A stretch of 64,000 nt of DNA from Pseudomonadota bacterium (lineage in GTDB: Bacteria > Pseudomonadota > Gammaproteobacteria > Burkholderiales > JAJZQI01): contig JAJZQI010000009.1 in assembly GCA_021851875.1 (NCBI GenBank), positions 40,038 through 104,037 of the forward strand, in the 5' to 3' direction. This document shows positions 1 to 64,000 of the stretch, piece by piece. Positions within the stretch are counted from its first letter, which is position 1, and the number at the start of each line of letters is the position of its first letter. Made by a program: the position numbers and the translations under genes. A model generated the notes under the pieces. That model was not told where the DNA came from. It was given only the letters and a program-made list of their open reading frames with translations, and did not search any database.

Positions 1-49
1 GCCTGGCGGAAATTCTGCAGATTCGCGAGCGCTTTTCCGAGCCTTGAGT

Positions 50-1156
50 TTACTCTTCGCTCAGGGCGGCCAGTTGTTCCGCCTGGTGTTCCGACATGAG
101 CGCCTGGGTCAGCTCATCCAGATCGCCGTCCATGATGGCGTCGAGCTTGTACAGCGTCAGATTGATGCGGTGGTCGGTCATGCGTCCCTGCGGGAAATTG
201 TAGGTGCGGATACGTTCCGAGCGATCGCCGCTGCCGACCAGCGATTTGCGCGTGGCGGCCTCCTTCGCCTGCTGCTCGCGCAGTTCCTTGTCGCGGATGC
301 GCGCCACCAGCACCGCCATGGCCTGCGCCTTGTTCTTGTGCTGCGAACGGTCGTCCTGGCATTCCACCACCGTGCCGGTGGGGATATGGGTGATGCGCAC
401 GGCCGAATCGGTTTTGTTGATGTGCTGGCCGCCGGCGCCCGAGGCCCTGAAGGTGTCGATGCGCAGGTCGGCCGGATTGATGACGATGTCGCTCACCTCA
501 TCCGCTTCCGGCATGACGGCGACGGTGCAGGCCGAGGTGTGGATGCGGCCCTGCGACTCGGTGGCCGGCACGCGCTGCACGCGGTGGCCGCCGGACTCGA
601 ATTTGAGGCGCGAATAGGCGCCGTGGCCGATGAGACGGGCAATGATTTCCTTGTAGCCGCCCAGTTCGCTTTCGTTGGCCGACACCACTTCGACGCGCCA
701 GCCGTTGCGCTCGGCATAACGCGAGTACATGCGGAACAGGTCGCCGGCGAACAGGGCCGATTCGTCGCCGCCGGTGCCGGCGCGGATTTCCAGGAAAATG
801 TTGCGCTCGTCGTTGGGGTCTTTCGGCAGCAGCCGCTTCTGCAGTTCCGCTTCCAGCTCTGTCAGCCGTGCCTCGCCCTCGCTCATCTCCATTTCAGCCA
901 GTTCGCGCATTTCCGGGTCGGCCAGCATTTCCCTGGCGGTGGCAATGTCTGTTTGCTGTTGCCGCCAGGTCTGGTACAGGTGGGCCACCGGTTCCAGTTC
1001 GGCATGCTCGCGTGAGAGCTTGCGGTAGCTGTCCATGTTGTCGGTGGCATGTTCGGCCGACAGCAGGCGGCTGACTTCCTCGAGTCGGTCGCTCAGCTGC
1101 GCCAGTTTGTGTTGGATGGATGCTTTCAAAACGGTTCCGGGATTGCGGGCCGGCAT
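50..1156 (-). CDS. prfA: peptide chain release factor 1
   Basis: Minus ORF 50..1438. From about residue 95 it reads as RF1, with the PAT tripeptide ([17 protein letters not shown]) and the GGQ motif ([23 protein letters not shown]). The first 94 codons are an Arg/Pro-rich extension overlapping hemA, so the start is set at ATG 1156. TTG 1129 (MKASIQHKL...) is an alternative start. Confidence 0.9.
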
Positions 1157-1173
1157 TTGGGTGCGGCGCGTGG

Positions 1174-2436
1174 CTACTCCTGCGTCGGCAGGTTGTACAG
1201 ACGGTTGATGGTGTCGACCAGCGGGCTGCGCTCTTCTGCTGTCGCGCGATTGATCGCATCGGTCGGTGCGTGCAGCAGCTTGTTGGTCAATGCGTGGCTG
1301 AGAGCCTCGACCACTTGCTGCGGATCTTCGCCTTTGGCCAGCAATTTGAGCGCGCGTTCGACTTCGTGCCGGCGCTGGCGTTCGGCCTGGTCGCGCAAGG
1401 CGCGGATGGTCGGCACGAAATGGCGCGAGGCCATCCATTCCATGAAATTGACCACGCTGCTGTCGATGATGGCTTCCGCCTGGGCGACGGCCGTCTGGCG
1501 GCTGTCCAGACCTTCCCGCACAACGTGGGCCAGATCGTCGACGCTGTAGAGAAATACATCATCCAGCTCGGCCACCTCGGCCTCGATGTCGCGCGGCACG
1601 GCCAGATCGACCATGAACACCGGGCGGTGGCGGCGGGCGCGGATGGCGCGTTCCATCAAGCCTTTGCCCAGAATCGGCAGAGGGCTGGCGGTCGAGGTGA
1701 TGACGATATCCTGATCGGCCAGCACGTCGGGCAGCTCATTCAGGGTGACGGCCTGGCCGTTGTAGCGGCCGGCCAGCTGACGGGCGCGTTCAATCGTGCG
1801 GTTGGCCACGGTGATGCGGCGCGGATTCTGCGCGGCAAAATGGGTGGCGCACAGTTCGATCATTTCACCCGCGCCGATGAACAGCACGTTCTGCGCGGCG
1901 ATGCTGGGAAAAATACGGCCGGCCAGGCGCACCGCGGCGGCAGCCATGGACACCGAGCTGGCGCCGATGTCGGTGCTGCTGCGCACCGCCTTGGCGACCG
2001 AGAAGGTGCGCTGGAACAGCTTGTGCAGGTGCATGCCCAGCGTGCCGGCTTCTTCGGCGGCACGCACGGCCTGCTTGATTTGACCTAGAATCTGGGTTTC
2101 GCCCAGCACCATGGAATCCAGTCCGCTGGCCACCCGGAAGGCGTGCTTGACGGCCTGTTCCTGCGGCAGTTGGTACAGATAGGGGGCGATTTCGGGATGC
2201 TTGAGGTGGTGATACTGGGCCATCCATTCGACGGCCGTGGCGGGCTCGCTGGTGTGGCAATAAATTTCCGTGCGGTTGCAGGTCGACAGGATGGCCGCCT
2301 CGCGCACCGGGTGCTGGGTGGTCAGATCGTGCAGCGCCAGGCGCAGGCTTTCGGCGTGGAAAGCCACCCGTTCCCGGATGGTGACCGGGGCCGTCTGGTG
2401 GTTGATGCCGAAAACAAAAAGCTGGGTGCTCGTCAT
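1174..2436 (-). CDS. hemA: glutamyl-tRNA reductase
   Basis: ORF 1174..2442. Motifs [18 protein letters not shown] and CNRTEIY, plus a GAGEM dinucleotide-binding segment. The ORF opens at TTG 2442; the ATG two codons in (2436) is preferred. Sits in the conserved hemA-prfA arrangement. Confidence 0.9.
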
Positions 2437-2508
2437 GCGCAAAAGCCAAACGCGTCATAAAACCGTATAATTTTACCCTAAAATCACCTGTCAAAGGAGG
2501 AGGATGTC

Positions 2509-3057
2509 ATGCGACTTGCAATTCTGTTGGTTTTGCTGCTTTCGGTTTCGCCGGCTCAGGCCGGTTCCATCTACCGCTGGGTGGATAAAAGCGGCAAGGT
2601 GCACGTGTCCGATCAGCCGCCGCCGTCTACAGCCCGGCAGGTCAACGAAATCGAAACCAGTACCCCGGTGGTGTCGGACGATCTGCCTTACGCCACCCGC
2701 CTGGCTGCCCAGCGTTTTCCGGTGACCTTGTATATGAACAGCTGTGGCGAGGTGTGCGGCAAGGCACGCTCATTCCTGATCAAGCGCGGCATCCCCTATA
2801 ACATGAAAAATCCCGAAGCCAGTCAGGCTATCAAGGATGAACTGAGGCAGCACGCCGGTTCGCTGCAAGTGCCCACCCTGCTGGTCGGCACGCATGTGGC
2901 CAAGGGCTTTAGCGAATCCGAGTGGGGCGATCTGCTCGACAGTGCGGGTTACCCGCGTTTTGCCGGCGCCAAGGCGCGCGATCTGGGGGCCGCCCCCGCC
3001 TCTGCGCCTGCCGCTTCTGCCGGCGCTGCGGCCAACAAACCGGCGGAAGGGTTTTAA
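2509..3057 (+). CDS. periplasmic DUF4124 / glutaredoxin-like fold protein
   Basis: AGGAGGAGGA lies upstream of the ATG. Signal peptide ends at SPAQA. DUF4124-type N-terminus IYRWVDKSGKVHVSDQPP is followed by VTLYMNSCGEVCGKARSFLIKRGIPY. Confidence 0.7.
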   Translation: MRLAILLVLLLSVSPAQAGSIYRWVDKSGKVHVSDQPPPSTARQVNEIETSTPVVSDDLPYATRLAAQRFPVTLYMNSCGEVCGKARSFLIKRGIPYNMKNPEASQAIKDELRQHAGSLQVPTLLVGTHVAKGFSESEWGDLLDSAGYPRFAGAKARDLGAAPASAPAASAGAAANKPAEGF

Positions 3058-3824
3058 TGAAGCTGGCTACCTGGAACGTTAATTCTCTGAAAGTACGCCT
3101 GCCGCACGTGCTCGACTGGCTGCAAAGCGCCGCTCCTGACGTGCTGTGCTTGCAGGAAACCAAGATGGAGGATGCGGTCTTTCCGGCGGCGGCCTTGCAG
3201 GAAGCCGGTTACCAGGTCGCATTCAGCGGGCAGAAAACCTACAACGGCGTGGCGATTCTGTCGCGCCAGCCGATGACAGATGTCATAACCGCCTTGCCCG
3301 GACTGCAGGATGAACAAAAGCGCTTGCTGGCCGCCACCATCGATGGCGTGCGGGTGGTATGTGTCTACATTCCCAACGGCCAGAGTCTCGATTCGGAAAA
3401 ATATCCCTATAAGCTGTCCTGGCTGGCCGCCCTGACCGATTTTTTGCGCGCCGAGATGGCCCAATATCCCCGCCTGGCCCTGTTGGGCGACTACAACATC
3501 GCCCCGGCAGACAGCGACGTGCATGACCCGGCTGCCTGGGTCGGGCAGGTGCTGGTGAGCGAGCCTGAGCGGGCCGCCTTTACGGGTTTGCTGGCACTGG
3601 GATTGAAGGATGCTTTTCGGCTGTTTGAACAGGAAGACAAGGCGTTTTCCTGGTGGGACTACCGCATGAACGCTTTCCGCCGCAACATGGGTTTGCGGAT
3701 TGACCACATTCTCTTGTCCGAAACATTGGCGGCCGGTTGCACGGTCTGCGCGATCGATAAGGCGCCACGCAAACTGGAACGCCCGTCCGACCATACGCCG
3801 GTGTGGGCGGAAATCAAGGACTGA
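3057..3824 (+). CDS. xthA: exodeoxyribonuclease III (AP endonuclease)
   Basis: Motifs MKLATWNVNSLKVRLPHV, LRIDHILLS and SDHTPVWAEI. ATG 3057 overlaps the previous stop (TAATG). The first 45 codons of ORF 2922..3824 lie inside the preceding gene. Confidence 0.9.
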   Translation: MKLATWNVNSLKVRLPHVLDWLQSAAPDVLCLQETKMEDAVFPAAALQEAGYQVAFSGQKTYNGVAILSRQPMTDVITALPGLQDEQKRLLAATIDGVRVVCVYIPNGQSLDSEKYPYKLSWLAALTDFLRAEMAQYPRLALLGDYNIAPADSDVHDPAAWVGQVLVSEPERAAFTGLLALGLKDAFRLFEQEDKAFSWWDYRMNAFRRNMGLRIDHILLSETLAAGCTVCAIDKAPRKLERPSDHTPVWAEIKD

Positions 3825-3832
3825 GAGAAAAG

Positions 3833-3907
3833 GCAGGACTGAGGTGGAAGGACTGGGGGCTGAGTGAAAAACCGCTTGACCCGGTTTGGCGCGCGGTGAA
3901 ATTTTTA
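3833..3907. repeat. conserved core of intergenic heptamer element (copy A)
   Basis: Degenerate inverted heptamers AGGACTG AGGTGGA AGGACTG GGGGCTG, then a spacer with an AAACCG-N7-CGGTTT hairpin, a TTGACC hexamer and a T5 run. About 80-85% identical by eye to 62051..62127. Confidence 0.8.
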
Positions 3908-3987
3908 CACTCCCCACTCCCCACTCCCCACTCCCCACTCCTCACTCCTCACTCCTCACTCCTCACTCCTCACTCCTCACTCCTCAC
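3908..3987. repeat. heptanucleotide tandem array, 4x CACTCCC + 7x CACTCCT
   Basis: Perfect period 7 read directly from the sequence. The final TCA (3984-3986) is the TGA stop of the minus-strand gene 3984..5174. Confidence 0.95.
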
Positions 3988-5174
3988 AACAGCAACAAAC
4001 GGTAGCCTGTCGGTTGGATCGAGCCGGTGCTGATATAGAGTTCGAGCGGCGTTTCGCTGTGCGCGGCAAAGCCGCTCGCCGGACTCCTTGCCGGCGGCAG
4101 GTAGTTCGACGGTTTCAGCTGGCGCCGGGCAACCGGCTGGTCGTCGCTGTCCGTAAAAGTCACCTCAATCATCGGCCAGGCTTGCGGCATGCCTGACTGA
4201 TTGCGCAGTACCATGGTCAGCAGAATGATGTCCGGCCGCTGCGGCAGCGCCTGCAGTTCCGACGCAGTGATATCCAGAGCCGACAGATCGTGCGGCAGCG
4301 GCAGGGTGCAGCGCAGCTGGCGGCAGGCCGCCTGTAAATACGGCTGGCTGGCTGGGTAGCCGGCAGCGATCTGGCTGCGGAATTCGTAAACGGCCTGTCC
4401 CGCCAGGCAAAGCAGCAGGACAAGGTTGGCCAGCACCCAGCGGCCGGTGTGGCGCTTGCGCAAGGGTATCGGGTGGTGAATATAGCTGCCGGTAAAAGCG
4501 GGTGATGCCTCCGATTCATCGGGCAGCAGCCCGTCGGCAGGCATTTTTTCATTCTTTGCGCTGCTCTGCAGCCCGGCGCTTGCGCCGCCTTCGGGCGGCG
4601 CGGCCGCCGTTTCCTCGCCCGGCACGGTAACGCCGGGAACGTTCGGCGTGGGTGGAGGGGCGAGATCGATATCGATGGGCTGTTCGGCCATGATGTCATC
4701 GAACTCATCCACTACTGCGCCATGCTGTTCCAGTTCGGGAATTTCATTTTCCGGCAGGGGCTCGGCGGATACGGATTGGGGCGGTTGGGCTGCCTCGCCT
4801 GGCGCGGACGGCTCCTGCTCCGTTGGCGGCAGGATGACGATGGTGGTCTCGGTTGTGAGCGGGACGCCCGCCGCGGGGGCGCCGACGGTGACTTCTTCGC
4901 TGCCTGCCAGCGCGTCATAGAAGGTGATCTCGATTTCTTCCGGCTCCGCCGCCGGTCTTGCCGCCTTAGGCGTTTCGTTCAGGGGCGGCGTGACATCAAG
5001 CAGGAATTCATCCGGAATGGTGGTATCGATCTGCTCCTGTGCCAGCGCGTCGAAGGCATTGAAGATCCGCAGGCAATGGCCGCAGCGAACCTCGCCCTGG
5101 CGCGCATTCAACTGTTCCGCCGTGACGCGGAAGGTTGTCTGGCAATGGGGGCAGGTCGTTACCATGCTGCTCAT
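3984..5174 (-). CDS. zinc-ribbon (MJ0042-type) / DUF3426-like membrane protein
   Basis: Start MSSMVTTCPHCQTTFRV...VRCGHCLRIF forms a zinc ribbon, followed by a Pro/Glu-rich linker and one TM segment (WVLANLVLLLCLAGQAV). The 25 codons upstream in the ORF overlap the prmA end. Position downstream of prmA is typical. Confidence 0.7.
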   Translation of the reverse strand: MSSMVTTCPHCQTTFRVTAEQLNARQGEVRCGHCLRIFNAFDALAQEQIDTTIPDEFLLDVTPPLNETPKAARPAAEPEEIEITFYDALAGSEEVTVGAPAAGVPLTTETTIVILPPTEQEPSAPGEAAQPPQSVSAEPLPENEIPELEQHGAVVDEFDDIMAEQPIDIDLAPPPTPNVPGVTVPGEETAAAPPEGGASAGLQSSAKNEKMPADGLLPDESEASPAFTGSYIHHPIPLRKRHTGRWVLANLVLLLCLAGQAVYEFRSQIAAGYPASQPYLQAACRQLRCTLPLPHDLSALDITASELQALPQRPDIILLTMVLRNQSGMPQAWPMIEVTFTDSDDQPVARRQLKPSNYLPPARSPASGFAAHSETPLELYISTGSIQPTGYRLLLL

Positions 5175-5184
5175 GGGGGTATCC

Positions 5185-6096
5185 TTACGCCGTTGAGCGC
5201 CGCGTGCCGCTGAGCCGCACCCAGCCGTCCAGCCGTTCCGGCGGGGCAAAGTCGATGGCCGCGCCGTAAAGGGCGATGATTTCGTCGGCCTGGCTGTCCA
5301 GAATACCGGACAGAACCAGTTTTCCGCCCGGACGCACCCGGTTGATCAGCAGCGGGGCCAGCGCCTTGAGCGGGTTGGTGAGGATGTTGGCGACGACAAT
5401 GTCGAATTCACCGGGGGGCATGGCATCCGGCAGGCCGAATTCGGCGGCGGTGACGTGATTTTGCGCCGCATTGTCGCGGCTGGCCTGGACCGCTTGGGGA
5501 TCAATGTCGATACCGATCACACGCGCCGCCCCCAGTCGGGCGGCGGTGATGGCCAGAATGCCGGAGCCGCAGCCGTAATCCAGCAGGTTTTCGCCGCCCT
5601 TGATGGATTCGTCCAGCCATTGCAGGCACAGACGCGTGGTGGGGTGGCTGCCGGTGCCGAAGGCGAGTCCAGGGTCAAGAATGAGCGTGATGGCGTCAGG
5701 ATCGGGGCTGTCGTGCCAGCTGGGCACGATCCACAGGCGTGCGGAAATGCGGATCGGCTCGAACTGGGATTGGGTCAGCCGCACCCAGTCCTGTTCGGCG
5801 ACCGGGTCGATGCGGTAAGGGGGCAACTGGCTGAGTCCGGCCTGCTGCTGCAACTGTTGCAAAATGGCCGGTATATCGGCATCCGCGTCGAACAGGGCGG
5901 TCAGCCGGTTGTGCAGCCAGTATTGCGGGTCGCCGTCCTGCAGCATGCCGGGCTCGCCGAAGATCGGCTGTTCCGACTCGGTTCCGGCATCGGCGTCTTC
6001 CACGCTGGCAGACAGCGCGCCCAGATCCATCAGCAGGTCGGCAAGCTCTTCCGCGCGGCTTGCTTCGACCGGCAGATTGAGTGCTTGCCAAGCCAT
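5185..6096 (-). CDS. prmA: ribosomal protein L11 methyltransferase
   Basis: SAM-binding motif LLDYGCGSGILAI, with GTGSHPTTRLCL upstream of it. Follows accC as in many proteobacteria. Confidence 0.9.
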   Translation of the reverse strand: MAWQALNLPVEASRAEELADLLMDLGALSASVEDADAGTESEQPIFGEPGMLQDGDPQYWLHNRLTALFDADADIPAILQQLQQQAGLSQLPPYRIDPVAEQDWVRLTQSQFEPIRISARLWIVPSWHDSPDPDAITLILDPGLAFGTGSHPTTRLCLQWLDESIKGGENLLDYGCGSGILAITAARLGAARVIGIDIDPQAVQASRDNAAQNHVTAAEFGLPDAMPPGEFDIVVANILTNPLKALAPLLINRVRPGGKLVLSGILDSQADEIIALYGAAIDFAPPERLDGWVRLSGTRRSTA

Positions 6097-6101
6097 GCCG
6101 G

Positions 6102-7454
6102 TCAGTCTTTCTTCGCCTGTGCCAGCTTGTGTTCCAGGTAATGGATGCTGGTGCCGCCGGCAATGAAGGCGGCATCGTTCATCAGGTCCTGGTGCAGACG
6201 CAGGTTGGTGGAAATGCCGTCGACAATCATCTCGGACAGGGCGATGCGCATCTTGGCGATGGCCTGCTCGCGCGTTTTGCCGTGCACGATGATCTTGCCG
6301 ATCATGGAGTCGTAATGCGGCGGCACGAAGTAGTTGGCATACACATGCGAGTCCACGCGCACGCCGGGGCCGCCCGGGCTATGGTAGGAGGTGATGCGGC
6401 CGGGCGACGGTACGAAGGTGTACGGGTCTTCGGCGTTGACGCGGCATTCGATGGCGTGGCCGTTGAGCACGACGTCTTTCTGTCGAACCAGCATTTTCTG
6501 GCCGGCGGCGATGCGGATCTGCTCCTGCACGATGTCGATGCCGGTGATCATTTCGGTGACCGGATGCTCCACCTGCACGCGGGTGTTCATCTCGATGAAG
6601 TAGAACTCGTTGTTCTCATACAGGAACTCGAATGTGCCGGCGCCGCGATAGCCGATCTTGCGGCAGGCTTCGGCACAGCGTTCGCCGATTTTGTTGCGTA
6701 CTTTCGGGTCGAGGCCGGGCGCCGGCGCTTCTTCCAGCACTTTCTGGTGGCGCCGCTGCATGGAACAGTCGCGTTCGCCCAGAAAAATGGCGTTGCCGTG
6801 TTCGTCCGCCAGTATCTGGATTTCGATGTGACGCGGGTTCTCGAGGAACTTTTCCATGTACACCGTGGGGTTGCCGAAAGCGCTTTGCGCTTCCGTCTGG
6901 GTCATGGTCACGGCATTGAGCAGGGCTGCTTCGGTGTGCACCACGCGCATGCCGCGCCCGCCACCGCCACCGGCCGCCTTGATGATGACCGGGAAGCCGA
7001 TCTTGCGGGCGATGCGCAGGATTTCCTGCGGATCTTCCGGCAGGGCGCCGTCGGAACCGGGTACGCAGGGCACGCCGGCGGCTTTCATGGCGTCCTTGGC
7101 GGAGACCTTGTCGCCCATCAGGCGAATGGTGTCGGCGCGCGGGCCGATAAAGACAAAGCCGGACTGTTCCACGCGTTCGGCAAAGTCGGCGTTTTCCGAC
7201 AGGAAGCCGTAACCGGGGTGGATTGCCTCGGCGTCGGTCACTTCCGCCGCGCTGATAATGGCCGGAACGTTCAGATAGCTCAGGCTCGACGGAGCCGGGC
7301 CGATACACACGGATTCGTCGGCCAGCTTGACGTATTTGGCCTCGCGATCCGCTTCGGAATGCACCGCGACGGTTTTGATGCCCAGCTCGCGGCAGGCGCG
7401 CTGAATGCGCAGGGCGATTTCGCCGCGGTTGGCGATGAGAATCTTTTCAAACAT
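6102..7454 (-). CDS. accC: acetyl-CoA carboxylase biotin carboxylase subunit
   Basis: [17 protein letters not shown], an ATP-grasp core and [14 protein letters not shown]. Start is ATG 7454, with GGAGA 6 nt upstream. The six upstream codons of the ORF belong to the repeat unit. Confidence 0.93.
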
Positions 7455-7696
7455 GGGTGGTCTCCGCGGCAAAATCTCCCGGACGGCTTGCAGCCGTCAG
7501 GCGATTTGGCTTCGCCGCTGCGCTGCCGTGGGGCAGCTGGTCACCGCGGTTGGCGATGAGAATTTTTTCAAACATTGTCGGTCTCCGCGGCAAAATCGCC
7601 CAAACGGCCTTCAGCCGTCAGGCGATTTGGCTTCGCCGCTGCGCTGCCATACGGCAGCTGGTCGCCGCGGTTGGCGCTAAGAATTTTTTCAAACAT
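7419..7696. repeat. 121-bp tandem repeat duplicating the accC 5' end (2 full units + 35-nt partial)
   Basis: Minus-strand ATGTTTGAAAA starts at 7454, 7575 and 7696, an exact 121-nt period. The units differ by a few substitutions. Each contains the hairpin GACGGCT-TGC-AGCCGTC or a near copy of it. Confidence 0.9.
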
Positions 7697-7711
7697 GCTT
7701 TGGGTTCCCGC

Positions 7712-8170
7712 TTAGCCAATTACAAACAGCGGTTCGCCATATTCGACAGGTTGGCCGTTCTCAACCAGAATGGCCTTGATGGTGCCGCCCTGGTCCGCTT
7801 CGATTTCGTTCAGCAGCTTCATGGCTTCGATAATACACAGCGTGTCGCCGGAATTGACGGTCTGGCCGACTTCGACGAAGGCCTTGGCGCCCGGGGACGG
7901 AGCGCGGTAGAAGGTGCCGACCATCGGCGAGCGCACGACGTGCCCTTCCGGAATGGCGGAACCGGCATCGGCGGCCGGCGCTGCAGCAGGTGCGGCCGCC
8001 GCTGTGGGGGCCGCAGCCATGACCGGCGGCGGAGCGTAGGCGATCGGCGCGGCAATCGGCGCCATGGCGCGGGTGATGCGCACTTTTTCTTCGCCCTCGG
8101 TGATTTCCAGTTCGGCAATGCCGGAGTCTTCCACCAGATCGATCAGTTTTTTCAGTTTACGCAGGTCCAT
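7712..8170 (-). CDS. accB: acetyl-CoA carboxylase biotin carboxyl carrier protein
   Basis: Ala/Pro-rich linker and the biotinylation motif [11 protein letters not shown] near the C-terminus. Confidence 0.93.
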
Positions 8171-8182
8171 GCGAACAAGTCC

Positions 8183-8650
8183 TTATGGTTTATGTGCAAG
8201 CGCTCTGAGCGCATACTCCAGAGCCAATTCGTAGCTCTGGGCGCCCAGTCCCGACACAACCCCGACCGCCAGGTCGGAGAAATAGGAGTGGCGCCGAAAC
8301 GCCTCCCGGGCATGCACGTTGGATAAATGCACTTCAATAAAAGGCACGGCGACGGCCGCCAGCGCGTCGCGCAAGGCAATGCTGGTGTGGGTGAAGGCGG
8401 CCGGGTTGAAAACAATGAAGTCGACGCCGGCGGTCGGAGCGCTGTGAACGCGCTCGATCAGCAGGTGTTCGGCATTGCTTTGAAACGTTTCGAGCAAAAC
8501 ATTTTCGCTTGCGGCACGGGCTTGCAGACGCTGGTTGATGGTTTCCAGCGTATCCCGGCCGTAATGGGCGGGTTCACGGCTGCCCAGCAGATTCAGGTTG
8601 GGGCCGTGCAATACCCAGACAAGCGCTTGTTTGGAGGTGCGATTTGACAC
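8183..8650 (-). CDS. aroQ: type II 3-dehydroquinate dehydratase
   Basis: Motifs [19 protein letters not shown] and [21 protein letters not shown] start. Confidence 0.9.
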
Positions 8651-8772
8651 GCGGATTTCCGTTTTTCAGCGCTTTTTGAGCGCTGTTCGGTAGTTTTAAT
8701 TGCCGCCAAGTTTGCCGCAATTCACTGCCATTTGTCCAGAAATTTCTGACATTTGACGGCAAATTGTTCGGC

Positions 8773-11067
8773 TCAGATTTTACCTTCGAGTTGCTGCAAA
8801 AACGCCTCCGGCGGCAGATAACCGACGATGCGGGCGGCAGGAATTTCCTGTCCTTGCGCATCGAAAAAAATGATGCCGGGCGGGCCGAACAGGCTGAATC
8901 GTTTCAGCAGGGCGCGCTGCTCGCTGCCGCTGGCGGTCACGTCAGCCTGCAGCAGCACGGCACCGGCCAATTTGGCCTGAACTTGCGGGTTGCTGAAGGT
9001 AAATCGCTCCAGTTCCTTGCACGATACGCACCAATCGGCGTAGAAATCCAGCATGACCGGTTTGCCCTTGGCTTCCTGCAGGGCCTGATCCAGTTCCGCC
9101 GGTGTGGTGATCTTGCGGAAAGCCAGTTTGCCGGCTTCATTGGAGCCGCCGGCGGTCGCAGCGGCAGCCTGTGCCTCGCCCTGCAGCGGTTGCAGGATGT
9201 CGCGGTGACCTGCCAGGGCGCCCAGCAGCAGGGCGACACCGGTTACCAGGGCGATAATGCCGATGCCTTTCCAGAAGCGCTGGATGCCTTTGGCGTTGAC
9301 CGGCAGCGGATCGATGGCCTTCAGGTACATGGCCGAGACGATCAGCAGGGCGGCCCACAGCAGCATGGCGGCAACGGCCGGGATCACCGGCGATATCAGC
9401 CAGATGGCGACGCCCAGCAGCAATACGCCGAAGAACGACTTGACCGTCTCCATCCAGCCGCCCGCGCGCGGCAGCAGGGCGCCGGCGGATACGCCCACCA
9501 GCAGCAGCGGCACGCCCATGCCCAGCGCCATGCTGTAAAGGGCGGAGCCGCCCAGCCAGACATTGCCGGTCTGGCTGATGTACAGCAGCGCGCCCGCCAG
9601 CGGGGCGGCGACGCAGGGGCCGACGATCACGGCGGACAGCATGCCCATGGTGAACACGCCGGCCAGCTTGCCGCCCTTGATGCGATTGCTGGTCTCGGTA
9701 AAGCGGCTCTGGATGACGCTGGGCATTTGCAGTTCATAAAAGCCGAACATGGAAAGCGACAGCAGGACGAAGATCAGGGCAAAACTGCCCAGTACCCATG
9801 GATTTTGCAGCGCAGCCGACAGCATGGTGCCGGACATGCCCGCGGCAATGCCCGCCAGGGCGTAAGTGATGGCCATGCCCTGCACATAGGCCAGGGAAAG
9901 AATGAAGCCTTTTTTCTTGCTGATGTGCTGGCCTTCGCCGGCGATGATGCCCGACAGAATCGGGATCATGGGGAAGACGCACGGCGTCAGGGCCAGCAGC
10001 AGGCCGGCGCCGAAGAAGAAGGCGACGATCAGCCACCAGTTGCCGGCGGCAAACAGCTGGGCGACCTCGGCAGTCTCGTTGGCGGGCGGTGCGCTTGCCG
10101 CGGCCGCATTCGTGGCGGCTGCCGCTGCTTCAGCCGGGACGCTGGCGGGCGAGGCGGCGGGTGGTTCGGTCAGTGTGCCCGTTTCCACGGCAGCCGGCAG
10201 GATCAGTTTGAACTGCTGCTGTTGCGGCGGGTAGCATACGCCTTTTTCGCTGCAGCCCTGGAAGCTGGCGTCGACGGTGATGTCTGATGCGGTTTTGTCG
10301 GTTCTTTGCAGCGGCACCAGCACGTCGAAATCGTGCTTGTAAATGCTCATCGTGCCGAAGTTGGGATCCTGCTTGCTGATTGCCGCCGGCCAGCTTATCG
10401 GGGCAAGCGAAACGCCCTGGCCGGTCACGCTGAACTTGATCTTGTCACGGTAGAGATAGTAGTTGTCGGCCACTTCAAAATGCGCCAGCAAGGTGTTCGC
10501 GTCACGCACTTTCAGACTGAGCCGGAAAGCTTCTTCCGGCGAGAGGAAGGTGTTCTCCTGGTTGCTTGAGAGCAGCGAGGGCAGCAGGCTGGTCAGCGAT
10601 TTGCTGCTGGTGGAGCTGATGGAGCTGTTCGGCGCGCTGCTCTGGCCGGCGGGAACCTGCATCACCTGGCTGCTTTCCATCGGCGGGTAGCAGACGCCGG
10701 CGTCGGCACAGCCCTGCGCCGTGACCTTCAGGGTGAACTGGCTGGCGCCGGCCGGCAGGGTGACGGGGAGGGTGATGCTGACCTGCTCGCGGTAGACTTC
10801 CGATCCTGCCGGGTGAACTTCATCCTTGAGGATCTTGCCGGGCGGAATGACCGGCTTGCCCAGCTGCGCGTCGGGCGAGCTGAACTTGAACTTGTCGCGG
10901 TAGAGGTAATAGCCCTTGGCCACGGTATAGCGCACCTCCGCCTTGTCGGGCGCCACCATGCGGGCGGAAAACTTGAAGGCGACTTCCGGATCCAGCAGAT
11001 CGGGTTCGTCGATGGCGTGGGCGGTAAAAGATACAAGCCAGAACAGGAGCGCAATGAGAAGGCGCAT
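8773..11067 (-). CDS. dsbD: thiol:disulfide interchange protein DsbD with duplicated N-terminal alpha domain
   Basis: Signal peptide, then two DsbD-alpha-like modules (YYLYRDK...QGCADAGVCYPP and YYLYRDK...QGCSEKGVCYPP). These are followed by a multi-TM core and a C-terminal thioredoxin domain (DFYADWCVSCKELE). 764 aa. Confidence 0.85.
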   Translation of the reverse strand: MRLLIALLFWLVSFTAHAIDEPDLLDPEVAFKFSARMVAPDKAEVRYTVAKGYYLYRDKFKFSSPDAQLGKPVIPPGKILKDEVHPAGSEVYREQVSITLPVTLPAGASQFTLKVTAQGCADAGVCYPPMESSQVMQVPAGQSSAPNSSISSTSSKSLTSLLPSLLSSNQENTFLSPEEAFRLSLKVRDANTLLAHFEVADNYYLYRDKIKFSVTGQGVSLAPISWPAAISKQDPNFGTMSIYKHDFDVLVPLQRTDKTASDITVDASFQGCSEKGVCYPPQQQQFKLILPAAVETGTLTEPPAASPASVPAEAAAAATNAAAASAPPANETAEVAQLFAAGNWWLIVAFFFGAGLLLALTPCVFPMIPILSGIIAGEGQHISKKKGFILSLAYVQGMAITYALAGIAAGMSGTMLSAALQNPWVLGSFALIFVLLSLSMFGFYELQMPSVIQSRFTETSNRIKGGKLAGVFTMGMLSAVIVGPCVAAPLAGALLYISQTGNVWLGGSALYSMALGMGVPLLLVGVSAGALLPRAGGWMETVKSFFGVLLLGVAIWLISPVIPAVAAMLLWAALLIVSAMYLKAIDPLPVNAKGIQRFWKGIGIIALVTGVALLLGALAGHRDILQPLQGEAQAAAATAGGSNEAGKLAFRKITTPAELDQALQEAKGKPVMLDFYADWCVSCKELERFTFSNPQVQAKLAGAVLLQADVTASGSEQRALLKRFSLFGPPGIIFFDAQGQEIPAARIVGYLPPEAFLQQLEGKI

Positions 11068-11076
11068 GATGGATCC

Positions 11077-11403
11077 TCAGACGGTATGCTGCTGCAGCCA
11101 GCCCAGATATGCGGGCAGACCGGCAAGAATTGGGACTGCAATCACTTCCGGAAGTTCATGGGGATGCAGAGCCACAATGGCTTGCTCCACAGCGTCGTAA
11201 CGGTCGCGGGTGGTTTTGATCAGCAGCGGGATCTCGGCAGACGTTTCGACCGCGCCTTGCCAGTGGTACACTGAACTGCAGGGACCGAGGACGTTGACGC
11301 AGGCGGCCAGATGCTGCTGGATGAGCGATTCAGCGATCGCTGTGGCAACGGCCTGATCCGGCACATTGGTGAGGACCAGTAGGGCTGTTTCTGTCGTGTG
11401 CAT
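11077..11403 (-). CDS. cutA: divalent-cation tolerance protein CutA
   Basis: 108 aa with CutA1-like sequence (ACVNVLGPCSSVYHWQGAVE...). Adjacent to dsbD, as in E. coli cutA1-cutA2(dsbD). Confidence 0.8.
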   Translation of the reverse strand: MHTTETALLVLTNVPDQAVATAIAESLIQQHLAACVNVLGPCSSVYHWQGAVETSAEIPLLIKTTRDRYDAVEQAIVALHPHELPEVIAVPILAGLPAYLGWLQQHTV

Positions 11404-11433
11404 GTTTTTTCATATAAATTGCTGTTGAGTGTG

Positions 11434-11853
11434 ATGATTCGATTTCTTTTTATTTTTATTATTCTACTCGTTTTCCCGGTCTTGGAAATATCGCTGTTGA
11501 TCAAGCTGTCCGATCGCTTCGGCTGGTATGTGCTGCTGTATCTGCTGCTGGCGGTTTTTGCCGGGGTTAATCTGATCGTCAGCGAGCGCGGCCAGTTCCC
11601 CTTGCGCATGGCCAGCGCGATCATGCGCGGCGGTTCGCCGTTGCAGGCGCTCTGGCACAGCGGCCGGACGTTGCTGGCGGGCATCTTGCTGATTTTTCCG
11701 GGGGTGATCAGCGACGTGATGGCCTTGTTGCTGCTCCTGTGGGGGTGGCTGGCTACACCGCGCATGCCGGCGCCGTCTGTCGATGATGGGGTGATCGAAG
11801 GCGAATTCCGGCGCGAACTGGATGCGGCATTGCCGCCGGACCGCAAGCCATGA
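11434..11853 (+). CDS. fxsA: FxsA family membrane protein
   Basis: Motifs FPVLEISLLIKLSDRFGW and IFPGVISDVMALLLLL. Start is taken at the internal ATG 11434 because ORF start 11398 overlaps the divergent cutA start. Start position is uncertain. Confidence 0.7.
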   Translation: MIRFLFIFIILLVFPVLEISLLIKLSDRFGWYVLLYLLLAVFAGVNLIVSERGQFPLRMASAIMRGGSPLQALWHSGRTLLAGILLIFPGVISDVMALLLLLWGWLATPRMPAPSVDDGVIEGEFRRELDAALPPDRKP

Positions 11854-12248
11854 GGCTGGCTGGGCGATGGCTGCGCCGTTTTGTGCTGGCGCTGGTTCTG
11901 CTGCTGGCCGTGCCGGCGCTGGCGGACGACGCGCAGGAGCTGTTTCGCCAGCATCGCTCGCATGTCTGGGTTGAGGTCGGCGGCCGCGTCGCGCGCCTGT
12001 TGCCGGATGACAGGCAGGGGGCGCGGCACCAGCGGTTCATTGTGCGGACCGAATCGGGCGTGACGCTGTTGGTCGCGCACAATATTGATCTGGCGCAACG
12101 GGCGCCGGTGCGCGTGGGCGATACGGTGAAGCTGCGGGGGGAATACATCTGGAACCGCCAGGGCGGTATTCTTCACTGGACCCATCGCGATCCGCAGCAG
12201 CGTCATCCCGGCGGCTGGATTGAAACGCCGCAGGGGCGGGTGCAATGA
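11850..12248 (+). CDS. DUF3465-like secreted protein
   Basis: Signal peptide ending ALADD. Motifs HQRFIVRTESGVTLLVAHNIDLA and GGILHWTHRD. The ATG overlaps the fxsA stop (ATGA). Confidence 0.6.
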   Translation: MRLAGRWLRRFVLALVLLLAVPALADDAQELFRQHRSHVWVEVGGRVARLLPDDRQGARHQRFIVRTESGVTLLVAHNIDLAQRAPVRVGDTVKLRGEYIWNRQGGILHWTHRDPQQRHPGGWIETPQGRVQ

Positions 12249-12290
12249 TGACAGGGTGAGATGACGGGATCGAGGACTGAGTAAGAAATC

Positions 12291-13160
12291 CTAGTCCCGG
12301 GTCTCCAATAAACGCCCTACCGTCGGATATCGTAAATTGGCATGAAGCTCCTCGTGTAGACGGCGGTTATCCAGTTGGCGTGACTCGGCAAGGAACGACA
12401 TTTGCAGTGCGCTGACCCGGCCGGCCAGCTCGACGCGCGACAGGCGCGGCGGACGCGGCAGGCCGGCGTAGTCGGCTACCTGATCGAAATAGTCGCCCAT
12501 TTTGAGCGGCTGGTCGTCGCTGGCATGGTAGACCCGGCAAGGGCGGGCGCGCCAAAGCGCCAGGATGGCCAGGCGTGCCAGGTCGTCGGCATGGATATGG
12601 TTGCTGTAGCTGTCTTCTGCCGGCAACAGCGCCGGCGTATGGTTGTGCAGGCGCTGCAGCGGCAGGCGGTCGCGGGCGTAAATGCCCGGGGCGCGCAGGA
12701 TGCCCAGACGGATGCGGCGCTGCCGCGCCCAGCGGCGCAGGGTGCGCTCGGCCTGCAGCCGGCGTTCGCCGCGGGCGGTGACCGGCCGGGGCGGGCGGGT
12801 TTCCTGCACCCGCTCACCCCGGCAGTCGCCATACACGCCGCTGGTACTGATATAGCTGAAGCGATATGGTACACTCCCCCGCTGCGACAGAGCGAGCGTC
12901 AGATGGCGCGTGCGCGTGTCGTGCGTGCCGCCGTCGGGGGGCGGCGCCATGTGAATGACCTGCTGAGCCAGCCCGGCCAGCCGTTTCAGGCTGCGGTAGT
13001 CGTCCAGGTCGCCGCTGATCGGGATAACGCCTTTGGCGCGCCAGTCCGCCGCCGCTTCGGCGCGGCGGACCAGTACATAGACACGCTGATAGCGTTGCAG
13101 CATTTCCGGTGGCAGGCGCTGAGCGACATCGCCCGCACCGATAATAAGTAGTCGTTGCAT
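12291..13160 (-). CDS. NAD(P)-dependent epimerase/dehydratase-family oxidoreductase
   Basis: N-terminal Rossmann motif MQRLLIIGAGDVAQRL. Length and layout fit an atypical SDR. Specific substrate unknown. Confidence 0.6.
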   Translation of the reverse strand: MQRLLIIGAGDVAQRLPPEMLQRYQRVYVLVRRAEAAADWRAKGVIPISGDLDDYRSLKRLAGLAQQVIHMAPPPDGGTHDTRTRHLTLALSQRGSVPYRFSYISTSGVYGDCRGERVQETRPPRPVTARGERRLQAERTLRRWARQRRIRLGILRAPGIYARDRLPLQRLHNHTPALLPAEDSYSNHIHADDLARLAILALWRARPCRVYHASDDQPLKMGDYFDQVADYAGLPRPPRLSRVELAGRVSALQMSFLAESRQLDNRRLHEELHANLRYPTVGRLLETRD

Positions 13161-13184
13161 TACGCAAGTTTAGAGGGAAGTCAT

Positions 13185-14216
13185 ATGCCGCATCAAATCA
13201 CGATTCAGCCCAGTGGCCATACATTGCAGGCCCATGCGGACGAAACCATCCTGCAGGCTGCCCTGCGTGAAGGCTATGCGCTGCCGTACGGCTGCCGCAA
13301 CGGCGCCTGCGGCGCCTGCAAGGGCAAGGTGCTGGAAGGTTCGGTTGATTACGGCGCATACCAGCCGAATGCCTTGCCGCAGTCCGATATCGATGCCGGT
13401 TATGCCTTGTTCTGCTGCGCCCATCCGCAGTCGGACGTGGTGATTGAATGTCGTGAAGTGGGCGCGGCCAAGGATATTCAGATCAAAACGCTGCCTTGCC
13501 GCGTGCAGGTCATGGACAAACGCGCGCACGACGTGATGGTGCTGCAGCTGAAATTGCCGGCGACCGAACGGCTGCAGTTCCTGGCGGGGCAGTATATCGA
13601 CATCCTGCTGCGCGACGGGCGCCGCCGCAGCTTTTCGATCGCCAACGCGCCGCATAACGACGAATTCCTTGAGTTGCATGTTCGCCACATACCGGGCGGG
13701 CATTTCACCGGTCATGTGTTCGAAAAAATGAAGGAAAAGGATCTGCTGCGCTTTGAAGGTCCGTTGGGCACCTTTTTCCTGCGCGAGGGCGAAGAATACG
13801 ACAAGCCGATCATCTTTGTGGCCGGCGGAACCGGTTTTGCACCCATCAAGGGCATGCTGGAACACGCCTTCCATGCGCAAGACCAGCGTGAAATAGTGCT
13901 CTACTGGGGTGTTCGCAGCCTGCAGGATCTTTACATGGCTGAACTGCCGGCCAGGTGGCAGGCCGAGCATGCCAATTTCACCTTCATTCCGGTGTTGTCG
14001 GAAGCCAGGCCGGAGGACAATTGGCAAGGCCGCAGCGGGCTGGTGCACGAAGCCGTGATGGCCGATTTTGCAGATTTAGCGGGCTTTGATGTGTACGCCT
14101 GCGGCAACCCGCTGATGGTGGAGGCCGTGCACATGGGCTTACGCGCAAAAGGGTTGCAGGAGGACAGCTTCTACTCCGACGCCTTCCTGTTCGAAGACCC
14201 GACCAAGGGGGACTGA
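13185..14216 (+). CDS. 2Fe-2S ferredoxin / FNR-family NAD(P)H-flavin oxidoreductase
   Basis: GAGGGAAG RBS before ATG 13185. Plant-type cluster motif CRNGACGACKGKV, flavin motif RSFSIAN and NAD motif FVAGGTGFAPIKG. Confidence 0.8.
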   Translation: MPHQITIQPSGHTLQAHADETILQAALREGYALPYGCRNGACGACKGKVLEGSVDYGAYQPNALPQSDIDAGYALFCCAHPQSDVVIECREVGAAKDIQIKTLPCRVQVMDKRAHDVMVLQLKLPATERLQFLAGQYIDILLRDGRRRSFSIANAPHNDEFLELHVRHIPGGHFTGHVFEKMKEKDLLRFEGPLGTFFLREGEEYDKPIIFVAGGTGFAPIKGMLEHAFHAQDQREIVLYWGVRSLQDLYMAELPARWQAEHANFTFIPVLSEARPEDNWQGRSGLVHEAVMADFADLAGFDVYACGNPLMVEAVHMGLRAKGLQEDSFYSDAFLFEDPTKGD

Positions 14217-14222
14217 GTCTGC

Positions 14223-15404
14223 TCAGTCGCGTTGCGCGCTGGCACGCAACGCCGAACGGTAGTGTTCACAGGCCGCCTGCGGGCGGCCTGACTTTTCTTC
14301 CAGCCGGCCGAGCGCCTCGAGTGTTGCGCTCGTTTCGGCCAGCGCCAGGCTTTGCTTTAAGTAATGTTCCGCCTTGCCCCACAGCTGGGCATCCAGGCAG
14401 AGCTGCCCGAGCGAACGCAACAGACCTGCGTCTTGCGGGTGTTGTTTCAGCCAGTTTTCCGCTTTCTCCAGCAGCGGGGTCGGGTCGTCTGAGTGGCAGC
14501 CGCCATACAGGGCTGCCAGGCGGCTATCCCAATGCGCCGTGAGTGCCTCATCCAGCAGTTCCCGCGCCAATGCGCAGTGACCCGTGTCTTGCAGGACCTG
14601 TACGACCGGCGCGACGAAGTCGGGATGTATTTGCTCTTCCGGCGATAAGCGTTTCCAACTGTTGCGGGCCGTGTCGGTCTGGTCGGCCGCCTGCTTGCGC
14701 ATCAGTGCGACAATGGCCTGGCGGCGGAATTGCTGCAGCATCAATTCATTGCCGTCTCTGTCGGCCAGTTCCTTGCTGAGATCGAGTACGGCGGGCCAGT
14801 TCCTGAGCTGATGTTGCAGTTTCAGTTCACTTAAAGCCAGGGCGGCATTGCGCCGGTCAACCCGGCGCAGGCGCTGCACCTCGTCCAGCGCTTCGGCGTA
14901 GCGCCGCTGCTCGGTCCACAGGCTGGCGCGGGTGATGGCGGCAGGCAGAGCCCAGGGAGAGTCGGGGTGGTCGAGCTCGGCCAGGTAGCCGTCGCGCCGA
15001 TCCCAGGCTTTCAGTTGATGGGCCGACAGTGCGGCGATCAGGCCGGCAAGGGCCGGGGCATGCGGTTGCTGCAACAGTTCGGCGGCGGTTTTTTCGGCTC
15101 TGTTGTAGCGCTGCTCAAACCAGGCAATCAGGCTGGTCTCCAGCAAGTGGCGGTTTTTCCCTTCGTGCCGACGGGTGTGGTAGGCGCGCACGGTGGCCGG
15201 CAGGTTGAGCGTGCCGATCGCCAAGCGCACCAGCAGGTAAAAAACACCCAGGCCGGCCAGCAGCAGGACGGTAAAGAACGACAGGGCCATTTCCACCCGC
15301 CAGGGCGGGTAGACCATGACGACATAGCCGCTGTGATGCAGTGTAGCCAGGGCGAAGCCGACCGCGGTGCTGAACAGCAGCAGCAGCCACAGTATGCCTT
15401 TCAT
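14223..15404 (-). CDS. hemY: HemY-like TPR membrane protein
   Basis: Two N-terminal TM segments then TPR-like helices. Last gene of the hemC-hemD-hemX-hemY run. The ATG overlaps the hemX stop (ATGA). Confidence 0.8.
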   Translation of the reverse strand: MKGILWLLLLFSTAVGFALATLHHSGYVVMVYPPWRVEMALSFFTVLLLAGLGVFYLLVRLAIGTLNLPATVRAYHTRRHEGKNRHLLETSLIAWFEQRYNRAEKTAAELLQQPHAPALAGLIAALSAHQLKAWDRRDGYLAELDHPDSPWALPAAITRASLWTEQRRYAEALDEVQRLRRVDRRNAALALSELKLQHQLRNWPAVLDLSKELADRDGNELMLQQFRRQAIVALMRKQAADQTDTARNSWKRLSPEEQIHPDFVAPVVQVLQDTGHCALARELLDEALTAHWDSRLAALYGGCHSDDPTPLLEKAENWLKQHPQDAGLLRSLGQLCLDAQLWGKAEHYLKQSLALAETSATLEALGRLEEKSGRPQAACEHYRSALRASAQRD

Positions 15405-16390
15405 TGTGCCGGCCTTTCGTTTTTCAGCAGGGTCAGGGCGTTGAGGCTGGCGGACAGGTCCGGCAGGGGCGTGTCGATCGGCGCACGTTGCAGGGTGCGC
15501 AGTTGCCGGCGGGCATCGATCACGGCCGGATCCTTGCGGTCGAAGTAGCGGTCGAGCATCTGGCCGGCTATATCCAGGTCGTTCCGGTAGGTTTGCGCGT
15601 CACGCTGGAGTAGGGCCAAACGGCCGCTTAGCAGGTGCAGGCGCAGGTTTTCGTGCACGAAATAAGCTTCCGTCGGAGGCAGCACGGGCGCTTCGCCCTG
15701 GATGCGGCGGATTTGCACCAGGCCGCGAATATCGCGCCACAGGCTCTGACTGAACTGCAGCCAGCGGTTGCTGGCGGGCGTTGACCGAACGGGAGCGGCG
15801 GGAGCGGGCTGGTGGCGCAAATCGAAATTGAGCGGCAGTTGCTGCGCCTCTTCCGCCAGCTGCGACAGGCGCAGCGACAGGCCGGTCGTGTCGAGATAGG
15901 GTTCCGCTTTCAGGGTGGCGATATCCTGCCCCAGGGCGCGGCGCAAGCTGAAATACTTCGGCTGGTTGGCGGCGTCGAGGCGGCTGGCCGCGGTCTCCAG
16001 CGCGATCAGGGCGGTTTTGACGTTGCCCGAGCGCTGCAGTTCCTGGTTGGCGATGTTGAGTAGGTGTTCGATTTCGCCCTGCAGCCAGTCGCCTTGTCCC
16101 TGAGTCAGCTGTTTGTACAGGTTTTGCAGCTCAATCTGCTGCTGTTGCGTACTGGCCAGCCGGGTTTCCACGTCGGCCAGCCGGCTGGTGGCGTCGCGCA
16201 GCTTGTCGTTGGCCAGCAATGCCCGCTGCTGGGCCGCCCGGCTTTGCTGTTCCGCCTGGGTCAGGCGCATGGCCAGCAACTCCTGCTGCGAGTCGAGTAT
16301 CCGGCCGGTGTCGAACCACTGCCATAATGCCACTGCCAGCGCGGCGCCGGACAGAATAAACGGCAGTCGGATTTTCCAGTAGCTCGACAC
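15401..16390 (-). CDS. hemX: HemX-like membrane protein (uroporphyrinogen-III methyltransferase-like)
   Basis: GTG 16390 is preceded by GAGGA and lies just after the hemD stop. One TM segment (LPFILSGAALAVALWQWF) then a coiled-coil region. The upstream 99 codons of ORF 15401..16687 overlap hemD out of frame. Confidence 0.75.
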   Translation of the reverse strand: MSSYWKIRLPFILSGAALAVALWQWFDTGRILDSQQELLAMRLTQAEQQSRAAQQRALLANDKLRDATSRLADVETRLASTQQQQIELQNLYKQLTQGQGDWLQGEIEHLLNIANQELQRSGNVKTALIALETAASRLDAANQPKYFSLRRALGQDIATLKAEPYLDTTGLSLRLSQLAEEAQQLPLNFDLRHQPAPAAPVRSTPASNRWLQFSQSLWRDIRGLVQIRRIQGEAPVLPPTEAYFVHENLRLHLLSGRLALLQRDAQTYRNDLDIAGQMLDRYFDRKDPAVIDARRQLRTLQRAPIDTPLPDLSASLNALTLLKNERPAQ

Positions 16391-16401
16391 AGTGTGGGTC
16401 C

Positions 16402-17178
16402 TCAGGCGGATGCGAACCAGTGCGCCATGCTCTCGACCATGCCTTCGTCCCCTTGCGGCGTGACATGCACGGATTCCAGCCCCATGCTGCGGGCGGCTTC
16501 GGCGATGCGCTCGTGCGGCACGAACAGCGGCGTGGTCATCAGCCACTGGCGGGCCAGTTTGCCGACCATGTCGTACAGGTTGTGCAGGCCTTCGACGCTG
16601 GTGACCGTGATGGCGGACAGTTCGTTGCGTGCCCAGTGGCGCAGCAGGACGGCCGAGCTGGCATCCGGCCGGGCGCGCCGGTAGCATTCGGCATATTCGA
16701 TCAGGGCGCCGCGTTCGATCAGGGTGTCGCCGAGGAATTCGCGGCCGCCGTCGCCGCGGAAGATGACGATTTTCTGGCCCTGGATGTCGGCGAATTGCGG
16801 CAGCGCCAGCAGGTTCTCGCTGTCGAAACGGGTGGTGGGGGCGACCACGTCGGTAATACCCAGATCACGCAGTTCGCGCGTGCTGCCGCGGCCGATGGCG
16901 GCCAGTTTGAGCGTGTCCGGCAGGCTGCGGCGGGCGCGTATCAGGTTGATGGCCTTGCGTACGGCGTTTGGGCTGATGAAGATGGCCCAGTTAAACTGTT
17001 CCAGCCGGTCGATGATGTCGTTGAGCGGTTTCAGATCGTTGATGTCGACGATTTCCAGTACCGGGAACAGCAGCGGTTTGCCGCCCTGGGCGCGAATCAG
17101 CTCGGCCATGTGCTGGGCCTGCTCGGCCGGGCGGGTGACCACGATGGTACGGCCGGCCAGCGGCTGTGCAGCGGTCAT
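16402..17178 (-). CDS. hemD: uroporphyrinogen-III synthase
   Basis: MTAAQPLAGRTIVVTRPAEQA... The ATG overlaps the hemC stop (ATGA at 17175-17178). The 111 upstream codons in the ORF are an artefact. Confidence 0.85.
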   Translation of the reverse strand: MTAAQPLAGRTIVVTRPAEQAQHMAELIRAQGGKPLLFPVLEIVDINDLKPLNDIIDRLEQFNWAIFISPNAVRKAINLIRARRSLPDTLKLAAIGRGSTRELRDLGITDVVAPTTRFDSENLLALPQFADIQGQKIVIFRGDGGREFLGDTLIERGALIEYAECYRRARPDASSAVLLRHWARNELSAITVTSVEGLHNLYDMVGKLARQWLMTTPLFVPHERIAEAARSMGLESVHVTPQGDEGMVESMAHWFASA

Positions 17179-18125
17179 GCGGCCGGTCCTTCCCGGGCGT
17201 CGCTCAGTTCGGCCAGGATTTCGCCGGCGCCGCGCTTGAGCAGCGCTTCGGCGACCGCCACGCCGGTGGCTGCGGGAGTGCTGATGGGGCCGTGGGCCGA
17301 CTCGGCAATGAGCGTGCTGCCGTCCGGTCGGGCGACAAAGCCGCGCAGAATAATCTGGTTGTTGCCGGCGGTGGCGTAGCCGCCCAGCGGCACCTGGCAG
17401 CTGCCGGCCAGGCGCAGGCTCATGGCGCGTTCGGCAGTGACGCAGGCGGCGGTGACCGGGTGGTTGAGCGGGCTCAGCAGCTGCAGCAGATCGCTGCGGT
17501 CGGCGCGGCATTCGATGCCCAACGCGCCCTGGCCGACGGCCGGCAGGCTGTCTTCCGGCTCGATGATCTGGGTGATGCGATCGGCGAAACCCAGCCGCTT
17601 GAGCCCGGCCGCCGCCAGGATAATGGCATCATATTGACCTTCGTCCAGCTTGCGCAGGCGGGTGTTGACGTTGCCGCGCAGCATCTCGATTTTCAGCTGC
17701 GGGTAGCGCGCCAGGATCTGACTTTGGCGCCGCAGGCTGGAGGTGCCGACCACGCTGCCGGGCGGCAGATCGGCCAGGCTGGCGTATTGGTGTGACAGGA
17801 AAGCGTCGCGCGGGTCTTCGCGCTGGCCGATGGCGGCCAGGGCAAAACCGGGCGGCAGTTCCATCGGCACATCTTTCATGGAATGAACGGCGATGTCGGC
17901 CCGTCCTTCCTGCATGGCTTGTTCCAGTTCCTTGACGAACAGGCCTTTGCCGCCGATGCGGCTCAAGGGGGAGTCGAGCAGTTGGTCGCCCTTGGTGGTC
18001 ATGCCCAGAATGCGTACCGGCAATTCGGGGTATAATTCCGCCAGGCGTGCGCGAATGTGTTCTGCCTGCCACATGGCAAGCGCGCTTTCGCGGCTGGCGA
18101 TTACGAGTTCCTTGCGGGTGCTCAC
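17175..18125 (-). CDS. hemC: porphobilinogen deaminase (hydroxymethylbilane synthase)
   Basis: Motifs ELVIASRESALAMWQAEH, GNVNTRLRKLDEGQYDAIILAAAGLKRLG and the cofactor Cys region AGSCQVPLG. GTG start. Confidence 0.92.
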   Translation of the reverse strand: MSTRKELVIASRESALAMWQAEHIRARLAELYPELPVRILGMTTKGDQLLDSPLSRIGGKGLFVKELEQAMQEGRADIAVHSMKDVPMELPPGFALAAIGQREDPRDAFLSHQYASLADLPPGSVVGTSSLRRQSQILARYPQLKIEMLRGNVNTRLRKLDEGQYDAIILAAAGLKRLGFADRITQIIEPEDSLPAVGQGALGIECRADRSDLLQLLSPLNHPVTAACVTAERAMSLRLAGSCQVPLGGYATAGNNQIILRGFVARPDGSTLIAESAHGPISTPAATGVAVAEALLKRGAGEILAELSDAREGPAA

Positions 18126-18190
18126 CGGTGTTTCCTAACAGTCTGAAACCGCCGTATCAGGGCGGTGTTGTGTCATGTGGGTTTAAGATT

Positions 18191-18670
18191 ATGCGCACGA
18201 AATTATTTGTACGGCTCGTTTCAATTTTAGCATGCTTCCTTCTTGCGTTGCCGGTTGCCGCCGATAACCTGAAGGAAGGCAGTGATTTGCAGGCCGACGG
18301 CAGGTTGGCCAGCAGCAAGCGTGTGCCGGTGCTGGTGCTGTTCATGGCGCCGGATTGCCGCTATTGCGAGCGGGTGTTGAACGAGTTCCTGCTGCCCATG
18401 CAGCGCAATCGTGAATATGATGCCAAGGTGCTGATGCGCCAGATCGACATCACCAGCGATGCGCCGATGAAGGATTTCAAGGGTAACGTGACGACCGAAC
18501 GCGCCTTTGCCGCAGCCAACAAGGTGCGCGTTACGCCCACAGTCAAATTTTTCCTGCCTTCCGGCGAAAAGGGGGCGGACCAGATTGTCGGCCTGCTGAC
18601 GGTCGATTTCTACGGCGGTTACCTGGACAGCGCGATCGACGAGGCGCGCCAGAAACTGCAGTCGCAGTAA
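18191..18670 (+). CDS. periplasmic thioredoxin-fold protein (CRYC motif)
   Basis: Signal peptide MRTKLFVRLVSILACFLLALPVAA. Redox motif in VLVLFMAPDCRYCERVLNEF. The upstream 48 codons of the ORF overlap the hemC start region. Confidence 0.65.
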   Translation: MRTKLFVRLVSILACFLLALPVAADNLKEGSDLQADGRLASSKRVPVLVLFMAPDCRYCERVLNEFLLPMQRNREYDAKVLMRQIDITSDAPMKDFKGNVTTERAFAAANKVRVTPTVKFFLPSGEKGADQIVGLLTVDFYGGYLDSAIDEARQKLQSQ

Positions 18671-18682
18671 GCCGGTTTTTCC

Positions 18683-19477
18683 ATGCTGCGGGCGCTGAAC
18701 CGGCAACTGCATGATCTCGGTAATGCGGTCATGCGGCGCCTGGTGGGTTTTTCCGCCTTCATACGGTTTTTTCTGCGAACGTTTGCCTTGCTGTTCGAAC
18801 GGCGGGTTTATCATCCCATCGTGCTGGAAAATATCGGTCGGCAGCTGTACTTCACCGCCTTCCAGCCCTTGCCGGTGTTTGCCCTGTATACCGGCATCCT
18901 CAGTCTCAGTCTGGTCGGCATTATCGTTTCGCTGTCCGGCAGCTACGGGCTGGAGAATTACCGCCTGAGCCTGATCGCCGGTTTTCTCATGGCGGAGTTG
19001 CTGCCGTTCATGAGCGCCCTGTTCGTTGCCTTGCGTTCCGGTTCGGCCATCAATACGGAAATGGCGCTGATGGTGCTGACGCGGGAAAATCAGGCGTTGG
19101 AAGCCAATGGCGTGGAGGTGGCCGTGTTTGAATGGCTGCCGCGCCTGTTCGGCGTGTCGCTCTCGGTGGTGGTGCTGACGCTGTTTGCCGATATGCTGGC
19201 GGCGCTGGCCGGCTATCTGGTGCTGTACGACTGGCGCTTCGGTCATTGGCAGAGCTATCTCGGCGAGCTGGCGGCGGCGTTCGATCCCGTGCAGCTTGTG
19301 CTGGTGGTCGTCAAGGCGGTACTGTTCGGCGTGTGGATCGTGCTGATTCCCATCCATACCGGCCAGGGAGCGCACAGCCTGCCGCTGGTGCCGGTGATGG
19401 TGCTCAAGGGCATGATGCGGGTATTTCTGGCTTTGCTGATGACTGAGGTGGCGCTATTACTGCTGAGCTATCTTTAA
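18683..19477 (+). CDS. MlaE-family ABC transporter permease-like protein
   Basis: 264 aa and multi-TM. N-terminal region and TM layout resemble MlaE/Ttg2B permeases. Confidence 0.7.
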   Translation: MLRALNRQLHDLGNAVMRRLVGFSAFIRFFLRTFALLFERRVYHPIVLENIGRQLYFTAFQPLPVFALYTGILSLSLVGIIVSLSGSYGLENYRLSLIAGFLMAELLPFMSALFVALRSGSAINTEMALMVLTRENQALEANGVEVAVFEWLPRLFGVSLSVVVLTLFADMLAALAGYLVLYDWRFGHWQSYLGELAAAFDPVQLVLVVVKAVLFGVWIVLIPIHTGQGAHSLPLVPVMVLKGMMRVFLALLMTEVALLLLSYL

Positions 19478-19482
19478 CATGG

Positions 19483-19956
19483 GTGGCGAGTCCGGCTGAG
19501 GCCGAAGCGGTATTCGCCGAGCTGTCCCGCCGCGGTCAGCGGATAGCACGCATCGCAGGGGATTTGCCCTTGCGCGCTAACCTGAGTGCGCAGGAAAATG
19601 TGGCGCTGGGGCACGCTTTGCGTAGCGGGACGACTTTGCAGACGGCCATGCCCGGGGCATTGGCGCTGCTACAGGAGGCCGGCTACGCCGAAACGGCCGG
19701 CTTGCGCGACGACGCGCTCGGCGAACAGGCCCGCTTTGCGGTGAAACTGGCGCGCGCGTTGATGTCCGGGGCCGATACATTGGTGATTGACCGGCCGGGC
19801 AAAATGCTGGCCGACAGTCTGTACCCGCCTTTTGTAAGGAATTTGCTGCAGCGCATGGCGGGCCACTGCGGGCATGTCTGGATTATCGATTACAGTTGGA
19901 ACAGGCCCTTGTACGGTGAATGGGCCGACGAGGATGGGGCAGCGGGCAAATCATGA
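19483..19956 (+). CDS. truncated, degenerate ABC ATPase-like protein (no Walker A)
   Basis: 157 aa, starting 6 nt after the permease stop. It aligns only to the distal part of an ABC NBD. Q-loop-like LSAQENVALG is present. The signature position reads LGEQARFAVKLARAL instead of LSGGQ, and the Walker B position reads TLVIDRP instead of hhhhDEP. No GxxGxGK[ST] occurs in any frame nearby. Confidence 0.55.
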   Translation: MASPAEAEAVFAELSRRGQRIARIAGDLPLRANLSAQENVALGHALRSGTTLQTAMPGALALLQEAGYAETAGLRDDALGEQARFAVKLARALMSGADTLVIDRPGKMLADSLYPPFVRNLLQRMAGHCGHVWIIDYSWNRPLYGEWADEDGAAGKS

Positions 19957-20861
19957 ATCGCAACATGCAGTGGAAAGTGGGGCTGCTGCTGGCGCTGGTG
20001 CTGGTCAGCGCCGTCGGGTTTGCCGGTTATGTACTGGTGCGCCACGGCCTGTTCGAGAAATACGCCTTCGTGCATCTGCATGTCGATACCGCTGACAACA
20101 TTGACGTGGGTTTGCCGGTGGTGTTTTCCGGTCTGCGCATCGGCAACGTGGACGAGCTCAATCTGTTGCCCGCGGGCAATGTCGAGGTCGTGCTGAAAAT
20201 GCCGGCCAGGTACCTCAAGTGGATTCGCAGCGACAGTGCGTTCTACCTCGACAAGCCGCTGATCGGGGCGGCCAGCATTCGCGTGCTGCCGGGCGATCCG
20301 GGCTCGCCGCCGCTGCCGAAAGATGCCGTGCGGCAGCTGGCGAATGACGGCGGGGCCACCAGCACGCGCATCATGCTGCTGAAATTGCATGCCATTCTCG
20401 ACAACGTGCAGATGATGACAACCGATGGCGGTTCTTTGCGCAATGGCATCAAGGACCTGTCTACCGTCACGCACCGTATGGCCGGCAAATACGGTGTAAT
20501 GGAAGGCATCACCGGCAGTCCGGAGAGCGCGCGGGATGTGGTGCAGGCGCTGACCAGCCTGAAACAGACCGGCGCCCGACTGCAGCAACTGATCGGCAAA
20601 CTTGACACGCTTGCCGCCAAGGCCGATAACACGGTGTTCCGGCCCGACGGCGTGGCGGACCAGACCCAGCAGTTGCTGCAGGAAACCCGTGCGGCGCTCA
20701 AGCATCTGGATGCGACCTTGCAAAACGCCGAGGGCGCCAGTACCGATCTCAACCTGTTGCGCGGCCAGATCGAGGCTTCGCTGCAAAAGACCAACCTCAT
20801 GCTGGACGAGTTGAATAGACGATGGCCCTTCGCAAAATCTCCCGCGCCGGATTTGCCCTGA
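19953..20861 (+). CDS. MlaD/MCE-domain protein
   Basis: MNRNMQWKVGLLLALVLVSAVGFAGYVLV forms a TM anchor, followed by an MCE-like core (GLPVVFSGLRIGNVDEL) and a long helical C-terminus. The ATG overlaps the previous stop (ATGA). Confidence 0.7.
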   Translation: MNRNMQWKVGLLLALVLVSAVGFAGYVLVRHGLFEKYAFVHLHVDTADNIDVGLPVVFSGLRIGNVDELNLLPAGNVEVVLKMPARYLKWIRSDSAFYLDKPLIGAASIRVLPGDPGSPPLPKDAVRQLANDGGATSTRIMLLKLHAILDNVQMMTTDGGSLRNGIKDLSTVTHRMAGKYGVMEGITGSPESARDVVQALTSLKQTGARLQQLIGKLDTLAAKADNTVFRPDGVADQTQQLLQETRAALKHLDATLQNAEGASTDLNLLRGQIEASLQKTNLMLDELNRRWPFAKSPAPDLP

Positions 20862-21499
20862 TTCTCCTGCTGCTGGCCGGCTGCGCCGTGCAGACCGCAC
20901 CGCGCTGGCGTTTGACGGCGGACAGCGAGTTGCAGTTGCTGGCCACGGCACTGCTTGAGGGGCAGGAGCGGCAGGCGGCCTGGCGCCTGTCCGAGGCCGT
21001 GCGTGCCGCCACGGCCACAGCCCAGCCGGAAGCGGTTGGCCGGGTCTGGCTGTACGCTTGCGCGATCGCTACGGCCAGGCTCGACAACACCCTGTGCAGC
21101 CGTTATGCCGCTATGCCACAAACGGATCAGCCGGAATCGCATCGCAGCTACTATGCATTCCTGCAGGGCAAGTGGGCTGATGTGGCCGTGGCTACCCTGC
21201 CGGTCGTTTACCATTCTGTCGTGACGGCAAAGGACAGCGCATCCCGTGAGGCGGCCGTCGCCGTCATAGCCGATCCCCAGTCCCGCCTGATCGCGGCAGC
21301 GGCCTGCGTAGAGGCCGGTCAGTGCGGGCAGGGGGGCGTCAATGTCGCGGTCGATACCGCTTCAGCCCAGGGGTGGCGCGGAGCCTTGTATCCCTGGTTG
21401 CTGCGACAGCGCGACGGGCTGCTGCAAGGCGGTGACACGGTCGGGGCGCACAAGGTGCAGGCGAGGATTGATTTGCTGCGGGCGACCTCAGGCAAGTGA
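20822..21499 (+). CDS. lipoprotein of unknown function
   Basis: Lipobox LLLAGC after a basic N-terminus. No family recognised, and it does not look like the usual DUF330 auxiliary lipoprotein. Overlaps the MCE gene by 40 nt. Confidence 0.5.
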   Translation: MALRKISRAGFALILLLLAGCAVQTAPRWRLTADSELQLLATALLEGQERQAAWRLSEAVRAATATAQPEAVGRVWLYACAIATARLDNTLCSRYAAMPQTDQPESHRSYYAFLQGKWADVAVATLPVVYHSVVTAKDSASREAAVAVIADPQSRLIAAAACVEAGQCGQGGVNVAVDTASAQGWRGALYPWLLRQRDGLLQGGDTVGAHKVQARIDLLRATSGK

Positions 21500-21531
21500 A
21501 CCGATATTGCCGGGGAAGCGGGGGGAACCGC

Positions 21532-22269
21532 TTATTTCCCCATATCCCGCACCAGGTGCTGCTGTCTTCGGCTGATCGGCAATCTTTCCGTCAGCCCGTG
21601 CAAAATCACCAGCCAGTTGCCGCCTTCTTCGTCGGCGTGTCGCTCAAACCCCGCAATGGCCTTGCGGTTGACCAGACAGTTGCGGTGAATACGGACGAAG
21701 GTCTGGGCGAATTCCTGCTCCAGTTGCGTGAGCGATTCTTCCAATAGATATTCGTGATCCTGTGTTTTCACGGTGACGTATTTGAGTTCGGCGCGTAAAT
21801 AGAGCACAGCCTCAAGCGATACCAGCAGGACCTTGTCGCGCTCATGTACGGCCAGGTGCCGGCGCCGGCTGTTCAGCTGTCGGGCGCTGGCGGCAAGACC
21901 GGCCGGGGCCGGCGGGCGGGCCTTGGCAAGCGCTTGTTGCAGCCGTTCGAGGCGAATGGGTTTGAGCAGGTAGTCGATGGCATTCAGTTCGAATGCTTGC
22001 AGCGCATACTGGTCATAGGCCGTGGTGAAGATGATGGCGGGCGGGTGCGGCAGGCGGTTGAGATGGCGGGCGCACTCGATCCCGTCCATGTCGGGCATGC
22101 TGATGTCCAGTAAAACCACATCCGGCTGCGTCGTGTCGGCCAACTGCACGGCTTCGCGGCCGTTGGCGGCTTCACCGGTGATGCTCAGGGCGGGATTGCC
22201 CAGGTCTTTCAGCAGTTGGCGCAGACGGGTGCGCGCCAGCGGCTCGTCATCGACCAGCAGCAGTTTCAT
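21532..22269 (-). CDS. LytTR-family response regulator (AlgR-like)
   Basis: REC domain (MKLLLVDDEPLAR...VLLDISMPDMDG) plus a C-terminal LytTR DNA-binding domain (YLRAELKYVTVKT...FVRIHRNCLVN). Confidence 0.88.
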   Translation of the reverse strand: MKLLLVDDEPLARTRLRQLLKDLGNPALSITGEAANGREAVQLADTTQPDVVLLDISMPDMDGIECARHLNRLPHPPAIIFTTAYDQYALQAFELNAIDYLLKPIRLERLQQALAKARPPAPAGLAASARQLNSRRRHLAVHERDKVLLVSLEAVLYLRAELKYVTVKTQDHEYLLEESLTQLEQEFAQTFVRIHRNCLVNRKAIAGFERHADEEGGNWLVILHGLTERLPISRRQQHLVRDMGK

Positions 22270-23246
22270 TGCGGCGGCCTCATGACCGTCGGATGGCCGC
22301 TGGTGATGTAGGGCCAGACGATGTGCACGGTGTAATGACCTTGCTGCAGCTGGGTTTTCAGGCTGGCTTCGGCGTCAAAATGCAGCGCCAGGCGTTCCTT
22401 GATGTTGTCCATCGCCAGCCGGTTGCCGCCCTGGTGGTTGGTATGGGGGTAATAGGGGTTCTTGATGATGCAATGCATCTCATCCTTGCTGCGGTAGAGA
22501 TTGATGCTGACCAGCCCGCCTGCCGGGTTGGGTTCAATGCCGTGGTAAACGGCATTTTCCACCAGCGGCTGCAGGATCAGCGGGGGGATGAGCGCGTCGA
22601 AGGGCGTCTTGTCGATATGCCACTCGGTCTGCAAACGCTCCCCCAGCCGCAGCTGCTCAATGGCCAGATAAGCCTGGCACAGCTCTATTTCGCGCTCCAG
22701 CGGAGCCAGTGTGCGGGTGTCCTGCATGAGCGCGCGAATCAGCTCGGACAGGTTTTCCAGTGCGGTTTCGGCGCGGCGCGGCTCGTGGCGGATCAGGCTG
22801 AGCACGGCATTGAGGCTGTTGAACAGAAAATGCGGGCGGATGCGCGCCTGCAGCGCCTGCAAACGCGCTTCGGCAATGGCGGGCGAGAGGGCGCGGCTGC
22901 GCAGATTGAAATAACCCAGCGTCAGGCCTGTCAGCGCCAGCGAGAAGGCGGCCGGCCGCCACCAGTTGCCCGGCTGTCCGTCGGCGATGGGGGTCGACAG
23001 CAGGTGATAGAGCAGGGTGATGGACAGCACCAGCAAAAGGATGAACAGCACGGCCGTGTTGTAACGCATGCGCAGCAGCGGCCGGCGCAGTGCGCACAGG
23101 ATCAGCAGCGTGGCGATGAGCGGCGGCTGGAACGCGGCGGCCAGCAGCATGGCGCCGTTGGCGATGACCAGGGTGCGCAGGATGATGCCCAGGTTGCAGG
23201 GGTCGGGCAAGGTTACTGCGGGCGAGTTGTGCTTTATAATCTTCAC
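22266..23246 (-). CDS. LytS/AlgZ(FimS)-type sensor histidine kinase
   Basis: LPDPCNLGIILRTLVIANG N-terminus, TM segments, His_kinase box RIRPHFLFNSLNAVLSLI and ATPase motif LILQPLVENAVYHGI. GTG 23246 is chosen as start. The rest of the 817-aa ORF is antisense to argH. Confidence 0.8.
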   Translation of the reverse strand: MKIIKHNSPAVTLPDPCNLGIILRTLVIANGAMLLAAAFQPPLIATLLILCALRRPLLRMRYNTAVLFILLLVLSITLLYHLLSTPIADGQPGNWWRPAAFSLALTGLTLGYFNLRSRALSPAIAEARLQALQARIRPHFLFNSLNAVLSLIRHEPRRAETALENLSELIRALMQDTRTLAPLEREIELCQAYLAIEQLRLGERLQTEWHIDKTPFDALIPPLILQPLVENAVYHGIEPNPAGGLVSINLYRSKDEMHCIIKNPYYPHTNHQGGNRLAMDNIKERLALHFDAEASLKTQLQQGHYTVHIVWPYITSGHPTVMRPPQ

Positions 23247-23276
23247 TTTAAGGATTTTGGATAAGGCGTGGCGGCA

Positions 23277-24677
23277 ATGCAAGAAAAAAAGGCGGGTTTG
23301 AACAATGCGGAATTCTGGTCGGGTCGTTTTACCGAGCCGGTGGCGGAGATCGTCAAGCGCTATACCGCCTCGGTATTCTTCGACAATCGCCTGGCTGAGG
23401 TGGATATCCGCGGCTCGCTGGCGCATGCCAAGATGCTGGCGGCTGTGGGCGTGCTGAGCGGAGAAGACCTCGCCGCCATCGAACGCGGCATGGCTGAAAT
23501 CCTGCGGGAAATCCATGCCGGCCAATTCGAATGGCAGCTCGATCTGGAAGACGTGCACCTCAATATCGAGCGGCGTTTGACGGAAAAAGTGGGCGATGCG
23601 GGCAAACGCCTGCACACCGGACGTTCGCGCAACGACCAGGTGGCCACCGATGTGCGTCTGTACGTGCGCGATGCCATCGACCGCAATCTGCAGCAGCTGA
23701 AAGACGTGCAGCTGGCCTTTCTCTCCCTGGCCGAAAAGCATGCCGACACGGTCATGCCCGGTTTCACCCATCTGCAGGTGGCCCAGCCGGTCAGTTTCGG
23801 CCACCACATGCTGGCCTATTTCGAGATGATGAAGCGCGATGCCGAGCGTTTCGCCGACTGCCGCAAGCGCGTCAACCGGCTGCCGCTGGGTGCCGCGGCG
23901 CTGGCCGGCACGACCTACCCGATCGACCGCGCAATGGTGGCCCGCGAACTGGGCTTTGACGGCGTGTGTGAAAATTCGCTCGATGCGGTATCCGATCGCG
24001 ATTTCGCCATCGAGTACTGTGCCGCGGCTTCCCTGCTGATGACCCACCTGTCGCGCCTGTCCGAGGAGCTGATTCTGTGGATGACGCCGCGCTTCGGCTT
24101 CATCAAGCTGTCCGACCGTTTCTGCACCGGTTCGTCCATCATGCCGCAAAAGAAAAACCCGGACGTGCCGGAACTGATCCGCGGCAAGACCGGCCGCAGC
24201 AACGGCAACCTGATCAGCCTGCTGACCCTGATGAAGGGCCAGCCGCTGGCCTACAACAAGGACAACCAGGAAGACAAGGAACCCCTGTTCGACAGCATCG
24301 ATACCGTGCGCGACACCCTGGCCATCGTGGCCGACATGCTCACCGGCGTGACGGTCAATACCGAGGCCATGCGCGCGGCGGCCAGCCAGGGTTTCGCCAC
24401 GGCGACAGATCTGGCCGACTATCTGGTGAAAAAGGGGGTGGCCTTCCGCGACGCGCACGAAATCGTGGCGTTGGCGGTTCGTCATGCCGAATTGCAGGGC
24501 TGCGACCTGAACGATCTGCCGCTGGATGTGCTCAAGGGTTTTTCCGCCGGGATCGACGCGGACGTCTACAGCGTGCTGACGCTGGAGGGCTCGCTGGCCA
24601 GCCGTAATCACATCGGCGGGACCGCGCCGGCACAGGTGCGTGCGGCGGTGGAGCGTGCTCGCGGGGCGCTGGACTGA
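23277..24677 (+). CDS. argH: argininosuccinate lyase
   Basis: Motifs [35 protein letters not shown] and the fumarate-lyase signature [15 protein letters not shown] 23277 is preferred over GTG 23268. Confidence 0.93.
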
Positions 24678-24761
24678 TATGGCATGTGTATTGCTTGATT
24701 CAATTGTTGCGAAAGCCATAATGGCGGCGCAAGCAACAATTCAAACAAGGGCGGAGTGAAG

Positions 24762-25160
24762 ATGGACAAGCAGGAGATGTTCAGCCACGACTGGCTGGAG
24801 GGGTTTGCCGAGCGCTGGAACAACACGGAGGAGATGGTGACGCCGTTGGGTGAAGCCGGCTTCAACGCCATTATCGGCTTCGGCTTCAAGGGGGAGGTCG
24901 GACCGCGTGTTCTGCTGGATGTGCAGAGCGGCCGAGTGGTGCGCGCCGGCATGTCCACGCAAGACAGCCCGATTCCGGACTGGGATCTGCGTGCCCATCA
25001 CGACCAGTGGCAGAAGTGGCGCAGCGAGCCCCTGACGCTGGCCGGCCTGGGGGTGGCCGTGGCTGGCGGCAATCTGGAGTTCAAGCGCGGGGACTACCGT
25101 AAAATGATCCGCCAAATGCACCTGGCCAAACCGTTTTTGCATTTCTTCAATCTGCTGTAA
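24762..25160 (+). CDS. small SCP2-like / unknown-function protein
   Basis: About 132 aa and soluble. C-terminal GGNLEFKRGDYRKMIRQM resembles SCP2 sterol-carrier-like proteins. Functional assignment is weak. Confidence 0.45.
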   Translation: MDKQEMFSHDWLEGFAERWNNTEEMVTPLGEAGFNAIIGFGFKGEVGPRVLLDVQSGRVVRAGMSTQDSPIPDWDLRAHHDQWQKWRSEPLTLAGLGVAVAGGNLEFKRGDYRKMIRQMHLAKPFLHFFNLL

Positions 25161-25194
25161 TTCTTTCGGGCGCCCGGTCCTGGGCGCCAATTGC

Positions 25195-25899
25195 ATGATC
25201 CGTATCATTCACAGCGACCCGCGCTTTTATCTCATCAACAAATCGCCCGGCGTCGGATTTCATCGCGAAGCCGACGCGCCGGGTGTGCTGGATCTGTTGC
25301 GCCGGCAGTTGGCGGATACCCCTGTCTGGCCGGTGCACCGGCTCGATAGGGTGACGTCGGGTTTGCTGCTGGTGGCCCGATCGGCCGCAGTGGCAGCCGA
25401 GTTGGGCGAGCAATTTGCCGCCGGGACGGTGGAAAAATATTACCTGGCGTTGTCGGACCGCAAGCCGAACAAAAAACAGGGAATGGTCAAAGGCGATATG
25501 GCCAAGGGCCGCGGCGGGGCGTGGAAACTGCTGCAGAGCCAGGCCAATCCGGCCGTGACCCAGTTCTTCAGCGCTTCGGTCACGCCCGGCTTGCGGCTAT
25601 TCGTGCTGCGGCCGCGCAGCGGCAAGACGCACCAGCTGCGCGTGGCCATGAAAAGCCTGTCGGCGCCGATTCTGGGCGATACCTTATATGGCGGCAGCGC
25701 GGCGGACCGCGCCTATCTGCATGCGGCGATGCTGAAATTCCGCCTGGGGGCGGAGGCTTTCAGCTTTTTCTGCCCGCCGGACCAGGGCGAGCAGTTCGGC
25801 ACCAGGGAGTTTGCCGCTGCGTTGGCCCGGACGGGCGATTTATCCGCTTGGCCCTGGCCGCACTGGGGCGGCCGGATGAGCGCATGGGTGGAAGAGTAA
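25195..25899 (+). CDS. RluA-family pseudouridine synthase
   Basis: Catalytic motif HRLDRVTSGLLLVARS, plus KTHQLRVAM. Confidence 0.85.
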   Translation: MIRIIHSDPRFYLINKSPGVGFHREADAPGVLDLLRRQLADTPVWPVHRLDRVTSGLLLVARSAAVAAELGEQFAAGTVEKYYLALSDRKPNKKQGMVKGDMAKGRGGAWKLLQSQANPAVTQFFSASVTPGLRLFVLRPRSGKTHQLRVAMKSLSAPILGDTLYGGSAADRAYLHAAMLKFRLGAEAFSFFCPPDQGEQFGTREFAAALARTGDLSAWPWPHWGGRMSAWVEE

Positions 25900-25933
25900 G
25901 CTGGGGAGTGCGCTGCGGCCGGGCTGGCCAGTC

Positions 25934-26251
25934 TTATGCGATGGTGACGCTTTCGCCCGCCTGCTGGCTGACCAGGCGCGACAGATCGCTTTTGAGCTCG
26001 GTGCCTTCGCGCGAGCTGATCCATGAACCGTTTCGCCACTGGTAGTGGAAGCCGCCGCTTTTGGCCGCCACCCAGATCTCCTGGGCAATCGAATGCTTGT
26101 TGATGACGATCTGGCTGTCGTCGGAAAATTCCACTGTCAGAATGCCGTCGCCGGACATTTCCCAGTCCAGGTCCGCACCGCTGGCTTCCAATGAAGTTTC
26201 AATCTCTTGCAGTGTTTTTCCGGCCAGTTCGGCAAACTCGCTCTCGGTCAT
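25934..26251 (-). CDS. cyaY: frataxin-like iron donor CyaY
   Basis: MTESEFAELAGKTLQEIE..., GILTVEF..., IVINKHSIAQEIWVAAKSGGFHY. Start is at the internal ATG 26251. Confidence 0.85.
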   Translation of the reverse strand: MTESEFAELAGKTLQEIETSLEASGADLDWEMSGDGILTVEFSDDSQIVINKHSIAQEIWVAAKSGGFHYQWRNGSWISSREGTELKSDLSRLVSQQAGESVTIA

Positions 26252-26331
26252 GGGGGGAATCCTTTCTGTGGTAATATTTGCAGCTTCCAATATTATGATT
26301 GAAGCCTGCAGCAGGCTCCCTATTTTATCTC

Positions 26332-26502
26332 ATGAAACGCCATCTGCTTTCTGCTTTTGCCGTGGCCGGGCTATTCGCTCTGGCCGGTTGTGGTTTTAAA
26401 GGTAATCTTTATCTGCCGCCGTCGACGGCCACTGCCAAGCCGGCCGCTCCAGCGCCTGCGCCCCAAAGCACATCCGCATCTGCAGTGAAGGGCGTCCAAT
26501 GA
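26332..26502 (+). CDS. lptM: LPS-assembly lipoprotein LptM (YifL-like)
   Basis: MKRHLLSAFAVAGLFALAGCGFKGNLYLPP, a lipobox plus the conserved GxKGxLYLP motif. Lies immediately upstream of, and overlapping, lysA. Confidence 0.75.
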   Translation: MKRHLLSAFAVAGLFALAGCGFKGNLYLPPSTATAKPAAPAPAPQSTSASAVKGVQ

Positions 26503-27758
26503 GCGTATTCCCCAATCCGCATCTGCTGCGGCGCGACGGCAGTCTGTGGCTGGAGGGCGTGTCGCTGACCGAGCTGGCGCGCACGTACGGCACGCCCTTG
26601 TATGTCTATTCCCGCACCGCGCTGGAAGAGGCCTATCGCAGTTACGATGCCGCTTTTGCCAGCCACTCCCACCGCATTTGTTATGCCGTCAAGGCCAACA
26701 GCTCGCTGGCGGTGCTGAGCGTGTTCGCCCGTCTGGGCAGCGGCTTCGACATTGTTTCCGGCGGCGAGCTGCAGCGTGTGCTGGCGGCGGGTGGCGACGC
26801 AGAGAAGGTGCTGTTTTCCGGCGTGGGCAAGACCGTGGCGGAAATGGAAATGGCGCTGGCGGCCGGCATCGGCTGTTTCAACGTCGAATCCGCCGCCGAG
26901 CTGGAGCGCCTCAATGAAGTCGCCGGCCGGCTGGGCAAGCGCGCGCCGGTGTCCCTGCGGGTGAACCCGAATGTGGATGCCAAGACGCATCCCTATATTT
27001 CCACCGGCCTGAAAGAGAACAAGTTCGGCGTGCCCTATGAAGAGGCCTTGCCGCTGTACCGCCGGGCGCGCGAGCTGGGCAATCTGGACGTGCATGGCAT
27101 CGACTGTCACATCGGCTCGCAGCTGACCGATGTGAGCCCCTTCGGCGATGCGCTGGACAAGGTGCTGCAGCTGCTGGATGCGCTCGAGGCGGAAGGCTTT
27201 GACATGCGCCATGTGGATTTGGGCGGCGGCGTCGGCATCCGGTACAAGGATGAAACGCCGCCGGCGGTGACGGAGTACGCGCAAACCCTGCTGTCGCGCC
27301 TCGCCGGGCGCAAGCAGGCGGTATTCATCGAACCGGGCCGCTCGCTGGTGGGCAACGCCGGCTTGCTGCTGACCCGCGTGGAATATCTGAAGAGCAACGG
27401 CGACAAGCATTTCGCCATTGTCGATGCGGCCATGAACGATTTGATGCGCCCTGCTCTGTATGAGGCCTGGCACGAAATCGTGCCGGTGACCGAGCGCGTC
27501 GGCACGAGCGAAAGTTATGACATTGTCGGGCCGGTGTGTGAAACCGGCGATTTCATCGGCCATGGCCGGCCGCTGGTGCTGGCGCAGGACGACGTGCTGG
27601 CGGTGCTGTCGGCCGGCGCCTACGGCATGAGCATGAGTTCCAACTACAACACCCGCCCACGTGCGGCCGAAGTCATGGTGCAGGGAGACCGGGCCAGCCT
27701 GGTACGCGAACGGGAGACCGTGGCAGCGTTGCTGTCGATCGAAAAACTGGCAGACTAG
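26499..27758 (+). CDS. lysA: diaminopimelate decarboxylase
   Basis: PLP-Lys region ICYAVKANSSLAVL, plus GPVCETGDF and SAGAYGMSMSSNYN. Confidence 0.93.
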   Translation: MSVFPNPHLLRRDGSLWLEGVSLTELARTYGTPLYVYSRTALEEAYRSYDAAFASHSHRICYAVKANSSLAVLSVFARLGSGFDIVSGGELQRVLAAGGDAEKVLFSGVGKTVAEMEMALAAGIGCFNVESAAELERLNEVAGRLGKRAPVSLRVNPNVDAKTHPYISTGLKENKFGVPYEEALPLYRRARELGNLDVHGIDCHIGSQLTDVSPFGDALDKVLQLLDALEAEGFDMRHVDLGGGVGIRYKDETPPAVTEYAQTLLSRLAGRKQAVFIEPGRSLVGNAGLLLTRVEYLKSNGDKHFAIVDAAMNDLMRPALYEAWHEIVPVTERVGTSESYDIVGPVCETGDFIGHGRPLVLAQDDVLAVLSAGAYGMSMSSNYNTRPRAAEVMVQGDRASLVRERETVAALLSIEKLAD

Positions 27759-27795
27759 GTAAGGCAAGCGTCCCGCCTTCAGATCAGGAGCGACA

Positions 27796-28874
27796 ATGCG
27801 CAAGGCTTGGCTCTGGGTGGTATTGCCGACGCTGCTGGCAGGCGGTTGCGGCAAGGACAGGCAGGCTGAGAAGCCCGCGGCACCGGCGGTGGTCATTACG
27901 GTGACCAGGCCGGTGATGCAGACGGTGCAGGCGCTGGAAAAGAGCGTCGGCTCGGTCGAATCGCCGGCCGCTCCGACGATTGCGGCCGAAGTCGCCGGTC
28001 AGGTGAGCGAGGTGAAGGTCGATGCCGGTCAAAGCGTGGCGGCGGGCCAACTGCTCGCTGTGCTGGATGGGGCGGTGTACTCCCTGGCGCGTATCCAGGC
28101 CCAGGCCGAAGTGCTGCGCGCGCAGGCGGCGCTGGATGCCCAGCAGAAACAGAGCGCGCGCAATCGCGATCTGTTCAAGCGGAAATTCATTTCCCAGGCG
28201 GCGCTGGATCAGAGCGAAACCCAGCTGGTTGCCGCCCAGGCCCAGCGCGACAGCGCCAATGCCGCGCTGGCGCGCGCCGTGCGCGATGTGAACGAGACGC
28301 GCGTGACGGCGCCGTTTGCCGGCCAGGTCGAGCAGCGTTATGTGTCGGCGGGCGATTACGTGACGCCGGGCAAGCCGATGTTCCAGCTGTCGACGCAAGG
28401 CGAGCTGCGGGTGCATTTGCCTTTCCCGGAAACGGCGGCAACACGAATCAGCGTGGGCCAGCCCCTGCGCCTGAGTCTGCCGTCTGTCCCCGGGCCTGCA
28501 ACACAGAGCGTCATCAGCGAAATCCGTCCGATGATAGGCAGCGCCAACCGCGCATTCGAAGCGATTGCCGCCTTGCCCAATCCGGGTAACTGGAAGCAGG
28601 GCGCCAGCGTCACCGGCGTGGTGATCACCGGCTCGCACGAGGGGCTCACCGTGCCCGCGATCAGCGTGGTGATGCGGCCGGCCGGCACCGTGGTGTACAG
28701 CATCGAGAACGGCAAGGCGGCGCAGAAAGTGGTTGCCGTCGGTCTGACCCGGGATGGCCGCAGTGAAATCCTCACCGGCCTGCAGGGCAACGAACAGATC
28801 GCCCTGGACGGCGCGGGCTTTCTCAGCAACGGCGCCGCCGTCAGCGTCAAACAGCCCGCTTCGCCGGCCAATCC

Positions 28875-28878
<4 letters not shown>
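27796..28878 (+). CDS. RND efflux membrane-fusion (periplasmic adaptor) protein
   Basis: CAGGAG RBS and lipoprotein-type signal LLAGGCG. Coiled-coil hairpin and beta-barrel regions are typical of the HlyD/AcrA family. Confidence 0.85.
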
Positions 28879-32240
<3,362 letters not shown>

Positions 32241-32285
32241 GTATACACTGTAAATTGTGTGAGTGTGAATTGTGTTGAGGTCGCC

Positions 32286-32486
32286 ATGGAAATCAACAGC
32301 AGCAGCAATGTGAACGCGATGGCCTACCAGTTGATGGAGTCGAATATTCGGCTGAGTCAGCAGGCCTCGCAGCAGGCACAAACCAGCTTTTCTGGCCAAA
32401 ACAGCGAGAATTCCGGTTCTTCTGTTGCGCCGGTACAACAAACTTCCAGCCAGGCTTCTTATAGCCGTAACGATACCTACGCCTGA
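32286..32486 (+). CDS. small Ser/Gln/Asn-rich hypothetical protein (66 aa)
   Basis: GAGG lies 6 nt before ATG 32286, and a strong intrinsic terminator follows directly. MEINSSSNVNAMAYQLMESNIRLSQQASQQAQTSFSGQNSENSGSSVAPVQQTSSQASYSRNDTYA has no Cys, no signal peptide and no TM segment. The local sequence is AT-richer. Confidence 0.5.
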   Translation: MEINSSSNVNAMAYQLMESNIRLSQQASQQAQTSFSGQNSENSGSSVAPVQQTSSQASYSRNDTYA

Positions 32487-32495
32487 TTCTTTCAG

Positions 32496-32540
32496 CGGCT
32501 GAGCGCGCTGTGCATTGCGCTCAGCCGGCTTGTTTTTGTG
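32496..32540 (+). terminator. rho-independent terminator after the small ORF
   Basis: 11-bp perfect stem CGGCTGAGCGC / GCGCTCAGCCG with a 10-nt loop, followed by GCTTGTTTTTGTG. Confidence 0.75.
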
Positions 32541-32559
32541 CCCCTCGCACGTCAGTTCT

Positions 32560-33159
32560 TCAAATTGTACGCCTTGCCCCGTTTGCCTTGCGCGGCAACA
32601 GCCGGAACAGCAGCAGTGCCGCCAGCACAGCCGCATACTCCAGCGGCAGCGTGACATCCTGCTTTACCAGCCAGTAGTAGTGCGTTACGGCCAGTATCGC
32701 GGCCGGATAGATCAGCCTGTGCAACTGCTTCCAGCGGCGCCCAAGGCGCTTCATCATAACCTTGTTGGAGGTTGCGGCCGGCGGTATCAAAAGCAAAAAG
32801 GCGGCAAAGCCGACGGTAATAAACGGGCGTTTGCCGATGTCGTGCAGCATGTGGGCAAAATCAAAGAACTGATCCAGCCAGATATAGGTAATGAAATGCA
32901 GCGCGGCATAGAAGAAACTGTACAGTCCGAGCATGCGGCGCAGACCCGTAAGAGGCGTATAGCCGGTCAGCCGCACCAGCGGCGTCACGGCGAGCGTGAG
33001 CAGCAGAAAATTCAACGCCCAGGTGCCGGTCTGGTGAGTGATGTATTCGATCGGGTTGGCGGTCAGGTCGCCGGTAAAGCCGAGCCATACCAGCCTCCCC
33101 AGCGGCAGCAGGCTGGCGAGGAAGAGGAGGGGTTTGGCGGCTTTGGGGAGAGGCTGCAT
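32560..33159 (-). CDS. msrQ: protein-methionine-sulfoxide reductase heme-binding subunit MsrQ (YedZ)
   Basis: MQPLPKAAKPLLFLASLLPLGRLVWLGFTGDLTANPIEYITHQTGTWALNFLLLTLAVTPL and conserved His-containing TM helices. Start is at the internal ATG 33159. Confidence 0.85.
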   Translation of the reverse strand: MQPLPKAAKPLLFLASLLPLGRLVWLGFTGDLTANPIEYITHQTGTWALNFLLLTLAVTPLVRLTGYTPLTGLRRMLGLYSFFYAALHFITYIWLDQFFDFAHMLHDIGKRPFITVGFAAFLLLIPPAATSNKVMMKRLGRRWKQLHRLIYPAAILAVTHYYWLVKQDVTLPLEYAAVLAALLLFRLLPRKANGARRTI

Positions 33160-33375
33160 GGTGAGTGAGACAGGGTGTTTATTGGGTGGTTCAGGTGTTA
33201 TTGTAGTTGCGGATGAAAGAGCTGTGGCGGTCTCGAATTCGGAAGCAAATAAACTCAATATGCCATAAGGTGTACTTCATTCTGGACTCCTTTCGTTGAA
33301 GACCGATCCCCATCTCCATGAGCACCGGTTGCGCCAGTTTGGCGCAAAAAAGACGGGGGAGTCCATCTCATCAGT

Positions 33376-33412
33376 CCACCGGCGCTGCGCGATAAAGCAG
33401 CGCAGCGCCGGT
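33376..33412. repeat. perfect 14-bp GC-rich inverted repeat (hairpin)
   Basis: CACCGGCGCTGCGC - GATAAAGCA - GCGCAGCGCCGGTG, in non-coding DNA between msrQ and brnT. There is no adjacent T-run on either strand. Confidence 0.8.
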
Positions 33413-33457
33413 GACCTCCACGTTAGACGTTCCAACCCTGCAGCTGTGGAAACGACC

Positions 33458-33486
33458 TTGACCTATAATTACGTTGTAGTTATAGT
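33458..33486 (+). promoter_or_regulatory. sigma-70 promoter of brnTA with overlapping 6-bp inverted repeat
   Basis: TTGACC - 17 nt - TATAGT, with the -10 element ending 6 nt before ATG 33493. CTATAA...TTATAG spans the spacer and could be an operator. Confidence 0.65.
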
Positions 33487-33492
33487 TTGGCG

Positions 33493-33777
33493 ATGGATGC
33501 TCTACACTTCGAATGGGACGAGGCAAAGGCGAAAGCCAACGTCAAAAAGCATGGCGTAAGCTTTGAAGAGGCAAAGTCCGTCTTTCTGGATGACAAGGCC
33601 AAAATGATTCCTGACCCAGACCATTCTATTGAAGAAGAGCGCTTTGTTTTGCTGGGGTATAGCTCTAGCTTGAAGCTTCTCGTCGTGTGCCATTGTTATC
33701 GTGCAAAGGGCCGTGCAATTCGGATCATTTCGGCCCGGAAGGCAACACGCAAAGAGGAGCAGATTTACGGAAGGTGA
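33493..33777 (+). CDS. brnT: BrnT-family toxin (DUF497)
   Basis: MDALHFEWDEAKAKANVKKHGVSFEEAKSVF...RFVLLGYS...IRIISARKATRKEE, the classic BrnT/DUF497 pattern. Confidence 0.88.
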   Translation: MDALHFEWDEAKAKANVKKHGVSFEEAKSVFLDDKAKMIPDPDHSIEEERFVLLGYSSSLKLLVVCHCYRAKGRAIRIISARKATRKEEQIYGR

Positions 33778-33782
33778 CCACT

Positions 33783-33992
33783 ATGCGCGCTGAATACGAT
33801 TTTTCCAAAGCAGTAAAGAATCCCTATGCCTCTCAACTCAAGAAGCAAATCACGATCCGCCTGGACGAAGAGAGCATCAATTACTTCAAGTCCATATCAG
33901 AGGATGTGGGTATCCCGTATCAAAGCCTCATTAATCTTTACCTTAGGGATTGTGCTGCCTCCCATAGGAAACTCAATCTTAAGTGGAAGTAA
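33783..33992 (+). CDS. brnA: BrnA-family antitoxin
   Basis: MRAEYDFSKAVKNPYA...ITIRLDEESINYFK...GIPYQSLINLYLRD. Starts 6 nt after the brnT stop. Confidence 0.85.
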   Translation: MRAEYDFSKAVKNPYASQLKKQITIRLDEESINYFKSISEDVGIPYQSLINLYLRDCAASHRKLNLKWK

Positions 33993-34201
33993 CGTCTGAC
34001 CTTTCGGTCAAGTAGAAATTGATCTCTCTGCTTGAGCGGGCGGTTGAGGGAAACGTCTAATCTCCCTGCGTGTGGGGCGTCAAAGCCATGGGTGCTTTAA
34101 TGGAATTCGACTGTTTCCTTGAGGTTTCTCCCTACTTTACTGGCGCGCCCGCCTGATTGTTGATTTACGTCTCAAATAGCCGTTGCCATGACGGCCAAAC
34201 G

Positions 34202-36583
34202 CTACAGCGGCCACCGCCAATCCTTGATCTCCGGCATATCGTCCCCATGCTCGATGATGTACTGCCGGTGCTCCACCAGCTTGTCGCGCATGGCCTGGCG
34301 CACGTAAGCCGCGCGCGAACCGAGTGAGGGCACGCGGTCGATGACGTCTTCTACCAAGTGGAATCGGTCGAGGTCGTTGCGCACGACCATATCGAACGGC
34401 GTGGTGGTGGTGCCTTCTTCCTTGTAGCCGCGCACGTGCAGGTTGGCGTGGTTGGTGCGGCGGTAGGTGAGCCGGTGGATCAGCCAGGGGTAGCCGTGGT
34501 AGGCGAAGATGATCGGCTTGTTGGTGGTGAACAGGGTGTTGAAGTCGCGGTCGGTCAGGCCGTGCGGGTGCTCTTCTTTCGGTTGCAGGGTCATCAGATC
34601 GACCACGTTGATGACGCGGATGCGCAGTTCCGGCGTCAGTTCGCGCAGCAGGGCGACGGCGGCGAGGGTTTCCAGCGTCGGCACATCGCCGGCGCAGGCC
34701 ATGACGACATCCGGTTCGCCGCCCTGGTCGTTGGAGGCCCATTCCCACATGCCGATGCCGCCTTCGCAGTGGCGGATGGCGGCATCCATGTCGAGCCATT
34801 GCGGGGCAGGCTGTTTGCCGGCTACCACCACGTTGATGCGGTTGCGGCTTTTCAGGCAGTGTTCGGTGACCCACAGCAGGGTGTTGGCGTCGGGCGGCAG
34901 GTAGACGCGGATGATGTCGGATTTCTTGTTCACCACGTGGTCGATGAAGCCGGGGTCCTGGTGCGAGAAGCCGTTGTGGTCCTGGCGCCAGACGTGCGAG
35001 GTGAGCAGGTAGTTGAGCGAGGCCACCGGCCGGCGCCAGATGATTTCGCGGCTGGTGGTCTTGAGCCACTTGGCATGCTGGTTGAGCATGGAGTCGATGA
35101 TGTGGATGAAGGCCTCATAGCAGGAGAACAGGCCGTGCCGGCCGGTCAGCAGGTAGCCCTCCAGCCAGCCCTGGCAGGTGTGCTCGGAGAGGATTTCCAG
35201 CACGCGGCCGTCGGGCGACAGGTGATCGTCTTCCGGCAGGCGTTCGTCCATGAAACAGCGGTCGGTCACTTCGAACAAGGCACCCAGACGGTTTGATGCG
35301 GTTTCATCGGGGCCGAACACGCGGAAGTTTTGCATGTTTTCCGCCATCACGTCGCGCAGGTAATAGCCCATGATGCGGGTGGCCTCATGCTGGGGTTCGC
35401 CGGGGCGCGGCACGGCCACGGCATAGCCGCGGAAATCGGGCAGTACCAGATCGCGCAGCAGAATGCCGCCGTTGGTGTGCGGGTTGGCGCTCATGCGGCG
35501 CGCGCCGGCCGGGGCCAGCGCGCGGATGGTTTCGATCGGTGCGCCTTCATGGTCGAACAGTTCCGCCGGTTTGTAACTGAGCAGCCATTCCTGCAATAGC
35601 TGCAGATGCCCCCGGTTGCTGCGCACCTCGCTGAACGGCACCTGGTGCGAGCGCCAGTAGCCCTCGGTTTTCTGGCCATCGACAAATTTCGGGCCGGTCC
35701 AGCCTTTGGGTGTGCGCATGATCAGCATGGGCCAGCGCGGGCGGCGCAGGTCGCCGTTTTGCGCCGCCTGTTTGATGGCGGCGATGCGCTTCATGGCATC
35801 GTTGAGCGTTTGCGCCATCAGCCCGTGCAGCACGGCCGGGTCGTCGCCTTCGACATACAGCGGCTCGTAGCCGTAGCCTTCGAACAGCCGTGTGAGCTCT
35901 TCCTTGGGCATGCGCGACAGCAAAGTGGGGTTGGCGATCTTGTAACCGTTCAGGTGCAGGATGGGCAGGACCGTGCCGTCGCGCTGCGGGTTGAGGAATT
36001 TGTTGGAGTGCCAGGCGGTGGCTAGTGGCCCCGTTTCCGCTTCGCCGTCGCCGACCACGCAGGCGACGATCAGATCCGGATTGTCAAAGGCCGCGCCGAA
36101 CGCATGCGACAGCGCATAACCGAGTTCGCCGCCCTCGTGGATCGAGCCCGGCGTTTCCGGTGCCACATGGCTGGGAATGCCGCCAGGGAAGGAAAACTGC
36201 TTGAACAGGCGTTGCATGCCGTGGGCATTGAGCGACACGTTTGGGTAGACTTCAGAGTAAGTCCCTTCCAGCCAGGCATTGGCGACGATGGCCGGACCGC
36301 CGTGGCCGGGGCCGGTGACGTGGATCATGTTGAGATCGAAATGACGGATCAGCCGGTTCAGGTGCACGTAAATGAAATTGAGGCCGGGTGTGGTGCCCCA
36401 ATGGCCCAGCAGGCGCGGCTTGACGTGTTCGGGTTGCAGCGGGGTTTGCAGCAGGGGGTTGTCGAGCAGGTAAATCTGGCCGACGGAAAGGTAATTGGCA
36501 GCACGCCACCAGGTGTCCATGGCGGCGATTTCGCCGCTGTCGGGCAATTGGGTATACGGGCCGGCTAGGTTGACTGCTGACAT
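34202..36583 (-). CDS. xfp: xylulose-5-phosphate/fructose-6-phosphate phosphoketolase
   Basis: Motifs [41 protein letters not shown] and [15 protein letters not shown]. Start ATG 36583 lies 19 nt inside the ackA 3' end. The upstream 96 ORF codons are an artefact. Confidence 0.92.
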
Positions 36584-37758
36584 GCTGCTTCCCCTTGCAA
36601 AAAATGTGACAGGCTGTGGGCCATTTCGATTTCTTCCTCGCTGTGCACGGCCAGCACGGCAATGCGGCTGGCCTTGTGGTGCACGGCATGGTCGCCCGCT
36701 GTGGCGGCATTGCTGTGCGCATCGAGCACGATGCCCAGTTCTTCCAGTCCGCCCAGCACGCGCTGGCGAATGGCCGGACTGTGTTCGCCCACTCCCGCAG
36801 TAAACACGATGGCGTCGGCACCGCCAAGCGCCAGCAGGTAAGCGCCCACATATTTGCGGATCGAGTAGCAATAAACATCAAGCGCGAGTGTGGCGCTCGG
36901 GTCGCATTGCTGCGCGCGCAGGAGAATAGTGCGCATGTCTTCGCTGCCGCACAGCCCCATGAGGCCGCTGGCGTGATTGAGCGCATGGTCGATTTCATCG
37001 GCGGACAGGCCGGCTTGCTGCATGTACAGGGGGATCATCGGGTCGATGTCGCCGCAGCGGGTGGCCATGGGCAGCCCGGCCGTCGGCGTCATGCCCATGG
37101 AGGTGTCAATCGCCTGGCCGAAGCGGCTCGCCGTCACACTGGCACCGCCGCCCAGATGAATGGAAATGACGCGCAGATCGGTTGGTTCACGCTGCAGCAG
37201 TTGTGCGGCTGCCCGCACAGCATGTTGGTGCGACCAGCCGTGAAAACCGTAACGGCGCACACCATACTGCTCACGCCATTGCTGTGGCACGGCATAAGTC
37301 AGTGCTTGCTCCGGCAGGTGGCGGTAATACGCTGTGTCGAACAGCGCATAATGCGGCAGGTGTGCAAAGTTTGCCTGTGCGGCGGCAATGGCGCTCAATG
37401 CCGGCGGATGGTGCAGGGGGGCCAAATACGTCAGTGCCTGCAATACTTGCAGCGTGTCGGCTGTGACGGGCAAGGGGTCATGGTATCGGGCTCCGCCGTG
37501 CACCATGCGGTGGGCAAGGGCATCAAGCGGCAGCGAGTCCGGCCGGGTCTGCCACCATTCGGCCAGTTGCCGCAATGCGTCGGCGCTGCTGTTGTGGGTG
37601 AGTTGCAGCCGGATGGTCTGGCCGGCAAGCTGCAGTACGAGCGTTGCCGGCAGTTGTTCCAGGTCGGCCATGCCATCAAGCACGACGGTATCCTGCCGAC
37701 TGTCGATCAGTCGCAGCTTGACGGTGGTGCTGCCGCAGTTGATAACCAGAATATGCAT
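36565..37758 (-). CDS. ackA: acetate kinase
   Basis: [17 protein letters not shown], plus [10 protein letters not shown] and IHLGGGASV. Confidence 0.9.
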
Positions 37759-37825
37759 GCGCCGGTTTCGCGAAAAAGTACCCTCATTATAGGCAGGGAA
37801 TTATTGCCTGCACATGAACAGTGGG

Positions 37826-38755
37826 TCAGAAATACTTGCGCAAATCCATGCCCGCATACAGCTTGCCGACCTGGTCGGCGTAACCGTTGAACATCAGCGT
37901 GTCGCGTTTGAAGAATTCGCCGATGCGGCGCTCTTTTGCCTGGCTCCAGCGGGGATGGTCGACGGTCGGGTTCACGTTGGAATAGAAGCCGTATTCGCGC
38001 GGGTTGGCCTGCATCCAGGCAGTGAGCGGTTGCTCTTTTGTCAGGCGGATGGTGGCGATGGATTTGGCGCTTTTGAAGCCGTACTTCCACGGTACCACAA
38101 TGCGCACCGGCGCACCGTTCTGATTGGGCAGCGTCTGGCCGTACAGGCCGAAAGCCAGCAATGTGAGCGGATGCATGGCTTCATCCAGGCGCAGCCCTTC
38201 GCGATAAGGCCAGTCGAGCACGTTGTCGCGCTGGCCGGGCATCTGCTGCGGGTCTTTGAGCGAGACGAATTCGACGAATTTGGCGTTGCCGGTCGGTTCG
38301 ACCTGTTTGAGCAGCGTGGCGAGCGAAAAGCCGATCCAGGGAATGACCATGGACCAGCCCTCGACGCAGCGCAGGCGATAAACCCGTTCTTCCAGCGGCG
38401 CCAGTTTCATCAGGTTGTCGATATCGAAGCTGCGCGGCTTGAGCACTTCGCCCTCGATCCGCACGCTCCATGGACGGGGACGCAGACTCTGGGCATTGGC
38501 CGCCGGATCGTCCTTGTTGACGCCGAATTCGTAAAAATTGTTGTAGGAGGTGACGGCCTTGAAGGGTGTCGGGGCGTCACTGACCCGGTAGGGCGACGCG
38601 GTTGCCGCCAGCGGCACGGCCTCCGCTTCGGGTAAGCCCAGCAGCAATCCGGCAGCACCCGCTGCAGCGCCTTGCATGAATTGCCGGCGGGCACGGTAGA
38701 CCTCCGCGGGGGTGATTTCGGAAGGGGCGATGTCATCCGGGCGTTTGATCAGCAT
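37826..38755 (-). CDS. msrP: protein-methionine-sulfoxide reductase catalytic subunit MsrP (YedY)
   Basis: Tat signal [18 protein letters not shown]. Molybdopterin-fold motifs [18 protein letters not shown] and [14 protein letters not shown]. Confidence 0.9.
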
Positions 38756-38832
38756 GGCGTCGGTACCTCCGGTTGTTTTTGTGCATGCCCATGCAATAGG
38801 CGCTGCGATGGAAGCGGCTGGAAATGTGACCG

Positions 38833-40257
38833 TCAGTTTGCCGGCGAGTTCAATGGACTGTCCGTCCGTTGCGCGCTGTATGCGAAGCGGCTCTGGCGGA
38901 CCAGGGCGACAATGCCATTGCCCTGTTGCTTGTCTGTATAGAGCGTCACATCCACGCTGCTCGCCAACGCATCGGCATTGTTTCCGTCCTGCGGATAAAA
39001 CCCGATGCCGACAGACATGCCGATTTTCAGGCTGACCGAACCGATGTCGATCGGAGCCGCAATGGCGGTCTGGATTTTATCGGCCAGTTGCAGTGCAACG
39101 GCTTCGTTATCCACGCCATTTAAAATGAGCATGAATTTGTCTCCGCCGACGCGGGCGAGGGTATCGCCATGGCGGATCAGGCTGCTCAGCCGCTGGGCAA
39201 TCTCGCGCAAAACCAGATTGCCGACACGCTGTCCGTAGGTGGCGTTGAGGCGCTTGAATGCATCGACATCCAGGCCAAGGAGGGCAAAGCCATTGCCTTG
39301 GCGTTTGTGCAACTGGACGGCTTGGCCTAGCCGGTCATCGAACAGGCGGCGGTTGGGCAGGCCGGTGAGCGGGTCCTGCAAGTCGTTCATGCGTATGCGC
39401 AGCCTTGCGGTCAGCAGCAGGTACAGCAGGACGGCCAGCAGGGCGGCTATGCCATAGGCGACCACACGCCAGACGACCAGCCGCGGGTTGTGCGCATGCC
39501 AGCCTTGCGCCGGTGCCACGGCCATTTCCCAAATGGTACCGGGCACGCGAATGGGCAGGCGGATGGCGGCGCGATCAAACTGTCCCGCATCGCCGTAGAT
39601 CATGACGTTGCTGGACGTGTTGCGCAGCGCCCAGCGCACGGGCTGCGCTTTCGGCATGTTGGCGATGTCGCGGAAAAAACGGTCCGAATCCAGCACGATG
39701 CTGATCATGCCCCAATAGCGGCCGTCCGACAGATAGACCGGCGTGCGGCTGATCAGTCCGGTACCGCCTTGTTTGAGCCGGATGGGGCCGGCCAGGACCG
39801 TGTCGTGGGAGAGGATCGCTTGCCGCACGGCCGGCCACTGTTCGCGGTTGTCCTGGTAGTTAAGGCCGAGGGCTTTTTCGTTACCCTGCAAAGGATAGAC
39901 ATAGGTGATGATATTGTCGGGCGCCAGCCCGACATTGCGAATGTGGTGGCCGTACCGGTATATTGCCGCCAGCGCGCTTTGGGTCGGGCCGGGTGCCAGC
40001 CGGGGCGAGGTGGAGGCGGAAATATAACCGAGCAAGCCGTTGGCGAGGTAAATATCCGAGCTCAGGCCGCTTTCCAGTTGGGCGCGGATGCTCGCGGCCT
40101 GCATCAGCGTCTGGTTGCGCAGGTCGAGAAACAGGCGGTCGCGCTCTTGTTCGATGAGGAACGTCGCCAGTAGACAAGCGAGCACAAAAACGGCCAGGGA
40201 AAAGAATGCCTGGGCCTTGTACTGCAACAGGTCGATTGGGCGCTTCATGCCGTGCAT
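38833..40257 (-). CDS. CHASE-domain membrane protein with degenerate GGDEF domain (GGDKF)
   Basis: An N-terminal TM segment, a periplasmic CHASE-like region ([27 protein letters not shown]), a second TM segment and a GGDEF fold. The active-site codons GGC GGA GAC AAA TTC (39133-39147) encode GGDKF. The RxxD I-site RHGD lies 5 residues upstream. Confidence 0.8.
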
Positions 40258-40383
40258 GGGGTGGTGGAGGCTGAAATGCCCTCAGTGTGGACCATGTCAC
40301 GGCATTTTTCAATGTTGGCGCGCGGCTTACCCAAGGGCCGATTCCTCCTCCGGGGAAGCGGCAGTTGATCTGCCGCCAACGCG

Positions 40384-41787
40384 TCAGTCGGCTGCGCCGC
40401 CGAACACCTGTTCCGCCAGGCCCCATTTGTTGGCGAGGGTTTCGGTGGCGTTTTGCAGCTCTTCCGAGCGTGCCGGATGGTTGTAGAACATCTGGGCGAA
40501 TTGCTTGAGCGCGTCTTCCTTGCCGTATTGCTGGGCAATCAGATGGATCAGTTCGCCGGCTTCGGCGCCGATCACCTCGGCCCCCAGGAGTTCGCCGGAG
40601 TCCATGTCGGCAACCACGCGCACAAAGCCTTCCACGTCGTCCTGACCCAGTGCGCGCGGATTGGATTCGAAGGCGGCGAAACCGGTGGCCGGTTCCAGGC
40701 CCTCGTCTTCCGCTTCTTCCTCGCTCAGGCCGATCATGCCCAGCTCAATGGCGGAGTAAACCAGTTGCGGCACCGCCTTGTTGTTCTGGCGGCGGGAACC
40801 CGGTTCGATGATGTTGCTGACCGCTACGGCGGCATCGGCCAGCGCGTGGTTGGCGGTCATGTGTGTGTTGGCCACGTCGCCGATGGCAAAGATGTGCGGC
40901 ACGGTGGTCTGCAGCTGGTCGTTGACCTTGACGAAACCCTTGCTGTCCACGGTTACGCCGGCCGCCGCCAGGTTCAGGTCGTCGGTATGGGGGCGCCGGC
41001 CGGTGCCCAGCACCAGCCAGTCCACCACGTCGCTGCTGCCGTCCTGCAGGCTCAGCTTGACGCCTTCCGGCACGATTTCGGCGCAGTGCGGCCGGCAGCC
41101 GGTACGCGCCTCGATGCCGTTTTTCTTCAGTGCGTCGGCCAGCAGCTTGAGGGCCGGCTGGCTGTAGCTGGAGTTGGCCAGCGGTTTGGCGTTGGAGCGC
41201 CACACCACTTCCTTGCCCAGTTTGCTCAGAATGAACGCGAATTCGGTGCCGATGACGCCGGAGCCGATCAGGCCGACCCGTTTGCCGGCAGGCGGCGGGT
41301 TGTCGAACAGGTCGTCGGTGGTGAGAATGCGGCCCGCCACCGGCTCAAATCCCTCCGGAATGAACGGGCTGGAGCCGGTGGCGATGATGATGTGCTTGCC
41401 CTGGATGGACTCCTTGCCGTCGATGCTGAGGGTGTGGGCATCGACAAAACTGCCGCTGCCGGTAAAGGCGGCGATGCCCAGGCGTTTCATGTAGTCGACG
41501 TAACTGTCGCGCACGGTTTTGACCACTTCGTGCTGGTGCGTCCAGGCCTCGTTCAGGTCGGCCGTCAGGCTGCCGCTGATGCCGCGCTTGGCGTAGTATT
41601 CGTTGCCGGCAACCAGTTTGGCGGTATGGTGCCAGTCCTTTTTCGGCACGCAGCCGCGGTTGAGGCAGCAGCCGCCCCAGTCGGCCTTTTCGATAATGGC
41701 GGCGGACAAACCGCGCAGCGTAGCCAGAACGGCGGCGCGATAGCCGCCGGGGCCCGAACCGATCACGATCAGATCAAATGCTTGCAT
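40384..41787 (-). CDS. pyridine nucleotide-disulfide oxidoreductase (dihydrolipoyl dehydrogenase-like)
   Basis: FAD motif LIVIGSGPGGY, redox-active disulfide CLNRGCVPKK, NAD motif LIGSGVIGTEF and a C-terminal dimerisation domain. It is not next to E1/E2 genes, so the physiological partner is unknown. Confidence 0.8.
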   Translation of the reverse strand: MQAFDLIVIGSGPGGYRAAVLATLRGLSAAIIEKADWGGCCLNRGCVPKKDWHHTAKLVAGNEYYAKRGISGSLTADLNEAWTHQHEVVKTVRDSYVDYMKRLGIAAFTGSGSFVDAHTLSIDGKESIQGKHIIIATGSSPFIPEGFEPVAGRILTTDDLFDNPPPAGKRVGLIGSGVIGTEFAFILSKLGKEVVWRSNAKPLANSSYSQPALKLLADALKKNGIEARTGCRPHCAEIVPEGVKLSLQDGSSDVVDWLVLGTGRRPHTDDLNLAAAGVTVDSKGFVKVNDQLQTTVPHIFAIGDVANTHMTANHALADAAVAVSNIIEPGSRRQNNKAVPQLVYSAIELGMIGLSEEEAEDEGLEPATGFAAFESNPRALGQDDVEGFVRVVADMDSGELLGAEVIGAEAGELIHLIAQQYGKEDALKQFAQMFYNHPARSEELQNATETLANKWGLAEQVFGGAAD

Positions 41788-41807
41788 GTGTTTTTCCTAC
41801 TTCTTCG

Positions 41808-43250
41808 TTATAACAGGAACAGGGTTGCCAACCCCAGAAAAATAAAGAAACCGCCGCTGTCGGTCATGGCGGTGATCATGACGCTGGAACCGACGGCCGG
41901 ATCGCGGCCGATGCGATGCATCATGATGGGAATGCTGACGCCCATGAAGGCGGCCAGCATCAGGTTCAGAATCATGGCAGCGGTCATGACCGCGCCCAGC
42001 GCCGGATTGCCGTACAGGGTAAAGGCGATCAGGCCGATCATGCCCCCCCCCACCATGCCGTTGACCATGGCCACGCCCAGCTCCTTGAGCAGCAGCTTGC
42101 GGTAGTTGTTGCTGCCCTGCAGCTGGCCGGTCGCCAGGGCGCGCACGATCATGGTGATGGTCTGGTTGCCGGAATTGCCGCCGATGCCCGCGACGATGGG
42201 CATGAGCGCCGCCAGGGCGACCAGGTGGGCAATGGTGCCTTCAAACAGGCCGATCACCCGTGAGGCGATGAAGGCGGTGACCAGATTGATGGCCAGCCAG
42301 GACCAGCGGTTCTGCACGCTTCGCTTGATGGTGGCGAACAGATCCTCCTCTTCCCGCAGACCGGCCAGGTTCAGCATGTCGCTGGAAGATTCCTCGCGGA
42401 TGTAGTCCACCACTTCGTCAATGGTTACCCGGCCGATCAGCACGCCCTGCTTGTCCACCACCGGGGCGGTAATCAGGTCATAGCGCTCGAAGGCCTGGGC
42501 CGCATCGTGGGCTTCGTCTTCAGGCTGCAGCGACAACGGTTCGTCGATCATCACGGCCGCCACCGAGGCTTCCGGGTCGTGAATCAGCAGGCGTTTCAAA
42601 GGCAGCACGCCGATCATTTTGTCGTCGCGGTCAATCACAAACAGCTTGTCGGTCTGGTCCGGCAGTTCGCCCAGCCGGCGCAGGTAACGCAGGGTCACTT
42701 CCAGGCTGACGTCGCCGCGAATGGTGACGAAGTCGAAGTCCATAAGGGCGCCGACCGTATCCTCCGGGTACGACAGGGCCGATTGCAGGCGTGCGCGTTT
42801 TTGCGCATCGAGCGACTGCATCAGCTCCTGGATCACATCCTGCGGCAGGTCGGGGGCCAGGTCGGCGATTTCGTCGGTATCGAGGCTTTCGGCGGCGGCC
42901 AGCAGCTCCTCGCTGTCCATGCTGGCGATCAGCGATTCGCGGACGGCGTCTGACACTTCCAGCAGAATCTCGCCGTCCCGCTCGGCCTTGACCAGGTCCC
43001 ATACCTGCAACCGTTCGGGCAGCGGCAGGGATTCGAGAATATAGGCGACGTCGGCGGGGTGCAGCTCGTCCAGCTTGGTCTGCAAGGCGGCGACGTTCTG
43101 CTTGTGCACGAGGTTTTCCACCAGTTCGTGGCGCGGCATATCCTGTTTTTGTACCAGATTTTCGATCAGCTTCTGCTTGTGCAGCAGTTCGGTGACCTGC
43201 TGCAGGCTTTGCTTCACGTTTTCCTGTGTTTTATCTTCGAGATGATCCAT
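41808..43250 (-). CDS. mgtE: magnesium transporter MgtE
   Basis: MgtE N-domain, a CBS pair and a 5-TM C-terminal domain with IVAGIGGNSGNQ and DSGGFFIFLGLA. Confidence 0.92.
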   Translation of the reverse strand: MDHLEDKTQENVKQSLQQVTELLHKQKLIENLVQKQDMPRHELVENLVHKQNVAALQTKLDELHPADVAYILESLPLPERLQVWDLVKAERDGEILLEVSDAVRESLIASMDSEELLAAAESLDTDEIADLAPDLPQDVIQELMQSLDAQKRARLQSALSYPEDTVGALMDFDFVTIRGDVSLEVTLRYLRRLGELPDQTDKLFVIDRDDKMIGVLPLKRLLIHDPEASVAAVMIDEPLSLQPEDEAHDAAQAFERYDLITAPVVDKQGVLIGRVTIDEVVDYIREESSSDMLNLAGLREEEDLFATIKRSVQNRWSWLAINLVTAFIASRVIGLFEGTIAHLVALAALMPIVAGIGGNSGNQTITMIVRALATGQLQGSNNYRKLLLKELGVAMVNGMVGGGMIGLIAFTLYGNPALGAVMTAAMILNLMLAAFMGVSIPIMMHRIGRDPAVGSSVMITAMTDSGGFFIFLGLATLFLL

Positions 43251-43427
43251 GTGACCCGGCTGTTCCCCTGTTTGAGTCCGATAATGGGCTCAGAAGCCCG
43301 TCTCAGAGGCTTAGTTTGTCAATTTTAAGTGCCATTGCCGCCCGCGTCTAATGAATAAACGGCAAAACGGTAAAAGCCTTGAATTTGCAGGCTGTTGCAA
43401 CCGGCGTTGACATGCTAAACTATTTAC

Positions 43428-43862
43428 ATGAAAGACAAATTAATCTCTTGCTCGACGGGTTTTCCTGCGGTTTCGGCTGAAACGGTGGGCGAACTGCTGG
43501 AACGGAGCGGCGTCAAGCCGACCGCGCAGCGCTTGGCTATTGCCCGCGTGCTGGCCGGTGCTTGCTGCCACTGGTCGGCCGAGCAGGTGGGCGACGTCGT
43601 GGGGGCCGAAGTGTCGCGGGCGACGGTGTACAACACGCTGAATCTGTTTGTCGAGAAGGGCTTGCTGCGCGAAGTGGTCGTCAGCCAGGAAAAGGTTTTC
43701 TACGATACCAATACCGCGCTGCACCATCATTTTTACGGGGTGGATGACGGGCACCTGATGGATATTCCGTTGGAGCAGCTGCCGATCGCCGCTTTGCCGC
43801 CCCTGCCCGCAGGGGTCGTGCTCGATACCGTGGATGTGGTGGTGCGGGTGCGCAGGGGCTGA
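43428..43862 (+). CDS. Fur-family transcriptional regulator lacking CxxC (Irr-like)
   Basis: Winged-helix region RATVYNTLNLFVEKGLL. A HHH motif in FYDTNTALHHHFYGVDDGHLMDI occupies the position where Fur has HHHDHLICxxCG. No structural-Zn cysteine pairs are present. Confidence 0.7.
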   Translation: MKDKLISCSTGFPAVSAETVGELLERSGVKPTAQRLAIARVLAGACCHWSAEQVGDVVGAEVSRATVYNTLNLFVEKGLLREVVVSQEKVFYDTNTALHHHFYGVDDGHLMDIPLEQLPIAALPPLPAGVVLDTVDVVVRVRRG

Positions 43863-43907
43863 TTTGGCAGTAACGCGGTGAACAGTAAGCAGTACTACAC
43901 TTTTGCC

Positions 43908-43985
43908 CGCTCACCGCTCACCGCTCACCGCTCACCGCTCACCGCTCACCGCTCACCGCTCACCGCTCACCGCTCACCGCCTCAC
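43908..43985. repeat. heptanucleotide tandem array, 10x CGCTCAC + 1 degenerate unit
   Basis: Perfect period 7 from 43908 to 43977, then CGCCTCAC. The minus-strand GNAT ORF runs about 3.5 units into the array and stops at its in-frame TGA (43960-43962). Confidence 0.95.
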
Positions 43986-44445
43986 GCCGCATGTCGATAT
44001 GCGGAATACCGTCCTCATCGTACTCGTCCGATACGGCCACAAAGCCGAACGCTGTATAAAATTGTTGCAGGTGGCTTTGGGCGGAGAGATGCAGGGCCGT
44101 GTCGGGGAAGTGCTGCCGGCCGAATTCGACGGCTTGATCCAGCAGTTGCTTGCCGAGTCCCCGGTTGCGCCAATCCGGCTGGACGACGACGCGTCCGATA
44201 GCCGGTTTGGCCTGTTTGCCGCCGGGGAACAGCAGGCGCAGACAGGCGACCAGCCCAGGGTTTTGTGGATCGGTACTCCAGCCAAGCAGGTGCCAGGCCT
44301 CCGGGTCGAGTCCGTCGATGTCCGGGTACAGGCAGGTCTGTTCCAGTACAAACACCTTTTGCCGCAATTCAAGCAGGGCATACAGCGCATCGCGCCCCAG
44401 CGACTGCCAGTCGTGCCACTGCCAGACCACGCTCGGCGTGTTCAT
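43960..44445 (-). CDS. GNAT-family N-acetyltransferase (ElaA-like)
   Basis: LYALLELRQKVFVLEQTCLYPDIDGLD, plus the acetyl-CoA site RVVVQPDWRNRGLGKQLL. The C-terminal residues AVSGER are encoded by the heptamer array. Confidence 0.8.
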   Translation of the reverse strand: MNTPSVVWQWHDWQSLGRDALYALLELRQKVFVLEQTCLYPDIDGLDPEAWHLLGWSTDPQNPGLVACLRLLFPGGKQAKPAIGRVVVQPDWRNRGLGKQLLDQAVEFGRQHFPDTALHLSAQSHLQQFYTAFGFVAVSDEYDEDGIPHIDMRREAVSGER

Positions 44446-45131
44446 CGGGGAATCACCGCCTGGTTCATGCGGGCCTGGATAATGCCGGTTTTACGTATCA
44501 GCCAACGGTTGTTGCGGTGGTTGTCGTAGTAGCGCGGGTTGGGCACCATGGCGGCCAGGCGGGCTGCCTGGAACGCGCTCAGCTTGCCGGCGGAGGTGTG
44601 GTAGTAGTGGCGCGCTGCGGCTTCGGCGCCGAAGATCCCGTTGCCCCATTCGATCACATTCATGTAAATCTCCAGAATGCGCCGCTTGCTCATCATCTGT
44701 TCCAGCATGACGGTGATAACAGCCTCTTCCAGTTTGCGCCAGGGCGTGCGCTGCGACGAGAGAAACAGATTTTTCGCCAGCTGCTGGCTGATGGTCGATC
44801 CGCCCGCGACGAAGCGGCCCTGTTTCAGGTTCTTTTCGTAGGCGGTCTGGATGCCTTCCCAGTCAAACCCCTCATGCGACAGGAATTTGGCGTCTTCCGC
44901 CGCTACCAGCGCGCGCTTCAGGTTGCCGGAGATTTGCTCGTACGGCACCCATTGATGGCGCAGTTCCGCGTCCGGGTTGCTGTCTTGCATGATGTCGAGG
45001 CGCTCCTCCATGAAGGAGCTGGTCGACGGATTGTGGTCCACCCACCACCAGATATGGGCGAATATCCAGATCTGGTAAAGCAATACCAAAATAATGCAGC
45101 CGAGGATGCTGCGTTTAATCCATTTCCACAC
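44442..45131 (-). CDS. mtgA: monofunctional peptidoglycan glycosyltransferase
   Basis: An N-terminal TM segment and GT51 motifs AAEDAKFLSHEGFDWEGI and GGSTISQQLAKNLFL. Confidence 0.9.
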   Translation of the reverse strand: MWKWIKRSILGCIILVLLYQIWIFAHIWWWVDHNPSTSSFMEERLDIMQDSNPDAELRHQWVPYEQISGNLKRALVAAEDAKFLSHEGFDWEGIQTAYEKNLKQGRFVAGGSTISQQLAKNLFLSSQRTPWRKLEEAVITVMLEQMMSKRRILEIYMNVIEWGNGIFGAEAAARHYYHTSAGKLSAFQAARLAAMVPNPRYYDNHRNNRWLIRKTGIIQARMNQAVIPR

Positions 45132-45132
45132 C

Positions 45133-45954
45133 TTACAGGCTCCTCAGTTGTGCGATGACCGGCGCGGTGTCGGGACGCACGCCACGCCAGAGATAAAAGG
45201 ATTCGGCCGCCTGCTCGACCAGCATGCCCAGCCCGTCGGCCACACAGGCGGCGCCGTGCTGCGCGGCATGGCGCAGGAACAGGGTGGGTTCCTTGCCATA
45301 CATCATGTCGTACACCAGTCCCGTGCCGGCAAAAATCGATTCGGGCACGGGCGGCAGGTCGTTTTGCAGACTGCTGGAGGTGGCGTTGATGATCACGTCG
45401 AAAGGCCGGTCATCCAGTTCGCTGTAGTCGCAGGCCGTCACTTCGCCCCAGTGGCCGAATTGCCTGGCCAGGTCGTGGGCGCGGGCGGCGGTGCGGTTGA
45501 CGATGGTCAGCGATGCCGGACGGGCGGCCAGCAGCGGCATGATGACGCCGCGGGCCGCCCCGCCGGCACCGAGCAGCAGGATGCGTTGGCCTGTCAGCGG
45601 GTGGTCCAGGTTGATTTCGATATCGCGCAGCAGGCCGGCGCCATCGGTATTGTCGCCGTGGATGCCGTCGGTGCGGAAAATCAGCGTGTTGACCGCCTGC
45701 GCCAGCTTGGCGCGCTCGCTCAGGTGCACGGCCAGGTTGAAGGCTTCCTGCTTGAACGGCACCGTAACGTTGGCGCCCTTGCCGTTGTTGGCGCGCAGGT
45801 CGTCCACGGTTTGTACAAACCCGTCCAGCGGCGCGAGCAGGGCTTCGTAGGTGATGTCCTGGCCGGTCTGACGGGCAAAGGCGGCGTGGATGAGGGGGGA
45901 TTTGCTGTGGCCAATCGGGTTGCCGATAACGGCGTAACGGTCGCTCATGATCAA
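45133..45954 (-). CDS. aroE: shikimate dehydrogenase
   Basis: [24 protein letters not shown] and [10 protein letters not shown]. Confidence 0.9.
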
Positions 45955-45989
45955 TGGGATGAAATGTGACTGGCCGCTATTCTAGCGTG

Positions 45990-47180
45990 TCACACGGCAG
46001 GACTGAATAGCTCCGTAGGCCCGGCAATACGATTTTTCCCCGTGTTTTTGGCTGCATACATACGCTGGTCGGCGATTTCGATCAATTTGCGCCAATCGCC
46101 CGGGCTGTCCAGTGTACGTTCCGCCAGGCCGATGCTGGCCGTCATGGTGCGGCCGTCGGGCCGGTCGCCCAGTCCCTGTGTAAGGGCTCGTTCCAGTACT
46201 TTGGCCGCTTCCTTGCAATAGGTGCTGGGCAGGATGAGGACAAATTCCTCGCCGCCCCAACGCACCAGCATGTCGCCGGTGCGCAGAACGCTGCGCAGTT
46301 TTTGGGAGGCGTTCAGCAGCACGCGATCACCGGATTCATGGCCGAACGAGTCGTTAATCGATTTGAAGTTGTCCAGATCCACAAAGGCGATACTGAGAGG
46401 CGTGTTGCTGCGGGTTGCCAGAATGAATTGAATTTCCAGCAGTTCCTCGCCGCTCAAGCGCGAGAAGCATTGCGTCAGTGGGTCGCGTACCGCCTGACGT
46501 ACCAGGGCGATCATGAAGCCGAGCTGGCTGATGCCGCACAGGCAGGCGACCACTGCGATCATGGCGGCCAGCCAGGTGCTGCTGATCATCTGGCTGAGCG
46601 AAAACATGTGCCATTCGAGCAGGCCGGAGAGGAGCTCAATCAACACAACCGGCAAGGCGAAGACAATTGACTCGAGGGCGGTCAGCGGAAACATGCCCAG
46701 GCCGGCGATCATGATGATGGGCAGAAAGGCATAAATGCCGGCCAGCGTACTGGATAGACTGTCCAGTTGCACGTCCTGGATGACCCAGTAGGAAAAGATG
46801 AAGAATACGGTCGGGATGGCGTACAGCGCGGCCAGCGCCAGATAGGTGGCCGTAAGAGTCGGGGTACGCGTGAGACGAAACGCAATCAGGGCGAACGCGC
46901 CGCCGGCGGCAAGCCGTCCCGCCGCCAGCAGTCCCCAGTTGGGCCAAGGGAGGACAATCATGTCGATGAGAATCCAGGCGGTTGTCAGCACGGCAAACAG
47001 CAGTGCAACCAGCCTGACGCGCAGGAGAATGACTTCTGCCCGGCGGGAGGTGAGCAGGGGCATGTGCTTGGCCGGCCAGAACAGCCAGCCAAACTCTTCC
47101 TCGCTCCGCTGGCGCAGGAAAGGGCGGAGGATAAACGGTATGGTCTCGTCCGGCTGTGGGTTGTTGCGTGATATCGGCAT
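45990..47180 (-). CDS. membrane diguanylate cyclase (multi-TM sensor + GGDEF)
   Basis: About 6 predicted TM helices. The GGDEF domain has an intact RTGD I-site and a GGEEF active site (LVRWGGEEFVLIL). Confidence 0.85.
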   Translation of the reverse strand: MPISRNNPQPDETIPFILRPFLRQRSEEEFGWLFWPAKHMPLLTSRRAEVILLRVRLVALLFAVLTTAWILIDMIVLPWPNWGLLAAGRLAAGGAFALIAFRLTRTPTLTATYLALAALYAIPTVFFIFSYWVIQDVQLDSLSSTLAGIYAFLPIIMIAGLGMFPLTALESIVFALPVVLIELLSGLLEWHMFSLSQMISSTWLAAMIAVVACLCGISQLGFMIALVRQAVRDPLTQCFSRLSGEELLEIQFILATRSNTPLSIAFVDLDNFKSINDSFGHESGDRVLLNASQKLRSVLRTGDMLVRWGGEEFVLILPSTYCKEAAKVLERALTQGLGDRPDGRTMTASIGLAERTLDSPGDWRKLIEIADQRMYAAKNTGKNRIAGPTELFSPAV

Positions 47181-47296
47181 GTATGGGCGGTATTCTAATG
47201 TTGATTATTGCCGGTATAAACGGTTGATTTGCTGCCGGTTGCGTAAAAAAGACGTTGCAATGGCGGAGTTTATTCCGCCGTGGTGCTTTACTCGCC

Positions 47297-47752
47297 CTAT
47301 GCGTTTATCCAGGGCAGGCCCGCTGCTTTCCAGCCATTCAGCTCCCCACGGCGCGCGCTGAACTTGTTCTTTTCCCCCTCGAAGCCGTGCTGCACGTTGT
47401 AGACCTCGGTGAATCCGGCTGCCATGGCGGCAAGCGCTGCTTGATGGGAGCGCGAACCGGTACGGCAGATGAAGATGACCAGCGTTTCGGGGTCGACCTG
47501 TCTTTGCAGGGCGGGCAGGAAGTGGGGATTGTTCACCCAGTGCGGGTAGCTTTGCCATTCGATCTCGATGCAGTCGGGAATGCGCCCCACCAGGTCGCGT
47601 TCGGCGTGCGACCGGACATCGACCAAATGCGCCTGCGGGATGTGCTGGATGATGTAAAACGCTTCGGCCGGAGTCAGTAAGCCGCTATAGGACAAAAAAC
47701 TCTCATTCGCACGCTGTTGTGCACGTTGTAGAATTTGCGCAAATTCGCTCAT
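47297..47752 (-). CDS. rhodanese-domain sulfurtransferase
   Basis: Active-site loop ICRTGSRSHQAA. 151 aa, single domain. Confidence 0.8.
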   Translation of the reverse strand: MSEFAQILQRAQQRANESFLSYSGLLTPAEAFYIIQHIPQAHLVDVRSHAERDLVGRIPDCIEIEWQSYPHWVNNPHFLPALQRQVDPETLVIFICRTGSRSHQAALAAMAAGFTEVYNVQHGFEGEKNKFSARRGELNGWKAAGLPWINA

Positions 47753-47864
47753 TGTCCACTCCTTCTGCCGCGTAATATTATTTCTTCATTGCTTTTTTCC
47801 GGCTTCCGCCGTACTTGAACTATAGAATACAATCCGGTTTATTCCAGCAACAGGCGTTCGTCCC

Positions 47865-49067
47865 ATGTCCGCAAGTCACCATTCCCATTCGCATACGCGT
47901 GCTTCGTCGCAGGCCCATTCCGCCGCCTATCAGGCCGAATCGAAGCGGGTGACGCTGGTCAGCATCGCGGTCAATATCGGTTTGAGCATTCTGCAGGTGT
48001 TGATCGGCATCTGGAGCCGTTCGCAGGCGCTGGTCGCCGACGGTTTGCATACGCTGTCCGATCTGTTGTCCGATTTTCTGGTTCTGTGGGCCAGCCGCAA
48101 GGGGGCGGAGGCGGCCGACGCGGAGCATCCCTACGGGCATAAACGGATTGAAACCGCCGCAACGCTGTTTCTGGGGGGCGCGCTGATTGCGGTGGGGCTG
48201 GTGTTGCTATGGCGTGCCGCCGAACGTTTGCAGTCCGGCCAGGGCTTTGTGCGGGTGCATGAGATGGCCTTGTGGATCGCGCTCATCACGCTGGTGGCCA
48301 AGGAGTTGCTGTACCGTTATATGATCGCGGCGGCCAAGCGGCTGCGGTCCCAGTTGCTGGCCGCCAACGCCTGGCATACCCGTTCGGATGCGGCGGTTTC
48401 CCTGGTGGGTACGGTCGGCATTGCCGGCAATTTGCTGGGTTTCACCTTTATGGATTCGCTGGGTGCGGCGCTGGTCGCCTTCATGATTGTGCGCATCGGC
48501 TGGCAGCTTGGCTACCAGGCCTTGTCGGAGCTGATCGACACTTCGCTGGATGCCGAGGATGTCGAGGCGATCCGTCAGTCGCTGCTGCAAACGCCGGGAG
48601 TGCGGGGGGTGCACGAGCTGCGGACCCGGCGCATGGGCGACCAGGCGCTGGTTGATGCGCACGTGCTGGTGGACGCGCGCATTACCGTGTCCGAGGGGCA
48701 CTATATTGCCGAGTCGGCGCGGCGGCGTGTGCTGAAGGGACATGATGTGCTGGATGTGATGGTGCATATCGATCCGGAAGACGACTCGGAGGCGAGGCCG
48801 AGTGCCACGCTGCCGTCGATGGTCGAGGTGCGGCAAAGGGTGCTGGCGGCTGTGCCGGTGGGCTTGCCGGCACCGGAAAGGGTGGTGTTGCACTACTTGA
48901 ATGGCCGGGTGGAAGCCGAGGTGTTCCTGTCGGCCAGTTTCAGCGACAGTCAGCCGGATGGGGTGCAGCGGCTGCATGAGGCGCTGGAGCATCTGCTGAA
49001 AAATGATGCGACTTTTTCGCGCATTCAGTTGGTTGAGGTGTGTGAGCCAAAATGGTGCGCTCCGTGA
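47865..49067 (+). CDS. cation diffusion facilitator family transporter
   Basis: His-rich N-terminus (SHHSHSH), TM2 motif ALVADGLHTLSDLLSD and TM5 motif AWHTRSDA, plus a C-terminal cytoplasmic domain. Confidence 0.85.
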   Translation: MSASHHSHSHTRASSQAHSAAYQAESKRVTLVSIAVNIGLSILQVLIGIWSRSQALVADGLHTLSDLLSDFLVLWASRKGAEAADAEHPYGHKRIETAATLFLGGALIAVGLVLLWRAAERLQSGQGFVRVHEMALWIALITLVAKELLYRYMIAAAKRLRSQLLAANAWHTRSDAAVSLVGTVGIAGNLLGFTFMDSLGAALVAFMIVRIGWQLGYQALSELIDTSLDAEDVEAIRQSLLQTPGVRGVHELRTRRMGDQALVDAHVLVDARITVSEGHYIAESARRRVLKGHDVLDVMVHIDPEDDSEARPSATLPSMVEVRQRVLAAVPVGLPAPERVVLHYLNGRVEAEVFLSASFSDSQPDGVQRLHEALEHLLKNDATFSRIQLVEVCEPKWCAP

Positions 49068-49163
49068 GTGGTCTGCACCTGTTTTGTGCGTAGCTCTGGC
49101 GGCTTGGAAATTTTACGCAAACCAAACTAGCTATGGCACAATGAACGTTTGCATTTTGGTGCA

Positions 49164-49179
49164 TGGCATGGTTTGTGCT
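49164..49179 (+). promoter_or_regulatory. candidate sigma-54 promoter (glnAp2-like)
   Basis: TGGCAT-GGTTT-GTGCT has correct GG-N10-GC spacing and lies 125 nt upstream of the glnA ATG. A possible NtrC-like site TGCACC-N5-TGTGCG is at 49074-49090. Confidence 0.5.
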
Positions 49180-49303
49180 GACGGCAAGCTGAGGCCGTGC
49201 GCGGCCGGGCGGGCTCCGTTTTGTCCGGCAACAGCGATTTCCAAGTTCCGCGCTGGTTTTTTAACACACATTTAGTTTTGGTCCTGCTTTTAGGAGATAG
49301 CAA

Positions 49304-50713
49304 ATGGCGGCAGCCGACGTAATTAAGATGATCAAGGACAACGAACTGCGCTTCGTTGATCTGCGTTTTACCGATACCCGCGGCAAAGAGCAGCACGTGA
49401 CCATTCCGTCGCATGTTGTTGACGATGGCTGGTTTGAGACCGGTCACGCCTTCGACGGCTCGTCCATCGCCGGCTGGAAAGGTATTCAGGCTTCCGACAT
49501 GCTGCTGATGGCGGATGCTGACAGCGCTTTCATCGACCCGTTCTTCGACGAGCCGACCCTGGTAATGACCTGTGACGTGATCGAGCCGACCGACGGCAAG
49601 GGTTATGACCGTGATCCGCGTTCCATTGCCAAACGCGCCGAAGCTTACCTGAAGTCCACCGGTGTCGGTGATACCGCTTACTTCGGTCCGGAACCCGAAT
49701 TCTTCATTTTCGACTCCGTGACCTGGGGTACCGACATGTCCGGCACCTTCCTGAAGATCGAATCCGAAGAGGCAGCCTGGTCTTCCGCCGAAAAATACGA
49801 AGGCGGCAACACCGGTCACCGTCCGTCCGTTAAAGGCGGCTACTTCCCGGTTCCGCCGGTTGACTCCCTGCACGACATCCGTGGCGCCATGGTGATGGCG
49901 CTGGAAGAAATGGGTATTCCGGTCGAAGTGTTCCACCACGAAGTGGCTACCGCAGGTCAGTGCGAAATCGGTACCAAGTTCAGCACCCTGACCAAGCGTG
50001 CCGACTGGACCCAGCGTCTGAAGTACGTCGTGCACAATGTGGCGCACCAGTACGGCAAGACCGCCACCTTCATGCCCAAGCCGATCGTTGGCGACAACGG
50101 TTCCGGCATGCACGTACACCAGTCCATCTGGAAAGACGGCAAGAACCTGTTTGCGGGTAACGGCTATGCCGGCCTGTCCGAAACCGCCCTGTACTACATC
50201 GGCGGCGTGATCAAGCATGCCAAGGCGCTGAATGCCATTACCAACCCGTCTACCAACTCCTACAAGCGTCTGGTGCCGCACTTCGAAGCCCCGGTTAAGC
50301 TGGCTTATTCCGCCAAGAACCGTTCTGCTTCCATCCGCATCCCGCACGTAGCGAGCGATAAGGCCCGTCGTATCGAGACCCGCTTCCCGGATCCGATGGC
50401 TAACCCGTACATGTGTTTTGCCGCCCTGCTGATGGCCGGTCTGGATGGTATCCAGAACAAGATTCACCCGGGCGATGCGGCTGACAAGAACCTGTATGAT
50501 CTGCCGCCGGAAGAAGACAAGCTGATCCCGACCGTATGTGCCAGCCTGGAAGAGGCGTTGGCTGCACTGGAAGCCGATCACGAGTTCCTGACCCGCGGTG
50601 GTGTGTTCTCCGAAGACTTCATCCAGGCTTACATCGAGCTGAAGATGGAAGAGGTGACTCGCGTACGCATGACCACCCATCCGGTGGAATTCGCGATGTA
50701 CTACAGCCTGTAA
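49304..50713 (+). CDS. glnA: glutamine synthetase type I
   Basis: Motifs [31 protein letters not shown] and the adenylylation-site region [10 protein letters not shown]. Confidence 0.95.
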
Positions 50714-50737
50714 ACGTAAAATCGTTTCCGGCGTTTA

Positions 50738-50770
50738 AAGGGACAGGGCTTTGCCCTGTCCCTTTTTTAT
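50738..50770 (+). terminator. rho-independent terminator after glnA
   Basis: GGGACAGGGC-TTT-GCCCTGTCCC followed by TTTTTT. Confidence 0.85.
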
Positions 50771-50820
50771 TGCGCGAAACGGCGTCATTGCCTACACTGG
50801 GGCACTGGGAGGAATACATT

Positions 50821-51288
50821 GTGGCGCGAATTAAGCATATTTACTGGGCGGGCTTGCTGCTGCCGATGGCGATTGGTGTGGCGCAGGCGGATATCTACAA
50901 GTACGTGGATGATAGCGGCCGCGTGACCTATACCAATATTCCCCGCAAGGGCGCGAAAAAACTCGACCTGGGGCCGACTACCGTGAATACGGTGCCGGCT
51001 GCGCGTCCCAAGGGGGCCTCCGCGCCGTCTGATTTTCCGCGGGTGAACGGGGAAGATCAGAAGAAACGCGATGATTTGCGCAAGAAGCTGTTGCAGGATG
51101 AACTGGCGACCGAACAACAGCGGCTGACCGATGCCAGGAAGAATTTGGAAGATGGCAAGGCTGTCCGGCTGGGTAATGAGCGCAATTACCAGAAGTACCT
51201 CGATCGTATTCAGGGTTTGCAGGATGAAGTGACTTTGCACGAGAAGAATGTGCAAGCCTTGCAAAAGGAGCTTGGCGGGCTAAACTAG
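50821..51288 (+). CDS. DUF4124-domain protein
   Basis: GTG 50821. A signal peptide then DIYKYVDDSGRVTYTNIPRKGAKKLD, with a coiled-coil C-terminus. The upstream part of ORF 50536..51288 overlaps glnA out of frame. Confidence 0.65.
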   Translation: MARIKHIYWAGLLLPMAIGVAQADIYKYVDDSGRVTYTNIPRKGAKKLDLGPTTVNTVPAARPKGASAPSDFPRVNGEDQKKRDDLRKKLLQDELATEQQRLTDARKNLEDGKAVRLGNERNYQKYLDRIQGLQDEVTLHEKNVQALQKELGGLN

Positions 51289-51356
51289 TGCGGGGCGGCG
51301 AGTAGCCGGAGTCTGGTGCGCCTTTCTGGCCTGTTTATTGCTTGCTTTTGCGGGCT

Positions 51357-52415
51357 ATGAATTCTCCCCTCGAATGGCTGGCAACAGCCGTCATGACGCT
51401 TGATAAGGCGCGTCGTGTCAATTATCTCAACCCGGCAGCGGAAAATCTGTTGGGTGTCAGCGCGACCAGCGCCAGGGGAGTGTTGCTGGAATCGCTGTTT
51501 CCGCATTCCCTCGCGCTGCTGGAAGCGCTTGCCAGCGCCCGTGCCCGCGAGGCCAGTTTCACCGAGCATGAAATCAGCATCGGCACGCAGCACCACCATG
51601 CCTTGGTCAGCGTCACCGTAACGCCTATCGAGGAAGCCGGCAGCGAAGGCTGGATACTCGAGTTCCGCCAGATCGACCAGCAGGTTAAAATCGCACGGGA
51701 AGAGCGGATGCTGCTGCAGCAGCAGGCCAACAAGGAGTTGATGCGCAATCTGGCGCACGAGATCAAGAATCCACTGGGTGGAATTCGTGGTGCGGCGCAA
51801 TTGCTGCAGCATGAACTGGGGCGGCCGGAGCTGTTCGAGTACACCAAGGTCATCATCCAGGAAGCCGATCGCCTGCAGTCACTGATGGACCGGCTGCTGA
51901 CCCCGCACCGCATGCAACGGCTGGTGCATCTGAATATCCATGAAGTGCTTGAACGCGTGCGTAGCGTCATGCTGGCGGAACATCCGTCCGGCCTGACGAT
52001 CCGGCGTGATTACGATACCAGTCTGCCGGAACTGGAAGGCGATGTGGAGCAATTGATCCAGGTTGTGCTGAATATCGTGCGCAATGCCGTGCAGGCCATG
52101 CACGGCCAGGGGCTGATTGTGCTGCGGACGCGCGTGGTGCGGCATGTGACCTTGTCGCGCAAGTTGCATAAAAAAGCGCTGCAGGTACAGATCATCGACA
52201 ACGGTCCCGGTATTCCGGAGGAGATCAAGGAGCAGATTTTCTATCCGCTGGTGACCGGCCGGCCGGAAGGCACCGGACTTGGCCTGACTCTTGCTCAGGC
52301 TTATGTGCAGCAGCATCAGGGATCCATTGAATGCGAGAGTGAGCCGGGGCGTACCTGCTTTACCTTGTTGTTCCCGTTTGAACGGGAACATGAAACGCCT
52401 GCCAACAGGAAATAA
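51357..52415 (+). CDS. glnL: nitrogen regulation sensor kinase NtrB
   Basis: PAS N-terminus, H-box LAHEIKNPLGGIRGAAQLL, N-box VVLNIVRNAVQAM and G-boxes DNGPGIP and GTGLGL. Confidence 0.9.
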   Translation: MNSPLEWLATAVMTLDKARRVNYLNPAAENLLGVSATSARGVLLESLFPHSLALLEALASARAREASFTEHEISIGTQHHHALVSVTVTPIEEAGSEGWILEFRQIDQQVKIAREERMLLQQQANKELMRNLAHEIKNPLGGIRGAAQLLQHELGRPELFEYTKVIIQEADRLQSLMDRLLTPHRMQRLVHLNIHEVLERVRSVMLAEHPSGLTIRRDYDTSLPELEGDVEQLIQVVLNIVRNAVQAMHGQGLIVLRTRVVRHVTLSRKLHKKALQVQIIDNGPGIPEEIKEQIFYPLVTGRPEGTGLGLTLAQAYVQQHQGSIECESEPGRTCFTLLFPFEREHETPANRK

Positions 52416-52518
52416 ACGCTGCTGGACGGTGATATGTCAGCGGTACCATAATTTGGGCGCGTTGTGCAAGCCATGACCGTGCAGCGCAAAGACAAAATAA
52501 CACACCTCAGGTTCTGCT

Positions 52519-53919
52519 ATGAAGCCAGTCTGGATTATTGATGATGACCGCTCGATTCGCTGGGTGTTTGAAAAAGCACTGACACGCGAGGGGATCGCTT
52601 TTGAATCGTTTGCTTCGGCCGAAGCGGCGCAACAGGCGCTGGGCAAGTCGGAGCCGCAAGTCATCGTAAGCGATATCCGCATGCCGGGTGAATCCGGGCT
52701 GGATTTGCTGCAGCAGATGAAGGAGCACTACCCCAAAGTGCCGGTCATCATCATGACCGCCTATTCGGATCTGGACAGCGCCGTGGCGGCCTTTCAGGGC
52801 GGGGCGTTTGAATACCTGCCGAAACCGTTCGACGTCGATCATGCCATCGAACTGGTGCGCCGGGCGCTGGCGGAAAGCGTGCGCGGCGACCCGGAGGCCG
52901 CCAGCGATGAAAGCCTGTCCGATATCATCGGTCACGCGCCGGCCATGCAGGAAATCTTCCGCGCCATCGGCCGCCTGTCGCAATCGCATGCCACCGTGCT
53001 GATTACCGGTGAATCGGGCGCGGGTAAGGAGCTGGTGGCGCATGCCTTGCACCGCCACAGCCTGCGGGCCGGCAAACCGTTCATTGCGCTGAATACGGCG
53101 GCGATTCCGAAGGATTTGCTGGAATCCGAGCTGTTCGGCCATGAGCGCGGCGCCTTTACCGGGGCGCAGACGCAGCGGCGCGGGCGTTTCGAGCAGGCCG
53201 ACGGCGGCACGCTGTTCCTCGACGAAATCGGCGACATGCCGGCGGAGCTGCAGACGCGTCTGCTGCGCGTGCTGTCGGATGGCCAGTTTTACCGCGTCGG
53301 CGGCCACCAGCCGGTCAAGGTCAATGTGCGGGTGATCGCCGCAACCCACCAGGATCTGGAGGCGCGCGTCAAGGAAGGGCTGTTCCGGGAGGATTTGTAC
53401 CACCGGCTGAATGTGATCCGCCTGCGCCTGCCGAGTCTGCGCGAGCGGTCGGAAGATATTCCCTTGCTGGCACGTCATTTTCTCGCCCGCAGCGGGCAGG
53501 AGCTGGGCTGCGAGCCGAAACGCCTGTCGGAAGAGGCGCTGGCCTATCTGCAGACGTTGCCGTGGAGCGGTAACGTGCGGCAATTGGAAAACGTCTGCCG
53601 CTGGTTGACGGTGATGGCGCCGGCGCAAATGATCGAGGTGGCCGACCTGCCGCCCGATCTGCTGCAGCAAAAACGGTCGACTGAAGCAGTTGCACCGGCC
53701 GCCGGTGGCGACTGGCGCACCGTGCTGGCTGCCGAGGTGCGCGCGCGGCTGGACCGCAACGAGACTTCGGTGAGCGACGAACTGACGCGGGAATACGAAA
53801 CGGTATTGATTCAGGTGGCGCTGGAGCATACCGGCGGCCGCCGCATCGAGGCCGCCCAGTGCCTGGGTTGGGGCCGCAATACGCTGACCCGCAAGATTCA
53901 GGAACTGGGGCTGGAGTAA
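52519..53919 (+). CDS. glnG: nitrogen regulation response regulator NtrC (sigma-54 activator)
   Basis: REC domain ([13 protein letters not shown]), AAA+ domain ([29 protein letters not shown]) and a C-terminal Fis-type HTH ([20 protein letters not shown]). Confidence 0.93.
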
Positions 53920-53935
53920 ATCCCGGCTCGTCCGC

Positions 53936-54634
53936 TTATTTGTACAGCCACAGGCTGGCGCTGACGTTCACTTCCACTCTTTGCGTGCCGGCCTCGATAG
54001 CCGGACCGTTGTCGGCCTCGCTCATGGCCATGGCCGAGCGCGCCAGGAAGGGGTGCGGGCCGGGAGCCGGCACCTCGCCGATATTGAGTTCGCGCCATTC
54101 CGTGCGGCTGAATCCGGCTGCATGAGCGGCTGCCGATGCCTTGTCCTGCAGGTTGCCAATGGCCTGTTCCAGCAGGGCCTGTTCCACTTTTTTCTGCGTT
54201 TCCGGTGCCAGGCCGAACCACAAGCCGTTCAGGCTGGCTTGCGTGCCCACTTCGCCGGCCGCGCGCGTCAGCTGGCTGCTGTCGCGCGTTTTGACCTGCA
54301 CTCCGGCGCTGACTTGCCAGCTGCGAATGGTCTGGTCGCGCTGATAGCGCGGCTGGGTGGTATAGCCATCGGAATGAATTTCCAGCGCCGGGTAGCGTTG
54401 CAGCAGCTTGAGCGTGGTATTGAGCTTGCGGTTGGCCTGCTGCATGGCTTCGTCGGCGCTGGCGGCCTCGGCGATGACCTGGAAGCGGGCAAAACACAGG
54501 TCCTGCCGGACTTCCTCGGCTGCGCTGGCCTGCAGCGTCAGTTGCGGCGGCGAGACCGTTTCAGCGGCATGGCTGAGCGGTTGCAAAGCGGTCAATAGAA
54601 GCGCCGCGAGAGCGAGGCGATGAGACAGGCGCAT
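53936..54634 (-). CDS. SIMPL/DUF541-domain periplasmic protein
   Basis: Signal peptide MRLSHRLALAALLLTALQPLSHA. Layout and C-terminus (VEVNVSASLWLYK) resemble SIMPL family proteins. Confidence 0.6.
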   Translation of the reverse strand: MRLSHRLALAALLLTALQPLSHAAETVSPPQLTLQASAAEEVRQDLCFARFQVIAEAASADEAMQQANRKLNTTLKLLQRYPALEIHSDGYTTQPRYQRDQTIRSWQVSAGVQVKTRDSSQLTRAAGEVGTQASLNGLWFGLAPETQKKVEQALLEQAIGNLQDKASAAAHAAGFSRTEWRELNIGEVPAPGPHPFLARSAMAMSEADNGPAIEAGTQRVEVNVSASLWLYK

Positions 54635-54682
54635 GGCGTTCTCCCGTGTTGTTCCAGGGCGTGAAATAAATGTTGGCACGCC

Positions 54683-56704
54683 CTAGTTCAGGCCATTGTG
54701 GCGCAGCAAGGCGTCGACGTTCGGCGCACGGCCGCGGAACGCGGTAAATGACTCCAGCGCCGGACGGGAGCCGCCCACAGCCAGAATCTCGCTCCAGAAT
54801 TTGTGGCCGACTTCTTCGTTGAGCACACCGTTTTCCTCGAACAGGGCATAGGCATCGGCCGACAGCACTTCGGCCCATTTGTAGCTGTAATACCCTGCCG
54901 CGTAGCCGCCGGCGAAAATGTGCGAGAAGTTGTTGGGGAAGCGGTTGTATTCCGGCGGAATGACCACGGCCACTTCGCTGCGGATGCGTTGCAACAGGTC
55001 CAGCGCGGTTTCCTTGCTCGGGTCGAGGTCGTAATGCAGGTGCATGTCGAACAGCGAAAACTCGATCTGGCGCACCATCATCATGCCGCTGTGGTAATTC
55101 CTGGCGGCCAGCATCTTGTCGAACAACTCCTGCGGCAGCGCTTCGCCGCTGTCGATGTGGCGGGTCATGTGGCGCACCACCTGCCATTCCCAGCAGAAAT
55201 TTTCCATGAACTGCGACGGCAGTTCGACGGCATCCCATTCCACGCCGTTGATGCCGGACACGCCCAGTTCTTCCACGCGAGTCAGCAGATGATGCAGGCC
55301 ATGGCCGAACTCGTGGAACAGGGTAATCACTTCGTCGTGGGTGAACAGCGCCGGCTTGTTTCCGACCGGGGCAGAGAAGTTGCAGTTGAGGTAGGCCACC
55401 GGGGTCTGCAGGCCGCCGGCTTTTTTGCGCCGGGTGATGGCGTCGTCCATCCAGGCGCCGCCGCGCTTGCTGCTGCGGGCATACAGGTCGAGGTAGAACT
55501 GGCCTATCAGCGTGCCGCTCTGGTCGGTGATGTCAAAAAAGCTGACCGATTCGTGCCAGGTGGGCGCCTGGCTCTTTTTGATATGCAGGCCGTAGAGGGT
55601 TTCCACCACCTTGAACATGCCCGGCAGCACCTGATTTTCCGGGAAGTACTGCTTCACTTCCTGGTCGGAGTAGGCGTAACGGGCTTCGCGCAGCTTTTCG
55701 CTGACGTAGCTCATGTCCCAGGCTTGCAGGTCGGCCAGGTTCAGTTCCTTGGCGGCAAAGTCGCGCAGTTCCTGCAGGTCTTTTTCCGCGTAGGGTTTGG
55801 ATTTGGCCGCCAGTTCGCGCAGGAAATCGAGCACCTGGGCGGGCGTGGTGGCCATTTTGCTGACCAGCGATTCTTCCGCGTAGTTGGCGAAACCCAGCAT
55901 GTGCGCGGCTTCCTGCCGCAGTGCCAGCAATTCCTTGATGAGCGGCGTGTTGTCCAGCTCGGTCGGGCCGAATTCGGAGGCGCGGGTGACATGGGCGCGA
56001 TAGAAGCGCTCGCGCAATTCGCGGTTGTCGGCGTACTGCAGAATGGGCAGGAAAGACGGCGCGTGCAGAGTGAATTTGTAGCCCGGCTTGCCGTCCGCTG
56101 CGGCGGCGGCATGGGCTGCTTCCAACACGTCCGCCGGCAGGCCGGACAGCTCTTTTTCGTCTTCGGTGAACCAGGTGAAGGCGTTGGTGGCGTCGAGCAG
56201 GTTTTCCTCGAACTTGGCCGACAGGCTGGCAAGTTTTTCCTGGATTTCCATGAAGCGCGCTTTTTGCGCGTCCGGCAGTTCGGCGCCGCCCAGGCGGAAA
56301 TCGCGCAGTTCGTTGTCGATGATCTTTTTCTGTGCCGGCGACAGCGTCATGTATTCGGCGGAGGCGGCCAATGCCTTGAAGCGGGCAAACAGGGCCTCGT
56401 TCTGCGACAGTTCGGCGTAATATTGGGTGATTTTCGGCAGATTGGCGTTGTAGACCTCGCGCAGTTCCGGCGAATTCATCACCGAATTGAGGTGCGACAC
56501 CTGGCCCCAGGCCCGCGACAGGCGTTCGTTGGCGTCTTCCATGGGGGCGACGAAGGTATTCCAGCTGGGCGTTTCCGTCTCGCCGGAGAGTTTTTTCAGC
56601 AGGCTGCGGTTTTCAGCCAGCAGGCTGTCCATGGCCGGGGTGACATGGTCGGGTTTGATGTCGGCAAAACGGGGCAGGCCGGAAAAATCGAGCAATGGGT
56701 TCAT
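54683..56704 (-). CDS. prlC: oligopeptidase A (M3 family)
   Basis: MNPLLDFSGLPRFADIKPDHV matches the usual OpdA N-terminus, so ATG 56704 is preferred over 56722. Zinc motif FHEFGHGLHH. Confidence 0.9.
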   Translation of the reverse strand: MNPLLDFSGLPRFADIKPDHVTPAMDSLLAENRSLLKKLSGETETPSWNTFVAPMEDANERLSRAWGQVSHLNSVMNSPELREVYNANLPKITQYYAELSQNEALFARFKALAASAEYMTLSPAQKKIIDNELRDFRLGGAELPDAQKARFMEIQEKLASLSAKFEENLLDATNAFTWFTEDEKELSGLPADVLEAAHAAAAADGKPGYKFTLHAPSFLPILQYADNRELRERFYRAHVTRASEFGPTELDNTPLIKELLALRQEAAHMLGFANYAEESLVSKMATTPAQVLDFLRELAAKSKPYAEKDLQELRDFAAKELNLADLQAWDMSYVSEKLREARYAYSDQEVKQYFPENQVLPGMFKVVETLYGLHIKKSQAPTWHESVSFFDITDQSGTLIGQFYLDLYARSSKRGGAWMDDAITRRKKAGGLQTPVAYLNCNFSAPVGNKPALFTHDEVITLFHEFGHGLHHLLTRVEELGVSGINGVEWDAVELPSQFMENFCWEWQVVRHMTRHIDSGEALPQELFDKMLAARNYHSGMMMVRQIEFSLFDMHLHYDLDPSKETALDLLQRIRSEVAVVIPPEYNRFPNNFSHIFAGGYAAGYYSYKWAEVLSADAYALFEENGVLNEEVGHKFWSEILAVGGSRPALESFTAFRGRAPNVDALLRHNGLN

Positions 56705-56807
56705 GGCAGTCGGGGAGTCCATACAAAATTTACTTTATACTGAAAAAGGCGCTTCAAGTAATGGTTCAAGTCGCCGATATTTAAATTACTTTGGAAAGCC
56801 AGTTAAC

Positions 56808-57338
56808 GTGCACAGCATTCTTTCTCATCACGGCGTCACACCGGACATCGGCGAAGGGGTCCATGTCCACCCCAGCGCAGAGGTGATCGGCGAGGTTCGC
56901 ATCGGGGCGCAGTCGTCCGTCTGGTGCAAGGCCGTCATCCGCGCTGACGTCAACCACATACATATCGGCCGCGGCACGAATATTCAAGATCTGTCGATGC
57001 TGCACGTCAGTCACAAGTCCGCGGCAGACCCGCTGGGCGCGCCGCTCATCATTGGGGATTATGTCACGGTTGGTCACAGCGTCATACTGCACGGTTGTGA
57101 AATCGGCAATGAATGCCTGATCGGCATGGGCTCGATCGTGATGGACAAGGTGGTGATCGAGCCGCGCGTGCTGGTAGGCGCCGGCAGTCTGGTGCCAGAG
57201 GGAAAGCGGCTGGAGAGCGGCTTTCTCTACCTGGGGCGACCAGCCAAACCAATACGGCGACTCAACGAAGCCGAGTTGTCACATTTCCGCTACTCGGCGG
57301 ATCATTACATGAGACTGGCCGAGAGCTATAAAGCATAA
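56808..57338 (+). CDS. gamma-carbonic-anhydrase-like hexapeptide-repeat protein
   Basis: GTG 56808. Left-handed beta-helix repeats (IGEVRIGAQSSVW, IRADVNHIHIGRGTNIQD, GHSVILHGCEIG). The upstream part of ORF 56487..57338 is antisense to prlC. Confidence 0.8.
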   Translation: MHSILSHHGVTPDIGEGVHVHPSAEVIGEVRIGAQSSVWCKAVIRADVNHIHIGRGTNIQDLSMLHVSHKSAADPLGAPLIIGDYVTVGHSVILHGCEIGNECLIGMGSIVMDKVVIEPRVLVGAGSLVPEGKRLESGFLYLGRPAKPIRRLNEAELSHFRYSADHYMRLAESYKA

Positions 57339-57371
57339 CAACCGGCGAACGCCGGAGCAGGAGGATAAGTC

Positions 57372-58985
57372 ATGGAACTGGCCAAAATGGAAGCGCTGAT
57401 CGTGGATGATCATCCCGGCATGCGGACGGCCATGCGGCTGACGCTGTCGAATCTGGGGGTGACGCATTCACAGTTTGCCCAGTCGGCCAATGAAGCCATT
57501 CGACGGATCAAGGGGCAGCATTACGATATCATCGTATGCGACTACAATCTGGGGCCGGAGCAGGATGGCCAGCAGTTGCTGGAGTTGCTCAGACACAACA
57601 ATCTGATCGACCTGTCGATGATATTCATCATGGTGACGGCCGAACGGGCCTACGAGAAAGTGGTGTCGGCGGCCGAATTGGGGCCGGACGATTACCTCAT
57701 CAAGCCCTTCACCGCTGAAGTGTTCCGTGTGCGCCTGGAACGGGTGCTGCAGAAAAAGTCGGCCATGGCTCCGTTGTTTCCGGTACTGCAGGCGGGCGAT
57801 GCGGCCAAGGCGTCGGAATTGTGCAATGTGCTGGCCGCGAGCCACCCGGCTTACATGATCGATTTTTTGCGCATCAAGGCCGAGTTGCTGATGGGCATGG
57901 GGCAGGCCGAAGCGGCGCAGCAGGTGTTCGAGGGGATCGTCAGCGAACGGGCGGTGCCGTGGGCCAAACTGGGGTTGGCGCGCACTCTCCGCTTGCAGCA
58001 AAAGGACGTTGAAGCGGAGTCGATTCTTGAAGGTGTGATCAGCGAATCGCCGGAATATCTGGCGGCTTTCGATACCCTGGCATCGGTCAAGGACAAGCTG
58101 GGCAAGGCCGGCGAGGCGCAGGAGGTGCTGAGCAAGGCGGTGGCCATTTCGCCCAATACCCTGGCGCGCCAGCGCATGATGGGTGACGTGGCCATGCGCA
58201 ACGGCGACATCACGGCCGCCGAGGCGGCTTACACCACGATCGTGGAAAAGGGGCGCACGTCCTTTTTTCGCGACCCCAATGATTATGTCAATCTTTCCCG
58301 TGCCTTGCTTGAATGCGGCAAGAACGAAGACGCCATCAACCGCCTGCGCGAAGGGCGGCAGAGTTTCAGCAATGCGCCGGAGGCGGTGTTCGCCGCCTCG
58401 GTCATGGAAAGCCAGGCCTACTCGCAAATGGGCAAGGCTGCGGCGGCAAAGGAGGCGCTGGGCCGTGCCATGGCGCTGAAAGACAGCGTGCCGATGACGG
58501 ACGAGCTGAAACTGGATCTGGCCACCGCCTGCTACCGGAGTGGCGATGAGGCCATGGGCGCGCGTCTGATGGACCAGGTGGTGCGCAACCGGCATGAAGA
58601 TGCCCGCCTGCTGCAGCGCGTGCGCAAGATCTACACCGATCTGGGACGGGAACTGGAAGGCGAGCAACTGGTGCAGTCCAGCACCCAGGCGGTGGTCAAT
58701 CTCAACAACCAGGGGGTATTGCTGGCGAAGCAGGGCAATCTGGCCGGTGCGGTCGAATTGCTGACCGAAGCGGCCGCGCAGCTGCCGAACAACCAGCAGA
58801 TCGTGCTCAATGCCGCTCACGCCGTGCTGACGCTGGTGAACCGTGAGGGTTGGAATCAGGATTTGATGCTCAAGGCAAAGCGTTATCTGGAAGAGGTACG
58901 CGGCAGCAATGCAACTCACCCCAAGCTGGTGCAGCTGCAGACATTGTTCAACGATGTGCAAAACAAATACGGGAGCCGGGTATGA
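57372..58985 (+). CDS. response-regulator receiver fused to TPR repeats
   Basis: REC domain (LIVDDHPGMR...IIVCDYNLG...DYLIKPF) followed by about 400 aa of TPR-like helical repeats. No DNA-binding or enzymatic output domain was recognised. Confidence 0.8.
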   Translation: MELAKMEALIVDDHPGMRTAMRLTLSNLGVTHSQFAQSANEAIRRIKGQHYDIIVCDYNLGPEQDGQQLLELLRHNNLIDLSMIFIMVTAERAYEKVVSAAELGPDDYLIKPFTAEVFRVRLERVLQKKSAMAPLFPVLQAGDAAKASELCNVLAASHPAYMIDFLRIKAELLMGMGQAEAAQQVFEGIVSERAVPWAKLGLARTLRLQQKDVEAESILEGVISESPEYLAAFDTLASVKDKLGKAGEAQEVLSKAVAISPNTLARQRMMGDVAMRNGDITAAEAAYTTIVEKGRTSFFRDPNDYVNLSRALLECGKNEDAINRLREGRQSFSNAPEAVFAASVMESQAYSQMGKAAAAKEALGRAMALKDSVPMTDELKLDLATACYRSGDEAMGARLMDQVVRNRHEDARLLQRVRKIYTDLGRELEGEQLVQSSTQAVVNLNNQGVLLAKQGNLAGAVELLTEAAAQLPNNQQIVLNAAHAVLTLVNREGWNQDLMLKAKRYLEEVRGSNATHPKLVQLQTLFNDVQNKYGSRV

Positions 58986-59656
58986 GCGGACAAGATGAAG
59001 CGTTGCTGCCGGCCATGCTGGCGGCTTCCTTGCATGAGGTGAAAAACATGCTGGGCGAGCTGACCTTGTCGCTCGATGCGCTGCAGCAGCAATGTCCGCA
59101 ACAGGCCGCACAGATCGAGGAAATGCGCTTCGTCACGCGGCAGGTCAGCGATCGCATGGTGCAGGTGCTGTTGCTGTACAAAAACGATGCGGGCGTGCTG
59201 CGGCCAAACATTGAAGCCATTCCTCCGGCCGACCTGCTGGAAGAAATGCTGATGGAGGCCCGCAGTCTTGCCGGCGATCGCCTGGTCGTCTCGCTGGAAG
59301 GCGAGCAGGCGCCGCCGTATGCCTATTTCGATCGCTATCTGTGCGAAATGGCCTTGATGAATGCCATTCACAATGCCCTGCGCTTTGCCCATAGCCGCAT
59401 CGTGATCGGTGTGGGCAGGCTTGGCAATGCCCTGTGCTTCAGCGTGGAAGACGATGGTCCGGGTTATGTTCCGGCTGTTTTGCAGCGGGCCATTGAGCCC
59501 GGCGGTCACAGTCGTGATGGCGGGACGGGGCTGGGGCTGTATTTCGCCGACCGGGTGGCGCGGCTGCATTGCAACAATGCCGGCGAGTGCGGGCGGGTGC
59601 AATTGGACAATGCCGGGGTATTGGGAGGCGCACGCTTCCAGCTGATTCTGCCGTGA
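58982..59656 (+). CDS. soluble sensor-less histidine kinase core
   Basis: The ATG overlaps the upstream stop (ATGA). H-box LAASLHEVKNMLGEL, N-box MNAIHNALRFA, G1 EDDGPGY and G2 GTGLGLYF. No TM segments or sensory domain. Confidence 0.75.
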   Translation: MSGQDEALLPAMLAASLHEVKNMLGELTLSLDALQQQCPQQAAQIEEMRFVTRQVSDRMVQVLLLYKNDAGVLRPNIEAIPPADLLEEMLMEARSLAGDRLVVSLEGEQAPPYAYFDRYLCEMALMNAIHNALRFAHSRIVIGVGRLGNALCFSVEDDGPGYVPAVLQRAIEPGGHSRDGGTGLGLYFADRVARLHCNNAGECGRVQLDNAGVLGGARFQLILP

Positions 59657-59694
59657 GTCCGGCTGGCCGCGGCAATCATGTACAATGGTAGGTC

Positions 59695-60666
59695 ATGAGA
59701 CCTCTTGCAATCGATCTGTGGCGCCAACTGGCCGACGGGACGCTCAGGTCCGGCGACGAGCTGGCCGCCGTGCTCAATGTGTCGCGCGGCAGCGTCATGA
59801 ACGCAGCCAACGAGCTGCTGGATGCCGGCGTCAATGTCTACAAGATCCGCGGCCAGGGTTACCGCCTGCCGCAAGCCGTTGAACTGCTGGATGCCGTTCA
59901 ATTGGAGACCTTGCTGGCCGATCTGGCTTTGCCGCTGGCAGTCCTGCCGGTGGTTGACTCAACCAACAGCTGGCTGCTACAGGCCCAGCGCGAGCATCCA
60001 CGCCAGCTGGCGGCGGCCGAAGTGCAGCTGGCCGGGCGCGGTCGGCGCGGCCGCAGATGGCTGGCCAGCCCCGGCGGCAGCCTGACATTTTCATTGGCCT
60101 GGCGTTTCTCAGCCGGCATGGCCGGGCTGGGCGGCCTCAGCCTGGCTGTGGGATTGGCCGTCGTCAGGGTATTGCGCCGCTACGGAGCGGACGATGTCAT
60201 GCTCAAGTGGCCCAACGATGTGGTGCACCAATTTCGTAAACTGGCCGGTGTGCTGATTGAATTGCAGGGTGATATGCTGGGGCCGGCCACGGCGGTAATC
60301 GGTATCGGCCTCAATCTGTCGCTCGATACCCTGCAGCGGCAGCAGATCGACCAGCATGTCGGTGATTTGTCCATGCTGGGGCTGAAGCCGGGGCGCAATG
60401 CATTGCTGGCCGATCTGGTGCGCGAACTGCATGCTGTGCTGCAGCAGTTCGAAAGCCAGGGCTTCACTTCTTTGGCGGCGGAATGGGCGCGGTATCATGC
60501 CTATCAGGACAAACCGGTGCGCCTCCTGCTCGGCGGTGGACAGGAAACCCAGGGCTGGGTCCGTGGGGTGGACGAGCAGGGCGCTTTATTGCTGGAAACA
60601 GGCGAAGGCATCAAACCTTATCATGGCGGTGAAGTGAGTTTGCGTCGGTTGGAGCCGACACAGTGA
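59695..60666 (+). CDS. birA: bifunctional biotin-protein ligase / biotin operon repressor
   Basis: N-terminal HTH, biotin-binding loop QLAGRGRRGRRW, KWPNDV and a C-terminal SH3-like domain. Confidence 0.9.
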   Translation: MRPLAIDLWRQLADGTLRSGDELAAVLNVSRGSVMNAANELLDAGVNVYKIRGQGYRLPQAVELLDAVQLETLLADLALPLAVLPVVDSTNSWLLQAQREHPRQLAAAEVQLAGRGRRGRRWLASPGGSLTFSLAWRFSAGMAGLGGLSLAVGLAVVRVLRRYGADDVMLKWPNDVVHQFRKLAGVLIELQGDMLGPATAVIGIGLNLSLDTLQRQQIDQHVGDLSMLGLKPGRNALLADLVRELHAVLQQFESQGFTSLAAEWARYHAYQDKPVRLLLGGGQETQGWVRGVDEQGALLLETGEGIKPYHGGEVSLRRLEPTQ

Positions 60667-61379
60667 TTCTGCTGATCGATGCGGGCAACAGCCGTTTGAA
60701 ATGGGGCGTGTGGTCGGGCTCAGGCTGGCTGGAACAGGGTAGTCTGGCTAATGACAATCTGCCGGCGCAGGCGCCCTGGAGGGATTTCACTCCGCTTGCG
60801 GCCGCCTGGGTGGCGCATGTCGGGCCAGCCCAGGTAGCCGACTGGATCCGTCGGCATGCCGCGGATACGGCATTGCACTGGCCCCGGGCGGCTGCGAGCC
60901 AGTGCGGGGTGGACAACCGTTATGAGCATGCCGAACAGTTGGGAGTGGACCGCTGGCTGGCCCTGATTGCGGCACGGGCTTTGCATGCGGGGCCGGTGCT
61001 GGTGGTGAGCGCGGGTACGGCGGTGACGGTGGATGCGCTGAGCGCGGACGGCGTGTTTCTAGGCGGAACGATTCTGCCCGGCCTGGGGCTGATGCGCGCT
61101 GCGCTGGCCAGCCGGGCGGCGCAATTGCACGATGTTCCCGGCCAATGGCAGCGTTTCCCGCGCAACACCGCCGACGCGATTCACAGCGGCTGTATCAACG
61201 CCATCGCCGGGGCCGTTCGCGCGCAGTGGCATGGGCTGGCGGCACTGCAGCAACAACCGGCTGTCTGCCTGTTGACCGGCGGCGCTGCGGCCGAACTGCT
61301 GTCGCATTTGGCCGATTTGCCGCTGCAGCAGGAAGATAATCTGGTACTGGACGGTTTACTGAGGATCTCGCAGTCATGA
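60663..61379 (+). CDS. coaX: type III pantothenate kinase
   Basis: ILLIDAGNSRLKWG and VSAGTAVTVD. The GTG start overlaps the birA stop. Confidence 0.88.
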   Translation: MILLIDAGNSRLKWGVWSGSGWLEQGSLANDNLPAQAPWRDFTPLAAAWVAHVGPAQVADWIRRHAADTALHWPRAAASQCGVDNRYEHAEQLGVDRWLALIAARALHAGPVLVVSAGTAVTVDALSADGVFLGGTILPGLGLMRAALASRAAQLHDVPGQWQRFPRNTADAIHSGCINAIAGAVRAQWHGLAALQQQPAVCLLTGGAAAELLSHLADLPLQQEDNLVLDGLLRISQS

Positions 61380-62050
61380 TGCGTTTGCTGTTTGTGTTGC
61401 TGCTGCTGGCCAACGTGGCGCTGGCGGTGTACTGGTATAGCGGAATGCAGAAACAGAATGGCGTTGCGGCCTCTCCGCCTTTGCGCGCGGAGCAGATTCG
61501 TCTGCTGACGCCTGCCGAAGTGGCGTCGGCATTGACCGCGGCCAGTGGCGTGGCGAATTCGGCTTCCGCCGTTGCCGCGCCGGTTTTTGTTTGCATGCAG
61601 TGGGATAATTTGTCGGCCAAGAGTGCGGATGTGGCACGTAGCCAGTTGCAAGCCGCCGGCGTGACAGGACCGATTGGCGTGCAATCGTTGGCGCCCAGCG
61701 ATGCCAAACACTGGGTTTACATGCCGCCGCAGGGCAGCCGCGCCAATGCCGAAAAGAAGATCGGCGAACTGGAGACGCTCGGGGTGAGCGAATACCATCT
61801 GGAGGCGGGCGAAGGAAAGTGGCAGTGGGCCATTTCTCTTGGCGTGTTCTCCAATGAGGAGCGCGCGCAGCATTTTCTCGAGGATTTGCACAAGAAAGGC
61901 GTGCGCTCGGCCCGCATGGGTCCGCGCGATGCTTCGGTCACCAGCGTTACGCTACGCTTTACTGTGCCCGACAACAGCTGGGTCGATAAACTGGTTGCCA
62001 TTCGTCAGCAGTTTGCCGGTTCCAGCCTGCACGCAGTGAACTGCAAGTAA
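61376..62050 (+). CDS. SPOR-domain membrane protein
   Basis: N-terminal TM segment LLFVLLLLANVALAVYW. C-terminal SPOR-like repeat (WVYMPPQGSRANAEKKIGELETLGV...WAISLGVFSNEERAQHFLEDL). Confidence 0.7.
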   Translation: MMRLLFVLLLLANVALAVYWYSGMQKQNGVAASPPLRAEQIRLLTPAEVASALTAASGVANSASAVAAPVFVCMQWDNLSAKSADVARSQLQAAGVTGPIGVQSLAPSDAKHWVYMPPQGSRANAEKKIGELETLGVSEYHLEAGEGKWQWAISLGVFSNEERAQHFLEDLHKKGVRSARMGPRDASVTSVTLRFTVPDNSWVDKLVAIRQQFAGSSLHAVNCK

Positions 62051-62127
62051 GCAGGACTGGGGTGGAGGGACTGAGGACTATGTGAAAAACCATTTGACCC
62101 GGTTTGGTGTGGGCGGTGAAATTTTTA
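62051..62127. repeat. conserved core of intergenic heptamer element (copy C)
   Basis: Begins directly after the SPOR-gene TAA. AGGACTG GGGTGGA GGGACTG AGGACTA + TGTGAAAAACCATTTGACCCGGTTTGG...GGTGAAATTTTTACAC is about 80-85% identical by eye to 3833..3907. Confidence 0.8.
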
Positions 62128-62257
62128 CACTCCTCACTCCTCACTCCTCACTCCTCACTCCTCACTCCTCACTCCTCACTCCTCACTCCTCACTCCTCAC
62201 TCCTCACTCCTCACTCCTCACTCCTCACTCCTCACTCCTCACTCCTCACTCCTCACT
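62128..62257. repeat. heptanucleotide tandem array, 18x CACTCCT
   Basis: Perfect period 7 from 62128 to 62253, then CACT. The final TCA (62253-62255) is the TGA stop of the minus-strand gene 62253..63635. Confidence 0.95.
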
Positions 62258-63635
62258 TTCCCCAAGGGAACAGCTTGCCGGGGTTGAGGATCAGTTGCGG
62301 ATCGAAGGTCTTTTTGATGTCCCGCATCAGTTGCAGGGTAACCGGGTCGATTTCGCGGTCGACAAAGGCACGCTTTTCGCTGCCGACGCCATGTTCGCCT
62401 GACAGGGTGCCGTGCAGTTGCAGGACCAGCGAGAAAATTTCGTCCAGGCAGGCCTCCGCCCGCAGCATTTCCTGCGGGTCGTCCGGATTGACCAGCAGAT
62501 TGACGTGGATATTGCCGTTGCCGGCATGACCGAAATTGGCGTTGGCGATCTGATGCCGGCTGCTGATGCGTCTGAGGCCGCTCAGCAATTCAGGCAGGCG
62601 CGATACCGGCACCACCACGTCTTCATTGATTTTCTTCGGCGCAATATCGCGCAGCAGCGGTGACAGGGCCTTGCGTGCCGCCCACAGGCGGGCCGTGTCC
62701 GATGCCTCCTGGGCGTTGATCAGACCATCGTTTTGCAATGCCTGCAGGATGGCGGCTGCCGTTGCGGCAAGTTCGTGCGCGCTGCCGTCGATCTCGATCA
62801 TCAGCATGGCTTGCGTGTCGTCCGGCAGCAAACCGGGCTGGCGGCCGCGGATCAGCTGCAGCGAGGCGGCATCGAGCAATTCCAGTGCGCTGGGGATGTG
62901 CGGTTGGGCCATTACGGCAGCAATGGCGCGGGCGCAGCTTTCGATATCGCGGTAGTGGGCGGTGATGCCGCCGGTTTTTTCCGGCAGGGGGGTGAGTTTC
63001 AGCGTGGCTTCGGTAATGACGGCCAGCGTGCCTTCCGAGCCGACCAGCAGCCGGGTCAGGTCATAGCCGACGACACCCTTGGTGGTGTAACAGCCGGTGC
63101 GGATGATGTCGCCCTTGCCGGTAACGGCCTTGAGCCCCAGCACATGGTCGCGCGTGGTGCCGTATTTGACGGCATGCGGGCCGCCGGCGCCGGTGGCCAG
63201 ATTGCCGCCGATGGAGCAGAACGGCGCGCTGGTGGGGTCGGGCGGCCAGAAAAAGCCGTGCGGTTTGGCGCTGTCCTGCACAGTCTGATTCAGTACGCCC
63301 GGCTCCACCACGATGGCGCGATTGGCCGGGTCAACGGTTATGACCCGGTCCATGCGCTCGAGTGACAAAGCAATCCCACCCTGTTCGGGCAGGCTGCCGC
63401 CGGCTGTGCCGGTGCCGCGTCCGCGTGGCGTGACGGGCACGTTGAATTCATTGCACAGGCGCAGAATCTGGCTGATTTCCTCTGCCGTCAGGGCGAAGAC
63501 GACCGCTTGCGGCAGAGTCAGGCGGCGGCTGTTGTCGTAGGCATAGGCCAGGCAGTCGGCCGGATCGGTGAGCACCCGGTCGGCCGGCAGCAGGCGCTGC
63601 AGCCGGATCAGCATGGCGTCGGGCAGGGCGTTCAC
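62253..63635 (-). CDS. FAD-linked oxidase (GlcD / D-lactate dehydrogenase family)
   Basis: FAD-binding PCMH domain (VTPRGRGTGTAGGSLP, GGNLATGAGG) and a C-terminal GEHGVGSEKR motif. Confidence 0.85.
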   Translation of the reverse strand: MNALPDAMLIRLQRLLPADRVLTDPADCLAYAYDNSRRLTLPQAVVFALTAEEISQILRLCNEFNVPVTPRGRGTGTAGGSLPEQGGIALSLERMDRVITVDPANRAIVVEPGVLNQTVQDSAKPHGFFWPPDPTSAPFCSIGGNLATGAGGPHAVKYGTTRDHVLGLKAVTGKGDIIRTGCYTTKGVVGYDLTRLLVGSEGTLAVITEATLKLTPLPEKTGGITAHYRDIESCARAIAAVMAQPHIPSALELLDAASLQLIRGRQPGLLPDDTQAMLMIEIDGSAHELAATAAAILQALQNDGLINAQEASDTARLWAARKALSPLLRDIAPKKINEDVVVPVSRLPELLSGLRRISSRHQIANANFGHAGNGNIHVNLLVNPDDPQEMLRAEACLDEIFSLVLQLHGTLSGEHGVGSEKRAFVDREIDPVTLQLMRDIKKTFDPQLILNPGKLFPWGK

Positions 63636-64000
63636 GCTGTGGCGCGTATGCGCTCAACCAGCGAAGTGGTCGAGCGGTTGACTTCAAACGGGATGGAATG
63701 CACGCTGCCGCCCCAGCCGAGCACTTCCCGGTAGCCGACGATTTTTTCCACCGGCCAGTCGCCGCCCTTGACCAGAATGTCCGGCCGCGTATCGAGAATG
63801 CGCTGCAACGGCGTGTCCTCGTCAAACCAGGTTACCAGCGAGATGGATTCCAGCGCCGCCAGCACGCTCATGCGGTCGTCGAGCAGGTTGAACGGGCGGT
63901 CACCGCCTTTGCCCAAGCGTTTGACCGATGCATCGGTGTTGGCGGCGACGATCAGGCTGGCGCCCAAGGCGCGCGCTTGCGCCAGGTAGGTGACATGGCC
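63632..64000 (-). CDS. D-glycero-beta-D-manno-heptose-1-phosphate adenylyltransferase domain protein (RfaE domain II), 5' end outside window
   Basis: The reading frame is open to the window edge. Motifs GHVTYLAQARALG, LIVAANTDASVKRLGKGGDRP and DILVKGGDW. The stop overlaps the downstream gene start (4-nt overlap). Confidence 0.8.
   Translation of the reverse strand, partial: GHVTYLAQARALGASLIVAANTDASVKRLGKGGDRPFNLLDDRMSVLAALESISLVTWFDEDTPLQRILDTRPDILVKGGDWPVEKIVGYREVLGWGGSVHSIPFEVNRSTTSLVERIRATA

Follow-up and report, generated by a model that had tools for sequence, protein, structure and literature searches.

Tandem repeats of seven nucleotides are the most abundant class of long simple sequence repeats (SSRs) in many large, GC-rich genomes of free-living bacteria, Betaproteobacteria among them; their origin is ascribed to slippage of the polymerase, and intergenic DNA is enriched in them (Mrazek 2007, as relayed in PMC4679880 and PMC4692102). 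The closest described arrangement comes from Xanthomonas, where each genome carries 70-75 inverted pairs of heptamer arrays with a bias towards stop codons; the repeat type is kept between species while lengths differ (Rehm 2015, PMC4692102). Heptamers that contain stop codons can also overlap ORF ends, by only ~18 nt; one such family, the TAACTGA repeats known from Beggiatoaceae, cyanobacteria and Bacteroidetes, has been proposed to regulate translation and to be bound by S1, Csp or CsrA (MacGregor 2015, PMC4679880). In heterocystous cyanobacteria (Calothrix/Nostoc), the STRR heptamers likewise form tandem intergenic arrays dispersed around the genome.

Palindromic repeats of the REP/BIME type are imperfect palindromes of 20-40 nt that begin with a conserved tetranucleotide at the 5' end, number tens to hundreds per genome and go together with a RAYT transposase; their RNA hairpins, like those of terminators, may protect 3' ends or stop transcription. 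MITEs carry terminal inverted repeats, generate a target-site duplication and occur in many dispersed copies.

Here we describe three heptamer-array elements in a 64,000-nt stretch of DNA from an uncultured bacterium of the Nitrosomonadales, close to Sulfuricellaceae (the window, whose numbering is used throughout): element 1 between xthA and a DUF3426 gene, element 2, and element 3 at 62051-62257, a paralogue of element 1 (Table 1). Like the heptanucleotide long SSRs, their arrays are made of near-perfect units placed head to tail (11.4, 11.1 and 18.6 copies, 98-100% matches), and the unit number varies at the same locus between related genomes. The resemblance to the Xanthomonas GGGAATC pairs goes further: according to PMC4692102, these too are mostly intergenic arrays of period 7, arranged as a convergent pair with one array on each strand, so that a stem-loop or cruciform is possible; they have a strong bias to lie 0-50 nt from a stop codon or to overlap it, and from one related species to the next the unit number changes but the locus and the repeat type (single or inverted pair) do not. 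In each of the three window elements a degenerate left arm of four units faces the array, which begins on the stop codon of the minus-strand gene or at most 24 nt inside it. The original prediction could name no repeat family for the element; we find that it is a lineage-specific variant of the known heptanucleotide long-SSR class, in the inverted-pair form that PMC4692102 describes for Xanthomonas.

Several features set it apart from the described systems. Unlike the Xanthomonas GGGNATC type, the units here (AGGAGTG, AGGACTG, GCGGTGA) are not rich in G-tracts, and only 3908-3935 (minus strand, 4x GGGGAGT) has the four G-tracts of a G-quadruplex motif. Whereas GGGAATC, by our own reading, holds no stop in either orientation, the units here carry TGA, and therefore both arms show incoming genes stops in all frames. 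Two of the loci have in common a conserved non-repeat spacer of ~45 nt, a feature that we have not seen reported for Xanthomonas (PMC4692102). The Mrazek survey, a statistical one, does not, as relayed in PMC4679880 and PMC4692102, describe arrays that combine an inverted arm with a conserved spacer and reach from stop to stop. The TAACTGA repeats also have stops in all forward frames and a translatable reverse orientation, but most of them stand immediately before a start codon, with 2-6 copies, and inversion is very rare (one indirect repeat in 170; PMC4679880). The STRR heptamers belong to another phylum and have other units, and their descriptions mention no shared spacer or stop-codon relationship. 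With REP/BIME sequences and bidirectional intrinsic terminators the elements share an imperfect palindrome 3' of genes, often between convergent genes; they differ from REP/BIME in their stems of tandem heptamers with one arm greatly expanded, in having no GTAG-type head and in the count of two core-bearing copies in the 64-kb window, and from intrinsic terminators in having no GC-rich stem with a U-run directly after it. A CRISPR was excluded, the 7-nt units being contiguous and without spacers, as against repeats of 24-48 nt with unique spacers.

Element 1 and the stop codons on its two sides

Element 1 consists of two inverted heptanucleotide arms, a left one of (AGGASTG)~4 and a right one of (CASTCCY)n, around the ~45-nt spacer, which is flanked by the conserved clamps GTGAAAAA and TTTTTACAC. 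It lies between the convergent xthA and a minus-strand gene (3984..5174) whose product has Pfam DUF3426 and Zn-ribbon domains. The original prediction had described a composite of degenerate inverted heptamers, a core and an array of 4x CACTCCC followed by 7x CACTCCT, with an AAACCG-N7-CGGTTT hairpin, a TTGACC hexamer and a T5 run in the spacer, and all of these parts are present where it had placed them; Tandem Repeats Finder returns the array with period 7, 11.4 copies (7.4 of them CACTCCT), 98% matches and a score of 132. The claim that this composite takes up the whole gap holds for 3833-3987, while GAGAAAAG (3825-3832) lies outside the portion common to element 1 and its paralogue. Similarly, the complementarity of 6/7 noted between left-arm heptamers and array units is correct for the AGGACTG units but falls to ~72-81% over the whole arms. 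Units that are exactly complementary to AGGACTG, namely CAGTCCT, occur in relatives. One arm-type unit is formed by the very end of xthA, which reads AAG GAC TGA in the window versus AAA GCC TGA in a species without the element.

Two orthologous copies of the core, from relatives ~96% and ~83% identical in DNA, could be aligned with the two copies of the window. Across the four, GTGAAAAACC is invariant; AATTTTTACAC is the same in both window copies and has one differing position in each relative's copy.

On the gene strand the array reads AGGAGTG or GGGAGTG. The sequence itself shows that every frame meets a TGA within 21 nt, and this is true of each arm of element 1 and its paralogue in the sense of the incoming gene. 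The first TGA of the array is, as had been predicted, the stop of gene 3984..5174. On the plus strand, also as predicted, the array is open, and ORF 3803..4033 spans it. We differ from the prediction on the relation between array and stop codon: it held that the array provides the stop, but the array is better read as adjoining a native one, because a related species (species B) has TAA where the window has TGA, at the same codon position of the DUF3426 gene and followed by similar units, and because elsewhere arrays enter an ORF by a few codons, as in the GNAT and GlcD-like genes described below.

Table 1. Positions of the three heptamer-array elements and their parts in the window.
Feature	Position	Strand	Description
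xthA stop TGA	3822-3824		Direct reading
AGGACTGAG	3817..3825	+	One exact arm-type unit; last two xthA codons and TGA stop (AAG GAC TGA G)
Element 1 left arm	3833..3863	+	GC + AGGACTG AGGTGGA AGGACTG GGGGCTG + A; degenerate array in the opposite sense to the right-hand one
Left-arm heptamers	3835-3841; 3842-3848; 3849-3855; 3856-3862		AGGACTG; AGGTGGA; AGGACTG; GGGGCTG (direct reading)
Element 1 spacer (core)	3864..3910	+	~45 nt
GTGAAAAACC	3864-3873		Part of spacer, invariant in all four copies
Small hairpin AAACCG-CTTGACC-CGGTTT	3869-3887		AAACCG 3869-3874; loop CTTGACC 3875-3881; CGGTTT 3882-3887
TTGACC hexamer	3876-3881		Within spacer
Variable GC-rich stretch	3888-3899		Within spacer
AATTTTTACAC	3900-3910		Part of spacer; pairs back to GTGAAAA
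T5 run	3902-3906
Element 1 right arm	3908..3987	+	Expanded array: 4x CACTCCC (3908-3935), 7.4x CACTCCT (3936-3987)
TGA stop of DUF3426/Zn-ribbon gene (3984..5174)	3984-3986	-	First TGA of element 1 array
Element 2	43866..43985	+	Body plan as element 1, other unit, no shared core
Element 2 inverted arm	43866-43895		GGCAGTAACGCGGTGAACAGTAAGCAGTAC, degenerate
Element 2 spacer	43896-43906		TACACTTTTGC, 11 nt
Element 2 array	43907-43985		11 x CCGCTCA; Tandem Repeats Finder 11.1 copies
Element 3 left arm and spacer	62051..62127	+	GC + AGGACTG GGGTGGA GGGACTG AGGACTA; paralogue of 3833-3907
Element 3 array	62128..62257	+	18.6 perfect CACTCCT units; Tandem Repeats Finder score 260
TGA stop of GlcD-like gene (62253..63635)	62253-62255	-	First TGA of element 3 array

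The right arm changes length between relatives

Both recurrences of the architecture given in the original prediction are real. At element 3, where the core had been put at 80-85% identity by eye, alignment of the non-repeat part with that of element 1 gives 87% identity (66 of 76 aligned bases, with a 2-nt indel in addition), and a 26-nt core pattern has 2 occurrences in the window, 58 kb apart and in the same orientation, versus 0 in 100 shuffles. Element 3 begins immediately 3' of the TAA stop of a SPOR-like gene (61376..62050). The other recurrence, given as 43863-43985, is element 2, which has the same architecture and no core homology; a GNAT gene (43960..44445, minus strand) extends 24 nt into its array (..REAVSGER*).

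Orthologous sites form a natural series, from no element through 2-3 units to 11-18 units, and the comparison of unit numbers that the original prediction had proposed gave differences. At the site of element 1 a ~96%-identical relative (L140) has 2.4 units versus 11 in the window, with a left arm that is 100% identical. For element 3 the counts are 3 in a relative, 17.6 in the NCBI MAG GCA_021847085.1 and 18.6 in the window; an orthologous copy of this element is found in a species ~83% identical in DNA (L142-L144). The array of element 2 is identical in a 98%-identical strain. A ~83%-identical species (L138) has at the site of element 1 a convergent gap of 4 nt and no element, and Sulfurirhabdus keeps the synteny, also without the element. 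The element is dispensable, since a related species manages with that 4-nt gap.

The three units of the relative's element 3 (CACTCCT CAGTCCT CAGTCCT) encode the GlcD tail RTED*, and GlcD homologues have in common ..NPGKLFP followed by variable tails of 2-12 residues. In the NCBI MAG the last array unit carries a SNP, and the GlcD gene is equal in length (460 aa), with a last residue predicted from the SNP to change from K to N.

Predicted folds and the wider class of CTCAC-type arrays

Predicted RNA folds pair the left arm with array units (z-scores -2.07, -3.69, -1.30 and -1.55), the z-scores of elements 1 and 3 being modest. A consensus structure of the four copies has 23 pairs, including an invariant GUGAAAA/UUUUACA stem and one compensatory pair, which joins the left-arm GGGG to the CCC of the CACTCCC units; covariation is thus counted over four sequences and a single pair. 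Single-sequence folds and consensus agree with the long imperfect inverted repeat, one arm expanded, of the original prediction. The T5 run falls inside the predicted stem and not after it, and no canonical intrinsic terminator (GC-rich stem, loop of 3-8 nt, direct U-run) was found in 3600-4200 or 61850-62450. Canonical A-tract/hairpin/T-tract terminators are present in other convergent gaps of the window, for example at 50737-50765 (bidirectional).

For array 2, the minus-strand RNA has a predicted energy of -69.7 kcal/mol (z = -5.33) and the plus-strand RNA a z of +0.65, with a stem of ~29 bp predicted in the minus-strand RNA only. The degenerate arm of this element shows an excess of G>A changes, by which G.U pairs are kept. 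Over the wider class (33 paired arrays) G>A is the commonest change but, at 50/162, the excess is not outstanding. Suggestive as array 2 is, we therefore rejected the idea that strand-specific G>A decay of the arm generally points to selection at the RNA level.

The core itself matches no described family among those searched. Rfam gave 0 matches over the whole window at gathering thresholds, and a permissive search gave sub-threshold matches only, mostly to eukaryotic miRNA or lncRNA models. The core pattern AAAACCNNTTGACCCGGTTTGG had 0 matches in GTDB representative genomes and one in JGI metagenomes, in an unrelated low-GC sequence and attributable to chance; the core-array junction had 0 matches in viral contigs, and BLAST of the cores against 120 array-bearing loci returned no match.

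To place the arrays in a wider setting we took a sample of 108 CTCAC-type arrays across phyla and sought an inverted arm within 150 nt of each. Such an arm was present on the 5' side in 40 of the 108 and on the 3' side in 0 (shuffled control, 2), so that in this sample a G-rich 5' arm always precedes a C-rich 3' arm. Of 37 paired arrays, 31 (84%) adjoin one or more incoming ORFs of at least 80 codons. The siting in convergent gaps foreseen by the original prediction holds for the three elements of the window but not for the wider class, where incoming ORFs stand on both sides in only 10 of the 37. In the wider class two positions of the unit are free to vary and many units are unlike a Shine-Dalgarno sequence; the AGGAGTG/CACTCCT pairing is also found in MAGs of Rhodocyclales and Sulfuricellaceae.

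Possible function and alternative explanations

We consider it fairly probable that these are lineage-specific inverted heptamer-array elements which act as slippage-prone hairpins at mRNA 3' ends, in the role of terminator, stabiliser or insulator. The right arm would lengthen and shorten by slipped-strand mispairing, and purifying selection would let it grow up to a stop codon, or a few codons into the ORF, and no further; with TGA in all frames, growth of the arm should therefore stop at the ORF end. Such a limit set by selection would be why arrays sit exactly on stop codons and why tight convergent gaps are filled from stop to stop. For each of the two convergent transcripts a long imperfect hairpin is predicted immediately past the stop codon, and the most likely role of this 3'-end structure would be to stabilise and/or terminate the two converging mRNAs and to insulate the genes from each other. 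Sites of Rho loading (rut) are C-rich, G-poor, unstructured stretches of untranslated RNA of ~70 nt or more. The (CACUCCU)n RNA is 57% C, has no G and runs for up to 130 nt after the opposing gene's stop, and on base composition the surplus units could plausibly be where Rho enters the opposing transcript. The natural series at orthologous sites, the conserved spacer, the stop-facing arms and the 40-versus-0 arm order make the hypothesis of a gene-end hairpin or insulator directly testable.

A bolder extension, which we regard as rather unlikely, would make these elements one case of a general, as yet unrecognised class of modules at bacterial gene ends. The modules would be inverted heptamer arrays of the GTGAG type, in which the G-rich arm always lies 5' of the C-rich one, with all-frame stops facing each incoming gene, a hairpin on both transcripts and a G-free, C-rich, Rho-loading tail. 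Each would be a self-adjusting bidirectional insulator tuned by slippage, able to colonise convergent gaps of even 4 nt; it might also spread between loci as a unit, because two loci share the conserved spacer.

The most serious competitor, which we find doubtful though clearly worth weighing, is that the elements have no function: slippage, together with repair templated on hairpins, would have left them in non-essential DNA as a neutral by-product, with selection only barring invasion of ORFs. A related species wholly without the element, unit numbers that differ widely between relatives and the fast divergence of the apical spacer (58-83% identity between copies) would all be expected of such a by-product, and published work on the class leaves function unresolved; but GTGAAAAACC and, nearly so, AATTTTTACAC have been conserved across relatives ~96% and ~83% identical, the arm order is strictly one-sided, an incoming ORF adjoins most paired arrays and the stem of array 2 is predicted to be strand-specific. 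Mobility is improbable. A non-autonomous element of MITE or REP type, whose arms would be terminal inverted repeats and which would transpose as a whole into gaps at gene ends, could account for two distant loci with a similar non-repeat core in the same orientation, for the varying presence between species and for paralogues within the genome that are no less similar than orthologues. Against it, the comparison of filled and empty sites shows no target-site duplication, the gene map has no transposase or RAYT gene nearby, both loci are vertically inherited across species, only two core copies are seen in the 64-kb window, and the core is without true matches in the genome, metagenome and viral collections.

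We give very little weight to the idea that (AGGAGUG)n might serve as a binding array, either as a series of Shine-Dalgarno sequences, complementary to the 16S tail (UAAGGAGGUGAUC), that would trap ribosomes or as GGA motifs that would titrate a CsrA-like regulator. The repetition of AGGAG every 7 nt past the stop codon, with GUG 6 nt downstream of each, the left-arm GAGGTG, the single base by which the unit of array 2 (GCGGTGA) differs from GAGGTGA, and the protein binding proposed for TAACTGA repeats (MacGregor 2015) would be in its favour; the freedom of wider-class units at two positions and the predicted sequestration of part of the units in the hairpin argue the other way. Less credible again is that the TTGACC of the spacer drives a small RNA gene or an antisense promoter, the original prediction having suggested an antisense start there. 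Although TTGACC is exact in both window copies and is followed by an AT-rich stretch 15-17 nt later, a consensus scan of 3600-4200 and 61850-62450 found no promoter-like site, the 2-nt indel shifts the spacing between the two copies, the orthologous copies read TCGACT and TTGCCC, and Rfam gave nothing above noise.

We see almost no chance that the arrays are an artefact of short-read metagenome assembly. Contigs do often break in these arrays, two contigs (L130 and L132) join different species inside an array, at a SPOR-DUF3426 junction that may be chimeric or a real recombinant, and the count of element 3 differs by one unit between assemblies; but element 1 is base-identical in four independent assemblies (the window, NCBI MAG GCA_021847085.1 and two ENA assemblies), relatives have orthologous copies with short, easily assembled arrays, and the flanking ORFs end correctly in every case. 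In practice, arrays of this kind break short-read assemblies and produce chimeric joins between species. Logan unitigs (k=31) break within the array, as expected, and the gene-caller ORFs that are translated across an array are only peptides of <30 aa at the ends of Logan contigs.

Composite heptamer elements in the window

The gap between the convergent genes xthA and DUF3426/Zn-ribbon (element 1) contains all the parts listed in the original prediction, in the order given there: a left arm of degenerate heptamers, a spacer and an expanded array. The array unit reads AGGAGTG on the DUF3426 gene strand, and frame reading confirms that the first array TGA is the stop codon of this gene; the plus strand of the array, as claimed, is open in all frames. 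The last codons of xthA plus its stop (AAG GAC TGA G) make an exact AGGACTGAG unit. Read on the minus (gene) strand, the four CACTCCC units at 3908-3935 become GGGGAGT x4, a candidate quadruplex matching the textbook four-G-tract motif; four is exactly the unit number preferred in Xanthomonas, according to Rehm et al. 2015 (PMC4692102).

Features of the three elements, as read from the window sequence
Feature	Position	Strand	Description
xthA stop	3822-3824	plus
Eight bases			GAGAAAAG, between xthA stop and left arm
Left arm, element 1	3833-3862		GC + AGGACTG AGGTGGA AGGACTG GGGGCTG
Spacer, element 1			GTGAAAAACC at start; small hairpin AAACCG-CTTGACC-CGGTTT inside; AATTTTTACAC at end
Array, element 1	3908-3987		4 CACTCCC then 7.4 CACTCCT; period 7, 98% matches
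DUF3426/Zn-ribbon gene	3984..5174 (stop 3984-3986)	minus	Convergent to xthA
Element 2	43866-43985		Unit CCGCTCA (GCGGTGA on gene strand); plan as in elements 1 and 3
Element 3	62051-62257		SPOR-like gene (stop 62048-62050) to GlcD-like gene (stop 62253-62255); paralogous copy

Both predicted recurrences were found. Element 3 starts immediately 3' of the SPOR-like gene stop codon and carries 18.6 perfect CACTCCT units, the first array TGA being the stop of the convergent GlcD-like gene. The non-repeat parts of elements 3 and 1 share 87% identity, and a 26-nt core pattern has two occurrences in the window against none in 100 shuffles. The element predicted at 43863-43985 (element 2) has the expected architecture, though its unit differs, and a comparison of the three window elements found no counterpart of the core of elements 1 and 3 in it. 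Element 2 combines a degenerate inverted arm (GCAGTAA CGCGGTGA ACAGTAA GCAGTAC) with a spacer of just 11 nt, and the GNAT gene extends 24 nt into its array. A co-occurring strain (ENA ERZ27237442 k141_191610), 98% identical to window 31808-53228 over 21 kb, has 11 units in array 2, the same number as the window; a second contig terminates within this array.

Exact protein look-ups found the loci also in NCBI MAG GCA_021847085.1 and in several ENA and Logan assemblies. That the array could be an assembly artefact, as the original prediction had considered, is ruled out for element 1 by its identical sequence in four assemblies. For element 3 the NCBI MAG shows 17.6 units and the window 18.6, so its exact length is uncertain or polymorphic, and Logan k=31 unitigs terminate within the arrays. 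Two ENA contigs (L130 and L132) match the window at 99.98% identity as far as position 62158, which lies four units inside array 3, and then continue (junction region 10676-10800 in both contigs) with the DUF3426-prmA-accC region of another species (~85% identity). This junction is probably a chimeric join via the heptamer array common to both loci, the alternative being a real recombinant.

Relatives and predicted folding

By its GlcD homologues (~70-77% amino-acid identity), the organism falls in Nitrosomonadales, close to Sulfuricellaceae, Sulfurirhabdus and Nitrosomonadaceae. At xthA/DUF3426, two contigs with ~96% DNA identity to the window (L140, L141) have 2.4 units, an identical left arm and a diverged apical spacer; species B (L139, ~76-82%) has a TAA at the same codon position, followed by CACTCCT and at least three CAGTCCT units; and L138 (~80-85%) has a 4-nt gap without the element (TGA AGGG TCA). 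At SPOR/GlcD, the element is present in L142-L144 (~79-86%; units CACTCCT CAGTCCT CAGTCCT), and Sulfurirhabdus autotrophica (L147, ~67%) keeps synteny without it. CAGTCCT and the left-arm unit AGGACTG are exact complements. GlcD homologues share ..NPGKLFP followed by variable tails of 2-12 residues, and the tail RTED* of L142-L144 is encoded by array units (AGG ACT GAG GAC TGA). This series indicates that the elements are inherited at fixed loci in a young lineage, and that arrays grow and shrink, ending at the ORF end or a few codons inside it.

The convergent gap 3' of the DUF3465 gene (12273-12300) holds a small hairpin, AGGACTGAG..CCTAGTCC, with the unit of the arms; the orthologous gap in species B (L130:18940-18975) holds TTTTTCAC, then CCCTCAC ACCTCAC ACCTCAC, overlapping the epimerase gene stop. 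These may be a relic or proto-element. At a 6-nt convergent gap, the plus-strand gene 13155..14216 has its TGA stop within another arm-type unit, GGGACTGAG (14209-14217).

In a four-copy alignment GTGAAAAACC is invariant (4/4), the window copies agree in AATTTTTACAC, from which each relative departs at one position, and the stretch between these two sequences is only 58-83% identical. For either strand of the four copies RNAalifold predicts a single long hairpin, in which the left arm pairs with the first array units, followed by an invariant GUGAAAA/UUUUACA stem and a short inner stem; the one compensatory pair joins the left-arm GGGG of copy 1 with its CACTCCC units. Single-sequence folds of element 1 have z-scores of -2.07 and -3.69; those of element 3 score -1.30 and -1.55. 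For array 2, the minus-strand RNA (GNAT sense) is predicted to form a ~29-bp stem via G.U pairs (-69.7 kcal/mol, z = -5.33) and the plus-strand RNA no such stem (z = +0.65); by these predictions array 2 folding appears more striking than that of elements 1 and 3.

Relation to known heptamer repeats and possible role

The observation behind the original prediction is confirmed as a whole and its interpretation in part: the composite element, the array TGA as stop and the recurrences stand, while the TTGACC hexamer as an antisense start and the lack of a known family do not. No sigma-70-like promoter was found in elements 1 and 3, and the hexamer is not conserved in orthologues. The Rfam check suggested for the core matched no family; the core has no match in GTDB representative genomes or viral contigs, and its single match in JGI metagenomes was judged chance. 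The class of heptanucleotide repeats and inverted heptamer-array pairs does fit. According to PMC4679880 and PMC4692102, which summarise Mrazek 2007, heptanucleotide repeats outnumber every other class of long simple repeat in many bacteria and were proposed to arise through polymerase slippage. PMC4692102 (Rehm et al. 2015) itself describes GGGAATC arrays that form 70-75 inverted pairs in each Xanthomonas genome, with a strong bias towards positions at most 50 nt from a stop codon or overlapping one, lengths that differ between species and a conserved repeat type; PMC4679880 (MacGregor 2015) notes that having stops in all frames restricts a heptamer to ~18 nt of overlap with an ORF end. The present element is a lineage-specific variant, with a spacer common to two loci and TGA-bearing arms, of an already described but functionally unexplained type of repeat.

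A CTCACNN array scan of GTDB representative genomes gave at least 120 loci in many phyla; it pre-selects CTCAC units, so unit preference cannot be read from this sample. Among the matches listed, 108 arrays lie away from contig ends, and an inverted arm (a two-unit inverted copy with at most 3/14 mismatches within 150 nt) is found on the 5' side of 40 and the 3' side of none (shuffled control, 2). In these matches the G-rich (GTGAG) arm therefore invariably precedes the C-rich (CTCAC) one; whichever side a transcript enters from, the first arm it meets bears TGA. Of the long arrays listed, about half start 0-20 nt from the stop codon of an open reading frame at least 100 codons long. The predicted preference for convergent gaps holds for all three window elements (a crude gene map of the window shows roughly twelve convergent gaps), but not for the wider class: among the matches listed, at least one incoming ORF adjoins 31 of 37 paired arrays, and both sides have one in just 10, so a convergent gap is not a general requirement. 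MAGs of Rhodocyclales and Sulfuricellaceae show AGGAGTG/CACTCCT pairing as well.

Directly observed are tandem heptamers opposed by an inverted arm, arrays whose length changes from one relative to another, and three-frame stops facing both genes; a hairpin is predicted on both transcripts. Slippage would drive the length changes, and selection on the ORFs would fix array boundaries at stop codons. The hairpin might act as a 3'-end stabiliser, a terminator or an insulator between converging genes, and Rho could be loaded by the surplus G-free (CACUCCU)n tail, which reaches up to 130 nt past the stop of the opposing gene. The main rival is that the arrays are a neutral by-product of slippage; the relative without any element and the stem without a U-run after it both weaken the functional claim. 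We regard the overall description of the element as fairly probable, and the hairpin or terminator role specifically as somewhat less likely than not.

No canonical intrinsic terminator was found in elements 1 and 3. The organism uses canonical terminators elsewhere, as indicated by textbook hairpins in two other convergent gaps: a bidirectional one at 50737-50765 (AAAGGGACAGGGC-TTT-GCCCTGTCCCTTT+TTTATT; A-tract, stem, T-tract) and, at 32496-32527, one with a 12-bp stem and a T-run behind it.

Other repeats in the window

The region between accC and accB (7712..8170, minus strand) carries 2.3 copies of a 121-nt unit (7423-7697). This repeat copies the accC start, so that the same 11-residue peptide or a close variant opens three ORFs, namely the real accC plus two decoys of 42-48 aa (7447..7593 and 7568..7696). 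The accB-accC gap of species B (L130) is only 17 nt. Finally, a 93-nt unit repeated 3.0 times with 97% identity (30103-30382), in frame within a 1121-aa gene (28875..32240), is a very recent 31-residue protein repeat.

Follow-up and report, generated by a model that had tools for sequence, protein, structure and literature searches.

The closest described relatives of the element that concerns us here are heptameric repeats, GGGAATC in Xanthomonas and GGGGA[C/T]T (cyanobacterial STRR-type) in Nostoc, treated by Rehm et al. 2015 (PMC4692102). These G-rich heptamers lie on the coding strand 0–50 nt after the stop codon, some of them overlapping it; their arrays are rarer than expected between divergent genes and, at the same sites, differ strongly in length among close relatives (PMC4692102). 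Xanthomonas carries 70–75 convergent (inverted) array pairs able to form stem-loops, and G-quadruplex formation is the property emphasized for the heptamers of both genera (PMC4692102). In many bacterial genomes no long simple repeats outnumber heptamers, and slippage of the polymerase has been put forward as their cause (Mrazek 2007, in PMC4679880). Units of 5–11 nt are typical of large, high-G+C genomes of nonpathogens, Betaproteobacteria included, and the polymerase footprint has been proposed to favor slippage of long simple repeats (Mrazek et al. 2007, in PMC4679880 and PMC4692102); as represented in those two papers, that work was a statistical survey, without stop-codon anchoring or hairpin architecture. 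Another heptamer, the TAACTGA direct repeat of Beggiatoaceae, Cyanobacteria and Bacteroidetes, sits mostly just upstream of starts, in 2–6 copies (MacGregor 2015, PMC4679880).

How does the present locus compare? The window (the whole stretch of DNA that was analyzed, 64,000 nt) holds an element in two copies, A and B, and a third array elsewhere (Table 1). Tandem 7-nt units are present in 11.4 copies at A, 18.6 at B and 11.1 at the third site, against the three to four or more by which such a repeat is recognized, and at all three sites the minus-strand gene has its stop codon within the array, an overlap known also from Xanthomonas and Nostoc. Intergenic heptamers, a G-rich coding strand at the stop, inverted pairs and length variation are all shared with those genera, and one of the units found here, GGGACTG in a left arm, is a rotation of the Nostoc unit GGGGACT. 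The differences are equally plain. The units AGGAGTG and TGAGCGG carry only GG, not a GGG run (some left-arm units do have GGG or GGGG), so that G-quadruplexes are not expected and the explanation built on them does not apply; each unit contains a TGA in sense orientation; two loci have in common a nonrepetitive hairpin core of ~45 nt; and there are three arrays in 64 kb. The TAACTGA repeats are likewise intergenic heptamer arrays with stop codons in the unit and a patchy phylogenetic distribution (PMC4679880), but the arrays here lie downstream of both genes and reach 18 copies. Judged by its sequence, the element is a member, and a new one, of the class of heptameric repeats known from Xanthomonas and Nostoc.

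A second family of extragenic repeats deserves mention. The REP, BIME and REPIN sequences of Gammaproteobacteria are imperfect palindromes, often at 3' ends and in convergent gaps, whose hairpins stabilize the upstream mRNA; they occur in hundreds of copies, are tied to the RAYT transposase and are not tandem heptamers. REPs within ~15 nt of a stop codon reportedly reduce translation via ribosome stalling and tmRNA, a finding attributed to Liang, Rudd and Deutscher in 2015. Our element resembles them as a hairpin between convergent genes at 3' ends and differs in being built of heptamers; 2 copies were counted in 73 kb, and no RAYT was seen among the eight scanned ORFs or in the neighbor tables.

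Table 1. Positions in the window of the element, its flanking genes at copy B, the third array and a probable relic
Feature	Position	Strand	Details and basis
Copy A of the element	3825..3987	+	Left arm ~3834-3864, core 3865-3907, array 3908-3987
Probable relic of a related left arm	12256..12290	+	GGGATCGAGGACTGAGTAAGAAATCC; DUF3465 / epimerase convergent gap
Third array	43907..43985	+	(CCGCTCA)x11, CACTTTTGCC ahead; TRF (11.1 copies), ORFs, Pfam
Left flank of copy B: SPOR-domain protein, 224 aa	61376..62050	+	ORF list; Pfam SPOR E=3e-6
Left arm of copy B	62053..62080	+	AGGACTG GGGTGGA GGGACTG AGGACTA; inverted-repeat search
Central hairpin core of copy B	62080..62131	.	Outer stem GUGAAAAA / UUUUUACAC; variable apex (TTGACCCGGTTTGG...GCGG)
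Right arm of copy B	62128..62257	+	(CACTCCT)x18 perfect + CACT; TRF
Right flank of copy B: FAD-linked oxidase (GlcD/D-lactate dehydrogenase-like), 460 aa	62253..63635	-	ORF list; PF01565+PF02913 (Pfam, orthologues)

The initial annotation had described copy B as 18 perfect CACTCCT units occupying the whole space between two convergent genes, and both statements hold. Tandem Repeats Finder (TRF) gives a period of 7 with 100% matches over the array, a regular-expression check places the 18 perfect units at 62128-62253 with CACT after them, and the 202-nt gap between the SPOR and oxidase ORFs is filled entirely. The left arm begins 2–3 nt past the SPOR stop (TAA at 62048-62050), and at the other end the oxidase TGA (TCA at 62253-62255) falls inside the array, whose minus strand reads (AGGAGTG)n, with a TGA in each unit. 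Copy A has the same setting. It lies between an xthA-like exonuclease III gene (3054-3824, +) and a Zn-ribbon/DUF3426 gene (3984-5174, -) on whose TGA, at 3984-3986, the array ends, here made of 4 CACTCCC followed by 7 CACTCCT. When the core of B (62051-62127, 77 nt) is set against that of A (3833-3907, 75 nt), 65 positions are identical, one more than had been estimated by eye, and this bears out the earlier view that there are two paralogous copies of a core-plus-array element: as far as sequence can tell, A is a true paralogue of B. The ~45 nt common to the two is nonrepetitive. Within the window, GTGAAAAACCNNTTGACCCGGTTTGG occurs in exactly these two copies and nowhere else (0.00 expected from shuffles), and GGTGAAATTTTTACAC, in a scan allowing up to 3 mismatches, again in exactly the two (0.21 expected).

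What had been called the core is not uniform, and its first ~30 nt are themselves inverted, degenerate heptamers. At copy B the left arm amounts to four of them, the inverted complement of a CAGTCCT/CACTCCT array; an inverted-repeat search finds 25 nt of it 72% complementary to every register of the array. Compared with (AGGACTG)x4, this arm agrees at 21 of 28 positions, the second-best non-array match on both strands of the window, and across 128 kb of sequence nothing outside the arrays matches the inverted heptamer better than the inverted left arms do. A profile of the element also matches its own reverse strand (E=4e-5). With the array repeated in inverted, degenerate form in the left part of the core, the element as a whole is one long imperfect hairpin.

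At its center the core is predicted to fold as a hairpin on either strand (−11.2 and −10.7 kcal/mol), with an A-run and a T-run placed symmetrically about it at copy B; read on the minus strand, GCGG runs straight into UUUUU. The outer stem is identical in all four copies folded, and the apices differ. These central stems are short (4–5 GC pairs) and their loops large (17–21 nt), but with ~3–4 heptamers from each arm the core forms a stem of ~25–30 bp, which is the conserved part. Taken whole, the element folds no more stably than its shuffles do (z = −0.5 to −1.6), a comparison that says little, because any purine-rich sequence next to a pyrimidine-rich one pairs well. A hairpin flanked by an A-run and, opposite it, a T-run, and filling a convergent gap, is what one would expect of a bidirectional intrinsic terminator, from which the element departs in its short central stem, in its 17- to 21-nt loop, against the 3–8 nt of a consensus terminator with a G+C-rich stem of at least 5 bp and a U-tract, and in an arm stem far longer; a consensus terminator scan of 61800-62500 made no call, and the core nonetheless folds, with GCGG and then UUUUU. 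Other convergent gaps in the window hold plain hairpins that carry T-runs (50740-50785, 32490-32540 and 21500-21531 among them); the gaps at A, B and the third array have the element alone. Might the core belong to an annotated family with a known role, as the initial annotation had allowed? Rfam 15 gives 0 matches over the whole window at gathering thresholds, and in E-value mode the two copies draw only matches that fall well short of gathering scores, almost all of them to miRNA hairpin families of eukaryotes.

The element has a history that can be read from relatives. A sister species at ~85% nucleotide identity has A and B in the same convergent gaps; relatives at 74–77% protein identity have neither. 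A scan of 185,579 species genomes with GGTGAAATTTTTACACTCC returned the sister-species metagenome-assembled genome and three chance matches without arrays, and the pattern GTGAAAAACC-N20-45-ATTTTTACACTCC has 0 exact matches in JGI metagenomes, from which it follows that either the core is restricted to this lineage or the lineage is absent from those metagenomes. (The SPOR-domain protein is encoded identically in 10 public contigs.) An nhmmer search with a four-sequence core profile through the window and all fetched loci found no further copies, apart from the weak relic of Table 1 (E=0.023, 12257-12300). That relic matches (AGGACTG)x4 at 18 of 28 positions, third best in the window, and has no array in the present genome; in the sister species, CACCCCT (CACACCT)x2 occupies this site and runs up to the epimerase stop. 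The count over the 64 kb plus flanks is three arrays and one relic.

Within this conservation of place, number and sequence of units move freely. Copy B has 18 units here, 17 in GCA_021847085.1, an independent assembly of the same species (one unit fewer, which short-read assembly may have miscounted), and 3 in the sister species. Copy A has 11, the same in two other assemblies (three assemblies, no variation), against 8 or 7; its sister-species orthologue is 5 CACTCCT followed by 3 CAGTCCT. Between the species, then, CACTCCT has given way to CAGTCCT, and copy A also has CACTCCC. The third array lies where a Fur-family gene (43428-43862, +) converges on a GNAT acetyltransferase gene (43960-44445, -), and its 11 units of CCGCTCA correspond, in orthologous gaps, to (CCGTTCA)x18, (CCGTTCA)x11 or (CGTCTCA)x2, the unit having been altered in concert across relatives. 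The third array has kept its site in three or more species. The initial annotation had offered a slippage-prone microsatellite as one description of the array and had proposed comparing unit numbers across isolates; counts of 18/17/3 at B and 2/11/11/18 at the third array provide the expected length polymorphism.

The same annotation made much of an array that ends exactly on a stop codon. The fact stands, for the TGA is in the array at both A and B, but it is less special than it looks, because every minus-strand unit contains a TGA and, with a period of 7, each of the three frames meets a stop within 21 nt. There is also a rule of orientation. Whatever the locus or species, the array's gene-side end coincides with the stop of the gene reading TGA-NNNN or passes it by 1–3 units. 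The sister-species oxidase reads two units into the array (PWRTED*), the GNAT ORF ends inside the third array after ~2–3 units, and the conserved C-termini GYRLLLL* and DMRRE[T/R]* mark natural gene ends. CACTCCT arrays, and variants that do not resemble a Shine–Dalgarno (SD) sequence, are common in metagenome and viral contigs and obey the same stop rule. Among 75 informative CACTCCT arrays in public contigs, a gene stop lies in the array or within 60 nt of it on the TGA-sense side in 38 cases and on the other side in 13, the distances on the TGA-sense side clustering at −22 to +5; the corresponding counts are 10 and 4 for CAGTCCT, 5 and 0 for CCGCTCA, and 17 and 4 for CACTGCT. These figures come from crude ORF calls (at least 120 aa, with a GC3 filter), and the TGA-sense class is inflated, since any ORF on the TGA strand must stop on reaching the array.

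How, then, can the architecture, the paralogy of A and B, the conservation of orthologous sites, the variation in unit number and sequence, and the orientation rule, all of them matters of observation, be brought under one explanation? The one that we favor, and on balance judge probable, if not comfortably so, is a lineage-specific intergenic hairpin of inverted heptamer arms, in which a stop-anchored slippage repeat would have become part of a 3'-end structure shared by both transcripts. The order of the parts would be a degenerate left arm of ~4 AGGACTG-like units, a hairpin with its A-run and T-run, and a right arm of CAGTCCT/CACTCCT, which replication slippage has presumably grown here to 18 perfect units, a variable-number tandem repeat. 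Each unit amounts to a TGA with 4 nt added, which anchors the array on the stop of the minus-strand gene. If a tandem duplication takes in the stop codon, no harm is done, for translation still ends at the first in-frame TGA, and only in the TGA orientation, where duplication is harmless and stops arise in all three frames, can an array grow next to a 3' end. Arrays may thus be seeded by stop codons themselves. Such seeding leaves the complementarity of the two arms unexplained, and also the 45-nt nonrepetitive core common to A and B. In function, the hairpin would take the place of the ordinary terminator hairpin of other gaps in the window, and it is most likely a shared 3'-end structure of both convergent transcripts, whether as a bidirectional terminator or as a block to exonucleases.

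A different account would make the element mobile. In it, a nonautonomous, MITE- or REPIN-like unit, with the heptamer arms as its terminal inverted repeats, would have been transposed or mobilized in trans by a transposase or RAYT. The arms are indeed inverted, an unrelated viral contig has two copies of an analogous element whose loops read alike over the ~22 nt compared, and A and B, 58 kb apart, are 83% identical in the core, at least as high as the 72–78% between orthologues, which suggests copying or gene conversion after speciation. No target-site duplication accompanies the inverted arms, however, at either copy (the flanks are GAAAAG and AACAGC at A, AAGTAA and TTTCCC at B), and neither the eight window ORFs scanned with Pfam nor the neighbor tables, which cover part of the window, include a transposase or RAYT. 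With only 2 copies in the 64 kb and 9 kb of flank, sites unchanged since the species split, exact core matches lacking in JGI, and the sister species as the only other bearer of the core among the 185,579 species genomes, we consider mobility unlikely.

Could it instead be the array, more than the hairpin, that does the work? A G-rich sense strand might promote R-loops or pausing and so termination, or the repeated heptamers might offer a row of binding sites to a protein or an RNA chaperone. The purine- and G-rich strand is always sense for the abutting gene, here and in public contigs, as it is in Xanthomonas and Nostoc (PMC4692102); the arrays persist at the same sites in three or more species, and the units within an array are homogenized. 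A dose-sensitive function sits badly, though, with 2 to 18 units at one locus in close relatives, the unit sequence is unlike between loci, and the orientation rule would also follow from simple tolerance, a stop being supplied only in the TGA orientation. We find this account quite unlikely, and we are as doubtful of a still broader one, in which heptamer arrays anchored on stop codons would serve bacterial and phage genes at large as a functional module of the 3' end and would not be mere slippage debris: a unit of TGA plus 4 nt with a purine-rich sense strand, often arranged as inverted arms around an A-run/T-run hairpin, would furnish a three-frame fail-safe stop together with a tunable terminator or insulator, its strength set by unit number.

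The initial annotation had seen in the minus-strand transcript 18 copies of AGGAG, a pentamer like the SD sequence, directly after the oxidase stop, and had wondered whether such a tract holds terminating ribosomes or 30S subunits or affects 3'-end stability; in full, the units would bind the anti-SD of 16S rRNA and so alter recycling or 3'-end stability. In its favor, the array begins at the stop codon, other contigs commonly have purine-rich heptamer arrays right behind a stop, and AGGAGUGA is close to AGGAGGUGA, the full SD complement expected from the usual 16S 3' end. Comparison with relatives makes the idea very unlikely. In the sister species the units at the orthologous loci read AGGACUG (CAGTCCT), which breaks AGGAG, and the clade's other arrays anchored in like manner are TGAGCGG, TGAACGG, TGAGACG and TGAGGUG (TGAGGTG in DNA). 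In viral contigs, the SD-broken CACTGCT and CAGTCCT (37 and 34 contigs) are at least as frequent as CACTCCT (27), with the same orientation bias; and since the genes are convergent, there is nothing downstream to reinitiate. The resemblance to a Shine–Dalgarno sequence appears incidental, and a “ribosome-binding-site array” is an unsupported reading of CACTCCT that can be removed. Least credible of all, and justly rated low from the start, is an outward promoter, TTGACC...TGAAAT, giving a (CACUCCU)n RNA antisense to the oxidase 3' end or mimicking the anti-SD: the TTGACC hexamer is in both copies of the present genome, but their spacing is unequal, orthologues have TTGATC or TTGCCC (and one of them TGCAAT as its “−10”), no Rfam family is matched, and we dropped the idea because a consensus promoter scan of 61800-62500 finds none.

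Two further readings can be set aside. Plus-strand ORFs at 62082-62402 and 62104-62529 would translate the array as HSSLLTP repeats; we rejected them because the start is not kept in copy A and changes of 7-nt units shift the frame. Nor does the array resemble the contingency repeats of phase variation, which sit within a reading frame or between promoter elements: at both A and B it lies downstream of both genes, where unit changes have no power to shift a frame upstream of the stop, and the flanking genes are of housekeeping types.

Among heptanucleotide repeats the locus is a clean example, with persistence in the same gap across species, a unit that evolves in concert, lengths from 2–3 to 18 and an array that always begins on a stop codon, properties that point to a simple and testable origin by harmless duplication of the stop-bearing heptamer. 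Practical consequences follow for annotation. The arrays alter predicted C-termini, which matters for metagenome-assembled genomes: after KLFP, the oxidase homologues end in PWGK*, PWGN*, PWRTED* or SETKK*, and an exact look-up of the window's oxidase protein finds no entry, the public assembly reading N in place of K at the last codon. Heptamer arrays also break short-read assemblies, so that many contigs end in them and chimeric contigs join two species. One such case at first suggested recombination between copies, a junction of the SPOR gene to the Zn-ribbon gene in contigs L001 and L003. We rejected recombination in favor of chimeric assembly: to the left of the junction identity with the window is 99.99%, to the right ~85%, as in the sister species, and L003 comes from a sample, ERZ27237461, that also gave contigs of both species.

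Element B, a core followed by an array of CACTCCT units, is real and was correctly described at the outset: it fills the whole 202-nt gap between the convergent SPOR-domain and FAD-linked oxidase genes, with 18 perfect units (62128-62253) followed by CACT, and it reaches the oxidase stop codon (see the table). The claim that its paralogue, element A, also ends at the stop of a convergent gene (for a Zn-ribbon/DUF3426 protein) was borne out as well. The two cores agree at 65 positions of the 77-nt core of B, and their two longest motifs are found within the window only at A and B, the shuffle expectation being 0.00 matches to the first motif and, with up to 3 mismatches allowed in the scan, 0.21 to the second. 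A and B are paralogues.

Coordinates of heptamer elements, adjoining genes and other repeats in the window
Feature	Position	Strand	Details
SPOR-domain ORF	61376-62050	+	TAA at 62048-62050
Element B, core	62051-62127		left arm AGGACTG GGGTGGA GGGACTG AGGACTA
Element B, array	62128-62257		period 7, 18.6 copies, 100% matches, unit CACTCCT (Tandem Repeats Finder)
FAD-linked oxidase ORF	62253-63635	-	TGA, read as TCA at 62253-62255
Element A, core	3833-3907		left arm AGGACTG AGGTGGA AGGACTG GGGGCTG
Zn-ribbon/DUF3426 gene, stop	3984-3986		TGA
Array C	43907-43985		(CCGCTCA)x11, convergent gap between Fur-family and GNAT genes
Probable left-arm relic	~12246-12290 (relic 12256-12290)		fourth convergent gap of the window
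Single-copy hairpin	14205-14228		6-nt convergent gap, GACTGAG-TCTG-CTCAGTC
accC-start repeat	7423-7697	-	between accB and accC, 121-nt unit, 2.3 copies
AcrB/RND transporter ORF	28875-32240		
Repeat in AcrB/RND ORF	30103-30382		93-nt unit, 3.0 copies, 97% identical, in frame
BrnT-family toxin gene	33487-33777		Pfam E=1e-29
Short ORF after BrnT-family gene	33784-33990		could be BrnA antitoxin

What, then, is the core? Its left ~30 nt, a point overlooked in the initial annotation, consist of degenerate heptamers in inverted orientation, 72% complementary to the array in every register; against (AGGACTG)x4 the left arms of A and B score 22/28 and 21/28, and outside the arrays nothing else in the 64 kb, on one strand or the other, matches as well. 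The arms enclose a small hairpin: the four known copies share its stem, GAGUGAAAAA / UUUUUACACUC, and its apex differs among them in sequence with pairing retained. Arms and central hairpin thus make the element one long imperfect palindrome, and its profile matches its own reverse strand (E=4e-5). No Rfam family matches it, and the target-site duplication expected of a MITE is absent from the element. REP/REPIN elements are defined by other properties, their copy number and the presence of a RAYT.

No long simple repeat is more abundant than the heptanucleotide in many bacterial genomes, above all those that are large and rich in G+C, and slippage linked to the polymerase footprint is the proposed cause (Mrazek 2007, as summarised in PMC4679880 and PMC4692102). 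In Xanthomonas and Nostoc, Rehm et al. reported arrays of GGGAATC and of GGGGA(C/T)T, respectively, which lie on the coding strand 0-50 nt past the stop (some overlap it), are rare between divergent genes, differ in length between close relatives and, in Xanthomonas, form 70-75 convergent inverted pairs per genome, potential stem-loops; no function was found for them (PMC4692102). The present element matches this description in all respects but G-quadruplex potential, and adds a shared nonrepetitive hairpin core and units that all contain a TGA. The known class of gene-end heptameric repeats gains in it a new member, one that is anchored on stop codons and takes the form of a hairpin.

On the strand of the gene that enters it, every array of the clade is built of TGA plus 4 nt (TGAGGAG, TGAGGAC, TGAGGTG, TGAGCGG, TGAACGG, TGAGACG), and because 7 and 3 share no common factor, no frame runs on past 21 nt without a stop. 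That the arrays begin at the natural gene end is shown by two conserved C-termini, GYRLLLL* in the Zn-ribbon protein and DMRRE[T/R]* in GNAT; small changes extend the ORF by one to three units, as in PWRTED* (oxidase of a sister species at ~85% nucleotide identity) and AVSGER* (GNAT of the window). Arrays follow an orientation rule. Among 75 informative CACTCCT arrays in public contigs, 38 have a TGA-strand ORF that stops in the array or within 60 nt of it (most distances -22 to +5), against just 13 with a gene that ends at the opposite side, counts that rest on crude calls of ORFs of at least 120 aa, with TGA-strand ORFs forced to end at the array; CAGTCCT (10 v 4), CCGCTCA (5 v 0) and CACTGCT (17 v 4) share this bias. 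The simplest origin would be tandem duplication of a heptamer containing the stop codon, which does no harm, since termination still occurs at the first TGA. Read in the opposite orientation, an array is open in all frames and would append a frame-shifting tail to the protein.

Array C, also missed at first, is preceded by a T-run, as are A and B; the GNAT ORF ends inside it, and its inverted left arm is weak. Two MAGs encoding the same Fur protein have (CCGTTCA)x18 and x11 in the orthologous gap, a further lineage has (CGTCTCA)x2, and each of these arrays starts at the GNAT stop. This third array is old and dynamic. A fourth convergent gap retains just a probable left-arm relic; its sister-species orthologue (contig L001, 18776-18975) is a further inverted-heptamer element, with GGAGTGAGGGGG at the left gene's stop, a spacer of ~150 nt, and then CTTTTTCAC CCCTCAC ACCTCAC ACCTCAC adjoining the epimerase gene stop. 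Elsewhere, the hairpin at 14205-14228 holds both genes' stop codons, its arms each consisting of one copy of the motif (AGGACTGAG / CTCAGTCCT) that the heptamer elements have amplified.

The source organism is an uncultured betaproteobacterium (window G+C 61.6%), with its nearest named oxidase homologues in Sulfurirhabdus, Sulfuricella and Nitrosomonas (71-73% identity). Most same-species public contigs (99.9-100% identity) terminate inside array B. Assemblies differ in unit number: one contig that spans array B (GCA_021847085.1) has 17 units, together with a K-to-N change in the last oxidase codon, and another same-species contig carries a variant unit, CACTACT. Copy A, at 4+7 units, is unchanged in three assemblies. 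The sister species keeps both elements in the same gaps, B as core + CACTCCT CAGTCCT CAGTCC (on which four independent assemblies agree) and A as core + 5 (or 4) CACTCCT + 3 CAGTCCT; in relatives at 74-77% oxidase identity the spacers are unrelated. The elements persist at orthologous convergent gaps; their units change in concert, and the number of units swings widely. Core identity is 0.83 between paralogues and 0.72 and 0.78 between orthologues, which hints at copying or gene conversion, ~83 columns being too few for certainty. In two contigs, L001 and L003 (ENA ERZ27237442 / ERZ27237461), the left flank of copy B, 99.99% identical to the window, continues through the shared core and array, at locus position ~10780, into the right flank of the sister species' copy A (~85%); most likely the repeat gave rise to a chimeric assembly, since the L003 sample also yielded contigs of both species.

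Might the AGGAG of each unit be read as a Shine-Dalgarno sequence, as was suggested at the start? That interpretation is not supported: the sister species has lost AGGAG in its CAGTCCT units, and the pentamer is absent from the clade's other arrays, which are equally anchored on stop codons. Viral contigs carrying three or more units number 27 for CACTCCT, 34 for CAGTCCT, 37 for the Shine-Dalgarno-breaking variant CACTGCT, 9 for CCGCTCA, and 12 and 13 for the same-composition permutations CTCTCAC and CCACTTC; in JGI metagenomes, CACTCCT reaches at least 5 units in at least 120 contigs.

The other early suggestion, a slippage-prone microsatellite, holds as far as the large swings in unit number go, and replication slippage would be the mechanism we infer for expansion after seeding at a stop codon. 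What is conserved, arms of ~3-4 units plus core, may, to judge by its position, form a common 3'-end hairpin of both convergent transcripts, because other convergent gaps of the window hold ordinary hairpin/T-run terminators, whereas these hold the element alone. Read on the minus strand, the core has UUUUU immediately after GCGG; a consensus scan (61800-62500) called no terminator in the element. One arm would then have overgrown recently, and probably neutrally, to give the 18-unit tract. Each 8-kb block has a positive GC skew (+0.05 to +0.09; whole window +0.07), and in all three expanded arrays the C-rich strand is the + strand, which is compatible with strand-biased slippage, although three cases prove nothing. 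The degenerate arm is always on the left.

Many public arrays have an inverted partner arm (for example L030, L027/L042, L033, L036, L052, L062, L068, L095, L107, L123), at least L030 and L068 with an A-run/T-run loop besides. A recurrent unrelated family from gut, other metagenome or viral contigs (L067, L097, L099, L102, L108, L119, L125, L050) consists of a hairpin, GCGGCGC / AT-rich loop / GCGCCGC, then 4-5 nt and (CACTCCT)x5-8, with flanks alike across contigs of different samples. Long composite tracts in metagenome and viral contigs (L057, L074, L103, L038, L047, L105), reminiscent of cyanobacterial STRR clusters, place different heptamer arrays directly end to end, for example CCCACAC/CCCATAC, then CGCCTCA, then CACTCCT, or CACTCCT, CACTCTC, CACTCCT and CACTCTT in succession (~39 units).

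Other features of the window deserve mention. The accC-start repeat yields three accC starts, ATGTTTGAAAA(A/G)ATTCT..., that is, MFEKIL(I/S)ANRG, of which copies 1-2 are each followed by ~86 nt with small hairpins and only the third runs on into accC; it is also present in GCA_021847085.1 (L276), annotated there as two 42-aa ORFs, and is absent from the sister species. The AcrB/RND repeat adds ~93 residues (protein residue 512 aligns with profile position 419). The BrnT/putative BrnA pair lies among genes that are otherwise housekeeping, in a stretch of lower G+C.
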